Sequence record: OL656110.1
Length of the DNA stretch: 64,000 bases
DNA from: Escherichia phage vB_EcoM-RPN242
Reading direction: 5' to 3' (one strand)
Shown: piece after piece, positions 1-64,000 of the stretch
How the letters are laid out: each line of letters begins with the position of its first letter
Position numbering within the stretch: the first letter of the stretch is position 1
Notes under the pieces: model-generated
What the model was told of the DNA's origin: nothing
The model's input: only the letters and a program-made list of their open reading frames with translations
The model's database searches: none
Made by a program: the position numbers and the translations under genes

Positions 1-2757
1 ATGAAAATGCGCAAGTCCGAGCACTTTATCCGCTCGTCGTCTTCCATTCAGGGGCAGGCGTTCAACGTGAAGATGAACGATAAGATGTTTGAGACTCTGT
101 TCTCATCATTGTATCGTTACAAAGAGGCTGCAGCCCTGCGCGAAACCGTCTGTAACGCCATCGACTCCCATGGCATGCGTGATCGTATGCACCGTATGAT
201 AGCATCCCACTACGCGCCTCTCACTCCGCCTCCTGCCCGCCATAGCAAATACCTTGCACCGAAGGGTAAGCAGGTTGTTGTGCATCTACCTGATGACTTT
301 GAACCATGGCTGGAAATCCGTGATTACGGCATCGGTCTGCCACTCGAGAAGATCATTGGCGAGCCTATCCCAGCGCAGGAAGATGAGGTGCTGCTGGAAG
401 GCAACATGGTGGTCAAGGAAGACGAGATCCCTGACTCAGCTGAGGTCATCGGTGTGCCTGCGTTCTATAATGGTGGTCTAGTGTTCCGTCGCGAAGATGG
501 TGAAATCATTCGTACGCCTGGGTTGTATACCACTCTCTTCCACAGTACGAAGGAAGAAGATGATGATCAGATTGGGGCATTCGGTCTTGGCTCCAAATCA
601 CCATTTGCGGTATCGGATTCGTTCACAGTGGAAAGCCGCATGGACGGTAAACTCCATCGCTTCCTGATGTACCTGAATGCCAAGCGCATCCCGACTGTTG
701 ATCTGATCACCAAAGATCTTGAAACCCGTGATCCTAAGCCGGAAGACACCGATGAGTTCAACGGCATGACGGTGAAGATCCCGGTGAAGAACGCTCGCTT
801 CTCCGCATTCTCTGATGAGCTGGTTCGCCTTGGTCGCGTTATGCGCCCTGAACAACGTCCAATTGTTGAGAACGCTTCATACCGCTTCAGCTGGGAAGAT
901 ATCAGTTATGATTTCAAGGTCAACAACACGTACATCCAACCGAAAGGCCAGGGGAACACCCATTACGCTGTAATGGGTGGTGTGTCGTACCCGATTGACC
1001 TGGACCAGCTGGACCCGGACACTGCTTCCATCATGAGCAAGTTTCCATCGTCCTATACGTTCTTCGAACTTGGCTCGCTGAACGTACCACCGTCGCGTGA
1101 AGACCTGTCGTATGACGAATTCACGCGTGAGACGCTCTCTGAGGAGTTTAAGGGCACCGCCAATGCAATCTTGACAGAAAAGATGCGTGACCTGGAGCTG
1201 GCGTGTAAGCGCGGTCCTCTTGCCCTGTATATGGAGAAGGTAAAACTGAGTGAAATGTTCGGCAGTGGGTTCCGCAAGATGGTTGAAAAGGAATACCCGG
1301 CTGACAAGCGCTTTCATGATTCATATTACCGTTACCCGCTGCCTGTTGAGATTGATCGCGATTATGACCATACCGCGCCGTTCAATGAGCTGTCATCGCC
1401 GTTCTCTATGGAGATCTTCTATGACTGGGGTGAGTCCAGTACCCTGACCATTTCAGAAATCCAGAAGTGGATTGATCGCGGCCAGCATGTTACTGTGGTG
1501 ATCGAAGATAGTGTTCGTGCTCGTAACCTGAAGATCAAGCAGCTGAAAGATACAGGGACGATAGTCATCGTGGCCAAGCCGAACACATCCTATGTCACCA
1601 AGCGCAACCAATCTAAGGACAACCCTGCGTTCAAGAATTCTCAGGCTCTCTATGATTTCTTTGAAACTTGGATTGGTAAAGAAGAAACGACGGTTGATTA
1701 TCTGTGCTTCGCTGACAAGTTCGTCGATTGGCTGAGTGCGGTGCTGGAGCCTGCTGAAGTTAAGTTCATGAACGAACTGACGTATGTCACGCCCCCGGTC
1801 ACCAAAGACCCTGGCCTGTTTCCGTTCACGCGCAGCAACTTCGACATATACCAGTCTGAAGAACTGACGGGCGACCAGATCTCAGATATCATCAACAAGG
1901 GCGAGCGCATCGTCTATATTGAGGTGTCTGGTTATGAGTGTATCCATCAGGTGATGGACAGAACGTTGACGACTGCGGCGGCGCGGGGTATTCGTAAATC
2001 TCTGTATGAGCACGCAGTCAGTGTCGACGATGAAGGCAAGCCAGTGTACATCAGCGATATGTTGAACGTTCACAACCGAATCTTCTTGGCTCGTCGTAAA
2101 TCCGTGCCAATGATGAAGAAGTTCCCAGAGGTCTTCATACCGATCGATGAAATCCTGAAGATCATGTTGGAAAACGTGAAACCTATGATGGAGCGCGATA
2201 GCGCCAGGCGCATACTGGAATCATACCGCCGCATGCGCCTTGGGGCGGATCGATTAAAATACGGGAGCCATCTGGTTCATCAGGCGTTTGGTGATGTTGA
2301 AGACGATCGTTATGGCAAATTGGTCAGCCGTTACAACAAGTTAATGAAAGTCGTGGACGATATCTTGGATGAGCAGACTGTACGTCATTACCAAAGCCTG
2401 GCGAAAGCCCCGGTTTCAATCAATGACAAGCGTCGCTTTAGCCATTTCCAGGACACAATACATTCTCTTAACGTGAATTTGTACGCCAACGAGCGTGACG
2501 AAAAGATCTTCCGTTCAGAACATCAGATGCTACAGATCTTTGAATGCGCTTCGGATGTGTTGCGGTCTCATGGATTTACACCGTTTGATATATCGAGGAC
2601 TCCGTCATTGAAAGCAAGGCGGGAAAACCGATTGACCATCGAGCGTCATCGTGTTGTCCGGTTCTTGAAAGAGAATTACAAACCAAGCGCCCTGAACCCG
2701 ATTGAAAATTCTTCGGATTACTTGGACGTTATTTCAAATTCCATTATCAGGGCATAA
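1..2757 (+). CDS. rIIA: rIIA protein (GHKL/HATPase-like ATPase fold); 5' end may lie at or beyond window start
   Basis: 918-aa ORF from ATG at position 1; GHKL motifs RETVCNAIDS (N box), IRDYGIGLP (G1), GAFGLGSKS (G2); followed directly by an rIIB-like gene as in T4-like genomes. Confidence 0.75.
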   Translation: MKMRKSEHFIRSSSSIQGQAFNVKMNDKMFETLFSSLYRYKEAAALRETVCNAIDSHGMRDRMHRMIASHYAPLTPPPARHSKYLAPKGKQVVVHLPDDFEPWLEIRDYGIGLPLEKIIGEPIPAQEDEVLLEGNMVVKEDEIPDSAEVIGVPAFYNGGLVFRREDGEIIRTPGLYTTLFHSTKEEDDDQIGAFGLGSKSPFAVSDSFTVESRMDGKLHRFLMYLNAKRIPTVDLITKDLETRDPKPEDTDEFNGMTVKIPVKNARFSAFSDELVRLGRVMRPEQRPIVENASYRFSWEDISYDFKVNNTYIQPKGQGNTHYAVMGGVSYPIDLDQLDPDTASIMSKFPSSYTFFELGSLNVPPSREDLSYDEFTRETLSEEFKGTANAILTEKMRDLELACKRGPLALYMEKVKLSEMFGSGFRKMVEKEYPADKRFHDSYYRYPLPVEIDRDYDHTAPFNELSSPFSMEIFYDWGESSTLTISEIQKWIDRGQHVTVVIEDSVRARNLKIKQLKDTGTIVIVAKPNTSYVTKRNQSKDNPAFKNSQALYDFFETWIGKEETTVDYLCFADKFVDWLSAVLEPAEVKFMNELTYVTPPVTKDPGLFPFTRSNFDIYQSEELTGDQISDIINKGERIVYIEVSGYECIHQVMDRTLTTAAARGIRKSLYEHAVSVDDEGKPVYISDMLNVHNRIFLARRKSVPMMKKFPEVFIPIDEILKIMLENVKPMMERDSARRILESYRRMRLGADRLKYGSHLVHQAFGDVEDDRYGKLVSRYNKLMKVVDDILDEQTVRHYQSLAKAPVSINDKRRFSHFQDTIHSLNVNLYANERDEKIFRSEHQMLQIFECASDVLRSHGFTPFDISRTPSLKARRENRLTIERHRVVRFLKENYKPSALNPIENSSDYLDVISNSIIRA

Positions 2758-2788
2758 TAGTCCTGTTAACCAACGTGGGAACTACAAG

Positions 2789-4351
2789 ATGAACAAGATT
2801 GACGAAAAGATCCTGAAGTATTTGAAGGAAGGCAAAAGCCAGAGCGCAATTGCTACTCTGTTGGGCATACCCCGCTCGACTGTACAACGTGTTGCAGACA
2901 CGGAACTCGGTGTCAACCCGTTATCGCTGAAATCTCTTACCACTGAAGAGATTCAGCAGATTCAGATGAAGAGCAAGGCTGGTGAAAGCAACCGTGCCCT
3001 GGCTGAGTTCTTTGCTGTAAGCGCCAAGACCATTGCTCGCGCTCTGTTGGTCCGGATTACCGAGGAGAAAAACAAGGTAACTGTGATCTCTCCTATCAAG
3101 CCGGAAGAGCAGGAAGTATTCGAGGTCCAACCGGGCGGCACGGCCAAAGACAAAGATGGCACAGAATGGTATGTTGGGGCATATCTGCCGAACCACAACA
3201 AGTATCTGTGTCTCACTAACGACGGCAATTTCAAAGGGGCTTTCTTTGAAAAGTCTGAATTGACTCCTGTGGAAGGCGATAGTCGCGATTTCGATGTTGA
3301 AGATATCGGCAAGATGGCAGAAATTTCTGTGGCGCTGTCAGAAGGTGCGGACAAAGTCCCGAGCAACGTTGAAATCAGCGTTGTGGTTGACGGGGAAACC
3401 TATCCTATCCGTGGATCCTTGGATGCCCGTCGCCGTGTTGGTTACTTTGATGGCATCCTCGGTCGCACCCTGCGCCTGGCTCTGTCTTCTGTAGAATTCG
3501 CCGTCGCTGTCAAAGACGTTGAAGAAGTGGCTGATGATAAGAAGACCAAGCAGGACTTCGGCGCGAAAGACCTGGACGTGTTCCTGAACGAACACCAGAT
3601 CCTGATTCTTCCTGACAGCGTTGTTATCGCGATTGACGGCAAGCCGGAAACGATCACCACTTCACACCCGGCCTATGACCGCATCGTACAGGCGATCAAA
3701 GACAAAGACGTGAAACTGGCATACTCGCTGATGCGCCCTCGTGAAGCCATCGCGAAGTACGCTGCTGGTCTAGTAGACGTGTCTGACAACCGTGTCCGCT
3801 GGTCTGGCCATGACATCACAGGCACATCCATCGCCAAGCGTGTACTGGCGCTGATGCTGAAGGGTGACTTCCACAACCTGGACCGCATGGCGAAGTTTAT
3901 GGACAAAATGTTCCAGAACCCGTCAGCTTCTCTGGTTCAGTCTGGGCGCATCTATGAGTTCATGGCGTACTCTGACATCGAAATTGACGACGATGGTGAC
4001 ATCATCCTCTACAAATCAGTGCGCGGCAACTACATGGACAAGCACAGCAACACGATCAGCAACGCCCCAGGCACTATCGTGCGGATGGCTCGCTCATTCG
4101 TGAACGACAACAACTCTGAACTGTGTTCATACGGTTTGCACGTTTGCTCCCTGGCCTATCTGAAACAGTGCTTCGGTTCTGTTGGCCAGCGTGTCGTTCG
4201 CTGTAAGCTGAACCCGCGTGACATCGTGTCGGTCACCGATGATTTTGGTTCAAGCAAAATCCGCTGCTGTGAATACCTGGTGTTGGATGACTACACTGCT
4301 GAGTACAATCGCCAGCACAAGTCTATTGACGTGACAGGTCTGTACAAGTAA
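2789..4351 (+). CDS. rIIB: rIIB protein
   Basis: ATG at 2789 (track ORF begins at in-frame TTG 2702); C-terminal block ...GLHVCS...NPRDIVSV... matches my recollection of the T4 rIIB C-terminus; follows rIIA. Confidence 0.75.
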   Translation: MNKIDEKILKYLKEGKSQSAIATLLGIPRSTVQRVADTELGVNPLSLKSLTTEEIQQIQMKSKAGESNRALAEFFAVSAKTIARALLVRITEEKNKVTVISPIKPEEQEVFEVQPGGTAKDKDGTEWYVGAYLPNHNKYLCLTNDGNFKGAFFEKSELTPVEGDSRDFDVEDIGKMAEISVALSEGADKVPSNVEISVVVDGETYPIRGSLDARRRVGYFDGILGRTLRLALSSVEFAVAVKDVEEVADDKKTKQDFGAKDLDVFLNEHQILILPDSVVIAIDGKPETITTSHPAYDRIVQAIKDKDVKLAYSLMRPREAIAKYAAGLVDVSDNRVRWSGHDITGTSIAKRVLALMLKGDFHNLDRMAKFMDKMFQNPSASLVQSGRIYEFMAYSDIEIDDDGDIILYKSVRGNYMDKHSNTISNAPGTIVRMARSFVNDNNSELCSYGLHVCSLAYLKQCFGSVGQRVVRCKLNPRDIVSVTDDFGSSKIRCCEYLVLDDYTAEYNRQHKSIDVTGLYK

Positions 4352-4368
4352 CCAAACCCCATCCACCA

Positions 4369-4389
4369 AGGAGGCTCCGGCCTCCTTTT
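4369..4389 (+). terminator. rho-independent terminator after rIIB
   Basis: stem GGAGGC/GCCTCC with TCCG loop followed by TTTT, 18 nt after the rIIB stop. Confidence 0.6.
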
Positions 4390-4576
4390 CAGTTCGAAGG
4401 CGAGACCAGAGAATACTCCCACAAGAACTTTCCTCCCCGTGAAGTTCATGACCAACAGTTCGTGAAATTGTTCTGTCGCTGTGGTGGTTGCGACTTCACA
4501 GACGAAGGATACGCGATGCACGTATACTGCTGCAATTGCTGTGGTAAATACGTAACAGTCTATAGGAGAACCAAAC

Positions 4577-5002
4577 ATGGCGAAGAAACCTGAAGTCAAG
4601 AAAGTTGAAATTAAAACCGAAGCCCCAGTCGATGACATCCAGGCGAAGGAGGAAGGTGTGTTGCCTACCTACCTACAACGCGCCATCGATAACATCCCTC
4701 CAGGGGGAGACGGAGGCGTCGTCTACGCTGGCGGGTACGGTTGGGTGTGCGAATACCAAGACGGCACGAAGGAACTCCTCCAGGAGCTTCCAGGGCTGGC
4801 TGCGACCCTCAAGCGTTATGGTCGCGACAAGTTCGGCAAGTCGTTTGAAACCGGGGCTGTGATTGAAACCAACATCACAGTCGAGACTCTGAACCTGTTG
4901 GGTGAAGATGATCTCAAGTTGTTGGCTGCGCCGCTGGGTATCACAGAAGAAGATCGCATTCAGCTGATTGCGAAGCTGATCGAAAAATTGCAGATTAAAT
5001 AA
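4577..5002 (+). CDS. hypothetical protein
   Basis: 141-aa ORF with strong SD (TAGGAG, 8-nt spacer) before ATG 4577. Confidence 0.6.
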   Translation: MAKKPEVKKVEIKTEAPVDDIQAKEEGVLPTYLQRAIDNIPPGGDGGVVYAGGYGWVCEYQDGTKELLQELPGLAATLKRYGRDKFGKSFETGAVIETNITVETLNLLGEDDLKLLAAPLGITEEDRIQLIAKLIEKLQIK

Positions 5003-5032
5003 GCCGGTGTACAACAGCTGAACTTATTCAAT

Positions 5033-5425
5033 ATGCCTATCGTTGACGAAAGCAACTTGATGGATTATGCACTGAGGCATTATATTGTAGATTCTGTCTC
5101 GTGGGATGAACTGCTGGTAGACATTCAGCGGATTTCGCTAATTAATCAATCATTGAAGAGATTTGTCCCTGGTAAGAGTCCTCGGTTAATTCTCAATCAA
5201 TTGATTACTGTCTTCAATACGTTCGAAACAGAGGCTGCTTGCCGCATGCTCGTTTTGAAGGTGGATAAGCCCCAGTTGCCACGCCTCAAGGCTGCTTTGT
5301 TGACATTAGGCGTATGGCGCGATGATTTATGTTCCGGTTCATACGAACCAGATAATGAGCTGATGATGGCTCTGAACAACGATTTGGATGAGTGGAGGAA
5401 ACCATGCCAACGATCACTGTATTAG
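5033..5425 (+). CDS. hypothetical protein
   Basis: 130-aa ORF in gene-dense plus-strand block; no clear SD. Confidence 0.5.
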   Translation: MPIVDESNLMDYALRHYIVDSVSWDELLVDIQRISLINQSLKRFVPGKSPRLILNQLITVFNTFETEAACRMLVLKVDKPQLPRLKAALLTLGVWRDDLCSGSYEPDNELMMALNNDLDEWRKPCQRSLY

Positions 5426-6213
5426 TAGCACCGGAAGTTGTTCGCAACAAACCGGAAACTGAGCGTCTTCACACTGTAACAGGTACTGCTCGTGGTTGGG
5501 AAAAGACCAGTCTTAACCAAGACCCAGACGAGATCCTGACTGAGTGTAAAGGTCTGGATGCACTGCTGACCAAGAGCAATTTGCAGGCCGATGGCGTCAC
5601 CAAAGTGGATCCAACCAAGCCCGTTGGCTTCCAGCTGTCTTATGAAATCCACGACCCAAGCGCTGTGCTGACCACTGGCCTGACCATCACCCCTGAAACT
5701 GCTAATGGTGAAGTCGGTCAGGTTGTTGAACTGAAGGCGGTCGTCGCTCCGGAGAACGCGACCTACCAGGGTGTCAACTGGTACTCTGGCGATCTGACCA
5801 AAGCTGTGCACATCGGTGGTGGTAAATTCAAGCTGCTGTCGCCGGGTTCAGTGACTGTTTACGGTGTAACCATCGAAGGTGACCACACCGACTCTACCGT
5901 CATCACAGTGGCTGGCGCTCTGTCTCTGTCTACCGATCTGGCCGCTTCTCAGGATGTAACAACAGGTGAATCCGCAACCTTCACCATCGCTGCTACAGGC
6001 GGCACTACCCCATACACACATACTTGGTACTTCTCTGATGTCCCTGGTGGTGAAGGTGAGGTGATCGATGCTGGCACTAACCCCACTGCTGCAACTGCGA
6101 GCCTGGTTATCACTGCAGTTGCTGCCGAAAACGAGGGTGAGTACTGGTGTGTTGTTGAAGACGCTGACGGCCACTCTGTGACCTCTACTCGTTGCGAAAT
6201 GGCTGCGGTCTAA
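5404..6213 (+). CDS. Ig-like domain protein (Big_2-like plus second Ig-like domain), possible capsid decoration/adhesin
   Basis: ATG 5404 preceded by GGAGGA; Big_2-like segment ATYQGVNWYSGD...SVTVYGVTIEGDHTDSTVITV and Ig-like EGEYWCVVEDADG; track ORF starts at in-frame GTG 5392. Confidence 0.6.
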   Translation: MPTITVLVAPEVVRNKPETERLHTVTGTARGWEKTSLNQDPDEILTECKGLDALLTKSNLQADGVTKVDPTKPVGFQLSYEIHDPSAVLTTGLTITPETANGEVGQVVELKAVVAPENATYQGVNWYSGDLTKAVHIGGGKFKLLSPGSVTVYGVTIEGDHTDSTVITVAGALSLSTDLAASQDVTTGESATFTIAATGGTTPYTHTWYFSDVPGGEGEVIDAGTNPTAATASLVITAVAAENEGEYWCVVEDADGHSVTSTRCEMAAV

Positions 6214-6215
6214 TC

Positions 6216-6449
6216 ATGAAAGGCTTCCAGGACTTCCTTGAAGACTCAGCAGCCCCTGGAACCACGACCGCCGATGTGGGGAAACCCGAAGGCGGTATGG
6301 TGAAAGAGCCTGTCAAGAAGCCCAAGGATCTTGAGGAAGAACAAGAGCAGACCTCCTTCCAAAAGATCTTTGGAAACATCTTCAAAGACCTCGACCTGAA
6401 GAATGCGCGAAAGTGGAACTTCAGGACAGGCAAATATGAAGAGGAATGA
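6216..6449 (+). CDS. hypothetical small acidic/lysine-rich protein
   Basis: 77 codons from ATG 6216, directly followed by a terminator; no obvious SD. Confidence 0.35.
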   Translation: MKGFQDFLEDSAAPGTTTADVGKPEGGMVKEPVKKPKDLEEEQEQTSFQKIFGNIFKDLDLKNARKWNFRTGKYEEE

Positions 6450-6477
6450 GCCATGAACGCGATGATCATGGGTTAAC

Positions 6478-6500
6478 AAAAGAGGCTCCGGCCTCTTTTT
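6478..6500 (+). terminator. rho-independent terminator
   Basis: stem AGAGGC/GCCTCT with TCCG loop plus TTTTT; core GAGGCTCCGGCCTC identical to the terminator at 4369-4389. Confidence 0.6.
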
Positions 6501-6518
6501 CATTTCCGGTATTCGGTG

Positions 6519-6524
6519 TATAAT
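6519..6524 (+). promoter_or_regulatory. candidate -10 element (TGTATAAT) downstream of terminator
   Basis: TATAAT at 6519-6524 preceded by TG; no convincing -35; ~40 nt upstream of SD/ATG 6568. Confidence 0.25.
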
Positions 6525-6567
6525 GGAACCGTTCCCCATGAGCGGAACCTATCTGAGGATACACCAA

Positions 6568-7068
6568 ATGAAATCCATGGTCAAACGTAAAGTCGAAATC
6601 TCCCTGACTGCCCATATTGAAATGGTCCAACAACTTATCCTGGATGCGTATGAAATCCAGAAAGATCGCCAATCGAGGGGAGGTGTGACGGACCCCACCT
6701 GTCCTGGAAACATACTGTACTATCGCATGCTGCGCCAGACTGGGCACACCGCCGCGCTGAAGAAGATTCTGTCCTATGATTTCCAGACAGAGAACAACCT
6801 CAACATCATGGGAGTCTTCCATAGCGTTAATGAACGCGATTCTTTCTTCCGCTCCCGAGCAGGCGCGGATGTATCATTGCCCGATGTAGACAAGAAACAG
6901 CACACGACAACCATCTCCCATTACATGGGCACGGGCATCGATAAAGCAAACATCATCGTGTTCTCTGATACATTGCATGACCCCAAGCGCCTTGCATCTG
7001 CGCATGAAATGCTGCGGGAAGGCCGCAGCGCCCTCACTAATTTGACTTTAGTAGTGTTTCTGGGCTAG
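6568..7068 (+). CDS. hypothetical protein
   Basis: ATG 6568 with SD GAGGA (8-nt spacer); upstream in-frame ATG 6523 overlaps the -10 element and lacks SD. Confidence 0.5.
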   Translation: MKSMVKRKVEISLTAHIEMVQQLILDAYEIQKDRQSRGGVTDPTCPGNILYYRMLRQTGHTAALKKILSYDFQTENNLNIMGVFHSVNERDSFFRSRAGADVSLPDVDKKQHTTTISHYMGTGIDKANIIVFSDTLHDPKRLASAHEMLREGRSALTNLTLVVFLG

Positions 7069-7076
7069 ATAGTTAC

Positions 7077-7100
7077 AGGGGAGGAAACTCCCCTATTTCC
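7077..7100 (+). terminator. candidate terminator (GAAA tetraloop hairpin)
   Basis: stem AGGGGAG/CTCCCCT with GAAA loop followed by ATTTCC, 9 nt after stop of upstream gene. Confidence 0.45.
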
Positions 7101-7117
7101 CTAACAGGAGGTGCGCA

Positions 7118-7315
7118 ATGTACAAGTTCAGAATTAACAGAGAACGTAATTCGTCCAAATTCGGTGTAATCGCTGGGGTGTGTTTGTTCCTGGCGCTCGA
7201 AAGCGTTATCGGCCTGCTTACAACACCACAAATGCAGGTGACTCGTTACCTTCTTGCCATTATATTTTCTGTTGTCGGTTTACTCTGCTCCTATTTGGGG
7301 TGTGTGAAGAAATAA
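7118..7315 (+). CDS. hypothetical small membrane protein
   Basis: 65-aa ORF with strong SD AGGAGG; two hydrophobic segments. Confidence 0.5.
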   Translation: MYKFRINRERNSSKFGVIAGVCLFLALESVIGLLTTPQMQVTRYLLAIIFSVVGLLCSYLGCVKK

Positions 7316-7357
7316 ACTGGCTACACACAGCAATACTTTGATTTGAGAAACTACATC

Positions 7358-7846
7358 ATGATGCTGTTAATGAGCGTTCCACAGAACAAGATGACCCCTG
7401 CAACAGAGGGTAAGAATCACTTCAACATCTACAGCCGGAGCCAGACGGAACTCGGGCGCTTCCTCTCGCATTTTACCCATCATCCAATGACTACCCATGA
7501 ACATGGTGTGTTTAACTCCATGGAGGGGTACTGGTATTGGCTGAAGTATAGGGATGACAACCTGCGCCTGCTCGACGGTTATGAGGCCAAGCAATATGGA
7601 CAGGGATTGGCGGCTTCCCGCGTCATTGTCCTGGACCCGTCTACCGAAGAATTCAAGCGCGATATCCTATTTGCAACTAGTATGAAACTCCAGACAATGC
7701 CTGAACGTCTGAAGATCAGATTGGCGTACAGTCGCCTACCCCTGATCCATGCATATGTTCAGAACGGGAAATACAGTTTTCAAAACTCTATGGACTATAT
7801 CATTGCCCACATTAATCGTCTCCGCATACAAGGAACTTTGAAATGA
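7358..7846 (+). CDS. NADAR-like (YbiA/DUF1768-like) domain protein, candidate ADP-ribosyl-nucleobase hydrolase
   Basis: motif series IYSRS, LGRFLSHF, FNSMEGYWYWLKY, YEAKQYGQG, SMKLQTMPERLKIRL matches my recollection of NADAR signature blocks (FYS.S / DFSNF / SEHYFQA.K); ATG 7358. Confidence 0.5.
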   Translation: MMLLMSVPQNKMTPATEGKNHFNIYSRSQTELGRFLSHFTHHPMTTHEHGVFNSMEGYWYWLKYRDDNLRLLDGYEAKQYGQGLAASRVIVLDPSTEEFKRDILFATSMKLQTMPERLKIRLAYSRLPLIHAYVQNGKYSFQNSMDYIIAHINRLRIQGTLK

Positions 7847-8424
7847 AATTTCTACACACTATCGTCGACACTTCTTATGACTGCACTGCTCATACCCCAG
7901 ACCGTTCGCCTGTGTTTGTTCTGAACAAACTAGGTGAAGAGATCTGTGAACTGTCTGATGTGTTTCATGGCATAGTATCTTCCGAGCCGTTGAATGGCGA
8001 AGTTGCTGATGTCATTATCTCTGCTATTGACCTTCTGTACGTCATGGATTATGACGACGTCCAAATGCGCGGCTCTCTGAACAAGGCCGAAATGATCGAC
8101 TCTGTCATCAACCACATGGCGACAGTGAACGATATTTCTTCTAATCTGTTGGAAGAAGACTGGTTCCGTCTGATTGATCGTGATCCTCAAAAGCATCTGA
8201 ATCTTATCCATCATTATCATGGCCGGATTATCCGATTGTGCAACCAACCTTATCGCAGTCAAGACAGATTGGATCATCTTGTCAATGACCTAATCAAGCA
8301 TGTTGCGCGCATGGGGTGTGGGGAAGGGGCGATCCGTGGATCCTCTTTGATGGCCACTCGCATTAAAGTGGAGCACGCTATTGAACACAAGGTTGAAAAG
8401 TGGCGTAGCAAATTTGGCTTATGA
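7843..8424 (+). CDS. MazG-like all-alpha NTP pyrophosphohydrolase (putative)
   Basis: LNKLGEEICELSDV resembles the MazG E-E-x-x-E metal-binding helix; ATG overlaps upstream stop (ATGA). Confidence 0.4.
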   Translation: MKFLHTIVDTSYDCTAHTPDRSPVFVLNKLGEEICELSDVFHGIVSSEPLNGEVADVIISAIDLLYVMDYDDVQMRGSLNKAEMIDSVINHMATVNDISSNLLEEDWFRLIDRDPQKHLNLIHHYHGRIIRLCNQPYRSQDRLDHLVNDLIKHVARMGCGEGAIRGSSLMATRIKVEHAIEHKVEKWRSKFGL

Positions 8425-9251
8425 AATACGAAATCATCTTAGACGCTCTCATACAGAGAGCAATACAGAGAGGTAAAATGGATGGCGTTTATCAAGAACG
8501 CCACCATATAATCCCTGTGTGCTTGGGTGGCACTAACCACTTCTCTAATCTTGTATGGTTGACACCAGAAGAACATTATGTCGTACATCACCTACTTTGG
8601 AGAACAAAACCACTCAACCCCGGTATCAGGAAGGCATGGACTGGGATGAACAACATGTCTAGGAACAACAAAGAGTTTGGGGAATTGAGGAGAAATAATT
8701 CCGCCAGAATGAAAGAAGTGATGTCATCTGATGAACAAAAGGAACGTTGTCGTAAGCAATCCAAGAAAAACTCATTGAACCCAGAAGTACAGAAGAAACG
8801 TGCGGATAGCTTGAGAGGTTACACTTGGAATGACGAATCAAGGCGCAGGTTGTCAAAATCCAGGAAAGGGATACCACACTCCGAAGCACACAAAGCCAAT
8901 CTTACCAAATCAGTCACCGAACGGATGAGGCGACCAGAAGAAAGGGAGAGGTATTCTGCTATGTGGCGCCAGAACAATCCCATGAATAACATACAACCTT
9001 GGGAACACCCGACTGTCGTAAAGACGGGTAAATCCCGACAATGGCTCTTGGCTGGTGAATTCTTTGAATGGTGGTATAGTAACGGTGAAGACAAAGTGAA
9101 GAACCGTTATTGTTTAATGTTGAAAGAAACCGGGTTAAGCTCTGTTTGTTCTAAGGCCACAGCTCAAACTTGTATATCTAAATTTCAGAAAGGTTGGATA
9201 CCAAAAGAAGATCCCGCCTGGTTGAAATTTTACGGAGATAATAATGGTTGA
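8421..9251 (+). CDS. HNH homing endonuclease with NUMOD-like motifs
   Basis: HNH core HHIIPVCLGGTNHFSNLVWLTPEEHYVVH; repeated SRKG.PHSE-type motifs; paralogous to ORF 24783-25382; sits immediately upstream of topoisomerase gene. Confidence 0.75.
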   Translation: MKYEIILDALIQRAIQRGKMDGVYQERHHIIPVCLGGTNHFSNLVWLTPEEHYVVHHLLWRTKPLNPGIRKAWTGMNNMSRNNKEFGELRRNNSARMKEVMSSDEQKERCRKQSKKNSLNPEVQKKRADSLRGYTWNDESRRRLSKSRKGIPHSEAHKANLTKSVTERMRRPEERERYSAMWRQNNPMNNIQPWEHPTVVKTGKSRQWLLAGEFFEWWYSNGEDKVKNRYCLMLKETGLSSVCSKATAQTCISKFQKGWIPKEDPAWLKFYGDNNG

Positions 9252-11142
9252 TGTAAACAGAAAATACAAAAAGCTCTCACACATCGAGCATATACTCCTT
9301 CGCCCAGAGCGCCATCTAGGGAGTATCCGTTCTTCTGTCGGGATGGCTTGGGTATATGATCTCAGCAAAGACAAAGTTGTGTTTAAAGACAATTTTGAAT
9401 ATAACCCCGCTCTTATCAAACAGTTTGATGAAATCATCACCAACTGTGTTGACCACAGCAAGACCCCTGAGGGTAAATCCCTGACGGAAATCACCGTCAC
9501 AGTTTCCCCGATGAACGGTCAAATCATCGTTGCTGACAACGGGGGTATCCCTGTGGTCAAACATGAATCTGGTATGTGGTTGCCAGAAATGTTATTTTCA
9601 GAATTGTTTGCGGGATCGAACTTCAACGACGAAGACGAAGAGTACAACAACCAGAAGTCCGGTGGTCAGAATGGCGAAGGGGCGTCCCTCGTCAACGTGT
9701 TCTCCAAATGGTTCCGCATCACGACTAATGACGGCAAGAAGTCTTATACTCAGACGTTTGAAGACAACATGAGCAAGAAATCTAACCCAGTCATCAGCAA
9801 CGTGAACAGTCCCGGCACATCCATCGCCTGGATCCCTGACTATGCTCGCCTGGGCGTCAAAGGACTTGACCAGAACAACCTGCTGATGATCTATCGCCGC
9901 GCGTTTGAAGTGGCTGCGTGTAACCCGCGCCTGAAGATTGTTCTCAACGGGAAGCAAATCCGGATTGACCGCTTTGGCCACTTCGTTGATTACTTCCATG
10001 CTGGTTCGGCTGTTGACGAAACCGGGGATTGGTCTGTTGCTGTAGCCCCTTCATCCGGTACGTTCATGCACGCATCATACGTGAACTCTATTGCCACCCA
10101 CATCGGTGGTCCTCACGTTGATTATGTTGCCGACCAGATCGTGGCAGCGATTCGTCCCCAGCTGGTGAAGAAGTTCAAGACCGAGCTGAAACCTGCCATG
10201 ATCAAGAACCACATGTCCTTGTTCATCGCTGCCGACATCAACAACCCGCGCTTTGACAGCCAGACCAAGGAGCGCATGACCACTCCTGTCAGCCAGTTCG
10301 GTACGTCGTACAAGCCCAGTGATAAACTGATCCGCAAGGCGCTTGAGTTCGTTACGGCTGGTCTGAGCAAAGAACTGGCTTCCCTGCGCAATGAGCAGGA
10401 CGATGCTGAGTTTGAAAAGGCCAAGAAGGACATCAGCAAGCGGGATTATCGTGAGATTGAGAAGTATTACCCGGCGACCGCCCGTGGTGACCGCAGCGGA
10501 TGCTCCCTGTTGCTGACAGAGGGTGATAGTGCCTCCAATCCTATCCTGAATGCCCGCGACACCAAGAAGATCGGGTTGTTCCCGCTTCGTGGTAAGTTCA
10601 TCAACTGCCTGAACGCCCCGCGCTCAAAGGTGATGAACAATGAAGAGTTCAAGAACCTGTGTACGATCCACGGCGGCGCAGTGCCAGGCCAGCCCCTTGA
10701 TATCACCCGTTACCCACAGACTGTTGTGGCTACCGATGCGGACGATGATGGCATCCACATCCGTGGGTTGTTGATCACCCTGTATTGCACCTACTGGCCG
10801 GAGTACGTCCGTCAGGGCAGGCTGAAGCTCCTGCGCACCCCTTACATGCGTGTGTGGTGTGGTAAGGTGATGCATGAGTTCATGAACAACGCAGAGTATG
10901 AGGAGTTCCTGAAGACGCCTGATGCCAAGAAGATCACGAAGAAGAAATATCTGAAAGGTCTGGGTGGTAACAGCACTGAAGACTTCAAACGTATTCTAAA
11001 CAACCTGGATGCGTATACTACGACGGTCACGCTGGACGATGGCTATCAACAGTCACTGAAGAATGGCTTCGGTGATGAGGCCGCCGATTACCGCAAAACC
11101 TGGTTTAGCGATGTTTGCCTGTTTGAAACTGAGGATGAATAA
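9244..11142 (+). CDS. 39: DNA topoisomerase II large subunit (GyrB-like, fused gp39+gp60 equivalent)
   Basis: 632 aa; GHKL ATPase and TOPRIM-region motifs LLLTEGDSA, PRFDSQTKER; SD GGAGA. Confidence 0.9.
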   Translation: MVDVNRKYKKLSHIEHILLRPERHLGSIRSSVGMAWVYDLSKDKVVFKDNFEYNPALIKQFDEIITNCVDHSKTPEGKSLTEITVTVSPMNGQIIVADNGGIPVVKHESGMWLPEMLFSELFAGSNFNDEDEEYNNQKSGGQNGEGASLVNVFSKWFRITTNDGKKSYTQTFEDNMSKKSNPVISNVNSPGTSIAWIPDYARLGVKGLDQNNLLMIYRRAFEVAACNPRLKIVLNGKQIRIDRFGHFVDYFHAGSAVDETGDWSVAVAPSSGTFMHASYVNSIATHIGGPHVDYVADQIVAAIRPQLVKKFKTELKPAMIKNHMSLFIAADINNPRFDSQTKERMTTPVSQFGTSYKPSDKLIRKALEFVTAGLSKELASLRNEQDDAEFEKAKKDISKRDYREIEKYYPATARGDRSGCSLLLTEGDSASNPILNARDTKKIGLFPLRGKFINCLNAPRSKVMNNEEFKNLCTIHGGAVPGQPLDITRYPQTVVATDADDDGIHIRGLLITLYCTYWPEYVRQGRLKLLRTPYMRVWCGKVMHEFMNNAEYEEFLKTPDAKKITKKKYLKGLGGNSTEDFKRILNNLDAYTTTVTLDDGYQQSLKNGFGDEAADYRKTWFSDVCLFETEDE

Positions 11143-11143
11143 G

Positions 11144-12475
11144 ATGGTTGCTAAGAGCATTACTGTAACGGACTTTGTCAACACTGACCATAAGCAGTTT
11201 TCTGTGGTCAACAGCATCCGCCAAATCCCTCAGCTGATTGACAGCCTCAAGCCAAGCCAGCGCAAGATCCTTTTCGCTGCACTTGAGTACAATAAGGAGG
11301 AGATTGTTGACCGCCTTGGTATGTTCGCCGCCGCTCGCACCAACTACAAGTCTGGTGGTGAGAACATGAGCGGCACTATCGTGAACATGGCTCAGGGGTT
11401 CCCAGGCACGAACAACATCCCGTACTTTGACCGCGATGGCCAGTTTGGTTCTATCATGGGGCGTGACGCGTCGTCGGCACGTTACATTTCGGTGGCTGTA
11501 TCTGATGTTATCCGCAAGATCTTCCGCAAGGAGGATGAGGGTATCTTGGAATACAACTACCTTGGTGAAGAAAGGCTGGAGCCGAAGTTCTTTCTGCCCA
11601 TCCTACCCATGTTCCTGGTGAATGGGATCAATGGTATCGGCACCGGATATTCCACCGACACCCCGTGTCATTGCGTTAAGTCCGTGCTGAATGCCCTGAG
11701 AGCGCTTCTCCGTGGCGAAGACCCGAAAGACTTAAAACCGTACTGGAACGGCTTCAAAGGAGAGACAGGCTATACTGAGGAAGGAAGAGCATACAGTCGT
11801 GGTATCTTCCGTCGGGTCAATGCCACGACCCTGCATATCACCGAAGTCCCAGTGGGTTGGTTCGCCAAAACCTATGAGACCAAGGTGTTGCTGCCTCTGT
11901 ACAAGGCAGGTATCCTCACCGAGTACGCCAACGACACGACGGAAGATGGCTGGGATATCACGGTTGTGTTTAAGCGCGGCGAACTCTCTAAGCTGAGTGA
12001 CGAGCAGGTTGAGCAGATGTTCAAGCTGTATTCAGCCACCAAGCCTGTTTGGACGGCCTGGGATGAAGACGGTGTTATTCATCGTTATTCTGGTTGGCGG
12101 GACATGTTGCTGCCGTTCTTCAACTATCGCCTGTCCCGGTATGAAGACCGTCGCCAGTATCTGTTGAAGGACATGGCAGACAGGATCCGCAAGCTGGGTG
12201 ACCGGGCGGTGTTCATTGAATGGGCGACGCGTGTTGATCTCCGCCAAAAGATTGACGTGCTGAAGTCTCTGTTCATGCAGGACTACCCGGACTTTGGTGG
12301 TGATCTTGACGAGTTGTTCAAGATGCCTCTGTCGTCTATTACTCTGGACGCCCGTGAGCGCCTACTCAAGCAGATAGAGAACCTTGAAGCACAGCACAAG
12401 GAATTAAGTAAGAAAGAGGACATCGATCTTTACACTGATGACCTTGATGACCTTGAAAAGGCTCTTGGTCTTTAA
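11144..12475 (+). CDS. 52: DNA topoisomerase II medium subunit (GyrA-like, gp52)
   Basis: ATG 11144 after SD GAGGA, 1 nt after gp39 stop; GyrA-like motifs GQFGS, ARYI, GIGTGYSTD. Confidence 0.85.
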   Translation: MVAKSITVTDFVNTDHKQFSVVNSIRQIPQLIDSLKPSQRKILFAALEYNKEEIVDRLGMFAAARTNYKSGGENMSGTIVNMAQGFPGTNNIPYFDRDGQFGSIMGRDASSARYISVAVSDVIRKIFRKEDEGILEYNYLGEERLEPKFFLPILPMFLVNGINGIGTGYSTDTPCHCVKSVLNALRALLRGEDPKDLKPYWNGFKGETGYTEEGRAYSRGIFRRVNATTLHITEVPVGWFAKTYETKVLLPLYKAGILTEYANDTTEDGWDITVVFKRGELSKLSDEQVEQMFKLYSATKPVWTAWDEDGVIHRYSGWRDMLLPFFNYRLSRYEDRRQYLLKDMADRIRKLGDRAVFIEWATRVDLRQKIDVLKSLFMQDYPDFGGDLDELFKMPLSSITLDARERLLKQIENLEAQHKELSKKEDIDLYTDDLDDLEKALGL

Positions 12476-12479
12476 CATA

Positions 12480-12495
12480 GGAGGGTTCGCCCTCC
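12480..12495 (+). promoter_or_regulatory. UUCG-tetraloop hairpin whose 3' arm is complementary to the downstream SD
   Basis: GGAGGG-TTCG-CCCTCC right after gp52 stop; downstream SD GGAGGG (12502-12507) can alternatively pair with CCCTCC. Confidence 0.4.
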
Positions 12496-12514
12496 TCACC
12501 TGGAGGGTTGTGCT

Positions 12515-12802
12515 ATGTTCTATCTCCGTTCTGCAGCACCTGTGGTATTCATCATTTTCCTATTTGATTTCCTGGTTCCTCGCTTTATCAAAGAGGAGGT
12601 GGCGTTTGGTCTCTATGGTGAGACGGAAGACCCAGAGGTCGATGAATATTACCCAATGTGCGCCCTGAAAGATATCGAGGAAGGGGAAGATGTTGCAATG
12701 GTCGGCACTATGCGTTCTTTCAACCTGTTCGGGATTGCACTCTTTCCGAAACTGGTTGGTGAACTGCGCCCCTACGTTCCTGAAGCCACTGTAGATGGTT
12801 GA
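12515..12802 (+). CDS. hypothetical protein with N-terminal hydrophobic segment
   Basis: 95-aa ORF, SD GGAGGG. Confidence 0.5.
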   Translation: MFYLRSAAPVVFIIFLFDFLVPRFIKEEVAFGLYGETEDPEVDEYYPMCALKDIEEGEDVAMVGTMRSFNLFGIALFPKLVGELRPYVPEATVDG

Positions 12803-12841
12803 TCATAACATAGCTTCTGAGTCCTAAACTTCTGTCTATGG

Positions 12842-13117
12842 ATGTTTCCTTGTATTTTCATTGTCCTGGGTGTGATATACTTCATCTGTATCGCATTAAG
12901 GGCGAAATCCAAGGTCTTGATGTGGATGTGGAACAACAATATTATTGAGCCTACGTTCACACCGAGCCTGCTGGTGAATACAACTGATCCAGCATCATTT
13001 TGCCATCTATTCCTGACCGACGGCAAAATACAATTCCTCGGCGACTGTTTCCATGATCTGAAGAACCAGACAGTGGATATGGTCGACATCTCTGAACCTG
13101 AAATTTGGATTGAATAG
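12842..13117 (+). CDS. hypothetical membrane-anchored protein (start uncertain)
   Basis: 91-aa ORF; N-terminal TM-like FPCIFIVLGVIYFICIAL; no SD. Confidence 0.35.
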   Translation: MFPCIFIVLGVIYFICIALRAKSKVLMWMWNNNIIEPTFTPSLLVNTTDPASFCHLFLTDGKIQFLGDCFHDLKNQTVDMVDISEPEIWIE

Positions 13118-13120
13118 ATT

Positions 13121-13531
13121 ATGAAATTACTGGGATATTTTCGTGAACTCCCAACGGGTACTGAAGGCAAGTTGTTCTCACAGGTGAAGGAGGATGACAT
13201 CGGTGATACGATGATTCCATTGTACACTCGTGAACTTCCTGTCGAAGGTGCCTGGGAGCGCCGTGTGGTCGCTGCCGCCAACAAATATGGTGATGTAATC
13301 GTCGTTGCCGACCGTCACCACAGCCGATTCATGAACAGCCAGCTCAAGATCCTGAAAGAAGCAGGCGTCATTAAATCCACCCATACCCGCGAACAGGGCT
13401 TCATCGACAACCAGGGAAACTTCCTCACTCGTGAAGAGGCGTGCATCGTAGCCCGTGAAGCTGGACAGATTAATCAGGTGCGCCTGAAGACAACCCCTTT
13501 CCGAGAACTCTTTTCCGAAGACCTCTATTGA
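13121..13531 (+). CDS. hypothetical protein
   Basis: 136-aa ORF in plus-strand early block. Confidence 0.5.
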   Translation: MKLLGYFRELPTGTEGKLFSQVKEDDIGDTMIPLYTRELPVEGAWERRVVAAANKYGDVIVVADRHHSRFMNSQLKILKEAGVIKSTHTREQGFIDNQGNFLTREEACIVAREAGQINQVRLKTTPFRELFSEDLY

Positions 13532-13581
13532 AGAAAAAGGCGGTATTATTACCGCCTCGACCTCTTGTTTGGTAACATCAA

Positions 13582-13824
13582 ATGAACCCAGAATTTGAAA
13601 ATCTGTTCGAGCGATGCTTCGAACCAGGTTCTGTGTCCGGTTACATGGACCGCCTTTGCACTGCCATTGTAATACGCCTTGCTGCCAAGGGTATCGTTGT
13701 CAACACCATTATCCGCAATGGGAACAACTTTATCATGCAGATGACTGATTATCACCACCGCACAGGCATCATCCAGGTGTCATGTGTTGACAACAGCATT
13801 ATTGAATGGAGACAGTACGCATGA
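13582..13824 (+). CDS. hypothetical protein
   Basis: 80-aa ORF; 3' end overlaps macro-domain gene start. Confidence 0.4.
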   Translation: MNPEFENLFERCFEPGSVSGYMDRLCTAIVIRLAAKGIVVNTIIRNGNNFIMQMTDYHHRTGIIQVSCVDNSIIEWRQYA

Positions 13825-14420
13825 CAACTTATGTAATCAATGGTGGTGATCTACTGAAAGCCGCCTGTAGCTTCAATCTGATCGACATCTTTGCCCACGG
13901 TGCCAACTGTTGGTCTACCATGGGCGCGGGTATTGCCCTGCACATCGGTAACAACTTCCCAGCCCTGCGTGAAGTCGATGCTAACGACCCTCGTGGTCCA
14001 GAGCAACGCCTGGGTGGCATGTCCTATGCATTTGACCACAGCAAGGGCGTTTGGGGCGCGAACCTCTACACTCAGTTTTATCCAGGTCCGAACGCTCGAA
14101 TGCCGTCAGTCATCAGTTCTGTTCAGACCCTGTTTGAGCAGGTGCATGAAATTGTGGAAGCAACTAAAGACGAAACTGTCTATGTCGGCCTGCCTGCTAT
14201 CGGCTGTGGCATTGGTGGCCTGAACCTCTACAGTGTAGTGCGCCATATCAATCGAATCTCTGAAAGCGTGTATGAAGAGACCCGCCGTCGTGTCGTCCCA
14301 GTCTTCTATATCAGGGAAGGAGACGGATTCGATGATGATCTGATGGAACTTTCTCATCTGGACACAGAAGGTATCATGATTGTCGAAGATGAGCAAGAAA
14401 TCATCGACGAGGAGGCGTAA
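13821..14420 (+). CDS. macro domain protein (ADP-ribose binding/processing)
   Basis: ATG 13821 with SD GGAGA; macro-like motifs HGANCWSTMGAGIALHI and GLPAIGCGIGGL; acidic C-terminal tail. Confidence 0.6.
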   Translation: MTTYVINGGDLLKAACSFNLIDIFAHGANCWSTMGAGIALHIGNNFPALREVDANDPRGPEQRLGGMSYAFDHSKGVWGANLYTQFYPGPNARMPSVISSVQTLFEQVHEIVEATKDETVYVGLPAIGCGIGGLNLYSVVRHINRISESVYEETRRRVVPVFYIREGDGFDDDLMELSHLDTEGIMIVEDEQEIIDEEA

Positions 14421-15053
14421 ATGTACAAGTCTAATTTCCTTGCAGTTGCCGACAGCGAAACCCTGGGGCGCTGGGATGATGCAGTCATGTTGTCCTGGGC
14501 GCACACCATCGCTGACCTGACCAAGCGTTATACTCTTCAGCAGCTGGTTGAGGAGCGCACGACGTTCATTAAGCTGAATGTCAAAGAGCAGCTCGAACTT
14601 GGTCGCGTGAAGGACGCTGGGACAGTTGAATGGTGGCTGGGCACGGGCAAGCGCAACCCGTGTGATGCGGCTCGCGCCGTCAGTCTGTACCCGACTGAGC
14701 AGGACATCTCTATCTTCCAGCTGGCCGATGAAATCCGCAAGGGTTGTCATCGTCTTGGGGTAGACCCGCGCTCGGTTGACTGGTGTGACCGTAACTTGTT
14801 CGATCTGCGCAAGGCTCAGCACATCATTGAGGTGACGTGTAAGCAGGATTCCAACGAGCCTTGGGATTACCACCACACCTTCGACATCGTGAGTTGGCTG
14901 AAGGGTGTTGGACAGCAGGATCGGTATGCTGGCATCAAGGCGTGGGAACTGGAAGGTATGGTCTATCATGACCCTCGTTATGATGCGGCGCTTGACTGGC
15001 TGCGTATTCAGAAGACCATGGAAGATCTGATGGGTCTGGAAGTGAAAGAATGA
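14421..15053 (+). CDS. dexA: DEDDh 3'-5' exonuclease (DexA-like)
   Basis: Exo I motif FLAVADSETLG and Exo III H-x4-D motif YHDPRYDAALD; SD GAGGAGG. Confidence 0.6.
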   Translation: MYKSNFLAVADSETLGRWDDAVMLSWAHTIADLTKRYTLQQLVEERTTFIKLNVKEQLELGRVKDAGTVEWWLGTGKRNPCDAARAVSLYPTEQDISIFQLADEIRKGCHRLGVDPRSVDWCDRNLFDLRKAQHIIEVTCKQDSNEPWDYHHTFDIVSWLKGVGQQDRYAGIKAWELEGMVYHDPRYDAALDWLRIQKTMEDLMGLEVKE

Positions 15054-15352
15054 TATTCTTCACAGTTATTGGCGCTATCGTAACAGCTGGGGTGTTCACA
15101 GCCATATTGGGCTACCTGTACTTCATGTTCCTTCATCCGTTATTTCAGGCGTTCAGTCTCACGAATTGGTACTTGGCCTGCCTAAAGGCCGACGGCGGCG
15201 TGAACATGGCCTCTCTTCCTTACTGGCGGCTGGTGGCGCATTACTACTCGGTCGGTGGCTGGCCTGGGGAAAGGACATGGAACTCTATCGGTGAGTGGTA
15301 TGGAATAGGTCGATGGCGTATATTCCCTGATGAAGACGATCAAGCCCCGTGA
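15050..15352 (+). CDS. hypothetical membrane protein
   Basis: 100-aa ORF with N-terminal TM segment; ATGA overlap with upstream gene. Confidence 0.45.
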   Translation: MIFFTVIGAIVTAGVFTAILGYLYFMFLHPLFQAFSLTNWYLACLKADGGVNMASLPYWRLVAHYYSVGGWPGERTWNSIGEWYGIGRWRIFPDEDDQAP

Positions 15353-15416
15353 GGGGCTTTTCTATATCCGGGATAGAGTATCATTGGTTCACCAACTAAT
15401 CCTCGGGAGAGGCGAT

Positions 15417-15758
15417 ATGAAACGTTCGGTTGTTGTAAATGACATCACGAGATTGATAAACCTTGTCAAAGATGTGTTTCCACAACAGGTGGATGTCGAG
15501 TACGTGGGGAAGAACGGGAAGTGTTACCAGGTCGCCCTGTTGTTGAAGCACGTGTATCCCCAAGCAGAGATCCATTACAGTCAGACCGAAGGTCATGTGT
15601 ATACTCTGATTGATGGGCATTACTACGACATCGAAGGCATCCACTTCAGTGTCCCACCGGACACGTGTTTGCTCGAACACAACAGAGGTCACAAACCACA
15701 TCGCTGGCATAAAGGGTTTGTGAACGTACCGATTTTAGAATGGTTGAGGAGACCATAA
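15417..15758 (+). CDS. hypothetical protein
   Basis: ATG 15417 with SD GGGAGAGG; His-rich C-terminal half. Confidence 0.45.
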
Positions 15759-16318
15759 TGGCAGGAATTGTAAAGTATCTGGGCGACACCCACCTCGGAC
15801 ACAAGAAGGTCTTCAAGCCCCGTGGGTTCGATACCCAAGAGGCACATGATGCTGCAGTCATCGACACGATCTTCCAGGGAATGAAGTCTCGAGACGTCCT
15901 TGAACTTGCAGGCGACATCTGCTTCATCGGGGCTGAGGGGTTCATTCGCCTGATGCGCGAGGGTGCCAAGCGGAATATCGATGAGTTCAAACGCCGCCCG
16001 GTTCCCGATGACTGGCGACCGAACTTTATCATCAGGGTGGCGCAAGGCAACCATGACAGATTCAAGATGTTGATGCATCTGTATCAAGAGGGATGGATTA
16101 GCTCCTTTGGTGCGATGTATGAGCGTGATACTCCGGTTGGTCGTGTGTTGACCACTCACGTTCCTTATCAATTGGACCGCTGGGCGTATAATATCCATGG
16201 TCATCTTCACAGTAAAATGCGTGAAGAACGTGAATACCTGAACTGCAGCTGGGAACAATTCAAGCGCCCTGTAACCCTGTCTGAGTTGTTATACACCAAT
16301 CTGGGGATTGAAATATGA
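15758..16318 (+). CDS. calcineurin-like metallophosphoesterase
   Basis: MPP motifs GDTHLGH, AGDICF, GNHD, HGHLH; TAATG overlap with upstream gene. Confidence 0.65.
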
Positions 16319-16632
16319 AAATTTATTTTCCTGGCCAAAAAGTGCCTTATAAAGTGCAGAAGGTCACAATCACAGGCTACCGGAAAGGGGATCCATATCT
16401 GCGCTTCTCCTCTCCATGTATCGTGAAGCAAACTAAAACGGGTTATTATATCAGGCCGATTGTGTTGATGGGCTGTGTAATGACGTTCAGAGCTTCCTGT
16501 GAACACGTTCTTATACAAGGAAGTCCGAACATCGAAGGTGGAGTAACCCACACGAACTGCAAGCCGATTATCCCGACATGGTTGATTATTGGTGTGCTTT
16601 CCGTTTTAGCCCTGAAAGGAGTATTGTCATGA
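16315..16632 (+). CDS. hypothetical protein
   Basis: 105-aa ORF, C-terminal hydrophobic segment. Confidence 0.4.
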
Positions 16633-16967
16633 AAAAGCCGCGCATCACAGGACACCAACTCTCGGTTCTCTACGGGATAGGGAACTTTGAGAAAGGTCAT
16701 TACCGTTATGGTGAATGGTACTTGCATCCCAAATCCTGGACCAATGACAAGGGCAACACCGTCTGGACGTTCCAGGTATGCCCGAACACTGGTGGTTTCA
16801 CCTCCGTCAAAGGCGACCCATGGGACACCCGCACAGGGGCTTCCCTGCTCGCCAAGGGGTTGATCGAACCAGCTGGCTCAATGGTTCATGACGGTTCTTA
16901 CGTGAACTGGCCGAACACTGAGGTGACGTTCTATCGCCTGACCGAACTCGGTAAATCTTATCTCTGA
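16629..16967 (+). CDS. hypothetical protein
   Basis: ATG 16629 after SD AAGGAG; overlaps upstream stop. Confidence 0.45.
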   Translation: MKKPRITGHQLSVLYGIGNFEKGHYRYGEWYLHPKSWTNDKGNTVWTFQVCPNTGGFTSVKGDPWDTRTGASLLAKGLIEPAGSMVHDGSYVNWPNTEVTFYRLTELGKSYL

Positions 16968-16990
16968 ATAAAGATTCAGCGGTTATTGAA

Positions 16991-17022
16991 GAAGGGGGAG
17001 TATATACTTCCCTTCGTTTATT
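16991..17022 (+). terminator. candidate terminator (imperfect GC-rich hairpin plus T-rich tail)
   Basis: GAAGGGGGAGTA...TACTTCCCTTC followed by GTTTATT. Confidence 0.4.
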
Positions 17023-17036
17023 AAGAGGAACCGGAA

Positions 17037-17351
17037 ATGACCCCATTAAAAGAAATGTATGAGCGTCTGGCTGAACTACAGGCGAAGGAAAAGCGCTTCT
17101 CAGAAGAAGAGACAGAGCTGTCCGAGCTGAACACTTTGATCGCCACTCGCGAGAAGTACCTGCAGCGCTACATTAATCACCCGCCGCGCATGGTAGACCG
17201 CGTCAGCACTATCATGGACCTGGATGAAGTTACTCCTGGCAAAGAAATCATTGCCAGGGAAGTCCACCAGATGGTCGCCATGGGTCAGATCTTTGGTCGT
17301 GCAGACCAAGACGACATGATCTTCCTCCTTGAAAAGAAACTGGTGATGTGA
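17037..17351 (+). CDS. hypothetical protein
   Basis: 104-aa ORF with SD AGAGGAA. Confidence 0.5.
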   Translation: MTPLKEMYERLAELQAKEKRFSEEETELSELNTLIATREKYLQRYINHPPRMVDRVSTIMDLDEVTPGKEIIAREVHQMVAMGQIFGRADQDDMIFLLEKKLVM

Positions 17352-17857
17352 TGGCTATCAAACCCCGTATGTTATTTGCGCATATGCGCTCGGCTCATGC
17401 ATACGCTCTGTCCAGCTATGCCCAGCGCCTGAAGGTCGGCTGTGTTATCGTTGACCCGCGTGTTGACCAGCCCCTGTCTATCGGTTGGAACGGGACTGCT
17501 CCTGGCGCTCCTAATGTCTGTGAGAAGGAAGTAGACGGTCAACTGGTATCGGTGGGTGTTATCCACGCCGAGGAGAATGCTCTGAGCAAACTCCCCCAGC
17601 ACACTGAAGACTGTTGTGGCCTGGTGATGTTTGTCACTCATAGTCCATGCCCAGAGTGCACCCGTCGTATTATCGACAGTGGCAAGATCGCTAAAGTGTT
17701 CTATGACCGACCATATCGTATCATAGACGGCATTATTGAAATGCTGGATGCTGGGATTGAAGTATATCGCATGGTCGATCAGATTGTTGTAGTCCAGCAT
17801 TCTGTGAAGAGCGGCGAACTGGTATCCACCCCTGTTTTAGTGAACCCTGACAAATAA
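17351..17857 (+). CDS. cd: dCMP deaminase
   Basis: zinc-binding deaminase motifs HAEENAL and PCPECTRRI; ATG 17351 overlaps upstream stop (TGATG). Confidence 0.85.
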   Translation: MAIKPRMLFAHMRSAHAYALSSYAQRLKVGCVIVDPRVDQPLSIGWNGTAPGAPNVCEKEVDGQLVSVGVIHAEENALSKLPQHTEDCCGLVMFVTHSPCPECTRRIIDSGKIAKVFYDRPYRIIDGIIEMLDAGIEVYRMVDQIVVVQHSVKSGELVSTPVLVNPDK

Positions 17858-17867
17858 GGAATTTATC

Positions 17868-18275
17868 ATGCGTTATGTAGATCGTATGCTCGGCAAAGAC
17901 GAGCACGTTATTGCCTTCACCCGCCCGACTTGGTGGAGTGGTTTTTGGATTTACGTTCTGGTTATTTTAACGTTTATCCCAACATTTGGATTCAGCTTGT
18001 TATTTCTGATACCAACAATTTTAAATGTATTGACAACTGAATTCGCTGTGACTAACAAGCGCGTCATCGTCAAACGTGGTTTCATCCGTCGTGATGCTGA
18101 TGAGTTGCGCATCGGTAAGGTGGAGACAGTGAAGGTTGATCAGTCCATCACAGGCCGCATCTTGGGCTTCTCAACAATCAGCGTGATCGGTACGGGCGGC
18201 ACCCACCTGCTGGCCAAGGGTTGTGCTGGTGGTAATGCGTTCCGCCAGAAGATCTACGATCACCTAGAAGACTGA
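17868..18275 (+). CDS. bacterial PH-domain (YdbT/DUF304-like) membrane protein
   Basis: two N-terminal TM helices followed by NKRVIVKRGFIRRDADELRIGKVETV-type bPH motif. Confidence 0.45.
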   Translation: MRYVDRMLGKDEHVIAFTRPTWWSGFWIYVLVILTFIPTFGFSLLFLIPTILNVLTTEFAVTNKRVIVKRGFIRRDADELRIGKVETVKVDQSITGRILGFSTISVIGTGGTHLLAKGCAGGNAFRQKIYDHLED

Positions 18276-18277
18276 TC

Positions 18278-18490
18278 ATGATCATTTCAGGTTACACCAT
18301 CGATCTTTATTGTGAATGCTCAGATTGCAAGGCATGCAGTTGGGCTTGGGAAGAGCATCACCCCAAGTGCGGGTTCAAACAATACACTGGTGAGACTTGG
18401 GGTGAGTGTGTCAAACAGGCGCGATCAGACGGCTGGCAAATTGGGCGCGACAGGCATACCTGTTACGCCCCTGGCCACAAGAGAAGTTAA
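18278..18490 (+). CDS. hypothetical Cys-rich small protein
   Basis: 70 aa with CECSDCKAC and further Cys/His. Confidence 0.45.
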   Translation: MIISGYTIDLYCECSDCKACSWAWEEHHPKCGFKQYTGETWGECVKQARSDGWQIGRDRHTCYAPGHKRS

Positions 18491-19101
18491 GGTAAGAGCA
18501 GTCCATCATCCCGCTCCGTTGGGGCGGGTTTAATCTCCTTCCGCATCTGTTCCTTCAGCACCCTGACACGTTCGGCATGTCGGCGATCTTGCATCTCCAT
18601 ATCCCGTTTCTTTTTCGACTTCAGCTCAAACTGTTTACGAACATCCGGATCTTCACCCGGAACAAGATGCTCTTCGGTCCATATAATGAACTTCCAGTTC
18701 TTCTTGGCACACAGTTCGCGGGTGGCCTCCCACTTGGCAGAGTTGACCAACCAGGTTCGCATCGCATTGTTGAATGTCGACTCCTTCATGTTCGGAGTCT
18801 TCTTCGGCTGCTTGATCTGGTCTTTGGGCTTGATCTCAATGAGGGTGACCTGTAGTTCCTCTTGCCCTTCGCGGCGCGTCCAGACCTTGAGGTCCATGAA
18901 GTAACGATGGGTGCGCCCGTCGACTGGGGAAATGTAAGGGATTACGGTCTCCTCACTAGACCACTTCACTATCGCGGAGTTCATATCACAGAACTTGAAA
19001 GCCACCAACTCCAGCGAAGAGCGGAAGATGATGTTATTCACATTCCCCTGATACTTCTTGGGATTAACTGGGGTGTACTTCCCCTGAAGATAGTTGCTCA
19101 T
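18487..19101 (-). CDS. head completion protein (T4 gp4-like), putative
   Basis: N-terminal pattern YQGNVNNIIFRSSLEL...VKWSSEETVIPY...DGRTHRYFMD...IEIKP resembles my recollection of the gp4 family; SD AGGA; diverges from the baseplate block as in T4. Confidence 0.55.
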   Translation of the reverse strand: MSNYLQGKYTPVNPKKYQGNVNNIIFRSSLELVAFKFCDMNSAIVKWSSEETVIPYISPVDGRTHRYFMDLKVWTRREGQEELQVTLIEIKPKDQIKQPKKTPNMKESTFNNAMRTWLVNSAKWEATRELCAKKNWKFIIWTEEHLVPGEDPDVRKQFELKSKKKRDMEMQDRRHAERVRVLKEQMRKEIKPAPTERDDGLLLP

Positions 19102-19151
19102 AATCTAGTCCTAAATAGCCATAACACTCTATCTATTTAAGGGCTGAGACC

Positions 19152-20120
19152 ATGGCCGACTTCAAGAAGACAATCGATAAGATCAAGGTTCTGAACACGA
19201 AGGGATTGTCCCAGGCTCAGAAGCAATTGTCTTATCCCCTGGACGTCACTGGGGGTAAGACTTTAGGACACTATGTCCTATTCAACATCAACCGTATCTC
19301 CGGTTCATCTTATGGCAACACGGCTACTCAGACTATCGAGAACCCAATACAGAACCCTCTGGGGAATACTCCTGTGGTCTATGGGTCCAAGTCTGGTTCC
19401 ATCACCAAATATGCATGGGCGCGTCACGTTCGTTCAAACGAGTCTATCGTACTTTGTATGCCCGAGTACATTACAACCAACTATGGTGTTGGCTGGAACG
19501 GTAGCGAGCTGGGGTTGGCTGGTATGGGAGCACAGTTCCTTTCCCGCGCCGCCCAAGACATGACTCAGTTTAAACTGGGTGATGCGCTCAACGTCGGGAA
19601 GGAGATGGGGCGATTCGCTGCCACCAAGGCTATCCAATCTGCGTCGGAGGCTATTCCATTCCTGCCGAGCATTAACGCCCATGACACCCTTGAGTTGTTC
19701 ACAGGCACCATGACCAACCCATATGTGGAGATGATCTTCCAGGGTGTTCGCAACCGTGAGATTCCATTTACATTCAAATTCACGCCGCGATCTCAGAAGG
19801 AAGCCAAGATGGTCCGTGAGATCATCCGCATGTTCAAGATGCACATGTACCCAGAGTACAAGTACAACAAGAATTCCAGCGCGTTTTACTTGCATCCTTC
19901 AACATTCGACATTACGTTCATGGTCAATGGGGGGCGTAACCAGTGGCTGCACCGCATCTCCACTTGTGTACTTTCCAACATGTTCGTCAACGAGACGCCG
20001 GACAGTTCATACGCGGTTCACAAAGATGATGGTATCGTGTCCACGCAGGTTGACATGACCTTCATCGAACTGGAGCCTCTACACAAAGGGCGCTTTGAAA
20101 CCGAAGGCGATAGCTTCTAA
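19152..20120 (+). CDS. baseplate structural protein (position of gp53-like wedge component), putative
   Basis: 322-aa ORF opening a plus-strand block that ends with a tape-measure-like gene; no recognisable motif. Confidence 0.4.
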   Translation: MADFKKTIDKIKVLNTKGLSQAQKQLSYPLDVTGGKTLGHYVLFNINRISGSSYGNTATQTIENPIQNPLGNTPVVYGSKSGSITKYAWARHVRSNESIVLCMPEYITTNYGVGWNGSELGLAGMGAQFLSRAAQDMTQFKLGDALNVGKEMGRFAATKAIQSASEAIPFLPSINAHDTLELFTGTMTNPYVEMIFQGVRNREIPFTFKFTPRSQKEAKMVREIIRMFKMHMYPEYKYNKNSSAFYLHPSTFDITFMVNGGRNQWLHRISTCVLSNMFVNETPDSSYAVHKDDGIVSTQVDMTFIELEPLHKGRFETEGDSF

Positions 20121-20131
20121 GAGAGGATGCC

Positions 20132-20686
20132 ATGAAATATTTTGAGAAGTTTCCACTTGTTTGGCATCAATTGCAAGATGTCCAAGAGAATGATCAGGTG
20201 CTGTTACAGAACTTAACGCGCCGGGTGATGATCTTACAGAAAATTAAGGACATCGAAGGGCTTCTCCTGCCGTATACGATCCAAGATGGGGAAACCCCAA
20301 GGTCTTTCGCAGAACGCGTTTACGGATCCTTCGAGTTGTTTTGGATACCTTGTCTGATAAACGGCATCATGGACATCAATAAGGACTGGCCGAAACCGGA
20401 ACGCCGTATTGTTGAAGAACTGACTGCAGATTACGGCATCGATGGTATGTGGGATACAGCCTATTATGTCGACCAGTTCAACAATGTGACCGACGCCCGT
20501 GCTATCAAATTTGCATATAACCTAGACCTGGATGAGCCGTCCATAATTGCTAACTATGGCCTGACGGCAGTTTCATACCATGATGATGCAATCAGTAAGA
20601 ATGAAGCCAAACGGAACATCCAAGTACTCGACCCGGATTATGTGTCTTCGTTTGTCAATCAGCTGGAGCAGGAGTTGGCGAAATGA
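20132..20686 (+). CDS. hypothetical baseplate-associated protein
   Basis: 184-aa ORF with SD GAGAGGA; in baseplate block. Confidence 0.4.
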   Translation: MKYFEKFPLVWHQLQDVQENDQVLLQNLTRRVMILQKIKDIEGLLLPYTIQDGETPRSFAERVYGSFELFWIPCLINGIMDINKDWPKPERRIVEELTADYGIDGMWDTAYYVDQFNNVTDARAIKFAYNLDLDEPSIIANYGLTAVSYHDDAISKNEAKRNIQVLDPDYVSSFVNQLEQELAK

Positions 20687-22071
20687 TCGAAAACAGAGAG
20701 ACCCAAGACGGTATTGTAACACCGTCAACAACATTTGACCTGAAGTATATGGCGATCCTCCCTCATACACCCCAGGGTGGATCACCAACGCCATATGACC
20801 TGACGGCGTTGTTTGAGGAGTTCAACGTCTTCCAGGATCTGGGTCTTGAAGGGAAGTCATCTCCATCACTTACAGCCAATGTCTTGATAAAAGAAGGGTG
20901 GGACATTCTTGACACAATGCCTATCTTGGGTGGTGAAGAAGTTGTGGTGTCATTCAAGAGTCCGGCGGCCTCGGATTACACCACTCTCTCCCTGCGCGTA
21001 GCGCGTGTTGGGCGCGTAGCTGATGAGTCCAACAGCTCGTCCAAGAAAGCATTCTGGTTGCACATGGTGACCACCGATGCCTACAAGGACAGCATGATCC
21101 GATGCTCCCTCGGTCTTGACGGTTCGTATTCTGACATGGCGAAGACAATCTTCAATCAGCTGGAGTCGCACACCAAGTTCGAAGACATCGACCCGTCGTA
21201 TGGAATTCAAGAGCGGTTCGCCACCCCGCTCTGGCCTGTGCTGCGATCTATTGATTATATGGCGAGCCGTTCTTATGACGAATTGTTCATGCCATTCGTG
21301 TTCTATGAAGACTTCAATGGCTATCACTTCAAGAGCCTGACGACGTTGTTCAACCAGGGTAGCCAGTCATTGACAGCAGAAGAGAAGCAGGAACTAGCTC
21401 AGCAGAACAAGTTGTTCCGTGATCCTCAGGACGCGCCGCTCATGCAGGATAACAACTTCAACTCTGAACGCTTTATGCGCACGATCATCAAGGCAGAGAA
21501 GAAGCTGGCGCGTGACCAGTTCATGGCAAACTACCGCGATGTCCTGGCGGTGAACGAGCGCGTCTACGACTTTGAGACCAAGACAGTCACCCCAACACAG
21601 CGCATCTATACTGAGTGGTTTGCAGAGACGGCTCACCTTGATCCGTTCCCGATGTTCTCAGATGAATTCAATCGTCAGAACGTCCGTTACATTGAAGCCC
21701 AGCCGGATGGAGCGGAGCAGATTGATTATGCTCGTCGTGTTATCAACTTCAGTCTTGCCAGCACTGTGATGCGCGTGTTGCTCGTTGGTGATAACCGCCT
21801 GAACGTCGGTCAGGTGTTCTACGTCGAAGACCAGTCCAACCGTCCTAAGAAGAACGAAAACCTGGCAGAGTTAAGTAAGCTATCGACAGGCCACTATATC
21901 GTGACCAAAGTGCGTCACAAGATTTCCCGCCTGACCAAAGATTATCAGTGCATCGCTGAGATTGCCAAGGACAGTTTGCTGGAGCAGGTGCTTCCACCTC
22001 AGACCAATCAGACAACTGCTTCCACCACTACTCATCAGGCGATTGAGAAAGGCCAAGCACAGAAGGTTTAA
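20683..22071 (+). CDS. baseplate hub-like structural protein, putative
   Basis: 462-aa ORF immediately upstream of the tape-measure-like gene; SD GGAG. Confidence 0.4.
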   Translation: MIENRETQDGIVTPSTTFDLKYMAILPHTPQGGSPTPYDLTALFEEFNVFQDLGLEGKSSPSLTANVLIKEGWDILDTMPILGGEEVVVSFKSPAASDYTTLSLRVARVGRVADESNSSSKKAFWLHMVTTDAYKDSMIRCSLGLDGSYSDMAKTIFNQLESHTKFEDIDPSYGIQERFATPLWPVLRSIDYMASRSYDELFMPFVFYEDFNGYHFKSLTTLFNQGSQSLTAEEKQELAQQNKLFRDPQDAPLMQDNNFNSERFMRTIIKAEKKLARDQFMANYRDVLAVNERVYDFETKTVTPTQRIYTEWFAETAHLDPFPMFSDEFNRQNVRYIEAQPDGAEQIDYARRVINFSLASTVMRVLLVGDNRLNVGQVFYVEDQSNRPKKNENLAELSKLSTGHYIVTKVRHKISRLTKDYQCIAEIAKDSLLEQVLPPQTNQTTASTTTHQAIEKGQAQKV

Positions 22072-22082
22072 CGAGGTGACCC

Positions 22083-24029
22083 ATGGCACAGGAAGCAACG
22101 AACAATGATGTTGTCAAAGTTCTAGACAAGATCAAGGCGGAGATGATGCAGCGCAAACAACTCCGTGCTCAGAATGAAACCAACAAACAGCTTGACCGGA
22201 TGAACAAGAATCTGGCCAAGCTGGAATCTGCCACCAAACAGGGCACCAAGGCCGAGTCCAAGCCATTTGAAATCCGTATCCCGACAGTCAATGAGATCGT
22301 CATGGGATTCGCTCGCATGTCTCCGATCTTCACCCGCGACTTCAGCGTATGGATGAAGGATACTGTCGATGTGGGTAACGAAGGCAATCGGGAACTGGAG
22401 AATATCGCAGGCAAGATTGACCGCCTCGGTGAGATCACCCGCATGCCAACAGATGACACGTCCCTGGAGTATCTTAACCTGATCTCAGACCAGCTGAAGT
22501 CTGCCAATGATGACACCCTCAAGCGCATGGACGAGCAGAGTGTGTCTCTGATCCGCGTGGGATCATTCTTGAACATGATCGACGGAGTGATAATCGAGGT
22601 TCGTGACGATGTTGCTGAACTGAAAAAGAACTCCGATGACACCCTTACTCGCTTGTCTAGCATTGAAAACAAGATTGGGCGCACGGGCGGTCATATCGTT
22701 GGAGTGCTGACACGCATCTTTGATGAAGACCAGAAGTGGCGTGAGAAGGACGAGATGCGCCGTGGGGAAACCGACAAAGAAACGGGTGGTCATCCTCAGG
22801 CGGGTTCTGTTATACCCAAAGACGATGACCAGAAAGACGATTCCTCCGGTATCGGGGCTGCTGTGGCGGCCATGCTTGGCCTGAATGCACTGAAGGGCTT
22901 CTTGCTCAAGCCGTTCAAGATCATCGGTGGTGTTGTCGGGACTTTCCTCGGCATGTTTTCCAAGCTGGGAGAAGGTATCACCAAACTTCTGGGTCCATTT
23001 GGGAAGGTGTTCAAGTTCCTGAAAGTCGGCCCACTGGCTCTCCTGTCTATGATCTGGGACTTCGGTAAAGGCTTCATTGATGCGAAGGAGATCCTGGGTA
23101 AAGGTGCTGTCACGATAGTTGACCGAGTACGGGCGGGGATATCAGAACTGGTTGGTGGATTTGGTGATCTATTTGACTGGGTGTCCAAGATCTTTGGCTT
23201 TGATACCAAGGCGGGAGAAACCCTGCGCAAATACACCCTCATGATCACTGAGGCTCCCGCTCGTTGGCTGAATGGTATTATCGACTGGATTAGCAACGAC
23301 TTGTTTGCAGGGATCGGGAGAGACACGTCTCTTACTGATATCCCTGGCAAGTTAGCAGACAACCTACAGTCCGAGTTGACAAAGCTGGTAGACTGGATCA
23401 CAGGGGGTATCAGTAGTGTGATCGACGATGGCATGGGTGTGGCCAACAAGGTCATTGACGATATCAAGAAGGGATTTGCCGAAAATGTGAAGAAACCTTT
23501 CTTCAACATGCTGAACACAATCACCAATGCGATGTTCGATATCGTTGACAAGTTCGTCAGCATCATCCCTGACGCTCTGGGTGGACAGGCTGCGAAGCAG
23601 AAGATGGATGAGGCTCGCCAGTCTATGCTGATTGACACTGATGAGAATCCGTCTCCTAATGTGACAGAGACCCAGCAGCCACAGACGCCAGCACAACCGA
23701 ACATCGATCCACAAACGCTGACTCCAATACCTTCTGGTGCGTCTTCGGATGACAAGAATATGACTAATGACCGCACCTCTCAGCTGAAAGCTGCGTATGG
23801 TTCTATCGGGGGCGGTACTCTGGGCGGGGCCATGCCATCACAAGGTAGGGCGCTGTCTAATATTGAGCAAGTACAAGGCGGCTATTCACCGCCTCCAGCC
23901 AGCGTCGTGATGCCAGTACAGCAGAATGTGGATGCTTCTAAGAGGATCAACACGACCAATAACTTCAACAGCTCATATCTTGAGCCTGAGAACAAAACAG
24001 ATAATTCCCGCATCCTGTGGGAATGGTAA
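22083..24029 (+). CDS. tail length tape-measure/baseplate hub protein (gp29-like), putative
   Basis: 648 aa; N-terminal coiled-coil-like region, central Gly-rich hydrophobic stretch (GIGAAVAAMLGLNALKGFLL...), Pro/Gln-rich C-terminal region. Confidence 0.5.
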   Translation: MAQEATNNDVVKVLDKIKAEMMQRKQLRAQNETNKQLDRMNKNLAKLESATKQGTKAESKPFEIRIPTVNEIVMGFARMSPIFTRDFSVWMKDTVDVGNEGNRELENIAGKIDRLGEITRMPTDDTSLEYLNLISDQLKSANDDTLKRMDEQSVSLIRVGSFLNMIDGVIIEVRDDVAELKKNSDDTLTRLSSIENKIGRTGGHIVGVLTRIFDEDQKWREKDEMRRGETDKETGGHPQAGSVIPKDDDQKDDSSGIGAAVAAMLGLNALKGFLLKPFKIIGGVVGTFLGMFSKLGEGITKLLGPFGKVFKFLKVGPLALLSMIWDFGKGFIDAKEILGKGAVTIVDRVRAGISELVGGFGDLFDWVSKIFGFDTKAGETLRKYTLMITEAPARWLNGIIDWISNDLFAGIGRDTSLTDIPGKLADNLQSELTKLVDWITGGISSVIDDGMGVANKVIDDIKKGFAENVKKPFFNMLNTITNAMFDIVDKFVSIIPDALGGQAAKQKMDEARQSMLIDTDENPSPNVTETQQPQTPAQPNIDPQTLTPIPSGASSDDKNMTNDRTSQLKAAYGSIGGGTLGGAMPSQGRALSNIEQVQGGYSPPPASVVMPVQQNVDASKRINTTNNFNSSYLEPENKTDNSRILWEW

Positions 24030-24695
24030 TCAGATTCCGTGGGCTTGTATTAGCTCACGGAGTCTCTGTTTTGAATATGTGGTATCCTCATCCGGAACCA
24101 CAGCATTCGTCTTCCTGAGCAAGAACGCCTCTGAGTTCCAGTAGATGTCATCACGCAGAATCGTATCGTATAGATGAATGAAACCAACGATCTTGTTCAG
24201 ACCGACAAGGAACCAAATCGGGAACTTCTTGACGATGATGTCTGTCAGCAACGGTGGATGACCTGTACCCGTCCCCTTGATGTACTCAATGAAGGTGCAG
24301 TTGCGCTCCCTTATGGCAGGGATCATTTCCCGTTCGAACTCCTCAAGGAAGTTATATGTGAAGTTCTCGTACAACTTACGGTATTCATCATAATTGGCCT
24401 GAGCCTGGCGTGTAAGCAATGTCGTCACCCAGGTCTTGGGTGATTTGATGAAGTTGGCAATGATGTAGTTCTCTACCACTTCACCCTGTGATGACTCGAA
24501 TCGACGGGCAAGGCGAGCAAACTGTTTGCACACGGCCTCCTTCGCCAAGAACGTCTCGAACTTGTAATTCATCGGTCCATACAAGCTGTAATCGAAGTCC
24601 TTAGTGGTGAAGTGCAGCTTGATCGCCATGAAGACACAGTAAACGTTGAACGCCCGCTCGAACTGCATTTTTTCCCAATCGGTATACTCACGCAT
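24030..24695 (-). CDS. helicase loader (gp59-like), putative
   Basis: 221 aa (T4 gp59 is ~217 aa); N-terminal VYCVFMAIKLHF...FARLARRF pattern resembles recalled gp59; strong SD GAGGAA. Confidence 0.4.
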   Translation of the reverse strand: MREYTDWEKMQFERAFNVYCVFMAIKLHFTTKDFDYSLYGPMNYKFETFLAKEAVCKQFARLARRFESSQGEVVENYIIANFIKSPKTWVTTLLTRQAQANYDEYRKLYENFTYNFLEEFEREMIPAIRERNCTFIEYIKGTGTGHPPLLTDIIVKKFPIWFLVGLNKIVGFIHLYDTILRDDIYWNSEAFLLRKTNAVVPDEDTTYSKQRLRELIQAHGI

Positions 24696-24782
24696 TTTTC
24701 ATTTCCTCGAAAAACTTAACCCAATTCTCATCATTGTACGGCACCCATCCTTTTTGAAATCTTTGTATGCAACTTTTGGCGG

Positions 24783-25382
24783 TCATTTCGGCGCGATCCA
24801 CCCCAATTCCTTGACCATCGTTACATTTCGACATATGCCTAACCTGGCACCATCGGCTACCCACCAATCATAGAATATTCCTGCCAAAGCCCAATATTTG
24901 CGGGTATGCGTCGCATTTGGACTTTCCCAAGGCTTTGAATGGATTTGTTTTAATTTGGAACGTTGTGAATCTGATTTGGGTCTGCCCATCAGCGAATCGG
25001 AAATTTTCGATCTGTGTTCACGGGATAACGCCACCCCCTTGAATCTTTCACTGCATTTTTGTTTAAACTCTGGAGTGCTGTTAGCTGTCTTCACCCTTTC
25101 CCATTTTCTGAGAGCGAACTCTTCGTATTGGCGTGAAGTTTGTGATTTTGATATATTTCTCATCAAAGAAAAGATTTTCACGTATGCAGGAGACATACTG
25201 AATATCTTGGCCAAAAGTTTGTGAACTATGAAATGTTCCCGAGCAGTTAGAACAGCAATATTCTCCGCAGTATCAGCCCCTCCCAAGCTCCTGGGTTCTT
25301 TATGGTGTCTTTCTGAATACCCAATCAGATTGCGAGAATAAGACCTTTCAAGGATAGAAACCAACGCTCGGGTATAGTTCAT
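24783..25382 (-). CDS. HNH homing endonuclease with NUMOD-like motifs
   Basis: HNH core ERHHKEPRSLGGADTAENIAVLTAREHFIVH; C-terminal PWESP...YWALAGIFYDWW parallels ORF 8421-9251. Confidence 0.75.
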   Translation of the reverse strand: MNYTRALVSILERSYSRNLIGYSERHHKEPRSLGGADTAENIAVLTAREHFIVHKLLAKIFSMSPAYVKIFSLMRNISKSQTSRQYEEFALRKWERVKTANSTPEFKQKCSERFKGVALSREHRSKISDSLMGRPKSDSQRSKLKQIHSKPWESPNATHTRKYWALAGIFYDWWVADGARLGICRNVTMVKELGWIAPK

Positions 25383-25397
25383 TTGCGTTCCTCTTCT

Positions 25398-25631
25398 TTA
25401 ATAAATTGCAATAACTCTTCCATCAGCCCTTTCTTCTTGATGAACTGTAACACCAGGATGAAGCGACGGAAGGAGCGGGGGGACAACACGATAACCCTTC
25501 GCCCAGTAGTTCACAACATTAGAACAATCCAATAAACGAGCCAGCCCAGATTGTGACACCCCGAGGCTCAGCAGAACCTTGTACATGTACTTCTTGTCAT
25601 TTACCGGAAGCTCTTTCATTCTTAAACTCAT
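25398..25631 (-). CDS. small HTH (XRE-like) DNA-binding protein, possibly degenerate
   Basis: HTH-like LSLGVSQSGLARLLDCSNVVNYWAKG; low-complexity C-terminal tail; 15 nt upstream of HNH gene. Confidence 0.35.
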   Translation of the reverse strand: MSLRMKELPVNDKKYMYKVLLSLGVSQSGLARLLDCSNVVNYWAKGYRVVPPLLPSLHPGVTVHQEERADGRVIAIY

Positions 25632-25854
25632 GATACTTGTCCGCTAATGTCTTGTAATATTTGTTAGGATTATACTCCTGTTTGGAATAGTGAAGAGTAA
25701 GGGAAGCACTCAGACCTAAGATGATCACGACAACGAGCGCCTTGTGGTTATTGATCTCGGGAATAGCTATCCACACCAGCAACAACACAAGCGAGCTGAT
25801 AATCAAGGACAGTAAGAACGTTAATGCAATCACCAATGCGAATAGCTCGTCCAT
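25597..25854 (-). CDS. hypothetical two-TM membrane protein
   Basis: 85-aa ORF with two hydrophobic helices; SD AAGGGG; overlaps HTH ORF by 35 nt in another frame. Confidence 0.35.
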   Translation of the reverse strand: MDELFALVIALTFLLSLIISSLVLLLVWIAIPEINNHKALVVVIILGLSASLTLHYSKQEYNPNKYYKTLADKYHEFKNERASGK

Positions 25855-25858
25855 CAGA

Positions 25859-26074
25859 TCACCCCTTCAGTTCGATTTTCAGGTCATCAACATAACAACC
25901 CGTCTCTGTGTCCCAGATCTCAATACTGAAATGCTGGGTCGCCACTTTTGGGGTAAATCCCCAGGCCTCTGCTTTCTCAAGAAAGGAGTTTTGGGCGTCC
26001 TCTGGCGTCCCGGACACGGATTGAACCTGTAGACCGTCACACCCATCATGATACTGCAGCAAATACACTTTCAT
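25859..26074 (-). CDS. hypothetical protein
   Basis: 71-aa ORF; ATG overlaps ligase stop (TAATG). Confidence 0.45.
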   Translation of the reverse strand: MKVYLLQYHDGCDGLQVQSVSGTPEDAQNSFLEKAEAWGFTPKVATQHFSIEIWDTETGCYVDDLKIELKG

Positions 26075-27498
26075 TATGCAGACTCCAGCAGGAATACAAT
26101 GTTTTCGATGTATGCTTTCTGAATCGCATAGACTTCATCCAGTGTGTTGGCCACTTTCTTGTCAATGCGGACTTCTACAAGGCGAGGTAGGAACAAAGAC
26201 TTCATCGCATCATCTGTCTTATCCTGTACGCCATTGGAGAGCACTGCGGCGATCTTGCCAATGTAGTCGCCCTGGTTCTCCCACATATGGCGTCTCAGCT
26301 CATCTGAGATCCCTGATACACCAACAACAAGCAAGCCATCGGAAGTTTTACAAATCAGTGAGCCAAAAGTCTTGGCGTGTTTACCCTTCTTGTCGGCCTC
26401 GTTGAAGCCCACGATTTCAAGGTCACACTCAACCTCCATCTTCAGCTTCAGACCTTCAGAAGAAGTCCCATCTTCCCAAGGCATGTCGGCGGCCTTACAT
26501 ATCGTGCCTTCTTCTTTGCGAGCCAGCGCGTCTTTGAAGTGGTCGACGGCTTCGGCAAATGAGTGAACAACGCGGGTTTCTTGAACCTGAACCAGACCGT
26601 CGTCTTCATCAAACAGTTGCTGGATAATATCGAAGCGGCGCTCATACGGGGTGTCCACGCGCTGGGCGTTGAACCAGTTGTCGTACGGGATAACATCCCA
26701 CACCCGGTAGATCACCCGATAACGATCTTCCAGGGGTTCTCCTGTCTGAATCACGCTGTTGAGTTTACCGTTACCGACAGCACGAGGCAGGATGGTATTC
26801 GACTTGAGGTCAACAACGAGAAGTTCACCATGGAACACACTCTCACCAATCCCCGCATCGTAGATCAGGTCTTTGAACACCAGTGAAAGGTTATCAACCG
26901 AACCACCTGCGATAAGGGAACCGGAGCGAGAGCGAATCTCAGGCTCTTTATTGTACCGACATATGATGTTGGCGAACATACCGTCTGACTTCAGCTGGCT
27001 GTAGACGCCGCGCTTGAAGTCCATCTTCTTCAGCAGGTCAATCGTCATGTTGTCATAACGATGATACGGAAGAATGTTGATCAGGCGTCCAGTGCCTCCG
27101 GCGGCGTTGAATGCAGCGTTGATGCCCTTCTCTGCGATACCCGCCTTGATATCACGGTCTAGGATCATCTGAATGAGTTCGTGGTATTGGGGATCCATCT
27201 TCAGGGCGACAGAGGCCAACAGGGCATCAGCCTTTTGGCCACCGACAAGGCGCTGTGCCATCTGGTCGAGGACGTCATAGACTTCGCTGATGTCATCAGT
27301 CTTCTCACGGACGAGCATGCGAGGGTACGCGCTGAGCTTCAACTCAGTCCGATAGAACGACGTCATTGGGTCATAGACATATTGCAGGAAGTCTGCCAAG
27401 TCTGGGTTGTTCTTGAATGCTTCGGTCAGCACAGCTTTCTTCGCATTGCTGCCTTTGGTTTCGCGAAGTCGGTGGACTATTTCAAGGATAGGGATCAT
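26074..27498 (-). CDS. 30: ATP-dependent DNA ligase (gp30-like)
   Basis: 474 aa; adenylation motif I LKSDGMFANI (KxDG); N-terminus resembles T4 ligase; SD GGAGG. Confidence 0.85.
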   Translation of the reverse strand: MIPILEIVHRLRETKGSNAKKAVLTEAFKNNPDLADFLQYVYDPMTSFYRTELKLSAYPRMLVREKTDDISEVYDVLDQMAQRLVGGQKADALLASVALKMDPQYHELIQMILDRDIKAGIAEKGINAAFNAAGGTGRLINILPYHRYDNMTIDLLKKMDFKRGVYSQLKSDGMFANIICRYNKEPEIRSRSGSLIAGGSVDNLSLVFKDLIYDAGIGESVFHGELLVVDLKSNTILPRAVGNGKLNSVIQTGEPLEDRYRVIYRVWDVIPYDNWFNAQRVDTPYERRFDIIQQLFDEDDGLVQVQETRVVHSFAEAVDHFKDALARKEEGTICKAADMPWEDGTSSEGLKLKMEVECDLEIVGFNEADKKGKHAKTFGSLICKTSDGLLVVGVSGISDELRRHMWENQGDYIGKIAAVLSNGVQDKTDDAMKSLFLPRLVEVRIDKKVANTLDEVYAIQKAYIENIVFLLESA

Positions 27499-27505
27499 GT
27501 GGTGC

Positions 27506-27542
27506 CTCCAGGGTTATATGTGCTGCTATTATAACCCTGGAG
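27506..27542 (-). promoter_or_regulatory. 13-bp perfect hairpin sequestering the ligase SD
   Basis: CTCCAGGGTTATA / TATAACCCTGGAG arms with 11-nt loop; CTCC arm is the complement of the ligase SD GGAG on the mRNA. Confidence 0.45.
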
Positions 27543-27621
27543 ACTTCAATATATTATCAGGGAACGGATCCCAGCACTCAGCGACGGTATACAGAACAAC
27601 CAGTTGATAAACTTTATCATG

Positions 27622-27834
27622 TCACTTCCTCATCAGTGAGAGCAGATTGACCGTAGCCGGACGCGCATCAGGGGCGTAGAAGACGTCCTGAGAGTGCCTC
27701 TTACAGCACGGGCAATCCTTCGTGGCGATTACACAGGGAGCCTTGTCCACGGCAAATCCAGCGGCTTCGGCTTCCTTCACAGTGGTGAATGGCAGGTAAG
27801 CACTTGTGCCCTGCCCTCCGCATGAACATTCCAT
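27622..27834 (-). CDS. hypothetical Cys-rich small protein
   Basis: ATG 27834 (track start is in-frame TTG 27837); SD AGAGGA; CSCGG...CPCCKRH. Confidence 0.45.
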   Translation of the reverse strand: MECSCGGQGTSAYLPFTTVKEAEAAGFAVDKAPCVIATKDCPCCKRHSQDVFYAPDARPATVNLLSLMRK

Positions 27835-27950
27835 CAACGTTTCCTCTTAAAGGGGATGACCAGGGCTATGATGAGAAGCATAGCTGTAATCATCCCACAT
27901 GCTATCAGACCAAAGGCGAACGACTTCAGAACAAACTCAATCAAATTCAT
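27834..27950 (-). CDS. small hydrophobic peptide (38 aa), not in ORF track
   Basis: own translation MNLIEFVLKSFAFGLIACGMITAMLLIIALVIPFKRKR; SD GAGGA; ATGA overlap upstream and TGATG overlap downstream. Confidence 0.35.
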   Translation of the reverse strand: MNLIEFVLKSFAFGLIACGMITAMLLIIALVIPFKRKR

Positions 27951-29140
27951 AATTTCCTCAATTTGGCTCTGGTGACCTGAGTTTGTTTAACGCCGTTGTA
28001 CTCAGTCAGTTCTTTGACACGACCACGGATGATCATATCGCCCTGCAAGAACTCTGTATCCATATAAGAGGTCTTCCAGGTAATTGTATTGCCTTCTGCT
28101 GTTTTGAAAGTAAACAGGTAGCTATCACCATATTCATTGGAGAAGAGGAAGGTGCGCTTGTCGAACCTGACTTGCACTTCCAGCATTTCACCGACTTCTC
28201 CCACCCATTTGTTCTCCGCCTTGCGGTCAGTACGAGGACGATGGATGTAATCGTAATACTTCTTGGCACCCCAGCGGACTGTGTTGTTATCCTTGATGAG
28301 GTGATAGCCGGGTTCACACATGCGTTTCAGGCGAACATTGAACTCATTAGATTCAGACAGTGCACTGATGAAGAGCTTCATATGGTACATTTCCGACTCG
28401 GCGTCTTCACGGTATTCGTGTGCCTTGTTTACGAAATACTCTTCATCGGAACCTGCTTTTGGTTTCTGGTGAGACCGGACATAGCCCAGTACTTTGTCAA
28501 ACAGTTCAGACTTGATATCCACGCCTGCCAGCATCACCTGGAAGCATGCGCGCAGGAAACTGTGGGTGTCGACGAAGCGCTCATTTTGGACGCGATATAT
28601 ACCCTCTGGGTCGTCCTCGTCTGGCATGAAGAACTCTTGGATTTCCAGATAGTAAGACATAATCGCATCAAGCGATTTCTGATGAGGCACATAATGATGC
28701 ATACAGGTGCTACCAATCAGCATCTGGGTATGCGTTTCCTCATTTTCAATCACATACGTGTTCTTGCGACGGATGGCTAGATTGCAATGCTGACACCAAG
28801 AGACGTTCTCTGTCTCGAAGCGACGGATGAAGTCAGGATTGATGTTGTCGGACAGGCGGTTAAGAATAACCTTTGGATATTCGTGATTGAACTGACCGAT
28901 GATCTTCCAGCCACCATAAGAGATGGGGCGGTCAATGCCTTCGCCTTCGAGAGTAACAGGTTTCCACCAGTGAGTAAGGATCTCACCAGTGAAGTCGCGG
29001 GTGTGGGTTTTGAAGGGTTCACCATAAGTCACAGTCGGAAACGGAACACCCAACCTTTCGGCAGTGCGCTCGAGCTTCTTCAGTCGCTCAACTACCAACC
29101 CTTCATTGTCGATCGGAATATTGAATGTTTTGACGTTCAT
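27947..29140 (-). CDS. hypothetical protein (397 aa)
   Basis: ATG 29140 with SD GAGG (track start 29173 is TTG); lies downstream of gp41 where T4 has primase, but no primase motifs seen. Confidence 0.5.
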   Translation of the reverse strand: MNVKTFNIPIDNEGLVVERLKKLERTAERLGVPFPTVTYGEPFKTHTRDFTGEILTHWWKPVTLEGEGIDRPISYGGWKIIGQFNHEYPKVILNRLSDNINPDFIRRFETENVSWCQHCNLAIRRKNTYVIENEETHTQMLIGSTCMHHYVPHQKSLDAIMSYYLEIQEFFMPDEDDPEGIYRVQNERFVDTHSFLRACFQVMLAGVDIKSELFDKVLGYVRSHQKPKAGSDEEYFVNKAHEYREDAESEMYHMKLFISALSESNEFNVRLKRMCEPGYHLIKDNNTVRWGAKKYYDYIHRPRTDRKAENKWVGEVGEMLEVQVRFDKRTFLFSNEYGDSYLFTFKTAEGNTITWKTSYMDTEFLQGDMIIRGRVKELTEYNGVKQTQVTRAKLRKL

Positions 29141-29221
29141 TTCCAGCCTCATGATGTAGTTGTAACTCTTCAATACAGATTAAATATTAGGCGATTATTT
29201 CTTGAAAGTAAAGTTATTGAA

Positions 29222-29248
29222 GTAAAAGCCCAGTACTTGACTGGGCTT
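29222..29248 (-). terminator. rho-independent terminator
   Basis: 9-bp stem AAGCCCAGT/ACTGGGCTT, 5-nt loop, U-rich on minus strand; 18 nt after stop of ORF 29266-29580. Confidence 0.45.
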
Positions 29249-29265
29249 CTTGGTGTTCGATTGAC

Positions 29266-29580
29266 TTATTCGCCACTGGCATTCGGATCTCGATCGGGCT
29301 TGGCGTTCGGGAATAGAGACTCGTATAAGTCTTGATATTTCTCGCTCGTTTCGATCGTCTTATGGTAAGTTCCATTGGCGCGGTCGGATACAACCTTGCG
29401 CAAGTCGCTGGCCTTGATACCCGTGTCTTTCGCCAGCTCGGCCAGAGTCTCAGTAATGAAAGTCTGTTCCGACTTGATGCGGACCTGGGCGGCACGACAG
29501 TTTTCAATTGCACCTATCAGCTTGCGACGGGATTCAGGATCAGATGGTAGTACATAAAAGCCGATTTGTTCTACAGACAT
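29266..29580 (-). CDS. hypothetical protein
   Basis: 104-aa ORF, SD AGAGGAA. Confidence 0.5.
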   Translation of the reverse strand: MSVEQIGFYVLPSDPESRRKLIGAIENCRAAQVRIKSEQTFITETLAELAKDTGIKASDLRKVVSDRANGTYHKTIETSEKYQDLYESLFPNAKPDRDPNASGE

Positions 29581-29595
29581 TTGGTGTTCCTCTTG

Positions 29596-29931
29596 TTAAG
29601 ATCTCATACCTTGTGGGATCAGATTAGTCCCGCAACGGCGTAAAAAGAAGTTTACGATTGAGTGATACTGGAACTTCGGGATGATCTCTACACCATCTTC
29701 CGTCGTATACCATTCCACTGTGTTGGTGCGCACTGGAAGGGGGAATGACGGCAGATCTAGCTGTACGAGTTCACCCTCTTGGCATATCATACCAATTCCA
29801 TATTCCTCCCAGATTTTACGATTGTTGAAGAACTCCAGAGTCTGCTCCGGACTCAGCTCAATCGCTTGTTTGGTGTGGCACACCTGTTTGGCGGCCTGCA
29901 CCAGGCCAGCCATAAAATCATTGTGTGACAT
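29596..29931 (-). CDS. hypothetical protein
   Basis: 111-aa ORF, SD AGGAG. Confidence 0.5.
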   Translation of the reverse strand: MSHNDFMAGLVQAAKQVCHTKQAIELSPEQTLEFFNNRKIWEEYGIGMICQEGELVQLDLPSFPLPVRTNTVEWYTTEDGVEIIPKFQYHSIVNFFLRRCGTNLIPQGMRS

Positions 29932-29995
29932 GATGTGCTCCTGGTTTACATTCAGATCATAGAATTATACCCTATGACCCGCCTTATTGAATTGC

Positions 29996-31420
29996 CTAGA
30001 ATTTCCAATTATTGACCGTTTGGGCTTTCTGCTCATCGCTGGCAGCAGCCCCGGACTTGTTGAGGTCATGTTTGATGTGTACGTTTTCGACATATTTGGC
30101 CTCAGCCTCAGTCAGGTCCTTCTTAACTTCATTCCAGTCCAGGTCAAACAGGATCTGTTTGTCTTGGTCCATACCAAACAGGAATGATTTCAGCTTCTGC
30201 TTGTTGGCATAACGGTTCTTGAGTATTGAGGCTCGGGCTTTCTTGACCGCCGCCAGTTCGTCAGGAGCATAGAATGCCATGATGAAGTCGGCCACCTTCG
30301 GAATACCGATAGCATCTGCCAAATCACTGATTCCACCATCAGTGCTATTCTGATTCTCACGATTGAACTGCATACCAGTCCATACAGGGACATCAAACTC
30401 AAATCCCAGCGCACGAAACTCACGAGCCACAGACGTGTAATAGACGTTCGTGTTCTGCATCAGGTGGGCAGGCAGGCGCGAGGAAGCAGCTTCGCCAAGA
30501 TAGTCAATAACGATAACATCAGGAGCACGACCAGTTGCCTGGATGTACTCAAGGATATCGCGGCGGAATAAACCTGTGTGTCCAGTACCGGAAGGATATT
30601 CCTTGATGACGATATCACCCTTGGGCGCACCATCTTGGCGACTGCGGAGCTTCTCTATCGTTGCAATATACTCGTGCCTTGTGAGTTTCTCTAAAGACTC
30701 AAAGTCGCGACGCATGATACGGGCATCAAGACGGTGTCGCCAGACGTTCTCAGCCACTTCAAGGGTGAAGACAAAGACGTTCAGCCCCTGCTCAGAGTAC
30801 CCTGCGGTCAGGTCAATCAGCGTTGTGGTCTTACCTGCGTTGATCGCACCTGTTACGATGTTCAGTGTCTTCTTACCAACGCCACCACGTGTCGCCTTAT
30901 TGAATATCTCAACTGCGAACGGGATCTTGGCCTCGTTGGAGTTCATGTGGTCATACTGCTCTGCCGCCATCTCCCAATAGATGTGACCGAGGTATGAATC
31001 AAACCGGATCGCCAGGGCTTCCTGCAACATGGTCGGGATGTTGTTCATCTCGTCCTTGCGCTTCTCGTCACCGTAGATGTTAACGGCGGTCTTGATTGCG
31101 TTGTGTACGGCCTTTTGCCGCGCCCAAGCCTCGGTTTCCTTCGCCAGCCACTCTTCATTGAAGGTGTTGTCGTTGATGTTCTCTAGGGCAGATACCGCCT
31201 GGTCAAACACATATTCGTTCAGCTTTGTCCGTTCAAGAATTATAGATAGTGCTTCGACAGACGGGCGGGCATTGTACTCTGAGGTATAACTGTCAATCAG
31301 ACCAAAGATGACCTTTTCGCCTTCGTTGTCAAAATAATCGGCTTTCAGGTACGGCAGGATCTTTCTTTGGTAATCTTCATTGTAAATCAACTGTGAAAGC
31401 ACGACAGATTCGAGTAACAT
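29996..31420 (-). CDS. 41: replicative DNA helicase (gp41, DnaB-like)
   Basis: ATG 31420 gives 475 aa (T4 gp41 is 475 aa); N-terminus LLESVVLSQLIYNEDYQRKILPYLKADYF parallels T4 gp41; Walker A GAINAGKTT. Confidence 0.9.
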   Translation of the reverse strand: MLLESVVLSQLIYNEDYQRKILPYLKADYFDNEGEKVIFGLIDSYTSEYNARPSVEALSIILERTKLNEYVFDQAVSALENINDNTFNEEWLAKETEAWARQKAVHNAIKTAVNIYGDEKRKDEMNNIPTMLQEALAIRFDSYLGHIYWEMAAEQYDHMNSNEAKIPFAVEIFNKATRGGVGKKTLNIVTGAINAGKTTTLIDLTAGYSEQGLNVFVFTLEVAENVWRHRLDARIMRRDFESLEKLTRHEYIATIEKLRSRQDGAPKGDIVIKEYPSGTGHTGLFRRDILEYIQATGRAPDVIVIDYLGEAASSRLPAHLMQNTNVYYTSVAREFRALGFEFDVPVWTGMQFNRENQNSTDGGISDLADAIGIPKVADFIMAFYAPDELAAVKKARASILKNRYANKQKLKSFLFGMDQDKQILFDLDWNEVKKDLTEAEAKYVENVHIKHDLNKSGAAASDEQKAQTVNNWKF

Positions 31421-31427
31421 TGGCCAC

Positions 31428-31757
31428 TTACCCCACCAAAAATTTATTATATTCCTGAGCATTACGCTGCATGAGGTCTACAAGGATATCCCCTGACACC
31501 TCAGTGAACAAGTCATTTTCTTTCAAATTCACAAACATCAGACGCAATGGTTTATTCAATATATCAGTCACGAAAGACAGGCGGGGTTCGCCGTCCACTT
31601 CGTTGATGGCCACCTTGCCGAACCGGAATTGAACACCACGGAATTTGCCAGAAGTGATCTTGATGATCGCCAGCTGATCAGCACCAGGGTCGATGATTGT
31701 GTAGTTATTGGGGGAGTCTCCTCCCCCTCCACTGTTATTCGCTTGTGTTAATAACAT
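31428..31757 (-). CDS. hypothetical protein at the T4 gp40 position
   Basis: ATG 31757 (aa 18 of track ORF); Gly-rich N-terminus; between uvsX and gp41. Confidence 0.4.
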   Translation of the reverse strand: MLLTQANNSGGGGDSPNNYTIIDPGADQLAIIKITSGKFRGVQFRFGKVAINEVDGEPRLSFVTDILNKPLRLMFVNLKENDLFTEVSGDILVDLMQRNAQEYNKFLVG

Positions 31758-32820
31758 GGTCCATTTGCTCCAGCATGTTACCAGGCATAACAGTACCGTT
31801 AGAAACACCGAACATTTTCTTCACGTCATCGGCGAAGTTGACATTCTCCAGCAGCGGATACCAGAAATCATCATCCATCTGACGCTTCTGATATTTCTTT
31901 TCCTTCTCAGGATCGAAACCACCCTTGGCTGTACGCACATACCAACCGGAAGACGGCATATCAACATAACCCAGAGCACGAGCGATCTCAAGCAGGCCGC
32001 TCCAGCGATCAATACCACCGTTGTACAGTACCGTCACAGGGAGCTTGGCTTTCTCTTTGACATGGCGACCTTTCATGATGCTTATGTTGAAGTTCCAACC
32101 CAGCAGATCTTTGTCTTCCTTCACCTGAGAACGGGTGATAAACCAGATCAAGTTGGAGGATAAGAAGCCCTGTTTGCCGCCTTTGATGTTAGGCTCGGCA
32201 TATTGGTTGCCGATCTCATCGTAATAGGAGTTGATCCAAACACACACGAGATTTTTGCTGTTGATTTCGGGAGTCATGACACGCCAGAAGCTGTTAAGGG
32301 CACGGGCGCGGGTCATGTCCTGAGTGTCGTTCCCTTTGATCGCATCTTCAACTTCCTTGGTGGAGGGAAGTTGGCTGATAGAGTCGATGAAGATTATAAC
32401 ATGGTCGCCTTTCTTGACTTCCTGTAGGATCTGCAGCAAGCGGATCTTGGTCTGTTCAACGTTGTCGATCGGTACGTACAGGACGCGGTCCATGTCAATG
32501 CCCATAGAGGTCCAGTAATCGGCGTTGGCACCCTTTTCTGAGTCAGCAAATACACAGATAGCGTCAGGGAACTTGTCCATGTACGCCTTGACGTCCACCA
32601 GACCGAACATCGTTTTGAAGGTACGGGAATCACCCACCATCATCTTGATACCGGAGATCAGACCGCCGTCAATACGCCCAGACCATGCGATATCGATCAG
32701 GGGAATACCAGTAGAACAGATGATAGACGGTTCCAGAGCGTCGGATTTGGACAGCACTGAAGCCTGGTCATCGTGTTTCTTAGCAACCTTCAGCATGCGG
32801 TCCATTAATGAACTGGCCAT
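31735..32820 (-). CDS. uvsX: RecA-like recombinase UvsX
   Basis: 361 aa; clear similarity pattern to T4 UvsX (DSRTFKTMFGL, VIIFIDSISQL, KGRHVKEKAKL); SD GAGGAA. Confidence 0.9.
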   Translation of the reverse strand: MASSLMDRMLKVAKKHDDQASVLSKSDALEPSIICSTGIPLIDIAWSGRIDGGLISGIKMMVGDSRTFKTMFGLVDVKAYMDKFPDAICVFADSEKGANADYWTSMGIDMDRVLYVPIDNVEQTKIRLLQILQEVKKGDHVIIFIDSISQLPSTKEVEDAIKGNDTQDMTRARALNSFWRVMTPEINSKNLVCVWINSYYDEIGNQYAEPNIKGGKQGFLSSNLIWFITRSQVKEDKDLLGWNFNISIMKGRHVKEKAKLPVTVLYNGGIDRWSGLLEIARALGYVDMPSSGWYVRTAKGGFDPEKEKKYQKRQMDDDFWYPLLENVNFADDVKKMFGVSNGTVMPGNMLEQMDHVINTSE

Positions 32821-33347
32821 TTCACTTCCTCTTTATTGTTGATCGTCGTTAATAATTCTACACCCATAACCTTCTGGGACAAAATGTTAACCGCCTCTTG
32901 GATGCTCTTCAGGGACATTGTCTCAACAAGTGACGATGCGTCATTATGCCGGTCGGTTAGGTACATATTGCGCAGATTGTTGTAGTTCGTGCGGTTGATG
33001 CACGCAGTGTTCAGTGCTATATTCAGGATATACATCATCTGTTCAATGGTTACATCCTTTGGCATAGCGTGGATGTAATAGATCGAGCCTTCAAAATAGA
33101 CGTCTACCAGTTCATCTGGTATCTTGATGCCACCACCGGCATACTCTTCGATCATCCTGAACAGAGACTCTGGTTGCTCGCTGGCGATCTTATGCGTAAC
33201 AGTCGCCGAAAGACCGTCGCCTGGTTTAACAGGCCTGTTGTATTCAGTAAGGAATACATTATGTCCGCCGCCGATGATGTGCTCGGCGAATTTGGAGGAT
33301 GCCTGAGCAGCGTTCTCCGCATGGTATGAAACGACGACTGTAAACAT
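32805..33347 (-). CDS. hypothetical protein at the T4 beta-glucosyltransferase position
   Basis: 180-aa ORF; TAATG-coupled to the downstream nucleotide-modification operon. Confidence 0.5.
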   Translation of the reverse strand: MFTVVVSYHAENAAQASSKFAEHIIGGGHNVFLTEYNRPVKPGDGLSATVTHKIASEQPESLFRMIEEYAGGGIKIPDELVDVYFEGSIYYIHAMPKDVTIEQMMYILNIALNTACINRTNYNNLRNMYLTDRHNDASSLVETMSLKSIQEAVNILSQKVMGVELLTTINNKEEVKWPVH

Positions 33348-33901
33348 TAGAACTCCAGGGTCAGAGGGGTTTCTGCGGACTTATCGTAATCCGCGCCACC
33401 AGCAGCACGCAGGCGATTGCGATCGTTCTTGCGTTTGTGTGCCAATATGTAAGTCTCAATGTCGATCTCCATATAAGAACACGCAGACGACAGGAAGAAC
33501 ATGAGAGTCTCAACGCAAGGATCGTTCATGAATTGCCCAAGGCGGTACGTAACATTGCGATGCCCTACAACACCCAAAGCAGATGGGGTGAATTCGCGAT
33601 TACTAAGGACTTCAAATTCTTCTTCGATCTCACCTTTGGTGCGGTCCACAAGGATGAAGCACAACATGAAGTGTACCACGTCCACCAGTTCATAAACTGC
33701 GTTCGTATGGTCAAACCCGATGTCGTTGCCATAGACCTTCCAGTCACGGGTGGTTTCATCAAGGAACTCTGCCCACTCACGATAGATGGAGTTGATGACT
33801 GCGTTCTGACTCCATACATTCTTCCACTCTTCCCCAAAGTAGGCCACGTTGGTGGCCTTTTGGAGTTCGAGCAGGCTTTTGATATGTCCTGCTGTGATCA
33901 T
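33347..33901 (-). CDS. all-alpha dimeric dUTPase/dCTPase-family NTP pyrophosphatase (gp56-like), putative
   Basis: 184 aa; conserved acidic/aromatic helix segments typical of dimeric dUTPase family as recalled; ATGA-coupled upstream of dNMP kinase. Confidence 0.5.
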   Translation of the reverse strand: MITAGHIKSLLELQKATNVAYFGEEWKNVWSQNAVINSIYREWAEFLDETTRDWKVYGNDIGFDHTNAVYELVDVVHFMLCFILVDRTKGEIEEEFEVLSNREFTPSALGVVGHRNVTYRLGQFMNDPCVETLMFFLSSACSYMEIDIETYILAHKRKNDRNRLRAAGGADYDKSAETPLTLEF

Positions 33902-34467
33902 TTACGTTCTCCGTAGAATTTAACGAACGGTTCCCAACCATCAAATGGATTGAGGAATTCGTAGTCCACTTTCATTTGGTCAATGAAAGCCTCTATATCG
34001 TCCTCTATGATACCAGCACGGTCGGCCTTTGAAATACGGGTGATAGGACATTTCGTACTCAGCGCCCATTCATATTCCTGAGGGGTACGCAGATCGCTCA
34101 CGATATAATGGACGTGGGGGTTCTGCTCTACCAGAGGAAGCTGGAAGCGCTTGAAGAATGCCAGGAACAGATCGGGTTGTACGTAACGCAAGCCCGTATC
34201 GCTGCCTAGATGAAGCCAGATCTGCCGTGGAGTTAAGCCCTTGGGGTTATCAGGGTGGGTGTAAGGAACGTCCTTCACGGCATCCTCTACCTCCGCTGGG
34301 AGCCATGGGTAGATGTAGTTGGCTACACGGCGCAGTTCATCAGAGAAAGAAAGGCGCTGTATGTCCATATCACCCTGTAAGTGGTGATAACTGATCAGGG
34401 ACTCCAAACAGAAGTCCTTACCGGAGCGTTTGCGCCCCGTAAAGAATTCAAGATTTGGGTACATCAT
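33898..34467 (-). CDS. 1: deoxynucleoside monophosphate kinase (T4 gp1-like)
   Basis: P-loop FTGRKRSGKD matches T4 gp1 LSGVKRSGKD. Confidence 0.8.
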   Translation of the reverse strand: MMYPNLEFFTGRKRSGKDFCLESLISYHHLQGDMDIQRLSFSDELRRVANYIYPWLPAEVEDAVKDVPYTHPDNPKGLTPRQIWLHLGSDTGLRYVQPDLFLAFFKRFQLPLVEQNPHVHYIVSDLRTPQEYEWALSTKCPITRISKADRAGIIEDDIEAFIDQMKVDYEFLNPFDGWEPFVKFYGERK

Positions 34468-35510
34468 ACTACACCTTCCAGGAACTTAGGATCAACGATC
34501 TTGCGGTCAACCGGAGAATGGGTGAGCGCGGTGTTCAAGCCATGATCCTGAATCAGGTCCAGGTTAATGAGCTTTTCGTTCAGTTTGCAGTGCAGACAGT
34601 ACGCCATCTGTACAATCAGGCCGCGATCCGCATCGTATTCCTTCAGGTGGGCGACCACAGTTTCCCAAGGGCTGCCGATATCACAGTGATGAAGCACGCC
34701 AGTGAACAGATTGCGGATATGGTTCTGGTTGGTCACGTTCTTGAAGTGAATCATGGAGTTGATGAACCCAGCTTCTACTTTGGTGTCCTTCGTGATCTTT
34801 CCCAGCTGCTTCTGGCTGACTTCATTGTTGTAGTAATGAAGATTGTTAGAGAATAGCTTGTACTGACCGACATCAACATCCAGCACCCGAGCAATCACTT
34901 CCTGAAGAATAGAGAACTCAATGAAGTTGATTGAACTCATCCCCCACAGAACATCCTGTGAGCGATTGATGACCGTCAGGTTCAGACGACCTTCAACGAT
35001 GGCGAACAACAGAGCCAGGTTACACACCATGTCCTTAGTCTTCGCTTCGCCGCTCTCGCTGAACTTCGCCAGACCAGCATCCGAATCTAGAGCCGGGTCA
35101 TAGATGGTGAGGTACGCCTGGCGAGTGTTTGGGTTCTTGCGCAGGCGGTTAATAACGCTATCCAGCTGGCCATGGGCGTACAGACGCGGACCATAAGCAG
35201 CTCGCCATGTTACCCCATCATCCGAAAAGTTAGCAGCGCGAGGCAATACGCGTGACAGGAACTTTATGTCGTTGCGGCCTGACAACACCCAGAAGGTCTC
35301 GCCGATGGCAGCGATAGCCGATGAGTTGCGACCTTCAATAGAGAGCCAGCGGTCACGGATGTCGGCGACGGTTATGGTCACGCCATCAAGGAAGCGGGTG
35401 CTATCAGTATTGATTTCAGCATTACCAGGATCAGATTCGATCCCGAATTCACGGATAGCCAAGACAGCCTGCTTCAGCATGTCATTGTTGTTAATTGCTT
35501 TGATTTCCAT
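34464..35510 (-). CDS. thymidylate synthase-family enzyme, uracil-type (TS or dUMP hydroxymethylase)
   Basis: TS motifs GETFWVLSGRND, NPNTRQAYLTIYDP, catalytic Cys in KDMVCNLALLF, RSQDVLWGMSSINFIEFSIL, LHYYNNE (Asn as in dUMP-specific enzymes); ~80-aa C-terminal extension. Confidence 0.8.
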   Translation of the reverse strand: MEIKAINNNDMLKQAVLAIREFGIESDPGNAEINTDSTRFLDGVTITVADIRDRWLSIEGRNSSAIAAIGETFWVLSGRNDIKFLSRVLPRAANFSDDGVTWRAAYGPRLYAHGQLDSVINRLRKNPNTRQAYLTIYDPALDSDAGLAKFSESGEAKTKDMVCNLALLFAIVEGRLNLTVINRSQDVLWGMSSINFIEFSILQEVIARVLDVDVGQYKLFSNNLHYYNNEVSQKQLGKITKDTKVEAGFINSMIHFKNVTNQNHIRNLFTGVLHHCDIGSPWETVVAHLKEYDADRGLIVQMAYCLHCKLNEKLINLDLIQDHGLNTALTHSPVDRKIVDPKFLEGVV

Positions 35511-36169
35511 CAGATACTCCCAAAATCACGACAGAGGAATGCCATCACAGCCTGGTCTACTGTTAGGCCGTGAGACTTCATCATACCCGCAGCCACCGTA
35601 GGGAACAAGTCTTTATGTCGTTGACGATGGTCATGAACTCTCTCCCACTTCTCGACCACCAGACTTTCATTGAAGTCCACACCACCGTTACGTGATTTAA
35701 CGCGGGAGATACACGTTTCAAGGGGAGTGTCCATAAAGAGCACAACCAATTCACGTGGTGGGCGTGTCAGGCGGGGGATCCAAGAACTCAATAATGTTGA
35801 TGGAATGATACCTTCGAAAATCACATCATATTTCAAGTATTCTGGTTGGTCAGCAATAGACAACGCGAACAACATCTGCTCAGTGTCCTTCAGGGAATCA
35901 ACCCCCTTGGACTTCGACTTGTCATATTTACCGATACAGACCACGTTGAACGAAGGACAGACAGTCAGCATGACCTTGCCGTTATGGGTCACGACATACG
36001 CCTGAGGATCCCTCTCCGCCAGCTGAGAAGGCACAGTGGATTTACCGCTACCATTGGAGCCTTTGACGTAGTAGATTTGCCCTCGTGCTGGGTAGATCCC
36101 CTTTACGACGGGTGGTTTAAAGAATGTGTGGACGGGGCGCTTCATCAGCCCCTTCAGGGAGTAGGACAT
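35510..36169 (-). CDS. P-loop kinase, candidate 5-hydroxymethyl-dU DNA kinase
   Basis: ATG 36169 with SD GGAG (track start is TTG); Walker A GSNGSGKST; stop overlaps TS-family start (TGATG). Confidence 0.55.
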   Translation of the reverse strand: MSYSLKGLMKRPVHTFFKPPVVKGIYPARGQIYYVKGSNGSGKSTVPSQLAERDPQAYVVTHNGKVMLTVCPSFNVVCIGKYDKSKSKGVDSLKDTEQMLFALSIADQPEYLKYDVIFEGIIPSTLLSSWIPRLTRPPRELVVLFMDTPLETCISRVKSRNGGVDFNESLVVEKWERVHDHRQRHKDLFPTVAAGMMKSHGLTVDQAVMAFLCRDFGSI

Positions 36170-36244
36170 AAACTGCTCCAATAAACAAAAGGAGCTGCTA
36201 TTATAGCAGCCCCTTCATCTATTGAACAGTTTCTGAACTTAAAT

Positions 36245-37081
36245 CTACACAGCTTTCGCTTCAGCCAGAGCCTGTGGAAGCCATTCATTGATCGCCTTAA
36301 CCAGAGACTCAGCATCAGACTCTTTGATCTTCTGACGTTTGGTGAAGGACTTACCGTTCACGTACAGACTGAAGCCCCAGCCACCGGAAACGATAGGCGC
36401 AACGTCGACATACGTATTGGTGCGGGCGTGAAGGTTTTCAGGGTTAGCCAGTTCGGTGACCGGGAACTGGAACCAACGCATGTCTGGGTTCACGTAGCTC
36501 AGGAACACGCCGGGAACAACACCAGCTTCAATCGCCGCCAAGACCGGACCGTGATTAGAAGCGCGAGCCAAGTCAACCATTTCCTCACGTTTGGTGTGAC
36601 GGCGTTTACGCTCTACCAGCGCCGCCTGCGGGGTCAGGGTCTTACCCTTCGATGCTTCTTTCAACATAGAAGACGCCAAGGAACCGATTTTCGCGTCGGA
36701 CGGCTGATTGCCTTCTTCCAGCGCCGCGTTGACTGCATCTTCAACCGCGTCTACCGGGGCGTCGGACACTGGGGCTTCACATGCATCGGCAGAGATCGGT
36801 GCTTCAGCATCAATGGTTTCAGCGACTTTCAGCGATACTTCAGCTTGGGCTTGCTCTTGGGCTTGCGCCAGAGCCTGCTGAGTTTCTTCCTTCTCTTCGG
36901 CGCTCAGACCTTCAATCAGTTCGAAGCCGTTGGCAGCCTGAAGAACACCTTCAACCATACGGCGCAGGGTAACGTTTCCGATGATCAGACCTGCTTCTTT
37001 GATTTCAGCCTGAATAGCAGCAACGTCTTTGCCTTCAATTTCAATTTTGGTTCCAGAATCCACATGAAGAATATATGACAT
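36245..37081 (-). CDS. hypothetical protein with acidic Ala/Glu-rich linker
   Basis: 278-aa ORF; low-complexity central region; conserved-looking C-terminal domain. Confidence 0.5.
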   Translation of the reverse strand: MSYILHVDSGTKIEIEGKDVAAIQAEIKEAGLIIGNVTLRRMVEGVLQAANGFELIEGLSAEEKEETQQALAQAQEQAQAEVSLKVAETIDAEAPISADACEAPVSDAPVDAVEDAVNAALEEGNQPSDAKIGSLASSMLKEASKGKTLTPQAALVERKRRHTKREEMVDLARASNHGPVLAAIEAGVVPGVFLSYVNPDMRWFQFPVTELANPENLHARTNTYVDVAPIVSGGWGFSLYVNGKSFTKRQKIKESDAESLVKAINEWLPQALAEAKAV

Positions 37082-37151
37082 AATAAAAACCCTTTCGTTA
37101 TTAAGACCGTATCCGCGGCATATTGTTGTTCTGACTGTGTAGTGAGAACAT

Positions 37152-37179
37152 AATATACTGCATTTTCATAGATGTAAAC
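37152..37179 (-). promoter_or_regulatory. candidate sigma70-like promoter (GTTTAC, 16-nt spacer, TATATT)
   Basis: minus-strand -35 at 37174-37179 and -10 at 37152-37157 in a 176-bp intergenic region. Confidence 0.2.
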
Positions 37180-37257
37180 TACTTTTTATTGAAAAGAAAG
37201 TTAACACCTAAGTGTTATAAGGTGCGCGACCAAGCGGAGCGCGAACTTGCGTGAATA

Positions 37258-45260: not shown

Positions 45261-46871
45261 ATGTTAGACAATATGAGATGGTTTTACGGCACCGTTGAAG
45301 ATGTCAACGATCCAGACCAAAATGGGCGAGTTGCTGTTCGCATATATGGCGTACACACCGACGATCCCGTCCTCCTGCCTACGGACAAACTCCCATGGGC
45401 GAAGGTACTGATGCCTGCTTCAAATGCCTCCTCTGCTGGTTTAGGTTGGTCTCCAACGGGTATCATTCCTGGTACTGAGGTTATGGGGTTCGCCCTTGAC
45501 GAAGCATACCAGAATTTACGCATCACCTGGACTTGGACTGGTTCAAGCCCTACTGATGGTGCCGACACAAACCCACTGGCTCTCGGGCAGGTCGTTCAAT
45601 CTGTAGAACGTCAGGCGTACAACGCTGTCACTGACGTTCCTGTGAAACAAGAAGACGAACCACAACCAGATCCACAACCACCTGTTGGTGGGTATGATCC
45701 AGAGAAGTGGATGACAATCGCTCGTGGCGAATTGGGTATCAAGGAGTACGCCGGAAAGTTCAACAACAACCCGCGCATTATAGAATATCACAAGACAACC
45801 TCCCTTGGTGCTTCTGAAGATGAAGTGTCGTGGTGTGCGGCGTTCGTGGGTTGGGTTATGATACAGGCTGGATACACGTCTACACGCTCCGCTCTTGCCC
45901 GATCTTACCTTACATGGGGCACTCCACTGTCAGCACCACAATATGGCGCTATCGTAGTCTTCCGGCGTGGTAACAACCCTACATTTGGACACGTAGCGTT
46001 TGTGCAGAAGTTCGATGCAAACTATGTCTGGTGTATTGGTGGCAACCAATCCGATTCAGTGAAGGTCAGTCGTTTCAGACGTTCTTCGGTCTTGGGATAT
46101 CGTTGGCCTGGTCCTGCTAACACAGCCACAGCCGCGCCTGCGCAGCAGAATGGTAAATGGTCAGAACCTATCCCAGATCGTACTCCAAAGGAACAACCGA
46201 CTCCGGCTCCTACTGGGCGAGTACAGGATATTGACAACACTGGAGAGACCATGGTTCCGGCTGCGGGTGGCTCCAAATACCCGTACAATAACGTCATGGT
46301 GTCCCGAGCTGGGCATATTATGGAAGTGGATGACACCCCTGGTGGTGAACGTCTTCACTGGATGCATAAGTCTGGGTCTTACAAGCAAATGTTGCCGGAT
46401 GGTGATGTGGTCAACAAGTCCGTCAAAGACCACTATGACCTGACGATGTTCAACAAGCGTTATTATGTCGGCGGGGACCACAACCTGACGGTCAAAGGAA
46501 CTGAAGTTCAGCGCAAGACAGGTGAGGTCTATCATTTGCATTCCAACAACTACTCAAATGTGGTTGCGGGCACAGCGCTGATGAAATTCAGTGACCTAGC
46601 GGAAATGCAAGCGCAGAATATTCTGCGCATTATCTGCGAGACTCTGGAGGTCGGTGGGACATTGAAGGTTCCTAAGATTCTAACGACTGAGATAATCGCT
46701 GACAAACTGACTGTCGCTCAGACGATCAATGGTAACATCATATATGCCGAAGGTGCTGGTCGCGCTTCTTCTCTGTCAGGTGCAACCCCTGCATCCCCTA
46801 CGGGTCCGGGTGAGATTGACATCAAGGCAGAATTAAAAGACAATGGTGGTAATTTCGGCACCAAAGAGTAA
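45261..46871 (+). CDS. baseplate central spike protein (gp5-like) with CHAP-type cell-wall hydrolase domain
   Basis: N-terminal RWFYGTVEDVNDPDQNGRVAVRIYGVHTDD (gp5/VgrG-like OB domain); central SWCAAFVGWV ... GHVAFV (CHAP-like Cys/His); C-terminal repetitive region. Confidence 0.65.
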   Translation: MLDNMRWFYGTVEDVNDPDQNGRVAVRIYGVHTDDPVLLPTDKLPWAKVLMPASNASSAGLGWSPTGIIPGTEVMGFALDEAYQNLRITWTWTGSSPTDGADTNPLALGQVVQSVERQAYNAVTDVPVKQEDEPQPDPQPPVGGYDPEKWMTIARGELGIKEYAGKFNNNPRIIEYHKTTSLGASEDEVSWCAAFVGWVMIQAGYTSTRSALARSYLTWGTPLSAPQYGAIVVFRRGNNPTFGHVAFVQKFDANYVWCIGGNQSDSVKVSRFRRSSVLGYRWPGPANTATAAPAQQNGKWSEPIPDRTPKEQPTPAPTGRVQDIDNTGETMVPAAGGSKYPYNNVMVSRAGHIMEVDDTPGGERLHWMHKSGSYKQMLPDGDVVNKSVKDHYDLTMFNKRYYVGGDHNLTVKGTEVQRKTGEVYHLHSNNYSNVVAGTALMKFSDLAEMQAQNILRIICETLEVGGTLKVPKILTTEIIADKLTVAQTINGNIIYAEGAGRASSLSGATPASPTGPGEIDIKAELKDNGGNFGTKE

Positions 46872-46944
46872 GTTGGTATAAGTTTAGTGGCAGAGGGACA
46901 GCACGTCTCTCTGCTCCTTATAGGCATCCTGAGAGGATCGCGAA

Positions 46945-47325
46945 ATGAAAGAGTATAAAGATGTCGATCTGAAGTTCGGCATGCATCCAGTGACCAAAGA
47001 TGTCACCATGAAATCAGGCGTATACGCTGTCTTGCAATCTGTGCGGAATATCGTCATGTCTTCAGTCGGGGACTGGCCCACTTATCCTGGGATCGGCGCG
47101 GGGCTTTATGGGTTGCTGGGTGAAAACACGACACCGACTATCCAGGTAGATGTGAAGAACAAAGTAGAGGACGCCATCGCCCTGTATGAACCCAGAGCAG
47201 AGGTAGAAGAAGTCACGGTGAGTCTGTCAGAGGATTACCATTCTCTGGGCGTGACCATCACATTCTATGTGGTCAACAATCCAGATCCAATAACAGACAC
47301 CGTGTGGTTGAAAAGGACGAATTAG
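46945..47325 (+). CDS. 25: baseplate wedge protein (gp25/GPW-like)
   Basis: AVLQSVRNIVMSSVGDWPTYPGIGAGLYGLLGEN matches gp25/GPW family signature. Confidence 0.7.
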   Translation: MKEYKDVDLKFGMHPVTKDVTMKSGVYAVLQSVRNIVMSSVGDWPTYPGIGAGLYGLLGENTTPTIQVDVKNKVEDAIALYEPRAEVEEVTVSLSEDYHSLGVTITFYVVNNPDPITDTVWLKRTN

Positions 47326-47672
47326 AATTTCGTCCTGAATGCCGGAGCCACGACTAACATGAAGTGGCTCAATAACCTGAACATCTCTTTACCGTTGAAT
47401 TGGTAGAGGATAATCATCGGCCTGACGTCAACCACTGATCCCTCCAGCTTCTTGTTCAACACAAATCTGGAACCCACACTGACCTGTCCGCGCTCTTCGT
47501 CTCCTGGTTTGTCGTAGACCACGCAACTGGTGGCATAACCGATCTGAGATCCATCCTCAGACCGCAAGGGCAGCATATGCCCTTCAGACATCAGATGATG
47601 CAGGTTTTGGTATAAACCTTTGTCTGGTATGGGGACTGCCAGCTGCATTCTCAACTCTTTGTAATCTTGCAT
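47322..47672 (-). CDS. hypothetical protein
   Basis: 116-aa ORF; stop codon overlaps gp25 stop on opposite strand. Confidence 0.45.
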   Translation of the reverse strand: MQDYKELRMQLAVPIPDKGLYQNLHHLMSEGHMLPLRSEDGSQIGYATSCVVYDKPGDEERGQVSVGSRFVLNKKLEGSVVDVRPMIILYQFNGKEMFRLLSHFMLVVAPAFRTKF

Positions 47673-47677
47673 GAGGA

Positions 47678-48139
47678 CTACTCCGCCAGGGTGATCACAA
47701 CCATATTTAAGACTGTGTCGATAGCTCGGCCTGTTTCCTCTTCATGGAGGGTTTCGGCGCGGAGGTGCACGTCGGTGATGAAATTGTCGATGTGCATTGA
47801 AGTCAGATACGGGCGGTGTTGACTGACCGGGCGGTTGACCAGAACATAATTGCGCAATGTGTTGAAGTCCTGATGAGAGCACCCCGTTGTATCGATACGA
47901 AGGAAGCGTTCGTTGTGGCTTGTCTTCAGTTCAGTTACCTTGCCGAGGTAGACCAGAGGTCCATTGCGACCGATACGGAACATAACATCAACAACAGACT
48001 TGAAGATTTCGCGTTCAATTAGTGCGGTGGGTGACCAGCAGATCTCTTCTTTGTCATCGGCGTACAGGGTGTCGATCACCAGAGGGAGTTGAATGTAACC
48101 GAAGTTGTGCATTGGGTTGGTGAGTACTTTGTTTGTCAT
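47678..48139 (-). CDS. hypothetical protein
   Basis: 153-aa ORF; 16-nt leader GGAACTATATCATGAC shared with ORF 60916-61251. Confidence 0.45.
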   Translation of the reverse strand: MTNKVLTNPMHNFGYIQLPLVIDTLYADDKEEICWSPTALIEREIFKSVVDVMFRIGRNGPLVYLGKVTELKTSHNERFLRIDTTGCSHQDFNTLRNYVLVNRPVSQHRPYLTSMHIDNFITDVHLRAETLHEEETGRAIDTVLNMVVITLAE

Positions 48140-48150
48140 GATATAGTTCC
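48135..48150 (-). repeat. 16-nt start-region motif GGAACTATATCATGAC (copy 1)
   Basis: identical 16-mer at 61247-61262; related leaders at 55194 and 7358. Confidence 0.5.
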
Positions 48151-48210
48151 CGCTTTCAATTTGTGGCGAATGCCAATGAATTACTGGGAAGTATAAGCGC
48201 AGGGATTATA

Positions 48211-48237
48211 GAAGTAAAGCCCCTCAATGAGGGGCTT
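48211..48237 (-). terminator. rho-independent terminator after nrdH
   Basis: 9-bp stem AAGCCCCTC/GAGGGGCTT with AAT loop, 8 nt after nrdH stop. Confidence 0.55.
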
Positions 48238-48244
48238 TGGCTTG

Positions 48245-48469
48245 TCAGCGTTTAAGGCTGGCGGCGAGTCCATTAACGTCGGTCACGGTCTGGTCAGCGA
48301 GGACGATTACAGGCATCGACACGCGCGGCTTACCCGTCAACTGCTGAAGTTCTTCCAGCCGGTAATCTTTGTCCAGCTTGAGGATCTTGTGTTCCAGCCC
48401 TTTCATTTTGCACAGATTTTCGGCTGTTACACACTGAGCGCAACCTTGTTTGGAATAGATCGTAATCAT
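48245..48469 (-). CDS. nrdH: NrdH-like glutaredoxin
   Basis: 74 aa; N-terminal redox motif CAQC after beta strand ITIYSK. Confidence 0.7.
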   Translation of the reverse strand: MITIYSKQGCAQCVTAENLCKMKGLEHKILKLDKDYRLEELQQLTGKPRVSMPVIVLADQTVTDVNGLAASLKR

Positions 48470-48478
48470 TTCTCACCT

Positions 48479-49582
48479 TTAAGCGAATTTGAGGCCATCG
48501 GATACCGAACCAGTCAGTACACCCATCAGATAATCAGGAGCTTCCGCTTCCTGCAACGCGTACTGCATTGCCTTATTATCTAGCCAGTCATTAATCCATG
48601 GGACTGGGTTCTCCTTGCGAGGTTCACCGGGATATGGATGCCCGATAGCGCCCATTCGGTGGGTTGCCAGCCAGTCTACCATCTGATGAAGGATCTTGGC
48701 GTTCAGCCCCAGGATGGAACCGTCTTTGAATAGGTAGTTCGCCCACTCCTTCTCCTGATGGACCACGTCCAGGAACATCTGGGTCATCTCACCACGCAGT
48801 TCCTCACGGATGATTGCAAAGTCGGGGTCCATACCAGGCAGGCGGTTTAGCAGCGTCTGGGTCAGGATCAGGTGATCCTGCTCATCACGGGCGATCTGTC
48901 GAATGATTTTGGCATTGCCTTCCATCTTCTTCTGGAACTGTGTGAATGCCCAAGAGCATGCAAAGGACACGTAGAAGCGAATGCCTTCCAGTGTGTTGGC
49001 AGCAAACAGAGCACGCCAGAATGCGCGTTTGGCATTCATCAGATCTTCTCGGGTGAAGATGCGTCCGGCCATACGCATGCCACTGTACTGTACCATGTCA
49101 TCGTAGTACACACTGATCTGGTGAGCGCAGTCCACGATCTCTACAACATCCAGTACGTGGTCAAACACGATACCTGGATCGTTCACAGTATTGCGCAAAA
49201 TGTGGGTGTACGATAAAGAGTGAATGGCTTCCTGACGCGTCCATTCAAGGACAGCAAACTGCATTTCAGGGGTAGACGCCCACGGACCAAACGCCTCGAA
49301 CGGAGCCGCACCCTGGATAGAGTCCAGCATGGTCTGGCGCTTCAGGTTGCTGAAGTAGACATGTTTCTCTGCTTCGTTCAGAGTAGCGAAGTCTGCCTTG
49401 TCCTTGGTGATGTCCACCTCTTCAGGACGCCAGAACTGACTGAGACCTTTCTCATACCACTTCTGTACGAATGGCCAGGCCACGACATCGTAACGCTGGA
49501 TGCTCACTGGGTCGCCGAAGAACGGTAGACCAGTGTTGTCCGAGCTTGGGTCGAATACGGAGAATTGTTTCTGTTCGCTCAT
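48479..49582 (-). CDS. nrdB: ribonucleotide reductase small subunit
   Basis: di-iron/tyrosyl radical protein features; ATG 49582; downstream of nrdA. Confidence 0.9.
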   Translation of the reverse strand: MSEQKQFSVFDPSSDNTGLPFFGDPVSIQRYDVVAWPFVQKWYEKGLSQFWRPEEVDITKDKADFATLNEAEKHVYFSNLKRQTMLDSIQGAAPFEAFGPWASTPEMQFAVLEWTRQEAIHSLSYTHILRNTVNDPGIVFDHVLDVVEIVDCAHQISVYYDDMVQYSGMRMAGRIFTREDLMNAKRAFWRALFAANTLEGIRFYVSFACSWAFTQFQKKMEGNAKIIRQIARDEQDHLILTQTLLNRLPGMDPDFAIIREELRGEMTQMFLDVVHQEKEWANYLFKDGSILGLNAKILHQMVDWLATHRMGAIGHPYPGEPRKENPVPWINDWLDNKAMQYALQEAEAPDYLMGVLTGSVSDGLKFA

Positions 49583-49583
49583 G

Positions 49584-49877
49584 TTATGCCTTGCCTTCGT
49601 GGAGTTTGATCTGTTCAGTGGTGATGTAATTCTTGATGTTAACAACAAAATCCTGGCGTTTGTCTGCAGGTAATTTGCTGAGGTCTAGAAGGATGTGAGT
49701 ACGGTTCACAGTATCCATTGGATCCGTGTAATTCAACGGGATAGCCGTGACTTCGCCGCCGTTGTGCCAAGCAGTGGCCACCTTCACGTTGCGGAGAACA
49801 TTCTCCGCTTCCATTTTGCTGTTGTGTTCGAGCAAGATACCTGGTTGGCCAGGGACTAACAATAACGTTTGGAACAT
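49584..49877 (-). CDS. hypothetical protein between nrdA and nrdB
   Basis: 97-aa ORF; ATG 49877 with SD AGGAG. Confidence 0.4.
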   Translation of the reverse strand: MFQTLLLVPGQPGILLEHNSKMEAENVLRNVKVATAWHNGGEVTAIPLNYTDPMDTVNRTHILLDLSKLPADKRQDFVVNIKNYITTEQIKLHEGKA

Positions 49878-49946
49878 ATAGAACTCCTGATGAATAGGGG
49901 TGATCTCTCACCCCTGATGATATAACGGTAGTAGGTTTAGACCAAT

Positions 49947-52229
49947 TTATACAACACAGCTGTCGCACTGAGTTTCCTCAGCCTGTTTCAGCTCTTCGTC
50001 TTCCTTGGCGTCCTTGTTTGTGTTGTAATACAGAGTCTTGCCACCCCACATATAGAACGACAGGATATCCTGCATCATCTTGGCGCGAGGGATCTTGCTG
50101 TCAGGGTACTTCTCTGGGTCATACCACGTGTTGGTACTGATGGACTGGTCAACCCAGCGCTGGATGACAGCAGCGGTCTTCAGGTACTCAATACAGTCCA
50201 GGTCCCACTTGAGGTCATACATCGGTCCAAGGGTCTCAACGTCCGGGACGACCTGCTTATAAGTGCCGTCCTTGCTACCCTTGATGCTCACCAAGCCCTT
50301 CGGTGGCTCAATGCCGTTCGTTGCGTTGAGGACCTGTGAGGAGCTTTCGGTAGGGGCTACTGCCAGCAGGGTGGCGTTTCGGATACCATAGGTCTTCAGA
50401 TTATCCTTCAACCCATCCCAATCCAGCCCGTATGCCATCCCTTCTGGCTTCTTGCCATTTGGTAGGATATCAAGTGGAAGCGGCTGAAGGTCGGCGGTGA
50501 CCTGCCCATTATTGTGGATGGTTCCGCGTTTACACGCCCCGAACTTCATAGCCAGACGGTTGGACGCCTTGACCAGATAGAAGTGCAGGTGTGCCATCCA
50601 CGCATCCAGCATTTCAAGACCAGCTGGTGAGCCATAGCCCGTGAAGTTCTTGGCCAAGAAGTGAGCCACATTCACGATACCAACACCCAGAGGACGATAG
50701 TCTTCAACAGCTTTACGAGCCTGAATCGCTGGATAGTCCTGATATTCCAACAGCATGTCCAGCGCAGACACCAACACGAACGCCACGTCTTCCATTTCCG
50801 TAGGATCTTCGAACGCTGTCAGGTTGAAGGAAGCCAGGGTGCACAGAGCCACGCGCCCGTTTTCATCGTTGTACTGCTCAAACTCACGGGTCGGCAGGGC
50901 GATTTCTAAACAAAGATTTGAAGAATAAATCGTGTCTAGGTTGAATGGACTGTACTCATTCATGTGATCGACAAACGCGATGTAGATGCGGCCTGTGTCT
51001 GAACGCTGGTCTAACAGCATCTGGAACACCTCTTCTGCCTGCAACTTTTTAGCACGAACCAAACCAGCATCGGCGGCCTTGATCATGTTCTCATACAGAG
51101 TACGGAACTTGTCAACGTCAGCGAAGTATGCTTCATACATTTCGCGGTTGTCTTTCGGGTCGAACAGATACAGAGGCTGCTTGGCAACCAGGCGCTCAAA
51201 CATCACGCGGTTGATCTGAATGCCATAGTCGATACGGCGTTCGCGGTTTTCTTCAGTACCACGGTTGTTCTTCAGAACAACAACGTCATCGAACTGGTAA
51301 TGCCACAGAGGGATGTACGCTGTTGCTGCACCACCACGAATGCCGCCCTGAGAGCAAGATTTGAGTGCCCCAGTGAGATACTTGATGAATGGGATCAGGC
51401 CTGTGTGAACCATCTCTCCGCCGCGAATAGGACTACCAATCCCACGGATTGCCCCGACATCGAAGCCGATACCCGCACGTTTGGACACATAGTCAACGAT
51501 GGTCTTGGCTGTTGCGTTGATAGAGTTCAGGGTGTCATCAGTCTTGATTAACACACAGGAACTGAACTGACGGGTAGGAGTACGAACACCTGCCATAATC
51601 GGGGTGGGAAGACTGAACTTGCCTGTGCTGGCATATTCATAGAACTTTTTCACCATCTCCAGGCGGCTGGCTTTGTCCCAGTTAGAGAACAACGCCATGG
51701 CGATGCCCATGTACATGACCTGAGGGGTTTCGTAGAAGATCTTGCTGTCTTTCTTGGAACGGTCGCGCAACAGGTACTTCTCAGTCAGCTGACCCATGGC
51801 CGCCCACGTGAAGTTCTTATCGCGTTTGTGATTGATGACATCGTTCAGCTCGTTGAACTCTTCGGTCGTGTAGAGATCAAGGAACTCACGATCATACACG
51901 CGCTGTTTGATGTTCTTGACGAAGATGTCCAGCAGGTGAGGCGGCTTGTACTGACCGTAGACAGCCTTGCGCAGATCATACGACTTCAGACGAGCAGCCA
52001 CATACTGGTAATTGGGTTTGTCTACAGAGATCAGTGAAGCCGCAGCCTGGATGAGGATATCCTGAATGCGATCTGTTCTCATGTTGTCGGTGAACTGAAT
52101 CTTCGATGCAGCGATCACCTCTGACATTGACACACCAGACAGGCCATCACAGGCGCGGTCTACGACTGCGTGTAGTTTCTCAATATCAAATGGGACAGAA
52201 GATCCGTCACGTTTTATAACGTTAATCAT
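49947..52229 (-). CDS. nrdA: ribonucleotide reductase large subunit (class Ia)
   Basis: 760 aa; N-terminal ATP-cone (VIKRDGSSVPFDIEKL), catalytic-domain Cys motifs; SD GAGGA. Confidence 0.9.
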   Translation of the reverse strand: MINVIKRDGSSVPFDIEKLHAVVDRACDGLSGVSMSEVIAASKIQFTDNMRTDRIQDILIQAAASLISVDKPNYQYVAARLKSYDLRKAVYGQYKPPHLLDIFVKNIKQRVYDREFLDLYTTEEFNELNDVINHKRDKNFTWAAMGQLTEKYLLRDRSKKDSKIFYETPQVMYMGIAMALFSNWDKASRLEMVKKFYEYASTGKFSLPTPIMAGVRTPTRQFSSCVLIKTDDTLNSINATAKTIVDYVSKRAGIGFDVGAIRGIGSPIRGGEMVHTGLIPFIKYLTGALKSCSQGGIRGGAATAYIPLWHYQFDDVVVLKNNRGTEENRERRIDYGIQINRVMFERLVAKQPLYLFDPKDNREMYEAYFADVDKFRTLYENMIKAADAGLVRAKKLQAEEVFQMLLDQRSDTGRIYIAFVDHMNEYSPFNLDTIYSSNLCLEIALPTREFEQYNDENGRVALCTLASFNLTAFEDPTEMEDVAFVLVSALDMLLEYQDYPAIQARKAVEDYRPLGVGIVNVAHFLAKNFTGYGSPAGLEMLDAWMAHLHFYLVKASNRLAMKFGACKRGTIHNNGQVTADLQPLPLDILPNGKKPEGMAYGLDWDGLKDNLKTYGIRNATLLAVAPTESSSQVLNATNGIEPPKGLVSIKGSKDGTYKQVVPDVETLGPMYDLKWDLDCIEYLKTAAVIQRWVDQSISTNTWYDPEKYPDSKIPRAKMMQDILSFYMWGGKTLYYNTNKDAKEDEELKQAEETQCDSCVV

Positions 52230-52312
52230 GGTGTTCCTCGGGTTTGTTTACGCAGGTTTTATTATACGCCGCCATCGTAGATTGAAGGCGGCAGGGAGGG
52301 TTGGCGAGTTAC

Positions 52313-53155
52313 TTAAATGTCATACAGATCGTTGACTTCCAGCATCAGGCGGGTGAAGTCGCCGCGCCCGTTGCGGTCAGACTTGTCGAACTCGATGATA
52401 CTGAACGGCTGAACCCATTCAGGGTACTCATCACCGACGCCAACACCATCGATCTTCAGGGTTCCGGCCTCCAACTTGGCGTTGAAGTCGCGGAAGGAAC
52501 TGACGTACTTTTCAAGGGCGCTGTCGCGCAGGCGCTTGTTGGACTGTTTGATGTCACCGTTGACGAAGATGTAAGTCGAGTCGGATGCGCGGGTCAGTAG
52601 GTTCTTCAGCTGCTCCATATCACATTCCTGCGCTTCTTCAATGATCAGGAAGGTGTCGTCGAAGGTCATCCCCTTGATGGTCTCCAGATCCTGGATCTCA
52701 ATAATCCGCTTCTCCCACAGATAGTTGAAGAAACCGTCGCTACCTGTGTCGGTCTTCAGCACCTTCTTCAGCGTCTGAATCAGGGGCATCAGATATGGCA
52801 TCAGCTTTTCGTATGTGTCGCCAGGACGGAAGCCTGCAGTCTGGCCTGTTGGCAGCGGAGAGCGCGTGATGACGATCTTACTGACCACTTTATCGATCAG
52901 GAGCTTGGCGGCGGCTGAGGCACCACAATACGATTTACCTGTGCCTGCCGGGCCGATTGCGATGGTGAGGTTTTCTTCAAGAGCAGATTGATACGCGAGG
53001 TTCTGATTTTCTGAGAGGCCATTGAACGGAGCGATTCTGAAGTCACCTTTAGAGAACTTCATCCAGTCATCTTCTTTCTGGATTGTCTCTTTCTTACGTG
53101 CTGACTTGGTCTTGCCCGCTGGCTTCTTACTTACAACTTTGGTGGCAGATTGCAT
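52313..53155 (-). CDS. phoH: PhoH-like ATPase
   Basis: Walker A GPAGTGKS and PhoH-family C-terminal region; SD AGGAAGG. Confidence 0.85.
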   Translation of the reverse strand: MQSATKVVSKKPAGKTKSARKKETIQKEDDWMKFSKGDFRIAPFNGLSENQNLAYQSALEENLTIAIGPAGTGKSYCGASAAAKLLIDKVVSKIVITRSPLPTGQTAGFRPGDTYEKLMPYLMPLIQTLKKVLKTDTGSDGFFNYLWEKRIIEIQDLETIKGMTFDDTFLIIEEAQECDMEQLKNLLTRASDSTYIFVNGDIKQSNKRLRDSALEKYVSSFRDFNAKLEAGTLKIDGVGVGDEYPEWVQPFSIIEFDKSDRNGRGDFTRLMLEVNDLYDI

Positions 53156-53228
53156 GGGAACCTTCCTATATCTCAGGGTGTCATCACCTCTAATTAAGGT
53201 GACAACCCCAGCATACCTGAGGATTGGA

Positions 53229-53254
53229 TAAAGAAAAGGCCGTTTCCGGCCTTT
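53229..53254 (-). terminator. rho-independent terminator after endolysin gene
   Basis: 7-bp stem AAGGCCG/CGGCCTT with TTTC loop; U-rich TTTCTTTA on minus strand; 4 nt after endolysin stop. Confidence 0.6.
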
Positions 53255-53257
53255 GAG

Positions 53258-54052
53258 TTAACTGAAACTCTTGTATGCTGCTGCGAGCTTCGTGTCGTAC
53301 TGGTTCTTGGCATACGCCGGACCATTATAGCGCCGCGCAAACTCAGCCCAGTTCTTGTCCTTCAGAGCCTGCCAGAGCTTGGCGTCAGCCTTGATGAACT
53401 TCACGAATGCCATCAAATGAGCACGTTCTCCTGTCAGGAAGTCGTTGAACATCTCCTTGGCGTTGGCATATCCACAGACCTGGCAGTTGAATCCCATGAT
53501 CTGGAAGAGACCGTAAGAGGCGCTCTCGTACGCACAATCCTCATCAATGTTGATGGCCGCATGAAGTCGATCCAACTCCGCGTCGCCGCCCGTGTACCCG
53601 CCTGCAGAAGGGTTGACCAACGTCGGGTACATATGTCCCATGGCATTCGCCCGAGCCTGTCCGAACTTCGCCATCAGCTTTTTATACATGATGTGGCGCT
53701 CAAATAATGTCTTGATCTTACCTGACTTGGTGAAGCCCGTGCCGCGCGACTCAACCTGATTCACCGCCTTGACAGAGGCAAGGTCAACACCCAGATCGTT
53801 AGCAGCATCAATCAGGTCTGACTCAGTTAGATGATCCTGATGGGCGTCTCCGGCGTTGCGAATAGCATAGGAGGTCTTTGGACCCACGATACCATCAATG
53901 ACAAGCCCCGCACCCGCCTGAACAGTCTTGACGGCGTTCTCTGTTGCCTTGCCAAAGATACCATCAGCGACGAGGGTGAAGCCGATTTTGTTGAGGCTAT
54001 CCTGAAGTGCCTTCACTTCAGTACCACGGTTGCCAAATTTTAGAATGGCCAT
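53258..54052 (-). CDS. endolysin (N-terminal peptidoglycan-binding domain plus C-terminal muramidase-like domain)
   Basis: ATG 54052 with SD GGAGG; PG-binding-like LKFGNRGTEVKALQDSLNKIGF...DGIFGKATENAVKTVQ; C-terminal VESRGTGF...YGLFQIMG glycosidase-like motifs. Confidence 0.7.
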   Translation of the reverse strand: MAILKFGNRGTEVKALQDSLNKIGFTLVADGIFGKATENAVKTVQAGAGLVIDGIVGPKTSYAIRNAGDAHQDHLTESDLIDAANDLGVDLASVKAVNQVESRGTGFTKSGKIKTLFERHIMYKKLMAKFGQARANAMGHMYPTLVNPSAGGYTGGDAELDRLHAAINIDEDCAYESASYGLFQIMGFNCQVCGYANAKEMFNDFLTGERAHLMAFVKFIKADAKLWQALKDKNWAEFARRYNGPAYAKNQYDTKLAAAYKSFS

Positions 54053-54121
54053 AAGAAAATACCTCCACAATGAATGCAGAGGTATTTAAAGTGAAAGTGA
54101 ACTACTTGAGGGAGTGGTGTA

Positions 54122-54457
54122 CTACATTTCTTTGAGCAGCGTTGCCATAAATTCCACCTTCTGGCGCAAACTGATATACGCTTCCGGAGCCGATTTGCCA
54201 CGCCCTTCTAATGAATCCCACCCGATGATTTTCGCCGACCAAAGTTTCTCATACTGATGGTAGGTCATCAAAAACGACTTACGACACATTTTGATGTCTG
54301 CGCCTTCTATGTTTCTGAGTATTTCCCAGTCCACCTGGCCCAAAGAAATTTTGAGTTCATACAGAGCCAATCTTGACAATTCCAAGTTATTCTTTGGAGT
54401 GCCTTCTGGTTTACCTGGCTCTGTTATGGCCAAAGCCTCTTGTTTTGTTAGTTTCAT
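54122..54457 (-). CDS. hypothetical protein
   Basis: ATG 54457 (aa 68 of track ORF) overlapping upstream small ORF stop. Confidence 0.4.
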   Translation of the reverse strand: MKLTKQEALAITEPGKPEGTPKNNLELSRLALYELKISLGQVDWEILRNIEGADIKMCRKSFLMTYHQYEKLWSAKIIGWDSLEGRGKSAPEAYISLRQKVEFMATLLKEM

Positions 54458-54642
54458 CTTGCTATCACCACTGGCATAACTTCGCTGAAGGACGTACGAA
54501 CTTCGGCGTCGTACCCGTATTTTTCCAGGACTGCCAACATCGCCTGCTCGAGTTCCTCTTGGAACTGAGGGAAGACTTTGTTCGGAATGCGGTCGGCAAC
54601 CCAGAGAGCGCCTGCTGAGGCTTGGATGACTGCGCGGGGCAT
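54454..54642 (-). CDS. hypothetical small protein
   Basis: 62-aa ORF with SD GGAGA. Confidence 0.4.
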   Translation of the reverse strand: MPRAVIQASAGALWVADRIPNKVFPQFQEELEQAMLAVLEKYGYDAEVRTSFSEVMPVVIAR

Positions 54643-54705
54643 GGTAATCTCCTACCAAAAATCTGAATGGGAGGGGAGGTAACTCCCCTTTGTTACACGT
54701 CGGGA

Positions 54706-55194
54706 TTAGGCCAGTTTGCTCACCAGAGCTTCAACTGCGTCGGCGCTCAGTTTACCCATTTTGACGTACTGAGCTTTTGCTTCACCACCAGCCGCTTTCA
54801 CGATGTCGGTGTTGTCGTACCCCTTCTTAGGGAATACCATCACAGAGAAGGAACCGTTGTTCAGCGGGTTCAGCTGGATGCGACCTTTACCGACTACGAT
54901 GGTGCCGTAAGTTTCGGTGTTTGCTTCGACAATGTGGATGTCGTGACCCAGGTTTTTCAGCATACCAACTTTGTCGGCAGTCTTAGCAACCACAGCTTTG
55001 TCAACCACAACCTGCTCTACCAGGGTGAAGCCGTTAGTCGATTTCACTTTACCGTTCAGCAGGTTCATGAAGGAAGTTTTGCCACCAGTGAAGCCAGCCG
55101 CCTGAGCGATGCGGAACATTTCAACTTTAGCAACTTCGGTGTTCAGTTCGAAAGAGATGGTGCCGTTGGTGATCAGAGTTTTGGTAGTAGCCAT
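54706..55194 (-). CDS. hypothetical protein (K/A/V/T-rich)
   Basis: ATG 55194 with SD GAGGA; leader contains GGCGG/CCGCC hairpin; antisense 220-aa ORF judged spurious. Confidence 0.5.
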   Translation of the reverse strand: MATTKTLITNGTISFELNTEVAKVEMFRIAQAAGFTGGKTSFMNLLNGKVKSTNGFTLVEQVVVDKAVVAKTADKVGMLKNLGHDIHIVEANTETYGTIVVGKGRIQLNPLNNGSFSVMVFPKKGYDNTDIVKAAGGEAKAQYVKMGKLSADAVEALVSKLA

Positions 55195-55333
55195 GATGTA
55201 ATTCCTCATAATGTAGTTGGTTCATTTCACTTTTCATTCGGCGGTGTGTTGCCGCCCTATGTGAACTATAATAGTGCATCATTATTGAAGAGTAAAGTCT
55301 TTTTCAATAATTTTTTAAAATATTTTTGAAGTA

Positions 55334-55361
55334 TTTTAAAAGGCCTCATTCGACGAGGCCT
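55334..55361 (-). terminator. candidate terminator downstream of primase operon
   Basis: 7-bp stem AGGCCTC/GAGGCCT with 7-nt loop, followed on minus strand by TTTAAAA. Confidence 0.4.
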
Positions 55362-55435
55362 GGAGGGAGGTGATGTGAAGTAAAAAGTTTTAGCTCGGGC
55401 GAAATCTTACAAACTCGCGAGCCAATTCGGCCTGT

Positions 55436-55597
55436 TCAGCACTGATTGGTTCCCCATGGAAGTCCACCTGACCATTCTTCCAGCCGTGGATGAAACTCGG
55501 AGACTCTTCCCCAGATAGGACATACCCCTTCACGAGATTTCAAGTACCCCCGCACGACCTCTCCGTCGTCCAGTTTGTTCAGTTCTTCTAACGTCAT
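55436..55597 (-). CDS. small ORF (53 aa) coupled to primase, not in ORF track
   Basis: ATG 55597 overlaps primase stop (ATGA); own translation MTLEELNKLDDGEVVRGYLK... Confidence 0.25.
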   Translation of the reverse strand: MTLEELNKLDDGEVVRGYLKSREGVCPIWGRVSEFHPRLEEWSGGLPWGTNQC

Positions 55598-56652
55598 CGC
55601 ACTTTCCTCAGTTCAGCGAATTGTAATGATGCGGCCATACCTTGGTAAACGTTCTTGGCGATTAGCTTCAGGAGGTCTTGTATGGACATGTTGCCCTTTG
55701 ATGGCATGACCATGTCGTTGATATCCTTCCAAGGAACGTCTGGTGGGAACAGTACAACCTTGACACCTTTATCTATCATCTTCTGAATACCGTCACACAC
55801 CTGTGGGTTCCGGTACTGATTATCAGGGATATAAATGTCTCCCTTCACGCTCAGTAGATCAGCGTCGGCCGATGCAAGACAGTTGGGTAGGAACAGGCTG
55901 TCAATCGGACCTTCCACAACCAGCTTGGTCTTGTGAATGTTTACCCGGTCTTCACCATACACCTTAGTGTCTTCATCCTTGGGCTTGACTGTTGCGTAGC
56001 GCAGTGTCGCATTCTTGTCGAATGCACGCCCCTGAACGATCTTCATCCGCCCATCTTGCGTCCAGAATGGGATTACCAGGCGCTCGTCATCGGGAATTTT
56101 CAGTTGCTTCTCAGGGTTCGTTTCGAACTGGAGTAGATCCTGGCGGAAGTGTTGTGTGTAATACAGGAGGGACAAAGTGCTCTCCGGCAGTCCACGCCAC
56201 TGTACGTACTGTCGAGCCTTATGGTCAGGCGGTAGCAGATCAAGCCGTAGCATATTGCCGAGGAGGCTCTCGTCGCGTTTCGCCGCCACTGAGCCAATAC
56301 GGGCGGTCTGTGTCAGCTTTGGCAGCGGCTTCAGGGAAGGAAGTGGTCTGTCCGACGTATCACCCAGCAGACGGAACTTCTCCATGTTGTACTCTGTTGA
56401 GAGGCGTTCGTCGAACTTCTTCAGCCAGAACTCAAATGACCAGCCATTCATCTGGTTGCAGTTGTGGCATTTGAACCGGAAGCAGTCATGATCCCGATCA
56501 TAGAAGAAGTATCCACGGCGCTTGTTAGCAGACTTCGTGGAGTCACCACACAGGGGACAACGGAAGTTCGCAACAGAACCCACGCGCTCCCACTTGAACT
56601 TGTCAAGGCGGGGCGATACGTTGTTGATAAATTGCTCGTCAAGAAATTTCAT
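55594..56652 (-). CDS. 61: DNA primase (gp61-like)
   Basis: ATG 56652 gives 352 aa; zinc ribbon FRCPLCGDSTKSANKRRGYFFYDRDHDCFRFKCHNC parallels T4 gp61; TOPRIM-like VVEGPIDSLFL and ADADLL. Confidence 0.8.
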   Translation of the reverse strand: MKFLDEQFINNVSPRLDKFKWERVGSVANFRCPLCGDSTKSANKRRGYFFYDRDHDCFRFKCHNCNQMNGWSFEFWLKKFDERLSTEYNMEKFRLLGDTSDRPLPSLKPLPKLTQTARIGSVAAKRDESLLGNMLRLDLLPPDHKARQYVQWRGLPESTLSLLYYTQHFRQDLLQFETNPEKQLKIPDDERLVIPFWTQDGRMKIVQGRAFDKNATLRYATVKPKDEDTKVYGEDRVNIHKTKLVVEGPIDSLFLPNCLASADADLLSVKGDIYIPDNQYRNPQVCDGIQKMIDKGVKVVLFPPDVPWKDINDMVMPSKGNMSIQDLLKLIAKNVYQGMAASLQFAELRKVR

Positions 56653-57263
56653 TAGATCTTCGGCCTCTGGAACACTTCGGTCACAGTATAGTCTACACCA
56701 CGACTTTGAGCTATACACAGTTGACGCCAAGCCCCATACAGGATATTCTGCTCCCCGGCAGTGTTGCGCTCAAAGTGGGCGAAGCCGTCGAGGAGTTCCA
56801 TGTAGCTACGCATATGCCGGGTAACGGTTCTTCCTCTCTTGATCTGTTCATCAAGGTACTTCTGATAATGCTCTGGTGATGACAATGAAGAGTACTGCAT
56901 GTCTGGCACATGAACTGGCATCAGGGACTTGCGGGGTGTGAAGTAGAACAACCCCCACTTTGGTGGCAGGTCTTCAACCCTGATCACGTCCTGAGGGCAG
57001 ACATAAAAGCGGTATGCGCCCATCCCTGTTGTGGGGTCCATCCGATGGGGCTTCTTCTTGTCGGTAAGGAAATCAGAGCGAGACACCTTCACTTCCATCA
57101 GGATAGAGCAACCGCCGGAACGGAACCCGATGGCATCAGGTGATTCTTTGTTGTCAAACGAATTTGGCTCGATGAAGACAGCGCCGCAGTTCATGCGACC
57201 GCGCAGGTAGTTGGCCGCGATTTCACATCCTTCGCGGTGTGACGGGATAAAGATTTTGCTCAT
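56652..57263 (-). CDS. PD-(D/E)xK-family nuclease, putative
   Basis: ATG 57263; motif PDAIGFRSGGCSILMEVKVS (D ... E-x-K) typical of Hjc/RecB-like nucleases; TAATG overlap with primase start. Confidence 0.45.
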   Translation of the reverse strand: MSKIFIPSHREGCEIAANYLRGRMNCGAVFIEPNSFDNKESPDAIGFRSGGCSILMEVKVSRSDFLTDKKKPHRMDPTTGMGAYRFYVCPQDVIRVEDLPPKWGLFYFTPRKSLMPVHVPDMQYSSLSSPEHYQKYLDEQIKRGRTVTRHMRSYMELLDGFAHFERNTAGEQNILYGAWRQLCIAQSRGVDYTVTEVFQRPKI

Positions 57264-57319
57264 TGTCCTTTCCTTTCGGTGAATAATGAGCAAATTATAT
57301 GCCTTTATTTCGTATTGAC

Positions 57320-57673
57320 TTACGACAGCTGCTTCAGTTTGTAGATCGTCTGATAACACAGTGTCTTGATATCGTCAAGAGTGCTCTGAAGGTGGGAGTC
57401 ACACTGCTTGTAGATGCCATCGACGTCTATCACCACACTATTAATATAGGAGATAGGGTCTGGGTTGTACAATTTGATATTCTCGAATGATGGAACATAC
57501 TGACCACCCGCACCGATGTATGCTTCGGTAAACGTGTCCAGCAAGTCCTCTAGACCCCCGTAGAACTCCCCGAGTGCCTTGTGCTTGGCATAGGACGTTG
57601 TAACGAAGTGTAAGGCATGAGAGTGGGCTATAGCAAGCAGTCCACGGTTGATGAAAATACTCGCATTGACCAT
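57320..57673 (-). CDS. hypothetical protein
   Basis: ATG 57673 with SD GAGGAA (track start 57727 is GTG). Confidence 0.45.
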   Translation of the reverse strand: MVNASIFINRGLLAIAHSHALHFVTTSYAKHKALGEFYGGLEDLLDTFTEAYIGAGGQYVPSFENIKLYNPDPISYINSVVIDVDGIYKQCDSHLQSTLDDIKTLCYQTIYKLKQLS

Positions 57674-57685
57674 GATTTGTTTCCT

Positions 57686-57719
57686 CAGAAAAAGAAATCC
57701 CCCTGTATTTAGGGGGATT
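57686..57719 (-). terminator. rho-independent terminator
   Basis: 9-bp stem AATCCCCCT/AGGGGGATT, 6-nt loop, followed on minus strand by TTCTTTTTCTG. Confidence 0.55.
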
Positions 57720-57758
57720 GTAATCACTGTTTGACCAGAGTCATCTTGATAGTTTCAC

Positions 57759-58064
57759 TTAGTCTTTGTCGGCAGACTTGCCAAAGAAGAATTCGAAACC
57801 GTCATGGACAACAACGACTTCCTGACCTTGGGAGATACCGTGAGTCTGGTCTGGGGTCAGTTTCACCTTGATAGTGTTGCCGTTGGTTAACTCCAGGTTG
57901 TAGACATCCGCCTGATTGTCAGGGGTGATCTGGGTCACGGTAGCACCGGAGCACCACTGAGTGCCGTCAGCTTGCTTGGTGATGGATACGGTCTTACCCT
58001 GGACACCAGCATGGGTCTGAGGTTTAGCGGCTTGTTCTTTAAAATATTCGATAAACGGTTTCAT
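57759..58064 (-). CDS. hypothetical protein expressed from a late promoter
   Basis: 101-aa ORF with SD GAGGAG; TATAAATA 24 nt upstream on minus strand. Confidence 0.5.
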   Translation of the reverse strand: MKPFIEYFKEQAAKPQTHAGVQGKTVSITKQADGTQWCSGATVTQITPDNQADVYNLELTNGNTIKVKLTPDQTHGISQGQEVVVVHDGFEFFFGKSADKD

Positions 58065-58087
58065 CTTAATCTCCTCGGGATTTCAGT

Positions 58088-58095
58088 TATTTATA
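58088..58095 (-). promoter_or_regulatory. T4-type late promoter (TATAAATA)
   Basis: plus-strand TATTTATA = minus-strand TATAAATA, 24 nt upstream of ATG 58064. Confidence 0.45.
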
Positions 58096-58119
58096 AGCCC
58101 CCGAAGGGGCTTTCGATGA

Positions 58120-60840
58120 TCAGATCTTAATCTGCATGTTGCCACCCAGGGACTGCTCGTACTCGCTGTATGCGCCTTCCCCGTAGTCTCGTGCCCACTG
58201 GTCAGACTGCTGGGCGCTATCCAGAGTCATCAGGTTTGGTTCAGTCGGGTTGTAACCCTTGGACTTCGCATCCCGGTACAGAGTCTGCAGGTACTGGTTG
58301 GCGCGGTCAATCTGAGATTTGAACTCGCGATATGCCCCTTCAGTTGTGTTGCGGCGGAAGGTGATATCCCAGTCCACGTTCAGAGTCTGACCATCACGGC
58401 TTGCATAGATCTGCCAATCCAGGTCGCGGCCTTTTGGTGCGTTGTCGCGGATGGAGTCGGCGTATGCCGCAAGGTCGGCACCAGTCTTCTTCGCAGTACT
58501 CGACTCTTTCTCCAGTCTCTCGGTTTCTTTGGACAGGATACCCAACATAAATTCATTAGTGCGGCGATCCGCCATGTCGTACCCGCGCCAAAGGACTGAA
58601 CCGTTGTTGTCAACAGAAATGTCGTCCAAAAATACTTGTTTCGGATTATACGACGTGCTTTTCAGAGTTTGTATATTCCGAGATATCATTTCCATTTTAG
58701 AAGAAATTTCATCGATCACGGCCTGAACAATATCTTTCTTCAAAGTAAGTTCATATGTCTTCGGATTGTTCAGGGTACGACCTTTATTGGATACAATAGG
58801 CGTGATCGCCACTTTGCCTTTGTCGTAGTAATAGGTCACATTCGTGGTCAATACAGCACCATCATACTTCCCAGTTTTCGGGAAATTGACGCCAGACCAA
58901 GTGATGGACATACCGTTGACAGTCTCACCAAACACCATGGCGTTGCTTGGTATATTCAGGGTTCCAGAGTTGACCAGATCAGCGCCTTGGGCATTCAGGT
59001 CGATAGAACCATAGATGGCCCCGGTAATACGATCTTTCAGCATCAGGGTCTTGTCGCCCTTCTCTGGGATGATTTCCAGCGGGTGCTTGCCACGCGGAGG
59101 TTCTTTGATGAGTTCCAGTAGAGCAGTTTTCCCTGGCTTCACACGATTCAGGACAGCGTCGGACACTGTCAGAGTCCAGTTTGCGGTTTCCACATAACCC
59201 CAGCCCCGAGAACGGCGAATGGCTTTGATAGGATATGGAGCGCTTGTTGGCACTGCGCTAATTTCCCATTTGCCAGTGTACTGGGTCTTGGCAACCTCAA
59301 AGATGGACGCAATTACCGCATTGGCGACGTCACGGGCGCTACCTTTGGCCACGTTCTCCTCTTCAGCAATTTCGCTGAAAACTGAGTATTGAACGAAACC
59401 AGCGAGGACGTTTGTGAAGTTGACAACGATAACCAACCCGCCTGCTGTCGTGTAACGACCAGCGCCCACACGACGGATGTTTTCACCAGGAAGAATAGAA
59501 GTGTCCAGCCCAACGTTGGTATCAATGATACCCAGAACACGAGCGATGAAACCACTGTTACGTAATTGATCAACACTGGTTGCACCCTCGGTCGAATCCG
59601 ATGCGGATTTAGACACTTTGTTCAACTTGATAGAGACAAGGGTTTCCCCGTTGACACCGATGATATCCCATTCAGTACCCTGCTCGTTCGAGATGCGAGC
59701 AGTCTTGCGCTTTGAATTGATGGCACCTTCGTAACGCCCGTTCTTGACTACAACAGAGGCTGTGGCAGCATCAGTAGCACTTGCTGCATTTGAAAAGTCT
59801 GGGTCAGAAATACTGATGTCGACGTCACCGTTTTGAGAACGCATGCGAACGCCGTTTTTGAATCGTTCCACGTTTACTTCTCGAGCACCAAGTCGTTTGG
59901 CATCAATAACAGCAGTTCCAGAACCGATAATGTTGGCTGGGTTATTTCTGTCTGAACTGTTTTGAGAACCTTTCCAAAATTTTGTGGACGCTGTGGTGAA
60001 ATCATTCAGGATACTGATAGGGACTTGTGGTAATTTCAACTGACGAGCAATGAAATCAGCACTTTGCCCACGCACAGGTTTCTCATTCATGTATGCGCCA
60101 ACATACACACCCGGCTCATTGTAGTGGGGAGCGATATTTGCCGTGTTCATGCGGCCTCTCTCCTTACCAGCCCATAACAACATGGGCTGATCTCCGTTTG
60201 AAGTTAATTTCCATCCGTTGGAATTATCAACAGAAGATGACACACCCACATCCGGAGTATTGTTCTGAACCGGAACGTCACCGACCTTGTCTGGATCATC
60301 CCAGGTGATACCCTGCATCTTCGGACCGTCGAATACCTGAGCCGGATCTTTACCCTTGCGGACCAGCCACACATAACCACGGTCAGGGACAGGCGCGTAG
60401 GTCAGGTCCATGACATTCAGTTTCTGTTTCAGGCCGGACTGGCGGATGATCTTAGGAATCAGGGTCATACCGCGATCCAGCGCTTTCTTCGAGAAGTTGA
60501 CAGCAAAGCCATCGATGGTTTTGCCCAGAGGAGTCGCCATGAATTGTTTGGTCGCTTCGATCATGGAAGCGATAACGCGCATTGGGTTCTTGAAGCGAGC
60601 GATGGCGTCAGGATAGACGGAGCCGCGCTTCTGGCCGATGAAAACCTGACGAACACTCTTACCCAGCCCCTGAGGGGTATAGAACTGAATACGGTATTCC
60701 TTTTCATCTTCGTCGACGAAGGTGAAGAACACATCGCCTGCGTTCTTCTTACCCATGGTCAGCTCATACGGAGCGGAGTTGAACGCTTCGTCCAACTGAT
60801 CTCTTTCCTGCATGAACTGGAGGAAACTTAGCTTTGACAT
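58120..60840 (-). CDS. large hypothetical protein (906 aa)
   Basis: long ORF with SD AGGAGA; no recognisable catalytic motif. Confidence 0.6.
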   Translation of the reverse strand: MSKLSFLQFMQERDQLDEAFNSAPYELTMGKKNAGDVFFTFVDEDEKEYRIQFYTPQGLGKSVRQVFIGQKRGSVYPDAIARFKNPMRVIASMIEATKQFMATPLGKTIDGFAVNFSKKALDRGMTLIPKIIRQSGLKQKLNVMDLTYAPVPDRGYVWLVRKGKDPAQVFDGPKMQGITWDDPDKVGDVPVQNNTPDVGVSSSVDNSNGWKLTSNGDQPMLLWAGKERGRMNTANIAPHYNEPGVYVGAYMNEKPVRGQSADFIARQLKLPQVPISILNDFTTASTKFWKGSQNSSDRNNPANIIGSGTAVIDAKRLGAREVNVERFKNGVRMRSQNGDVDISISDPDFSNAASATDAATASVVVKNGRYEGAINSKRKTARISNEQGTEWDIIGVNGETLVSIKLNKVSKSASDSTEGATSVDQLRNSGFIARVLGIIDTNVGLDTSILPGENIRRVGAGRYTTAGGLVIVVNFTNVLAGFVQYSVFSEIAEEENVAKGSARDVANAVIASIFEVAKTQYTGKWEISAVPTSAPYPIKAIRRSRGWGYVETANWTLTVSDAVLNRVKPGKTALLELIKEPPRGKHPLEIIPEKGDKTLMLKDRITGAIYGSIDLNAQGADLVNSGTLNIPSNAMVFGETVNGMSITWSGVNFPKTGKYDGAVLTTNVTYYYDKGKVAITPIVSNKGRTLNNPKTYELTLKKDIVQAVIDEISSKMEMISRNIQTLKSTSYNPKQVFLDDISVDNNGSVLWRGYDMADRRTNEFMLGILSKETERLEKESSTAKKTGADLAAYADSIRDNAPKGRDLDWQIYASRDGQTLNVDWDITFRRNTTEGAYREFKSQIDRANQYLQTLYRDAKSKGYNPTEPNLMTLDSAQQSDQWARDYGEGAYSEYEQSLGGNMQIKI

Positions 60841-60915
60841 TTTATATCTCCTGACTGAATTAACGGCGGTTTCTTCTAATTAGCGAAACCAAAAGGGAGC
60901 GTCAGCCCCCTTATC

Positions 60916-61251
60916 TTATTTTTGAACTTGGGCTACAGACATCGCCCAGAGCGGGAGGGTGTGGGGGTCCAGGGCTTCCAGTAGATATTCGACGCGCTCT
61001 GACATGATACCTTCAGGGAAGTTTACTTCTTCTGGTTCGTTGTTGGCCGTCCAACCCAAGGTCAGTCCTTCAGCGTGATGGATGATATAAACGAAGTCGC
61101 CCGATTCGTAGTCCTTTTCCATCAGGGAGAAGAAATCTTCCATTTCTTCGTCGGAGAAGTAGTAGATGCGAGGTACGGAGCCGTCAGCAAAGTGCTCAGC
61201 ACCCTGGAAGGCAAACATGTCATCGGCGGTGAAGTTCTTGAGTTGTGTCAT
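60916..61251 (-). CDS. hypothetical acidic protein
   Basis: ATG 61251 preceded by the 16-nt motif GGAACTATATCATGAC. Confidence 0.45.
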   Translation of the reverse strand: MTQLKNFTADDMFAFQGAEHFADGSVPRIYYFSDEEMEDFFSLMEKDYESGDFVYIIHHAEGLTLGWTANNEPEEVNFPEGIMSERVEYLLEALDPHTLPLWAMSVAQVQK

Positions 61252-61262
61252 GATATAGTTCC
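61247..61262 (-). repeat. 16-nt start-region motif GGAACTATATCATGAC (copy 2)
   Basis: identical to 48135-48150. Confidence 0.5.
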
Positions 61263-61326
61263 TGCTATTCAAGTTGGTGTCGTACTGCTTATGGAATGAA
61301 GTATAGGGAAGGATATTGAAGAAGTA

Positions 61327-61349
61327 AAGGGGCGAAAGCCCCTTTTATT
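61327..61349. terminator. GNRA-loop hairpin terminator
   Basis: 7-bp stem AAGGGGC/GCCCCTT with GAAA loop; TTTTATT on plus strand, TTTACTTC on minus. Confidence 0.5.
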
Positions 61350-61357
61350 GAATTATT

Positions 61358-61996
61358 TTACGGCGTCGGATTCACAACCGGAATGTGGGATCGAATACCT
61401 GCGATGATGTCCTTCAGCTGAGGCTTCCATCCATCCACCAAACGGGGTAGAGCGATAGCACCAGGCTGAACTAAAATGATGTCGCTGCCTGTGATATTGT
61501 GCTGAGGGAACTGGGCAAGGTACTGCTCCATGGTGACACCCTCATCAATCAGAACCGCACCGACGTCAGACGATGCGTAGGTTGCACCCAGACCGTCAAC
61601 ACCCCACGCCAAAATACCCCAGTCAGGGATGTTGGCTTCAGATGTGATAGTGAATCCAAACACGGTGTTCAGTGATGTAAAGGAGTAGACATCGTGGGTG
61701 ATGTCATACACCAGATACCCCTTGGTCAGCATATCGGCAAAGATCGCGTCCGTATCGCCAGCAGTCGGAGTCGGTACAGTAAACAACAGCTCGCCATCAG
61801 GAGGAGCAGGGTATGTGCTGAGGGCATAGAGGCACCATGCGTCAATACACTTCTTGATAAATGCCTCCGGTGCGACATAATCAGCAAGGCGAACCGTACC
61901 TGAGTACTCGGATACGATGATGCCTTCCTTCGCACCCTGTAGAGCAATGAAGACCAAGATATGTTCATATCCGGCCTGAGATGGAGTGATGTTCAT
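61358..61996 (-). CDS. hypothetical protein
   Basis: ATG 61996 (aa 33 of track ORF) overlapping upstream stop by 1 nt. Confidence 0.45.
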   Translation of the reverse strand: MNITPSQAGYEHILVFIALQGAKEGIIVSEYSGTVRLADYVAPEAFIKKCIDAWCLYALSTYPAPPDGELLFTVPTPTAGDTDAIFADMLTKGYLVYDITHDVYSFTSLNTVFGFTITSEANIPDWGILAWGVDGLGATYASSDVGAVLIDEGVTMEQYLAQFPQHNITGSDIILVQPGAIALPRLVDGWKPQLKDIIAGIRSHIPVVNPTP

Positions 61997-62610
61997 TATC
62001 TTGTCCTCTTCAGTTTCTCTATTGTGTGCTTGTTCATGGTGATCACCTGAGGATCTACCTCGGAGATGGTCCGGCCTTCGAAGGACACACATTTCTGAAG
62101 ATATTTAGCTTTCTTCACGACGTCGGCAGCATAAGCGTTCGATGCAGGATTACGGGCGAAGCCAGCATTGTAAGAGGAGAGGGATTTGCGGATATTCTGA
62201 TTGTGATAGGTCAGCCAGAACTGCATCTCATCGAGGGCGGCTTGCGCGGCATATTCTTGGTCGGTCAGCAACTTTATAGCGACATTGGCATAGCACTTGC
62301 GATTCTTACAACCTTCGCGATCACCAACTGTCTTCACCTTGTTCTGAAAGGCTCCCATGTTGGCCGCCTTGAGGTCGTATCGCATTGACACTACATCTTC
62401 ACCAGCGCGGCTCTCTCGCCAAGATATGGCGGCCAGAGTGTAGCCAAGATCTTGTGTCTTGCCTACGTGATAGGCGGTTGCCAGCGTATTAAGTTGTTGC
62501 TCGGAGAAATTATAATCGCATTGGGTGGTACTTTGGGAAGCGTGCACATTCCCGCTGGCAATGGTAAAGGTCACGGACAAGGCCATGGCCTTCAACGTTG
62601 TCATCGTCAT
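61996..62610 (-). CDS. secreted lytic transglycosylase-like (SLT) protein with signal peptide
   Basis: signal-peptide-like N-terminus MTMTTLKAMALSVTFTIASGNVHA; SLT-like motifs ISWRESRAG, MGAFQ, SYNAGFA; SD AAGGAA. Confidence 0.55.
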   Translation of the reverse strand: MTMTTLKAMALSVTFTIASGNVHASQSTTQCDYNFSEQQLNTLATAYHVGKTQDLGYTLAAISWRESRAGEDVVSMRYDLKAANMGAFQNKVKTVGDREGCKNRKCYANVAIKLLTDQEYAAQAALDEMQFWLTYHNQNIRKSLSSYNAGFARNPASNAYAADVVKKAKYLQKCVSFEGRTISEVDPQVITMNKHTIEKLKRTR

Positions 62611-62667
62611 GATGGCGTTCCTTATGTTTTGTCGACTTGCAGCTCGCTTGAGCCTCCTGACAGGGGT

Positions 62668-62702
62668 TAAAAGATAAAGGGCACGTGGTATTTAGTGCCC
62701 TT
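62668..62702 (-). terminator. rho-independent terminator
   Basis: 8-bp stem AAGGGCAC/GTGCCCTT with 10-nt loop, followed on minus strand by TTATCTTTT. Confidence 0.55.
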
Positions 62703-62707
62703 CAGCC

Positions 62708-62992
62708 TCATTCGTAGATGAGGTGGTAGGATTCCTCGATACACTCCAGCCAGCCGTAGACGAACTGTAGAGGGTCATCCCATGCCGTCTTGGTCGCGAC
62801 GGTAAAGTTGCCGTCCAGGATCTGCATATCTTGGTACTTGTTGAAAGCGAGTACAGCATCAACCACAATCAGGCCGCCCTGCTCAAGATAACGATTCGGA
62901 GTGACGGTCACTTGGTAATGAGGATTCCTGCGATTCCATATCTCCACAGCAATGTCACAGGATTCCTGAATTTCATCTTTGTTTTCTGACAT
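62708..62992 (-). CDS. hypothetical protein
   Basis: 94-aa ORF. Confidence 0.4.
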   Translation of the reverse strand: MSENKDEIQESCDIAVEIWNRRNPHYQVTVTPNRYLEQGGLIVVDAVLAFNKYQDMQILDGNFTVATKTAWDDPLQFVYGWLECIEESYHLIYE

Positions 62993-63302
62993 ACGTTTGT
63001 CTCAGATGTTCGGTAAAGGATTTACCCAGCTTGCGGAATAGTTTAATACGACCAATGACTTTGACGTAAACATCTCCGTGGCAGGGGCGCGGCTTACACC
63101 AGCACCCCAATACCTTCCCGTCAAGATCAAGGAGTTCATCCTCAGTGATATCCCCTTTAATCAGGCGCACATACAGGTCGTCCTCAAACAGTTCGATACA
63201 GACGCCTCGTCCATGGTCTTTGACCTCAAACGGGTTCCCCCATTTACCAGGCCGACCAATGTAGACGTCATATGGCTCCTTCTTGAAGTGGACGACTTTC
63301 AT
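62973..63302 (-). CDS. hypothetical Cys/His-motif protein (DUF4326-like by recollection)
   Basis: YDVYIGRPGKWGNPF ... LGCWCKPRPCHGDVYV pattern. Confidence 0.4.
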   Translation of the reverse strand: MKVVHFKKEPYDVYIGRPGKWGNPFEVKDHGRGVCIELFEDDLYVRLIKGDITEDELLDLDGKVLGCWCKPRPCHGDVYVKVIGRIKLFRKLGKSFTEHLRQTYVRKQR

Positions 63303-63463
63303 TTCAGGATTTGACCTGCAAGTAGATAACAGAACCAGACAGAGAACCCGAGATACCCCAGTGCTTTCAGGTAGTTTTTCCTTTCGACTTCACGAGAAAA
63401 CGCAACGATGTCAATGATGCATGCAAAGACCAGGATTGCGAGTTTAATTTGTTCGTAGTCCAT
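63299..63463 (-). CDS. small two-TM membrane peptide (54 aa), not in ORF track
   Basis: own translation MDYEQIKLAILVFACIIDIVAF...; SD AAGGA; ATGA overlap with downstream gene. Confidence 0.3.
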   Translation of the reverse strand: MDYEQIKLAILVFACIIDIVAFSREVERKNYLKALGYLGFSVWFCYLLAGQILK

Positions 63464-63465
63464 GA

Positions 63466-64000
63466 TCAATCCTTCTTGATAACTTCAGTCAGGCCGTTTC
63501 GCAGGCCGTAGCGAATGTTGTGTTGGAAGTATTCCTGGAACTCCTGTTCGCGCTGGCTAATAACAAACAGGTTGTTCCCGCCGAACTTATGCTTCAACAT
63601 CTCAACAGATTCCTGCACCCCGCGCTCGCTCATGTTCTCAAGGATCTCGTCCAGCACGAACAGGTTACATTGTACAGACGCCTTGAGGTTAGCCACATCG
63701 CGCAGAGCTAATGTTACAGCCAGGTTCAGACGACTGCGCTGGCCAGTAGACAGGGAGAAGATACTCTGTCCTTTGCGACCTGCTGCGCTCATGGTGATCT
63801 CAAAGGTATCGTCAACAACGATGTCCAAGAACATGTTGAGGGCTTCAAGATACTCGTTGATCTTGCTATTGAGGAATGGCAAGTACAGGGCGATGATACG
63901 CGCCTTGGTCTGGTCATCCTTCAAGAAGAACAGCAGGTGCTGTAAGTCCTGGAGTTCCTCATCTGCATCTTCACGGAGTTCATACAGAGCCTCCAGTTCA
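63466..64000 (-). CDS. SbcC/Rad50-like ABC ATPase (gp46-like), C-terminal part; 5' end beyond window
   Basis: ABC signature LSTGQRSRLNLAVTLAL and Walker B LFVLDE; reading frame appears to stay open to the window edge. Confidence 0.55.
   Translation of the reverse strand, partial: ELEALYELREDADEELQDLQHLLFFLKDDQTKARIIALYLPFLNSKINEYLEALNMFLDIVVDDTFEITMSAAGRKGQSIFSLSTGQRSRLNLAVTLALRDVANLKASVQCNLFVLDEILENMSERGVQESVEMLKHKFGGNNLFVISQREQEFQEYFQHNIRYGLRNGLTEVIKKD

What the first reader, a model, noticed from the sequence alone, without database searches (positions are those of the whole stretch)
61996..62610. Signal-peptide SLT-like lytic transglycosylase, a third muralytic function
A predicted secretory signal precedes SLT-type motifs (ES, GAFQ, YNAG). 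The phage also encodes an endolysin (53258-54052) and a CHAP-domain spike (45261-46871). A secreted transglycosylase could act in the periplasm during lysis or superinfection control, or be virion-associated.
Basis: partly seen in the sequence, partly recalled or inferred. Interest (0 to 1): 0.5.

Follow-up and report, generated by a model that had tools for sequence, protein, structure and literature searches.

The report
Exported phage cell-wall cutter, mislabelled RegB
This phage gene encodes a small secreted enzyme predicted to cut the bacterial cell wall; it is the counterpart of the long-known but never tested T4 gene vs.1, is wrongly labelled "RegB RNase" in many databases, and is an ordinary member of a family found in over 2,000 phage genomes.

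Summary
Window 61996-62610 (minus strand) is a real, conserved 204-aa gene in an Ackermannviridae phage. It has an N-terminal Sec-type signal peptide and all four family-1 lytic transglycosylase motifs: E66-S67, G86-AFQ, S146-YNAG, Y160.

It is not new. It is the orthologue of T4 Vs.1 (phrog_600), whose SLT similarity was published by 2006, and homologues occur in 2,127 phage records. Many Ackermannviridae records call it "RegB", but it shows no similarity to RegB. That label probably arose because vs.1 and regB are adjacent genes in T4.

Best reading: a Sec-exported, soluble periplasmic lytic transglycosylase. It is probably transcribed late, from a TAAATA promoter inside a terminator loop, and is translationally coupled to a virion protein gene (DUF7270). 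It would act on the cell wall independently of the holin, as an accessory to the separate muramidase endolysin. Its role in infection is untested.

Virion proteomics conflict: 31 spectra in Sajous1, none reported for Vi01 or LIMEstone1.

One unexplained extra: the leader plus the first 32 codons are nearly invariant at synonymous sites across genera.

The parts
62539..62610 (-). Codons 1-24: predicted Sec signal peptide (MTMTTLKAMALSVTFTIASGNVHA), with cleavage predicted after VHA
   Evidence: Tripartite n/h/c organisation by inspection. 90% of 181 family sequences have an N-terminal hydrophobic segment. pLDDT is below 50 for residues 1-28.
61999..62538 (-). Mature protein, residues 25-204 (20.3 kDa, pI 9.2): a GH23/SLT-like catalytic domain plus a 30-residue basic C-terminal tail. 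The stop codon is at 61996-61998.
62410..62415 (-). E66-S67: predicted catalytic glutamate and the following serine (LT motif I)
   Evidence: E is present in 146/146 distant relatives and S/T in 146/146. It aligns with the AWNES segment of EtgA.
62344..62355 (-). G86-A-F-Q89 (LT motif II)
   Evidence: G86 is present in 138/146 distant relatives; position 89 is Q or H.
62161..62175 (-). S146-Y-N-A-G150 (LT motif III)
   Evidence: Y147 and G150 are each present in 145/146 distant relatives.
62131..62133 (-). Y160 (LT motif IV)
   Evidence: Present in 145/146 distant relatives.
62518..62520 (-). C31, putative disulfide partner of C174 (62089-62091). C101 and C106 (62308-62310, 62293-62295) form a CxxxxC pair that is rare outside the close Ackermannviridae relatives.
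   Evidence: Cysteines near positions 31 and 174 co-occur among distant relatives: 71 have both, 52 neither, 23 only one (Fisher 3e-17, not corrected for phylogeny). The bond itself is inferred.
62618..62623 (-). Shine-Dalgarno sequence AAGGAA, 7 nt before the ATG
   Evidence: Sequence; invariant in 5 genomes.
62669..62702 (-). Hairpin AAGGGCAC-(TAAATACCAC)-GTGCCCTT followed by TATCTTTT: a terminator-like element with the late-promoter core TAAATA (62689-62694) in its loop
   Evidence: Sequence. At least 10 of 17 TAAATA sites in the window lie <=100 nt upstream of a same-strand start, against 0-23% for permuted hexamers. The element is invariant in 5 phages. An annotated terminator lies at the same place in Klebsiella phage May, and LIMEstone1 annotates a late promoter upstream of the orthologue.
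61358..61996 (-). Downstream gene for a DUF7270 protein (212 aa). Its ATG overlaps the LT stop codon by one base (TAATG), which implies translational coupling.
   Evidence: Pfam DUF7270 E=4e-111. The overlap is visible in the sequence. The orthologue is a confirmed virion protein in LIMEstone1 (ORF085) and a 'phage associated protein' in Vi01. The same gene pair occurs in 6 genomes.
62501..62709 (-). Block conserved at the nucleotide level, comprising the leader plus codons 1-32
   Evidence: Reaches 99% identity per 100 nt to Vi01, against 73-86% in the other aligned segments. Synonymous sites are frozen: 27/28 vs 56/133 identical codons, p=2.8e-8. No RNA-fold signal.

Best explanation
The gene encodes a small, single-domain, family-1 (GH23, SLT-type) lytic transglycosylase of the T4 Vs.1 family.

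Shown by computation: the fold, the four LT motifs with an invariant catalytic Glu66, an N-terminal signal-peptide-like segment shared by the family, and orthology to T4 Vs.1.

Inferred: the precursor is exported by the Sec pathway and cleaved after Ala24. The 20-kDa basic mature enzyme folds in the periplasm, probably with a Cys31-Cys174 disulfide. There it cleaves MurNAc-GlcNAc bonds of the host sacculus, forming 1,6-anhydroMurNAc ends.

Because export is holin-independent, the enzyme reaches the wall before the holin fires. It is therefore most likely a low-level accessory wall-weakening or remodelling activity, not the main lysis enzyme. That job belongs to the PG_binding_1 + muramidase endolysin at 53258-54052.

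In this phage the gene is probably insulated from upstream early/middle transcription by a terminator hairpin. It would be read from a gp55-type late promoter (TAAATA) embedded in that hairpin's loop, together with the translationally coupled virion gene DUF7270.
For: Family: phrog_600 E=1.7e-59. T4 Vs.1 shows 29% identity over 171 aa, E=2e-18. T4 Vs.1 passes the Pfam SLT threshold, and 16/42 relatives hit SLT at E<=0.01.

Catalytic residues: E66 146/146, S/T67 146/146, Y147, G150 and Y160 each 145/146.

Export: the signal-like N-terminus occurs in 90% of 181 family members, and most exceptions look like truncated gene calls. pLDDT is below 50 for residues 1-28. The Cys31/Cys174 pair co-occurs. 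T4 Vs.1 has MRKALLAGLLAISMMAHS|S.

Timing: TAAATA motif statistics, the conserved hairpin and promoter, and the coupled downstream gene being a virion protein.

Separate endolysin and CHAP hub.

Distribution is phage-only: 0 hits in 72,556 plasmids, and the single 'bacterial' locus found is a T4-like phage contig.
Against: No enzymology or localisation data exist for any family member in the searchable literature.

The direct Pfam SLT score is 0.8 bit below the gathering threshold. The signal peptide was judged by inspection and a crude heuristic, not by SignalP.

One CsCl-purified virion preparation (Salmonella phage Sajous1) gave 31 spectra for the orthologue gp211. That fits poorly with a purely periplasmic protein.

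In T4 the orthologue is early-RNA/middle-protein, so late timing is not a family trait. In Klebsiella phage May the promoter core reads TAATTA. In Serratia phage Kevin the intergenic element is absent.

By textbook knowledge, T4 e mutants do not lyse, so this family cannot substitute for an endolysin. The proposed 'lysis accessory' role is an inference.
Confidence: 0.6

Rival explanations
1. Virion-associated peptidoglycan hydrolase. The protein is packaged into the particle, in the baseplate or tail lumen, with its hydrophobic N-terminus uncleaved. It would supply the glycan-cleaving activity that the CHAP (peptidase-type) gp5 hub lacks during entry.
Against: It was not among the 39 LIMEstone1 virion proteins, although its neighbour ORF085 was. 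Vi01_097c is left as 'hypothetical protein' while its neighbours are marked 'phage associated'. A canonical cleavable Sec signal conserved across the family and a co-occurring Cys pair argue for export, and virions assemble in the cytoplasm. To my knowledge T4 Vs.1 is not a known T4 virion component, and it is made early/middle. Peptide-level data for Sajous1 could not be retrieved, so contamination by a basic, peptidoglycan-binding protein cannot be excluded.
Confidence: 0.12
2. A non-lytic envelope role. The periplasmic enzyme locally remodels or nicks peptidoglycan for something other than lysis. Examples are interference with superinfecting phages, modulation of lysis timing or lysis inhibition, or clearing space for a phage-encoded envelope complex, as the specialised LTs of secretion systems do.
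For: The closest solved relative by sequence profile is the T3SS-specialised LT EtgA. The T4 orthologue is produced early/middle, long before lysis. In Felixounavirus the homologue sits directly after rIIA-rIIB and about 1.2 kb before the spanins. The family is conserved in more than 2,000 virulent phages that all have their own endolysin.
Against: There is no conserved partner gene across phage families. No envelope-spanning phage apparatus is known that needs it. The probable late promoter in this phage places it with lysis and structural genes. There is no experimental hint in the searchable literature.
Confidence: 0.15
3. RegB-type sequence-specific endoribonuclease, as annotated in many Ackermannviridae GenBank and UniProt records.
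For: Only annotation supports this: 'RegB', 'endoribonuclease' or 'site-specific RNA endonuclease' on orthologues, and a 2011 report of a Pfam RegB-family hit for the phiSH19 orthologue, listed there with clan CL0037.
Against: There is no REGB_T4 hit even at E<=1, while T4 RegB itself scores 8e-69. BLASTP against T4 RegB gives E=0.25 over 21 residues. The fold is lysozyme-like. The real relative is Vs.1, the gene adjacent to regB in T4. A signal peptide makes no sense for a cytoplasmic mRNA nuclease.
Confidence: 0.01
4. A catalytically dead peptidoglycan-binding protein that has kept the lysozyme fold.
For: Activity has not been measured for any member. The Pfam score is marginal.
Against: The catalytic Glu and all four LT motifs are essentially invariant over about 150 diverged relatives. 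That pattern is what selection on catalysis would produce.
Confidence: 0.05

Closest known systems
Bacteriophage T4 Vs.1 (gene vs.1, T4p112, UniProt P13311; PHROG 600)
   Same: Orthologous family: 29% identity, E=2e-18. The size class is the same (181 aa in T4 against 204 aa here). Both have a cleavable-looking signal peptide and the same E-S, G-x-F-Q, S-Y-N-x-G and Y motifs. Similarity of Vs.1 to SLT was already published (PMC1524935).
   Different: T4 Vs.1 has no cysteines and lacks the 30-residue basic C-terminal tail. It is transcribed early, with protein appearing in the middle period. It lies between regB and vs rather than upstream of a DUF7270 virion gene.
EtgA / IagB / IpgF-type 'specialised' lytic transglycosylases of type III secretion systems
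   Different: Those enzymes are encoded in secretion-system loci and, from the EtgA literature, are activated by a rod protein. This family was found only in phage genomes. A related search of 72,556 plasmids, which carry the type IV secretion LTs, found nothing.
Slt70 / Slt / MltF / MltE catalytic domains (family 1 lytic transglycosylases)
   Different: No superhelical, ABC-type-binding or lipoprotein-anchor modules. Only the bare catalytic domain is present, with about 15-19% identity.
Virion-borne phage lytic transglycosylases (T7 gp16 N-terminal domain)
   Different: From general knowledge, these lack signal peptides and are structural parts of the particle. Here the virion evidence is conflicting.
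Sec-dependent phage endolysins (signal-peptide type such as Lys44 of fOg44; SAR type such as P1 Lyz)
   Same: A phage muralytic enzyme that reaches the wall without a holin (general knowledge).
   Different: Those are the phage's only endolysin. This phage has a separate cytoplasmic muramidase endolysin. The hydrophobic core here is about 13 residues with an AXA-type site, which indicates a cleavable signal peptide rather than a ~20-residue SAR anchor.
T4 RegB endoribonuclease (PF10715)
   Same: Nothing but the database label and gene adjacency in T4.
   Different: No sequence or fold similarity.

Membership tests
Family 1 lytic transglycosylases (GH23; Pfam SLT PF01464) | Significant match to the SLT profile | tested here: inconclusive
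   This protein scores 20.5 bits, E=3.8e-4, just under the 21.3-bit cut-off. T4 Vs.1 scores 25.1 bits, above the cut-off. 16/42 relatives match at E<=0.01, best 2.1e-7.
Family 1 lytic transglycosylases (GH23; Pfam SLT PF01464) | Goose-lysozyme-like all-alpha catalytic fold | tested here: met
   [not shown]
Family 1 lytic transglycosylases (GH23; Pfam SLT PF01464) | Catalytic Glu followed by Ser (motif I), plus motifs II (G-x-x-Q), III (A/S-Y-N-x-G) and IV (Y) | tested here: met
   E66-S67, G86-AFQ89, S146-YNAG150 and Y160 are present. E66 occurs in 146/146 distant relatives, Y147, G150 and Y160 each in 145/146.
Family 1 lytic transglycosylases (GH23; Pfam SLT PF01464) | Non-hydrolytic cleavage giving 1,6-anhydroMurNAc products | not testable with these tools
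   Needs purified enzyme on sacculi with HPLC-MS of the products.
T4 Vs.1 family (PHROG 600) | Full-length match to the family profile and to T4 Vs.1 itself | tested here: met
   phrog_600 E=1.7e-59 over residues 7-179. BLASTP to T4 Vs.1 E=2e-18, 29% identity over 171 aa.
T4 Vs.1 family (PHROG 600) | N-terminal signal-peptide-like segment | tested here: met
   Heuristic test on 181 members: 90% have a hydrophobic N-terminal segment, and 83% also have a basic n-region and a small -3/-1 site. Not run through SignalP.
T4 RegB endoribonuclease (Pfam REGB_T4 PF10715) | Match to the RegB profile or to T4 RegB | tested here: not met
   No hit at E<=1. T4 RegB scores 8.1e-69 in the same library. BLASTP gives E=0.25.
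Specialised LTs of secretion systems (EtgA/IagB/IpgF, VirB1/P19) | Encoded within a T3SS, T4SS or conjugation locus | tested here: not met
   The gene lies in a phage replication/late-gene block. No plasmid homologue was found. The only genome-collection hit is a phage contig.
Virion-associated peptidoglycan hydrolases | Physical presence in purified virions | tested here: inconclusive
   Literature only. 31 spectra in Sajous1 (PMC10892097). Absent from the LIMEstone1 list (PMC3296691). Not flagged in the Vi01 annotation.
SAR endolysins | Uncleaved, weakly hydrophobic ~20-residue signal-anchor-release domain on the sole endolysin | tested here: not met
   By inspection, the hydrophobic core is about 13 residues with a VHA|S site. 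A separate endolysin is present.

The most novel reading that the evidence does not exclude
Synthesis of this potentially self-harmful exported wall-cutting enzyme may be governed by a previously undescribed cis element. The roughly 200-nt block at 62501-62709 comprises a terminator with an embedded late promoter, the leader, and the first 32 codons. It is almost invariant, including at synonymous sites, across Ackermannviridae genera. It could act at the DNA or RNA level, or it could encode the antisense 38-aa membrane-like peptide at 62561-62677. More broadly, Vs.1-family enzymes would represent a holin-independent peptidoglycan-remodelling step shared by T4-like, Vi-like and FelixO1-like phages that has never been studied.
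Probability: 0.2. Interest if true: 0.55.

Novelty: new member of a known kind. Interest (0 to 1): 0.3.

Why it matters
There are three practical points.

First, about 270 Ackermannviridae genomes carry this gene, and many of the listed records label it RegB, endoribonuclease or plain hypothetical protein. A proteomics paper consequently filed it under "DNA/RNA processes". The label should be "Vs.1-family lytic transglycosylase (predicted, exported)".

Second, the family occurs in more than 2,000 sequenced virulent phages, including T4. It is predicted to place a wall-cleaving enzyme in the periplasm without a holin, yet its role has never been tested. T4 genetics would make this an easy experiment.

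Third, Ackermannviridae such as CBA120 and the Kuttervirus and Limestonevirus phages are used for biocontrol. A small, basic, naturally exported muralytic domain may interest enzybiotic work.

None of this changes current concepts, so the finding itself is ordinary.

Tried and rejected
- **RegB identity.** Rejected by Pfam, BLASTP and fold.
- **Direct PDB sequence search.** No hit. Only profile searches reached EtgA.
- **NCBIfam.** No model matches this protein, DUF7270 or T4 Vs.1.
- **Plasmid search (tblastn).** No match, so no link to conjugation LTs.
- **Bacterial genome scan.** It gave one locus, which is a T4-like phage contig. The broader alignment A2 was too diverse for that tool.
- **Hyperconserved leader and 5' coding block.** Rfam found only a sub-threshold chance hit, located elsewhere in the scanned interval. 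The single-sequence fold is no better than shuffles (z=+0.82). RNAalifold shows no compensatory changes. A stable RNA structure is therefore not supported, and the conservation remains unexplained.
- **Sajous1 peptides for gp211 versus gp212.** The supplementary peptide table is truncated in the held copy, so this could not be checked.
- **Literature searches for experimental work on vs.1 or on the Ackermannviridae orthologue.** They found only the 2006 comparative-genomics note.
- **LIMEstone1 late promoter annotation.** The annotated coordinates upstream of ORF086 point to CTCATC. The TAAATA core lies about 28 nt downstream of them.

Full report
**What the window is.** The 2.1 kb around the finding is 98.5% identical to Escherichia phage A221 and matches 271 phage records, all of the Vi01-like family Ackermannviridae. 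The target lies in a long run of minus-strand genes: gp46/gp47 recombination nuclease, gp55 late sigma factor, RNase H and primase.

**The observation.** ORF 61996..62610 (minus strand) encodes 204 aa. It starts at an ATG preceded by AAGGAA. The N-terminus MTMTTLK/AMALSVTFTIASG/NVHA|SQ has the n/h/c layout of a signal peptidase I substrate, with no lipobox and no twin arginine.

Window 45261-46871 is a gp5-OB + CHAP baseplate hub, and 53258-54052 is a PG_binding_1 + N-acetylmuramidase endolysin.

**Is it a lytic transglycosylase?** Directly, Pfam SLT scores 20.5 bits (E=3.8e-4), 0.8 bit below the curated cut-off. The family evidence is much stronger:

- The protein belongs to PHROG 600 at E=1.7e-59.
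- A profile of its relatives finds 799 cluster representatives among 1.84 billion proteins.
- 16 of 42 sampled relatives hit SLT at E<=0.01.
- In 146 distant relatives, Glu66 is invariant, position 67 is always S or T, and Y147, G150 and Y160 are each present in 145 of 146.
- The top-ranked Foldseek hits are GH23 or other lysozyme-like enzymes.
- By sequence profile, the only solved structure near significance is the T3SS lytic transglycosylase EtgA (E=0.0045). The E-S segment aligns with EtgA's AWNES.

I therefore accept it as a GH23/family-1 LT-type enzyme. The chemistry (anhydro-product formation) is untested.

**What family is it really?** Many orthologues are annotated "RegB" or "site-specific RNA endonuclease". 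A 2011 paper reported a Pfam RegB-family hit for the phiSH19 orthologue, listed with clan CL0037.

I fetched T4 to test this. The protein has no similarity to T4 RegB (E=0.25) and no REGB_T4 hit, whereas RegB itself scores 8e-69. It is 29% identical (E=2e-18) to Vs.1, the gene immediately next to regB in T4. T4 Vs.1 also has a signal peptide (MRKALLAGLLAISMMAHS|S) and passes the SLT threshold.

The SLT similarity of vs.1 was already reported by Nolan et al. 2006 (PMC1524935), who cite an earlier PSI-BLAST match of T4 vs.1 to lysozyme (their ref. 15) and suggest "some role in cell lysis". Some records already say "lytic transglycosylase".

tblastn finds homologues in 2,127 phage records. The hosts include Escherichia, Klebsiella, Salmonella, Vibrio, Shigella, Aeromonas, Acinetobacter, Enterobacter and Erwinia, and the phages include Ackermannviridae, T4-like phages, Felixounavirus and Vibrio phages. 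There were none in 72,556 plasmids. The only hit in the bacterial genome collection is a 178-kb T4-like phage contig with vs.1-vs-tk synteny. The family therefore appears phage-specific and is old news at the level of "SLT-like ORF".

**Export.** Three lines of evidence support export:

- A crude n/h/c test finds a hydrophobic N-terminal segment in 90% of 181 family members. Most exceptions look like 5'-truncated gene calls.
- Cysteines at positions 31 and 174, near the two ends of the domain, co-occur in distant relatives: 71 have both, 52 neither and 23 only one (Fisher 3e-17, not corrected for phylogeny). This fits a periplasmic disulfide.
- The mature protein would be 20.3 kDa with pI 9.2.

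**Timing and operon.** The hexamer TAAATA, the core of the T4 late promoter TATAAATA, occurs 17 times in the window. At least 10 of these sites lie within 100 nt upstream of a same-strand start codon, against 0-23% for permuted hexamers. They include the sites upstream of the gp5 hub and the endolysin.

One site, CTAAATACC at 62689-62694, lies 79 nt upstream of the LT start. It sits in the loop of a GC-rich hairpin (62677-62702) followed by TATCTTTT, directly after the stop codon of the upstream gene. The element is invariant in LIMEstone1, CAU_YEP3, Sajous1 and Vi01. It is annotated as a terminator in Klebsiella phage May. LIMEstone1's authors annotated a late promoter upstream of the orthologue, although their coordinates are offset.

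My reading is that upstream early/middle transcripts stop at the hairpin. Late transcripts would start inside the hairpin and so escape it. The same design occurs at 57706.

The LT stop codon overlaps the start of the next gene by one base (TAATG). That gene is DUF7270 (E=4e-111), whose orthologues are virion proteins in LIMEstone1 and Vi01.

By contrast, T4 vs.1 is early RNA and middle protein. Serratia phage Kevin lacks the intergenic element altogether. Timing is therefore lineage-specific.

**Virion or periplasm?** Sajous1 CsCl-purified virions gave 31 spectra for gp211, which I confirmed is the orthologue. The protein is not among the 39 LIMEstone1 virion proteins, whereas its neighbour ORF085 is. 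Vi01_097c is not flagged as particle-associated, although neighbouring genes are. I could not retrieve the Sajous1 peptides. A cleavable Sec signal and a likely disulfide make true packaging unlikely. Carry-over of a basic peptidoglycan-binding protein is a plausible explanation, but the point is open.

**Most likely mechanism.** The steps are Sec export, cleavage after Ala24, and a soluble periplasmic LT that nicks glycan strands independently of the holin. It would act as an accessory to the muramidase endolysin rather than as the lysis effector. By textbook knowledge, T4 e mutants do not lyse despite having vs.1.

My confidence that it is an exported, active LT is about 0.6-0.7. My confidence in the specific "lysis helper" role is lower. 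Gene neighbourhoods differ between phage families: regB/vs in T4, rIIB/pnk/spanins in Felixounavirus, DUF7270 here, and unknowns in Vibrio phage K368. No conserved partner points to a mechanism. DUF7270 itself has no informative structural match.

**An unexpected extra.** Between this phage (Aglimvirinae) and Kuttervirus (Sajous1, Vi01), coding DNA here is 55-85% identical. From 62709 down to about 62501 the identity is 93-100%. This stretch covers the hairpin, the leader and the first 32 codons.

In codons 1-32, 27 of 28 same-amino-acid codons are nucleotide-identical, against 56 of 133 in the rest of the gene (p=2.8e-8). Against Vi01 the p-value is 7.9e-9, and against Klebsiella phage May it is 0.0015.

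The 221-nt block is at least 80% identical in 271 of 272 matching records and at least 90% in 220 of them. The surrounding 2.1 kb is only 60-80% identical in 193 of 271 records.

There is no Rfam hit in the block, no excess folding energy (z=+0.82) and no covariation. A 38-aa TM-like ORF on the opposite strand (62561-62677) lies entirely inside the block and is annotated in phage A221. I have no evidence that it is expressed.

Two other blocks of the same kind exist within 12.5 kb, at 55001-55372 and 57528-57726. Each spans a terminator, a promoter and the 5' end of a gene. This is unexplained.

**Verdict.** This is an ordinary member of a known but experimentally untouched phage family, and its common database name is wrong.

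Noticed in passing
window 62501-62709 (minus strand): The leader plus the first 32 codons of the LT gene are 93-100% identical between subfamilies, while flanking coding DNA is 55-85% identical. Synonymous sites are frozen (27/28 vs 56/133 identical codons, p=2.8e-8). No Rfam hit in the block, no excess fold stability and no covariation.
   Followed up: partly
window 55001-55372 and 57528-57726: These are the only two other blocks in a 12.5-kb comparison with Vi01 that reach >=93% identity per 100 nt. Like the LT block, each starts with a terminator hairpin and a promoter and runs into the first 30-65 codons of a minus-strand gene.
   Followed up: partly
window 62561-62677 (+ strand): An antisense small ORF of 38 aa (MVKVTDKAMAFNVVIVMMAFLMFCRLAARLSLLTGVKR) with a transmembrane-like segment lies entirely inside the hyperconserved block. 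It is annotated as a CDS in phage A221 (UTQ72619.1). It has a weak ribosome-binding site, and I found no evidence of expression.
   Followed up: no
window 62677-62702 and 57695-57720 (minus strand): The late-promoter core TAAATA sits in the loop of a GC-rich terminator-like hairpin followed by a T-run (AAGGGCAC-TAAATACCAC-GTGCCCTT-TATCTTTT and CCCCC-TAAATACA-GGGGG-ATTTCTTTTT). This is a compact 'stop early transcripts, start late transcripts' arrangement. At least 10 of 17 TAAATA sites in the window sit in promoter position.
   Followed up: partly
window 62099-62107 (minus strand, LT codons 168-171): An internal CTAAATATC is kept at the nucleotide level in 7 of 7 Ackermannviridae examined, including the distant Serratia phage Kevin. 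It lies about 105 nt upstream of the DUF7270 start codon and may be an internal late promoter for the virion gene.
   Followed up: partly
[not shown]
   Followed up: yes
window 58120-60840 (minus strand): A 906-aa protein with no Pfam hit (phrog_3867). Its Sajous1 orthologue gp214 was the second most abundant 'assembly' protein in virions (196 spectra). In LIMEstone1 it is split into ORF081 and ORF082, both confirmed as virion proteins. It is a major uncharacterised structural protein encoded among replication genes.
   Followed up: no
L009 (NZ_JBHSCL010000010.1, Flagellimonas marina assembly): This 178-kb contig in a bacterial genome assembly carries endolysin, PhoH, phrog_600 (Vs.1), vs and tk genes in T4 order. 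It looks like a T4-like phage genome rather than bacterial DNA.
   Followed up: partly
L002 6698-7186 (Escherichia phage A221): The closest relative's annotation starts the LT gene at an internal codon (162 aa). This removes the signal peptide and creates an artificial gap, in which the antisense small ORF was then called.
   Followed up: no

What the first reader, a model, noticed from the sequence alone, without database searches (positions are those of the whole stretch)
62973..64000. gp46-like ATPase fragment followed by small membrane peptide and Cys/His-motif protein at window edge
The C-terminal ABC-ATPase segment (LSTGQ signature, Walker B) is followed not by an Mre11-like gp47 but by a 54-aa two-TM peptide and a protein with the pattern YDVYIGRP...WGNPF...CWC.P..CHGD, which I recall as DUF4326-like. 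The ATGA coupling between the peptide and the Cys/His protein suggests a functional pair of unknown role.
Basis: partly seen in the sequence, partly recalled or inferred. Interest (0 to 1): 0.4.

Follow-up and report, generated by a model that had tools for sequence, protein, structure and literature searches.

The report
Ordinary phage operon tail, DUF4326 gene
The last kilobase of the window is the ordinary, already catalogued end of the gp47-gp46 recombination-nuclease operon of a Vi1-like (Ackermannviridae) phage, where a swappable small membrane-peptide gene sits in front of a widespread but biochemically uncharacterised T4 NrdA.1-type (DUF4326) gene.

Summary
On the minus strand lie the C-terminal 177 codons of a gp46/SbcC/Rad50-like ATPase, a 54-aa two-TM peptide, and a 109-aa DUF4326 protein (Pfam E=2.7e-23) whose ATG overlaps the peptide's stop (ATGA).

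The window is 97-99% identical to sequenced Ackermannviridae phages. In them the Mre11/SbcD-like gp47 lies upstream of gp46, as I recall for T4, so its absence downstream is not an anomaly.

The Cys/His protein is a homologue of T4 NrdA.1. That family occurs in 2188 of 50,697 phage records.

The "functional pair" idea is not supported:
- The slot between gp46 and DUF4326 is a recombination cassette. In different relatives it holds this peptide, at least four other two-TM peptides with no detectable similarity, a DUF7175 protein, a phrog_4165 protein, or nothing.
- No small two-TM ORF precedes DUF4326 in any of about 52 phage loci outside the family.
- DUF4326 lacks its own Shine-Dalgarno sequence, so it is probably translationally coupled to whatever ORF lies upstream.

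DUF4326 is most likely a small, dispensable Cys/His enzyme. It shows weak DUF488 similarity and fusions to SLOG and Macro domains. Low interest; already known.

The parts
63466..64000 (-). 3' end (177 codons plus TGA stop) of the gp46 / SbcC / Rad50-like recombination ATPase gene. It holds the ABC signature LSTGQ (63739-63753), Walker B LFVLDE (63646-63663), and Gln at the H-loop position (63553-63555). The gene continues beyond the window.
   Evidence: complete orthologue in AV101
63299..63463 (-). 54-aa two-TM hairpin membrane peptide (phrog_34593). It occupies a variable cassette slot between gp46 and DUF4326 and has its own AAGGA Shine-Dalgarno sequence.
63299..63302 (-). ATGA stop/start overlap between the peptide's TGA and the DUF4326 ATG. 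This is the likely site of termination-reinitiation coupling.
   Evidence: the same overlap occurs with other upstream ORFs
62973..63302 (-). 109-aa DUF4326 protein, a T4 NrdA.1 homologue. C67, C69, C74 and H75 are invariant; D12, R17, W21-G22-N23-P24 and R32 are at least 90% conserved. A clade-specific basic C-terminal helix spans about residues 85-109.
62708..62992 (-). 94-aa ORF (phrog_4165, function unknown) overlapping the DUF4326 3' end by 20 nt. It is always adjacent to DUF4326 in this phage family, on either side.
62669..62704 (-). Terminator-like 10-bp hairpin followed by UAUCUUUU, directly after the 94-aa ORF. It is the probable end of the gp47-gp46-...-orf94 transcription unit.
   Evidence: dG -24.2 kcal/mol, z = -2.46; not picked up by the consensus scan, probably because the loop is 10 nt

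Best explanation
The region is the distal part of the conserved gp47-gp46 (Mre11/Rad50-type) recombination-nuclease transcription unit of an Ackermannviridae (Agtrevirus-like) phage.

Organisation. After gp46 comes a recombination-prone accessory slot. Here it holds a lineage-specific 54-aa inner-membrane hairpin peptide. Next come a T4 NrdA.1-type DUF4326 protein, a phrog_4165 protein and a terminator-like hairpin.

Translation. DUF4326 has no Shine-Dalgarno sequence of its own. It is probably translated by termination-reinitiation from whichever ORF precedes it. This explains the ATGA overlap without any functional partnership (inferred).

DUF4326. It is most likely a small, non-essential enzyme. 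Its active site would be built by the strand-loop-helix element C67-W-C69-K-P-R-P-C74-H75 and the GRPxKWGNPF loop. [quoted passage not shown] It probably removes or transfers a phosphate attached to ribose in NAD+/ADP-ribose-derived nucleotides or at nucleic-acid ends, which would serve counter-defence or nucleic-acid/nucleotide repair (inferred, not shown).

The peptide. It is an independent accessory membrane protein of unknown target (inferred).
For: Identity and synteny:
- The window region is 97-98.6% identical to the Escherichia phages YX22, LHE287 and AV101.
- The gene order gp55-gp47-gp46-slot-DUF4326 is seen in AV101 and SilasIsHot. It also holds in metagenomic relatives whose DUF4326 is only 53-59% identical.
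- gp47 matches phrog_100, SbcD-like (E=1.3e-106), and gp46 matches phrog_77 (E=2.4e-162).

Cassette slot:
- Its content differs among relatives. Window-type peptide: window, AV101, SilasIsHot, L012. Four other two-TM peptides of 51-57 aa: L013/14/17, L018/19, KN2-1, L037. DUF7175: PM10, L015/16. DUF7175 plus peptide: Ds25CZ. phrog_4165: L007, L008, L024-26. Nothing: L020/21.
- Three of these other peptide types were tested against the window type and against each other and show no detectable similarity. The L037 type was judged unrelated by eye only.
- The DNA alignment shows sharp boundaries exactly at the gp46 stop and the DUF4326 ATG.
- Codon differences show a separate history for the cassette. 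Against SilasIsHot the peptide differs in 7 of 54 codons, DUF4326 in 38 of 109 and gp46C in 85 of 177. Against Ds25CZ the peptide differs in 43 of 54 codons, DUF4326 in 27 of 109.
- The peptide family has only 5 clusters among 5.8 billion proteins.
- No small two-TM ORF lies upstream of DUF4326 in about 52 non-Ackermannviridae loci.
- DUF4326 has no SD sequence, whereas the peptide has AAGGA.

DUF4326:
- Pfam E=2.7e-23. T4/T2 NrdA.1 is 41% identical and is itself DUF4326.
- 24,118 cluster representatives match at E<=1e-3.
- C67, C69, C74 and H75 are invariant in 116 representatives.
- The AF2 model has pLDDT 95.6, with the Cys/His motif between strand 64-67 and helix 75-91.
- 19 of 116 members give weak hits to Pfam DUF488-N3a (best E=0.0085). 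No other family recurs in more than 2 members.
- Fusions to YAcAr and DprA SLOG domains, Macro and RNase H are found here. DUF2493 and NADAR+PTP fusions appear in BFVD.
- The published prediction is a rhodanese-phosphatase clade that processes terminal phosphates on ribose of ADPr derivatives (PMC9503650; PMC7824862).

Dispensability: the gene is frameshifted in AV101, 5'-deleted in L022 and internally deleted in L037.
Against: No biochemical activity of any DUF4326 or DUF488 protein turned up in the literature held.

Foldseek against the PDB gave no match better than E=4 despite the confident model, and RapZ structures (which, from memory, exist in the PDB) did not appear. PDB sequence and profile searches were empty.

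hhalign against YeaO-type DUF488 and RapZ gave no signal. The superfamily link therefore rests on sub-threshold Pfam hits and on published analysis.

The invariant C3H set could instead be a structural zinc site.

Immediate neighbours of stand-alone DUF4326 in 52 diverse phage loci are replication and recombination genes, not NAD/ADPr genes.

Transcription-unit boundaries and translational coupling are inferred from sequence only.
Confidence: 0.7

Rival explanations
1. The peptide and DUF4326 are a dedicated functional pair. For example, the two-TM hairpin could tether or regulate DUF4326 at the inner membrane, with the ATGA overlap ensuring stoichiometric co-expression.
For: A 51-57-aa two-TM hairpin ORF ends in the DUF4326 start codon in several Ackermannviridae lineages, even though the peptide sequences are not detectably related. 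The Ackermannviridae DUF4326 has an extra basic C-terminal helix.
Against: - Relatives with intact DUF4326 lack any peptide: PM10 has DUF7175, L020/21 have nothing, and L007, L008 and L024-26 have phrog_4165.
- The C-terminal helix is also present in those peptide-less lineages (P0012 and P0014).
- None of about 52 other phage loci has such a peptide. T4 instead has NrdA.2/DUF5496 upstream.
- The peptide cassette has a different evolutionary history from its flanks.
- ATGA overlaps are common in this genome, at 9 of 73 gene pairs.
Confidence: 0.07
2. DUF4326 in this phage family works with the gp47/gp46 Mre11-Rad50 nuclease as a DNA-end-processing enzyme. For example, it could remove a blocking 3'-phosphate or an ADP-ribosyl/ribose-phosphate adduct from DNA ends before resection.
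For: - DUF4326 stays in the gp47-gp46 unit across the whole family, down to 53% identity.
- An SbcC-like protein (phrog_77) is an immediate neighbour in 2 of 52 loci outside the family. The other annotated neighbours are polymerases, exonucleases, helicases, primases and a clamp.
- Fusions to RNase H, DprA-type and DnaA_C domains occur.
- From memory, Burroughs and Aravind 2023 (NAR Genom Bioinform lqad029, not held in the library) predicted DNA-end processing for some members of this clade.
Against: - In T4/T2 the homologue sits next to nrdA, far from genes 46/47.
- In most loci there is no SbcCD neighbour.
- Early-region gene adjacency in phages is weak functional evidence.
- The gene is lost in three isolates that keep gp46.
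Confidence: 0.18
3. DUF4326 is not an enzyme but a small zinc-binding (Cys3-His) nucleic-acid- or protein-binding module with a regulatory role.
For: C67, C69, C74 and H75 are the only strictly invariant residues in 116 representatives. The domain is about 80 residues with no PDB fold match. A basic C-terminal helix is present in this clade.
Against: Many other polar or aromatic positions are at least 90% conserved (D12, R17, W21, N23, R32), which is typical of a substrate pocket. There are recurrent weak hits to the 'active' DUF488-N3a subclade. Repeated fusions to ligand-processing SLOG, Macro and NADAR domains occur (PMC9503650). C74 and H75 are adjacent, an unusual pair of ligands for one metal (inference).
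Confidence: 0.15
4. The 54-aa ORF is not a gene, only a spacer that happens to be open.
For: It is very short, has no homologues outside close relatives, and shows a high ratio of nonsynonymous to synonymous differences among close relatives (3:4).
Against: - It has an ATG with a well-placed AAGGA SD sequence.
- The Ds25CZ orthologue is exactly 54 aa with the same topology although 80% of its codons differ.
- It has a PHROG family.
- Positional analogues have the same size and two-TM topology in other genera.
- The stop is embedded in the next gene's start.
Confidence: 0.05

Closest known systems
Phage T4/T2 NrdA.1 (Pfam PF14216, DUF4326; phrog_464)
   Same: Same domain: 41% identity over 78% of the protein. 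T2 NrdA.1 hits DUF4326 at E=1.8e-21. Both are stand-alone proteins of about 100 aa in a phage gene cluster and overlap their neighbours.
   Different: In T4/T2 it lies directly upstream of nrdA and after NrdA.2/DUF5496. Here it lies after gp46 and a membrane peptide. The homologous region of LHE287 annotates nrdB about 13-14 kb from this locus. The Ackermannviridae version carries an extra basic C-terminal helix of about 25 aa.
T4 gp46/gp47 (Rad50/Mre11; bacterial SbcCD) recombination nuclease
   Same: ABC signature and Walker B are present in the window fragment. The full orthologue has Walker A, a coiled coil and a CPTC hook. An SbcD-like partner lies immediately upstream, the same order as I recall for T4 genes 47-46.
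   Different: Only the last 177 of about 778 residues are in the window. The H-loop histidine position is Gln (FVISQ), aligned to the ITH/VSH of SMC and Rad50 structures.
[quoted passage not shown] 2022, PMC9503650)
   Same: 19 of 116 DUF4326 representatives give weak hits to Pfam DUF488-N3a. The conserved Cys/His element lies in a strand-loop-helix, as in Cys-phosphatase P-loops. Fusions to SLOG and Macro domains are reproduced here.
   Different: No significant profile-profile or fold match to YeaO, RapZ or any PDB phosphatase or rhodanese. The motif is CxCxPxxCH, not CX5R. No activity has been shown for either family.
Variable accessory-gene slots of T4-like and other large lytic phages (from my own knowledge, as I recall described as hyperplastic regions), rich in small membrane ORFs
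   Same: Conserved flanking core genes with sharp boundaries. Alternative unrelated small ORFs at one position. Evidence of horizontal exchange.
   Different: The slot is a single gene position inside an operon. In most variants it holds a two-TM hairpin of very similar size whose stop is fused to the next gene's start.

Membership tests
Pfam PF14216 DUF4326 (T4 NrdA.1 family) | Score above the Pfam gathering threshold over the full domain | tested here: met
   82.9 bits against a cutoff of 25, E=2.7e-23, profile positions 3-80 of 82; phrog_464 E=1.1e-45
Pfam PF14216 DUF4326 (T4 NrdA.1 family) | Family-invariant residues: R in GRP, WGNP, and the C-x-C-x-P-x-x-C-H motif | tested here: met
   R17, W21-G22-N23-P24, C67, C69, P71, C74 and H75 are all present in the window protein. 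They are invariant or at least 90% conserved in 38, 33 and 116 homologues.
Pfam PF14216 DUF4326 (T4 NrdA.1 family) | Detectable homology to the name-giving T4/T2 NrdA.1 protein | tested here: met
   tblastn gives 41% identity and E about 4e-13 to T2 and T4 nrdA.1. T2 NrdA.1 is itself DUF4326.
Rhodanese-phosphatase superfamily (RapZ-C/DUF488/DUF4326 clade) | Significant sequence-profile relationship to DUF488 | tested here: inconclusive
   19 of 116 members hit PF22751 DUF488-N3a, but only at E>=0.0085. hhalign against YeaO-type profiles gave probability below 1%.
Rhodanese-phosphatase superfamily (RapZ-C/DUF488/DUF4326 clade) | Structural similarity to a solved rhodanese, PTP or RapZ-C fold | tested here: not met
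Rhodanese-phosphatase superfamily (RapZ-C/DUF488/DUF4326 clade) | Catalytic Cys in a strand-loop-helix phosphate-binding loop with phosphoesterase or transferase activity | not testable with these tools
   The position of C67/C69 at the end of strand 64-67 and of H75 at the helix N-terminus is consistent. Activity needs an enzyme assay.
SbcC / Rad50 / T4 gp46 ATPase | C-terminal ABC half: signature motif, Walker B, D-loop | tested here: met
   LSTGQ and LFVLDE are present; phrog_77 E=5.3e-53; the fragment aligns to Rad50/SMC heads
SbcC / Rad50 / T4 gp46 ATPase | N-terminal Walker A, long coiled coil and CxxC zinc hook | tested here: met
   These lie outside the window. In the AV101 orthologue (97.7% identical over the shared part) the sequence shows GAGKST and CPTC, and it hits Pfam SMC_N and AAA_23.
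SbcC / Rad50 / T4 gp46 ATPase | Adjacent Mre11/SbcD-type nuclease partner | tested here: met
   A 371-aa ORF immediately upstream in AV101 and SilasIsHot matches phrog_100, SbcD-like, at E=1.3e-106. Pfam itself gave no hit at E<=0.01.
SbcC / Rad50 / T4 gp46 ATPase | H-loop histidine | tested here: not met
   Gln149 of the fragment (FVISQ) aligns with the His of SMC (ITH) and Rad50 (VSH). It is conserved as Q in all the Ackermannviridae orthologues I examined.

The most novel reading that the evidence does not exclude
In Ackermannviridae the DUF4326 enzyme is a dedicated accessory of the gp47/gp46 Mre11-Rad50 machine. It would clean phosphate- or ADP-ribose-derived blocks from DNA ends, for example damage left by host defence enzymes. 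The fast-swapping two-TM peptide translated just before it would be a separate arms-race module riding in the same operon.
Probability: 0.15. Interest if true: 0.55.

Novelty: already known. Interest (0 to 1): 0.17.

Why it matters
The gene order is the normal one for a well-sequenced phage family, and every ORF already belongs to a Pfam or PHROG family.

The residual value is twofold. First, DUF4326 is very widespread: 2188 of 50,697 phage records and 24,118 representative clusters at 50% identity. It still has no known activity, so any assay on this small, confidently modelled protein would annotate thousands of genes. Second, the single-gene slot in front of it is a clean natural example of cassette exchange. 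It holds at least five different two-TM peptides, and where tested they show no detectable similarity. It could be used to look for membrane-targeted host-takeover or exclusion functions.

Tried and rejected
- PDB sequence search with the DUF4326 protein gave only chance hits to RNA polymerase subunit RPABC5 at E about 0.6. The profile search found nothing.
- Foldseek of the DUF4326 model against the PDB gave nothing below E=4.
- hhalign of DUF4326 alignments against E. coli YeaO (DUF488) and RapZ gave no signal. It also failed against a YeaO-family alignment, because the homologue search returned only sequences at least 70% identical (Neff 2.1).
- NCBIfam had no model for DUF4326, the peptide, orf94 or DUF7175.
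- Literature: 'PF14216' returned 0 papers and 'NrdA.1' only 2 genome notes. 'DUF488' returned nothing that appeared functional. Burroughs and Aravind 2023 is not held. No Ackermannviridae transcriptomics were found.
The single-sequence AF2 model reached only pLDDT 64, and its Foldseek matches were meaningless.
- The consensus promoter/terminator scan gave nothing specific around the three genes. Promoter-like sites were at the chance level.
- Rfam and tRNA scans of the whole window were empty.
- Rejected: the weak Pox_A14 hit for the peptide (E=0.055) and the weak SSB hit for orf94 (E=0.05), as chance.
- Rejected: the GenBank product names 'ribonucleotide reductase NrdA-like', 'RegB' and 'cell division trigger factor'. 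I take them to be name-propagation errors.
Full report
**What is in the sequence.** All genes at the window's right end run on the minus strand.

- An ORF enters from beyond position 64000 and stops at 63468-63466 (TGA). Its 177 visible residues carry the ABC signature LSTGQ (63739-63753), the Walker B motif LFVLDE (63646-63663) and a D-loop region.
- This ORF matches phrog_77, 'SbcC-like subunit', at E=5.3e-53. It matches Pfam SMC_N and SbcC_Walker_B weakly and the NCBIfam Rad50 model weakly.
- Two nucleotides after its stop, and 6 nt after an AAGGA Shine-Dalgarno sequence, a 54-codon ORF starts (ATG at 63463). It has two hydrophobic segments separated by a net-positive loop (SREVERKNYLK), the signature of a two-TM hairpin with a cytoplasmic loop.
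- Its TGA stop is embedded in the ATG of the next ORF (ATGA at 63302-63299). That ORF encodes 109 residues with YDVYIGRP, WGNPF and CWCKPRPCHGD. It hits Pfam DUF4326 at E=2.7e-23, 82.9 bits against a threshold of 25.

**Where it comes from.** The last 1.4 kb of the window is 97-98.6% identical to Escherichia phages YX22, LHE287, AV101 and A221. It is 85-95% identical to many Kuttervirus, Agtrevirus, Limestonevirus and Taipeivirus phages. All are Ackermannviridae, and 253 records match. The rest of the window is collinear with LHE287, including rIIA/B, topoisomerase, ligase, UvsX, a thymidylate-synthase-like gene and baseplate genes.

**The gp47 question.** In AV101 and SilasIsHot the order on the coding strand is gp55 sigma factor, then a 371-aa protein, then gp46 (778 aa), then the peptide, then DUF4326.

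- The 371-aa protein matches phrog_100, 'SbcD-like subunit', at E=1.3e-106.
- The complete gp46 orthologue is 97.7% identical to the window fragment. It hits SMC_N and AAA_23 and shows a Walker A (GAGKST) and a CPTC hook.

So gp47 precedes gp46, as I recall for T4. It simply lies outside the window.

**Is the peptide a partner of DUF4326?** Several tests say no.

1. The slot is variable. The table lists what lies between the gp46 stop and the DUF4326 ATG in different Ackermannviridae.

| Slot content | Where seen |
|---|---|
| Window-type peptide | window, AV101, SilasIsHot, L012 |
| Four other two-TM peptides of 51-57 aa | L013/14/17; L018/19; KN2-1; L037 |
| 102-aa DUF7175 protein | PM10, L015/16 |
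| DUF7175 plus a 43%-identical peptide | Ds25CZ |
| phrog_4165 protein | L007, L008, L024-26 |
| Nothing | L020/21 |

   Three of the other peptide types were compared with the window type and with each other, and alignment scores fell within shuffled controls. The L037 type was judged unrelated by eye.

2. A DNA alignment shows near-identity up to the gp46 stop and from the DUF4326 ATG onward. In between lies an indel or replacement cassette.

3. The cassette has its own history.

| Comparison | Peptide codons differing | DUF4326 codons differing | gp46 C-terminus codons differing |
|---|---|---|---|
| Window vs SilasIsHot | 7 of 54 | 38 of 109 | 85 of 177 |
| Window vs Ds25CZ | 43 of 54 | 27 of 109 | 44 of 177 |

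4. The peptide family comprises only five 90%-identity clusters in a 5.8-billion-protein collection, and 37 phage records. DUF4326 occurs in 2188 phage records.

5. I examined 52 distinct non-Ackermannviridae viral loci that encode DUF4326. None has a small two-TM ORF ending at its start. T2/T4 have NrdA.2/DUF5496 there.

6. Four-nt overlaps occur at 9 of 73 adjacent gene pairs, and 1-nt overlaps at 7 more, in the homologous 50 kb of LHE287.

7. DUF4326 has no Shine-Dalgarno sequence (upstream CAAATCCTGAA), whereas the peptide has one. In most intact variants with an intervening ORF, that ORF stops in or over the DUF4326 start. I infer that the overlap reflects termination-reinitiation coupling that belongs to the DUF4326 start site, not to a specific partner.

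The more deeply conserved neighbour is the 94-aa phrog_4165 ORF (62992->62708, overlapping DUF4326 by 20 nt). In the window lineage it follows DUF4326. In the more distant lineages it precedes it. A 10-bp hairpin with a U-rich tail follows orf94 and probably ends the transcription unit (62669-62704, dG -24.2 kcal/mol, z=-2.46).

**What DUF4326 is.**

- *Distribution.* The protein is a homologue of T4/T2 NrdA.1 (41% identity). The family is very large: 24,118 representatives at 50% clustering with E<=1e-3. It is spread over phages, archaeal viruses and giant viruses.
- *Conserved residues.* In 116 diverse representatives only C67, C69, C74 and H75 are invariant. D12, R17, W21-G22-N23-P24 and R32 are at least 90% conserved.
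- *Model.* An alignment-based AF2 model is very confident (pLDDT 95.6). It is a compact alpha/beta domain in which the Cys/His motif forms the loop between strand 64-67 and helix 75-91. A clade-specific basic C-terminal helix follows.
- *No solved relative.* No solved structure resembles it by Foldseek (best E=4.3) or by sequence or profile.
[quoted passage not shown] They predict that it processes terminal phosphates on ribose in ADP-ribose derivatives (PMC9503650; PMC7824862). From memory, their 2023 paper defines a RapZ-C/DUF488/DUF4326 clade. That paper is not held in the library.
- *Partial reproduction here.* Among 33 long family members I found YAcAr-SLOG (2), DprA-type SLOG, Macro, RNase H and DnaA_C fusions. 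BFVD shows DUF2493 and NADAR+PTP fusions. 19 of 116 representatives give sub-threshold hits to Pfam DUF488-N3a ('active DUF488-N3 subclade', best E=0.0085), and no other family recurs in more than two members.
- *Tests that failed.* Direct hhalign tests against YeaO-type DUF488 and RapZ gave no signal. The superfamily link is therefore suggestive, not demonstrated here.
- *Neighbours.* Immediate neighbours of stand-alone DUF4326 in 52 unrelated phage loci are mostly DNA polymerases, exonucleases, SbcC-like proteins (2), helicases, primases, a clamp, dUTPase, PhoH and a methyltransferase. There is no constant partner.
- *Dispensability.* The gene is frameshifted in AV101, 5'-deleted in L022 and internally deleted in L037 / Klebsiella phage May.

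**Most likely mechanism.**

- *Shown:* gene identities, order, overlaps, cassette variability, family membership, conserved residues and dispensability.
- *Inferred:* the unit gp47-gp46-slot-DUF4326-orf94 is co-transcribed and ends at the hairpin. DUF4326 is translated by reinitiation after the upstream ORF. DUF4326 is a small Cys/His-dependent enzyme acting on a ribose-linked phosphate of an NAD+/ADPr-derived nucleotide or a nucleic-acid end, with a counter-defence or repair role. The peptide is an independent inner-membrane accessory protein whose rapid replacement suggests a host-interaction function of unknown target.
- *Rivals:* a true peptide-DUF4326 pair (0.07); DUF4326 as an end-cleaning accessory of the Mre11-Rad50 nuclease (0.18); DUF4326 as a structural zinc module (0.15); a non-coding peptide ORF (0.05).

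**Novelty and verdict.** Every ORF here is 90-100% identical to annotated proteins of sequenced phages and already sits in Pfam or PHROG families. The arrangement is the family norm. The apparent anomaly (no gp47 downstream) comes from the window edge and from the expected gene order. The proposed functional pairing is contradicted by comparative data. The finding is ordinary and already known. The only mildly interesting by-products are the cassette slot with several alternative two-TM peptides and the fact that a very widespread, confidently foldable viral domain still lacks an assay.

Noticed in passing
window 63553-63555 (minus strand; Gln149 of the gp46 fragment): The ABC H-loop histidine of Rad50/SMC aligns with a glutamine (FVISQ) in this gp46. 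The Gln is conserved in all the Ackermannviridae orthologues I read. I did not check whether T4 gp46 shares it or what it means for ATP hydrolysis.
   Followed up: partly
slot between gp46 and DUF4326: window 63299-63463; L013 2831-3004; L018 2837-3004; L005 1349-1504; L037 2828-3004: At least five different two-TM hairpin peptides of 51-57 aa occupy the same single-gene slot in different Ackermannviridae. Each ends in the DUF4326 start codon. The first four types show no detectable similarity to one another; the L037 type was judged by eye. The KN2-1 peptide is not annotated in GenBank.
   Followed up: partly
L001 9373-9703 (AV101); L022 3001-3273; L037 3001-3232: The DUF4326 gene is inactivated independently in three isolates or contigs: a frameshift in AV101, a 5' deletion that also removes the slot in L022, and an internal deletion in L037. 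The gene is therefore dispensable for propagation.
   Followed up: yes
window 62708-62992; L007 3696-4004; L008 3689-3997; L024 2693-3010; L025 2721-3020: The 94-aa phrog_4165 ORF is always next to DUF4326 but on opposite sides in different lineages: downstream here, upstream in distant relatives. Its function is unknown. The single-sequence AF2 model was poor (pLDDT 64) and gave no fold match.
   Followed up: partly
window 61996-62610 (minus strand): The 204-aa protein (phrog_600) has a signal-peptide-like N-terminus and a weak Pfam SLT lytic-transglycosylase hit (E=3.8e-4). AV101 annotates the orthologue as 'Vs.1'. Several GenBank records label it 'RegB endoribonuclease', which looks like a propagated mis-annotation.
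   Followed up: no
L001 12205-13320 (AV101 orthologue of gp47, outside the window): The SbcD/Mre11-like gp47 orthologue (phrog_100, E=1e-106) is annotated 'cell division trigger factor' in AV101 and gets no Pfam hit at E<=0.01. It is a very divergent Mre11-type sequence with a misleading product name.
   Followed up: partly
window 61358-62092 (minus strand): The mechanical 244-aa ORF overlaps the upstream gene by 97 nt. The DUF7270 match begins at residue 33 (MNITPS...), and AV101 annotates 211 aa. The real start is therefore probably the internal ATG at about 61996.
   Followed up: no
GenBank OR844944.1 (Enterococcus phage Efm 3-10, 38.5 kb), positions 33498-33659: This record, labelled as an Enterococcus phage, carries the Ackermannviridae 54-aa peptide at 94% identity and also matches the window DNA. 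It is probably a mislabelled or contaminated record.
   Followed up: no
window 62973-63302 homologues in GenBank: DUF4326 proteins are often annotated 'ribonucleotide reductase NrdA-like' or 'ribonucleoside-diphosphate reductase subunit'. Examples are phrog_24867, Klebsiella phage May and Felixounavirus-like phages. The name appears to derive from the T4 locus tag nrdA.1, not from any similarity to RNR.
   Followed up: partly
window 1-64000: There are no tRNA genes and no Rfam family matches at gathering thresholds anywhere in the window.
   Followed up: yes
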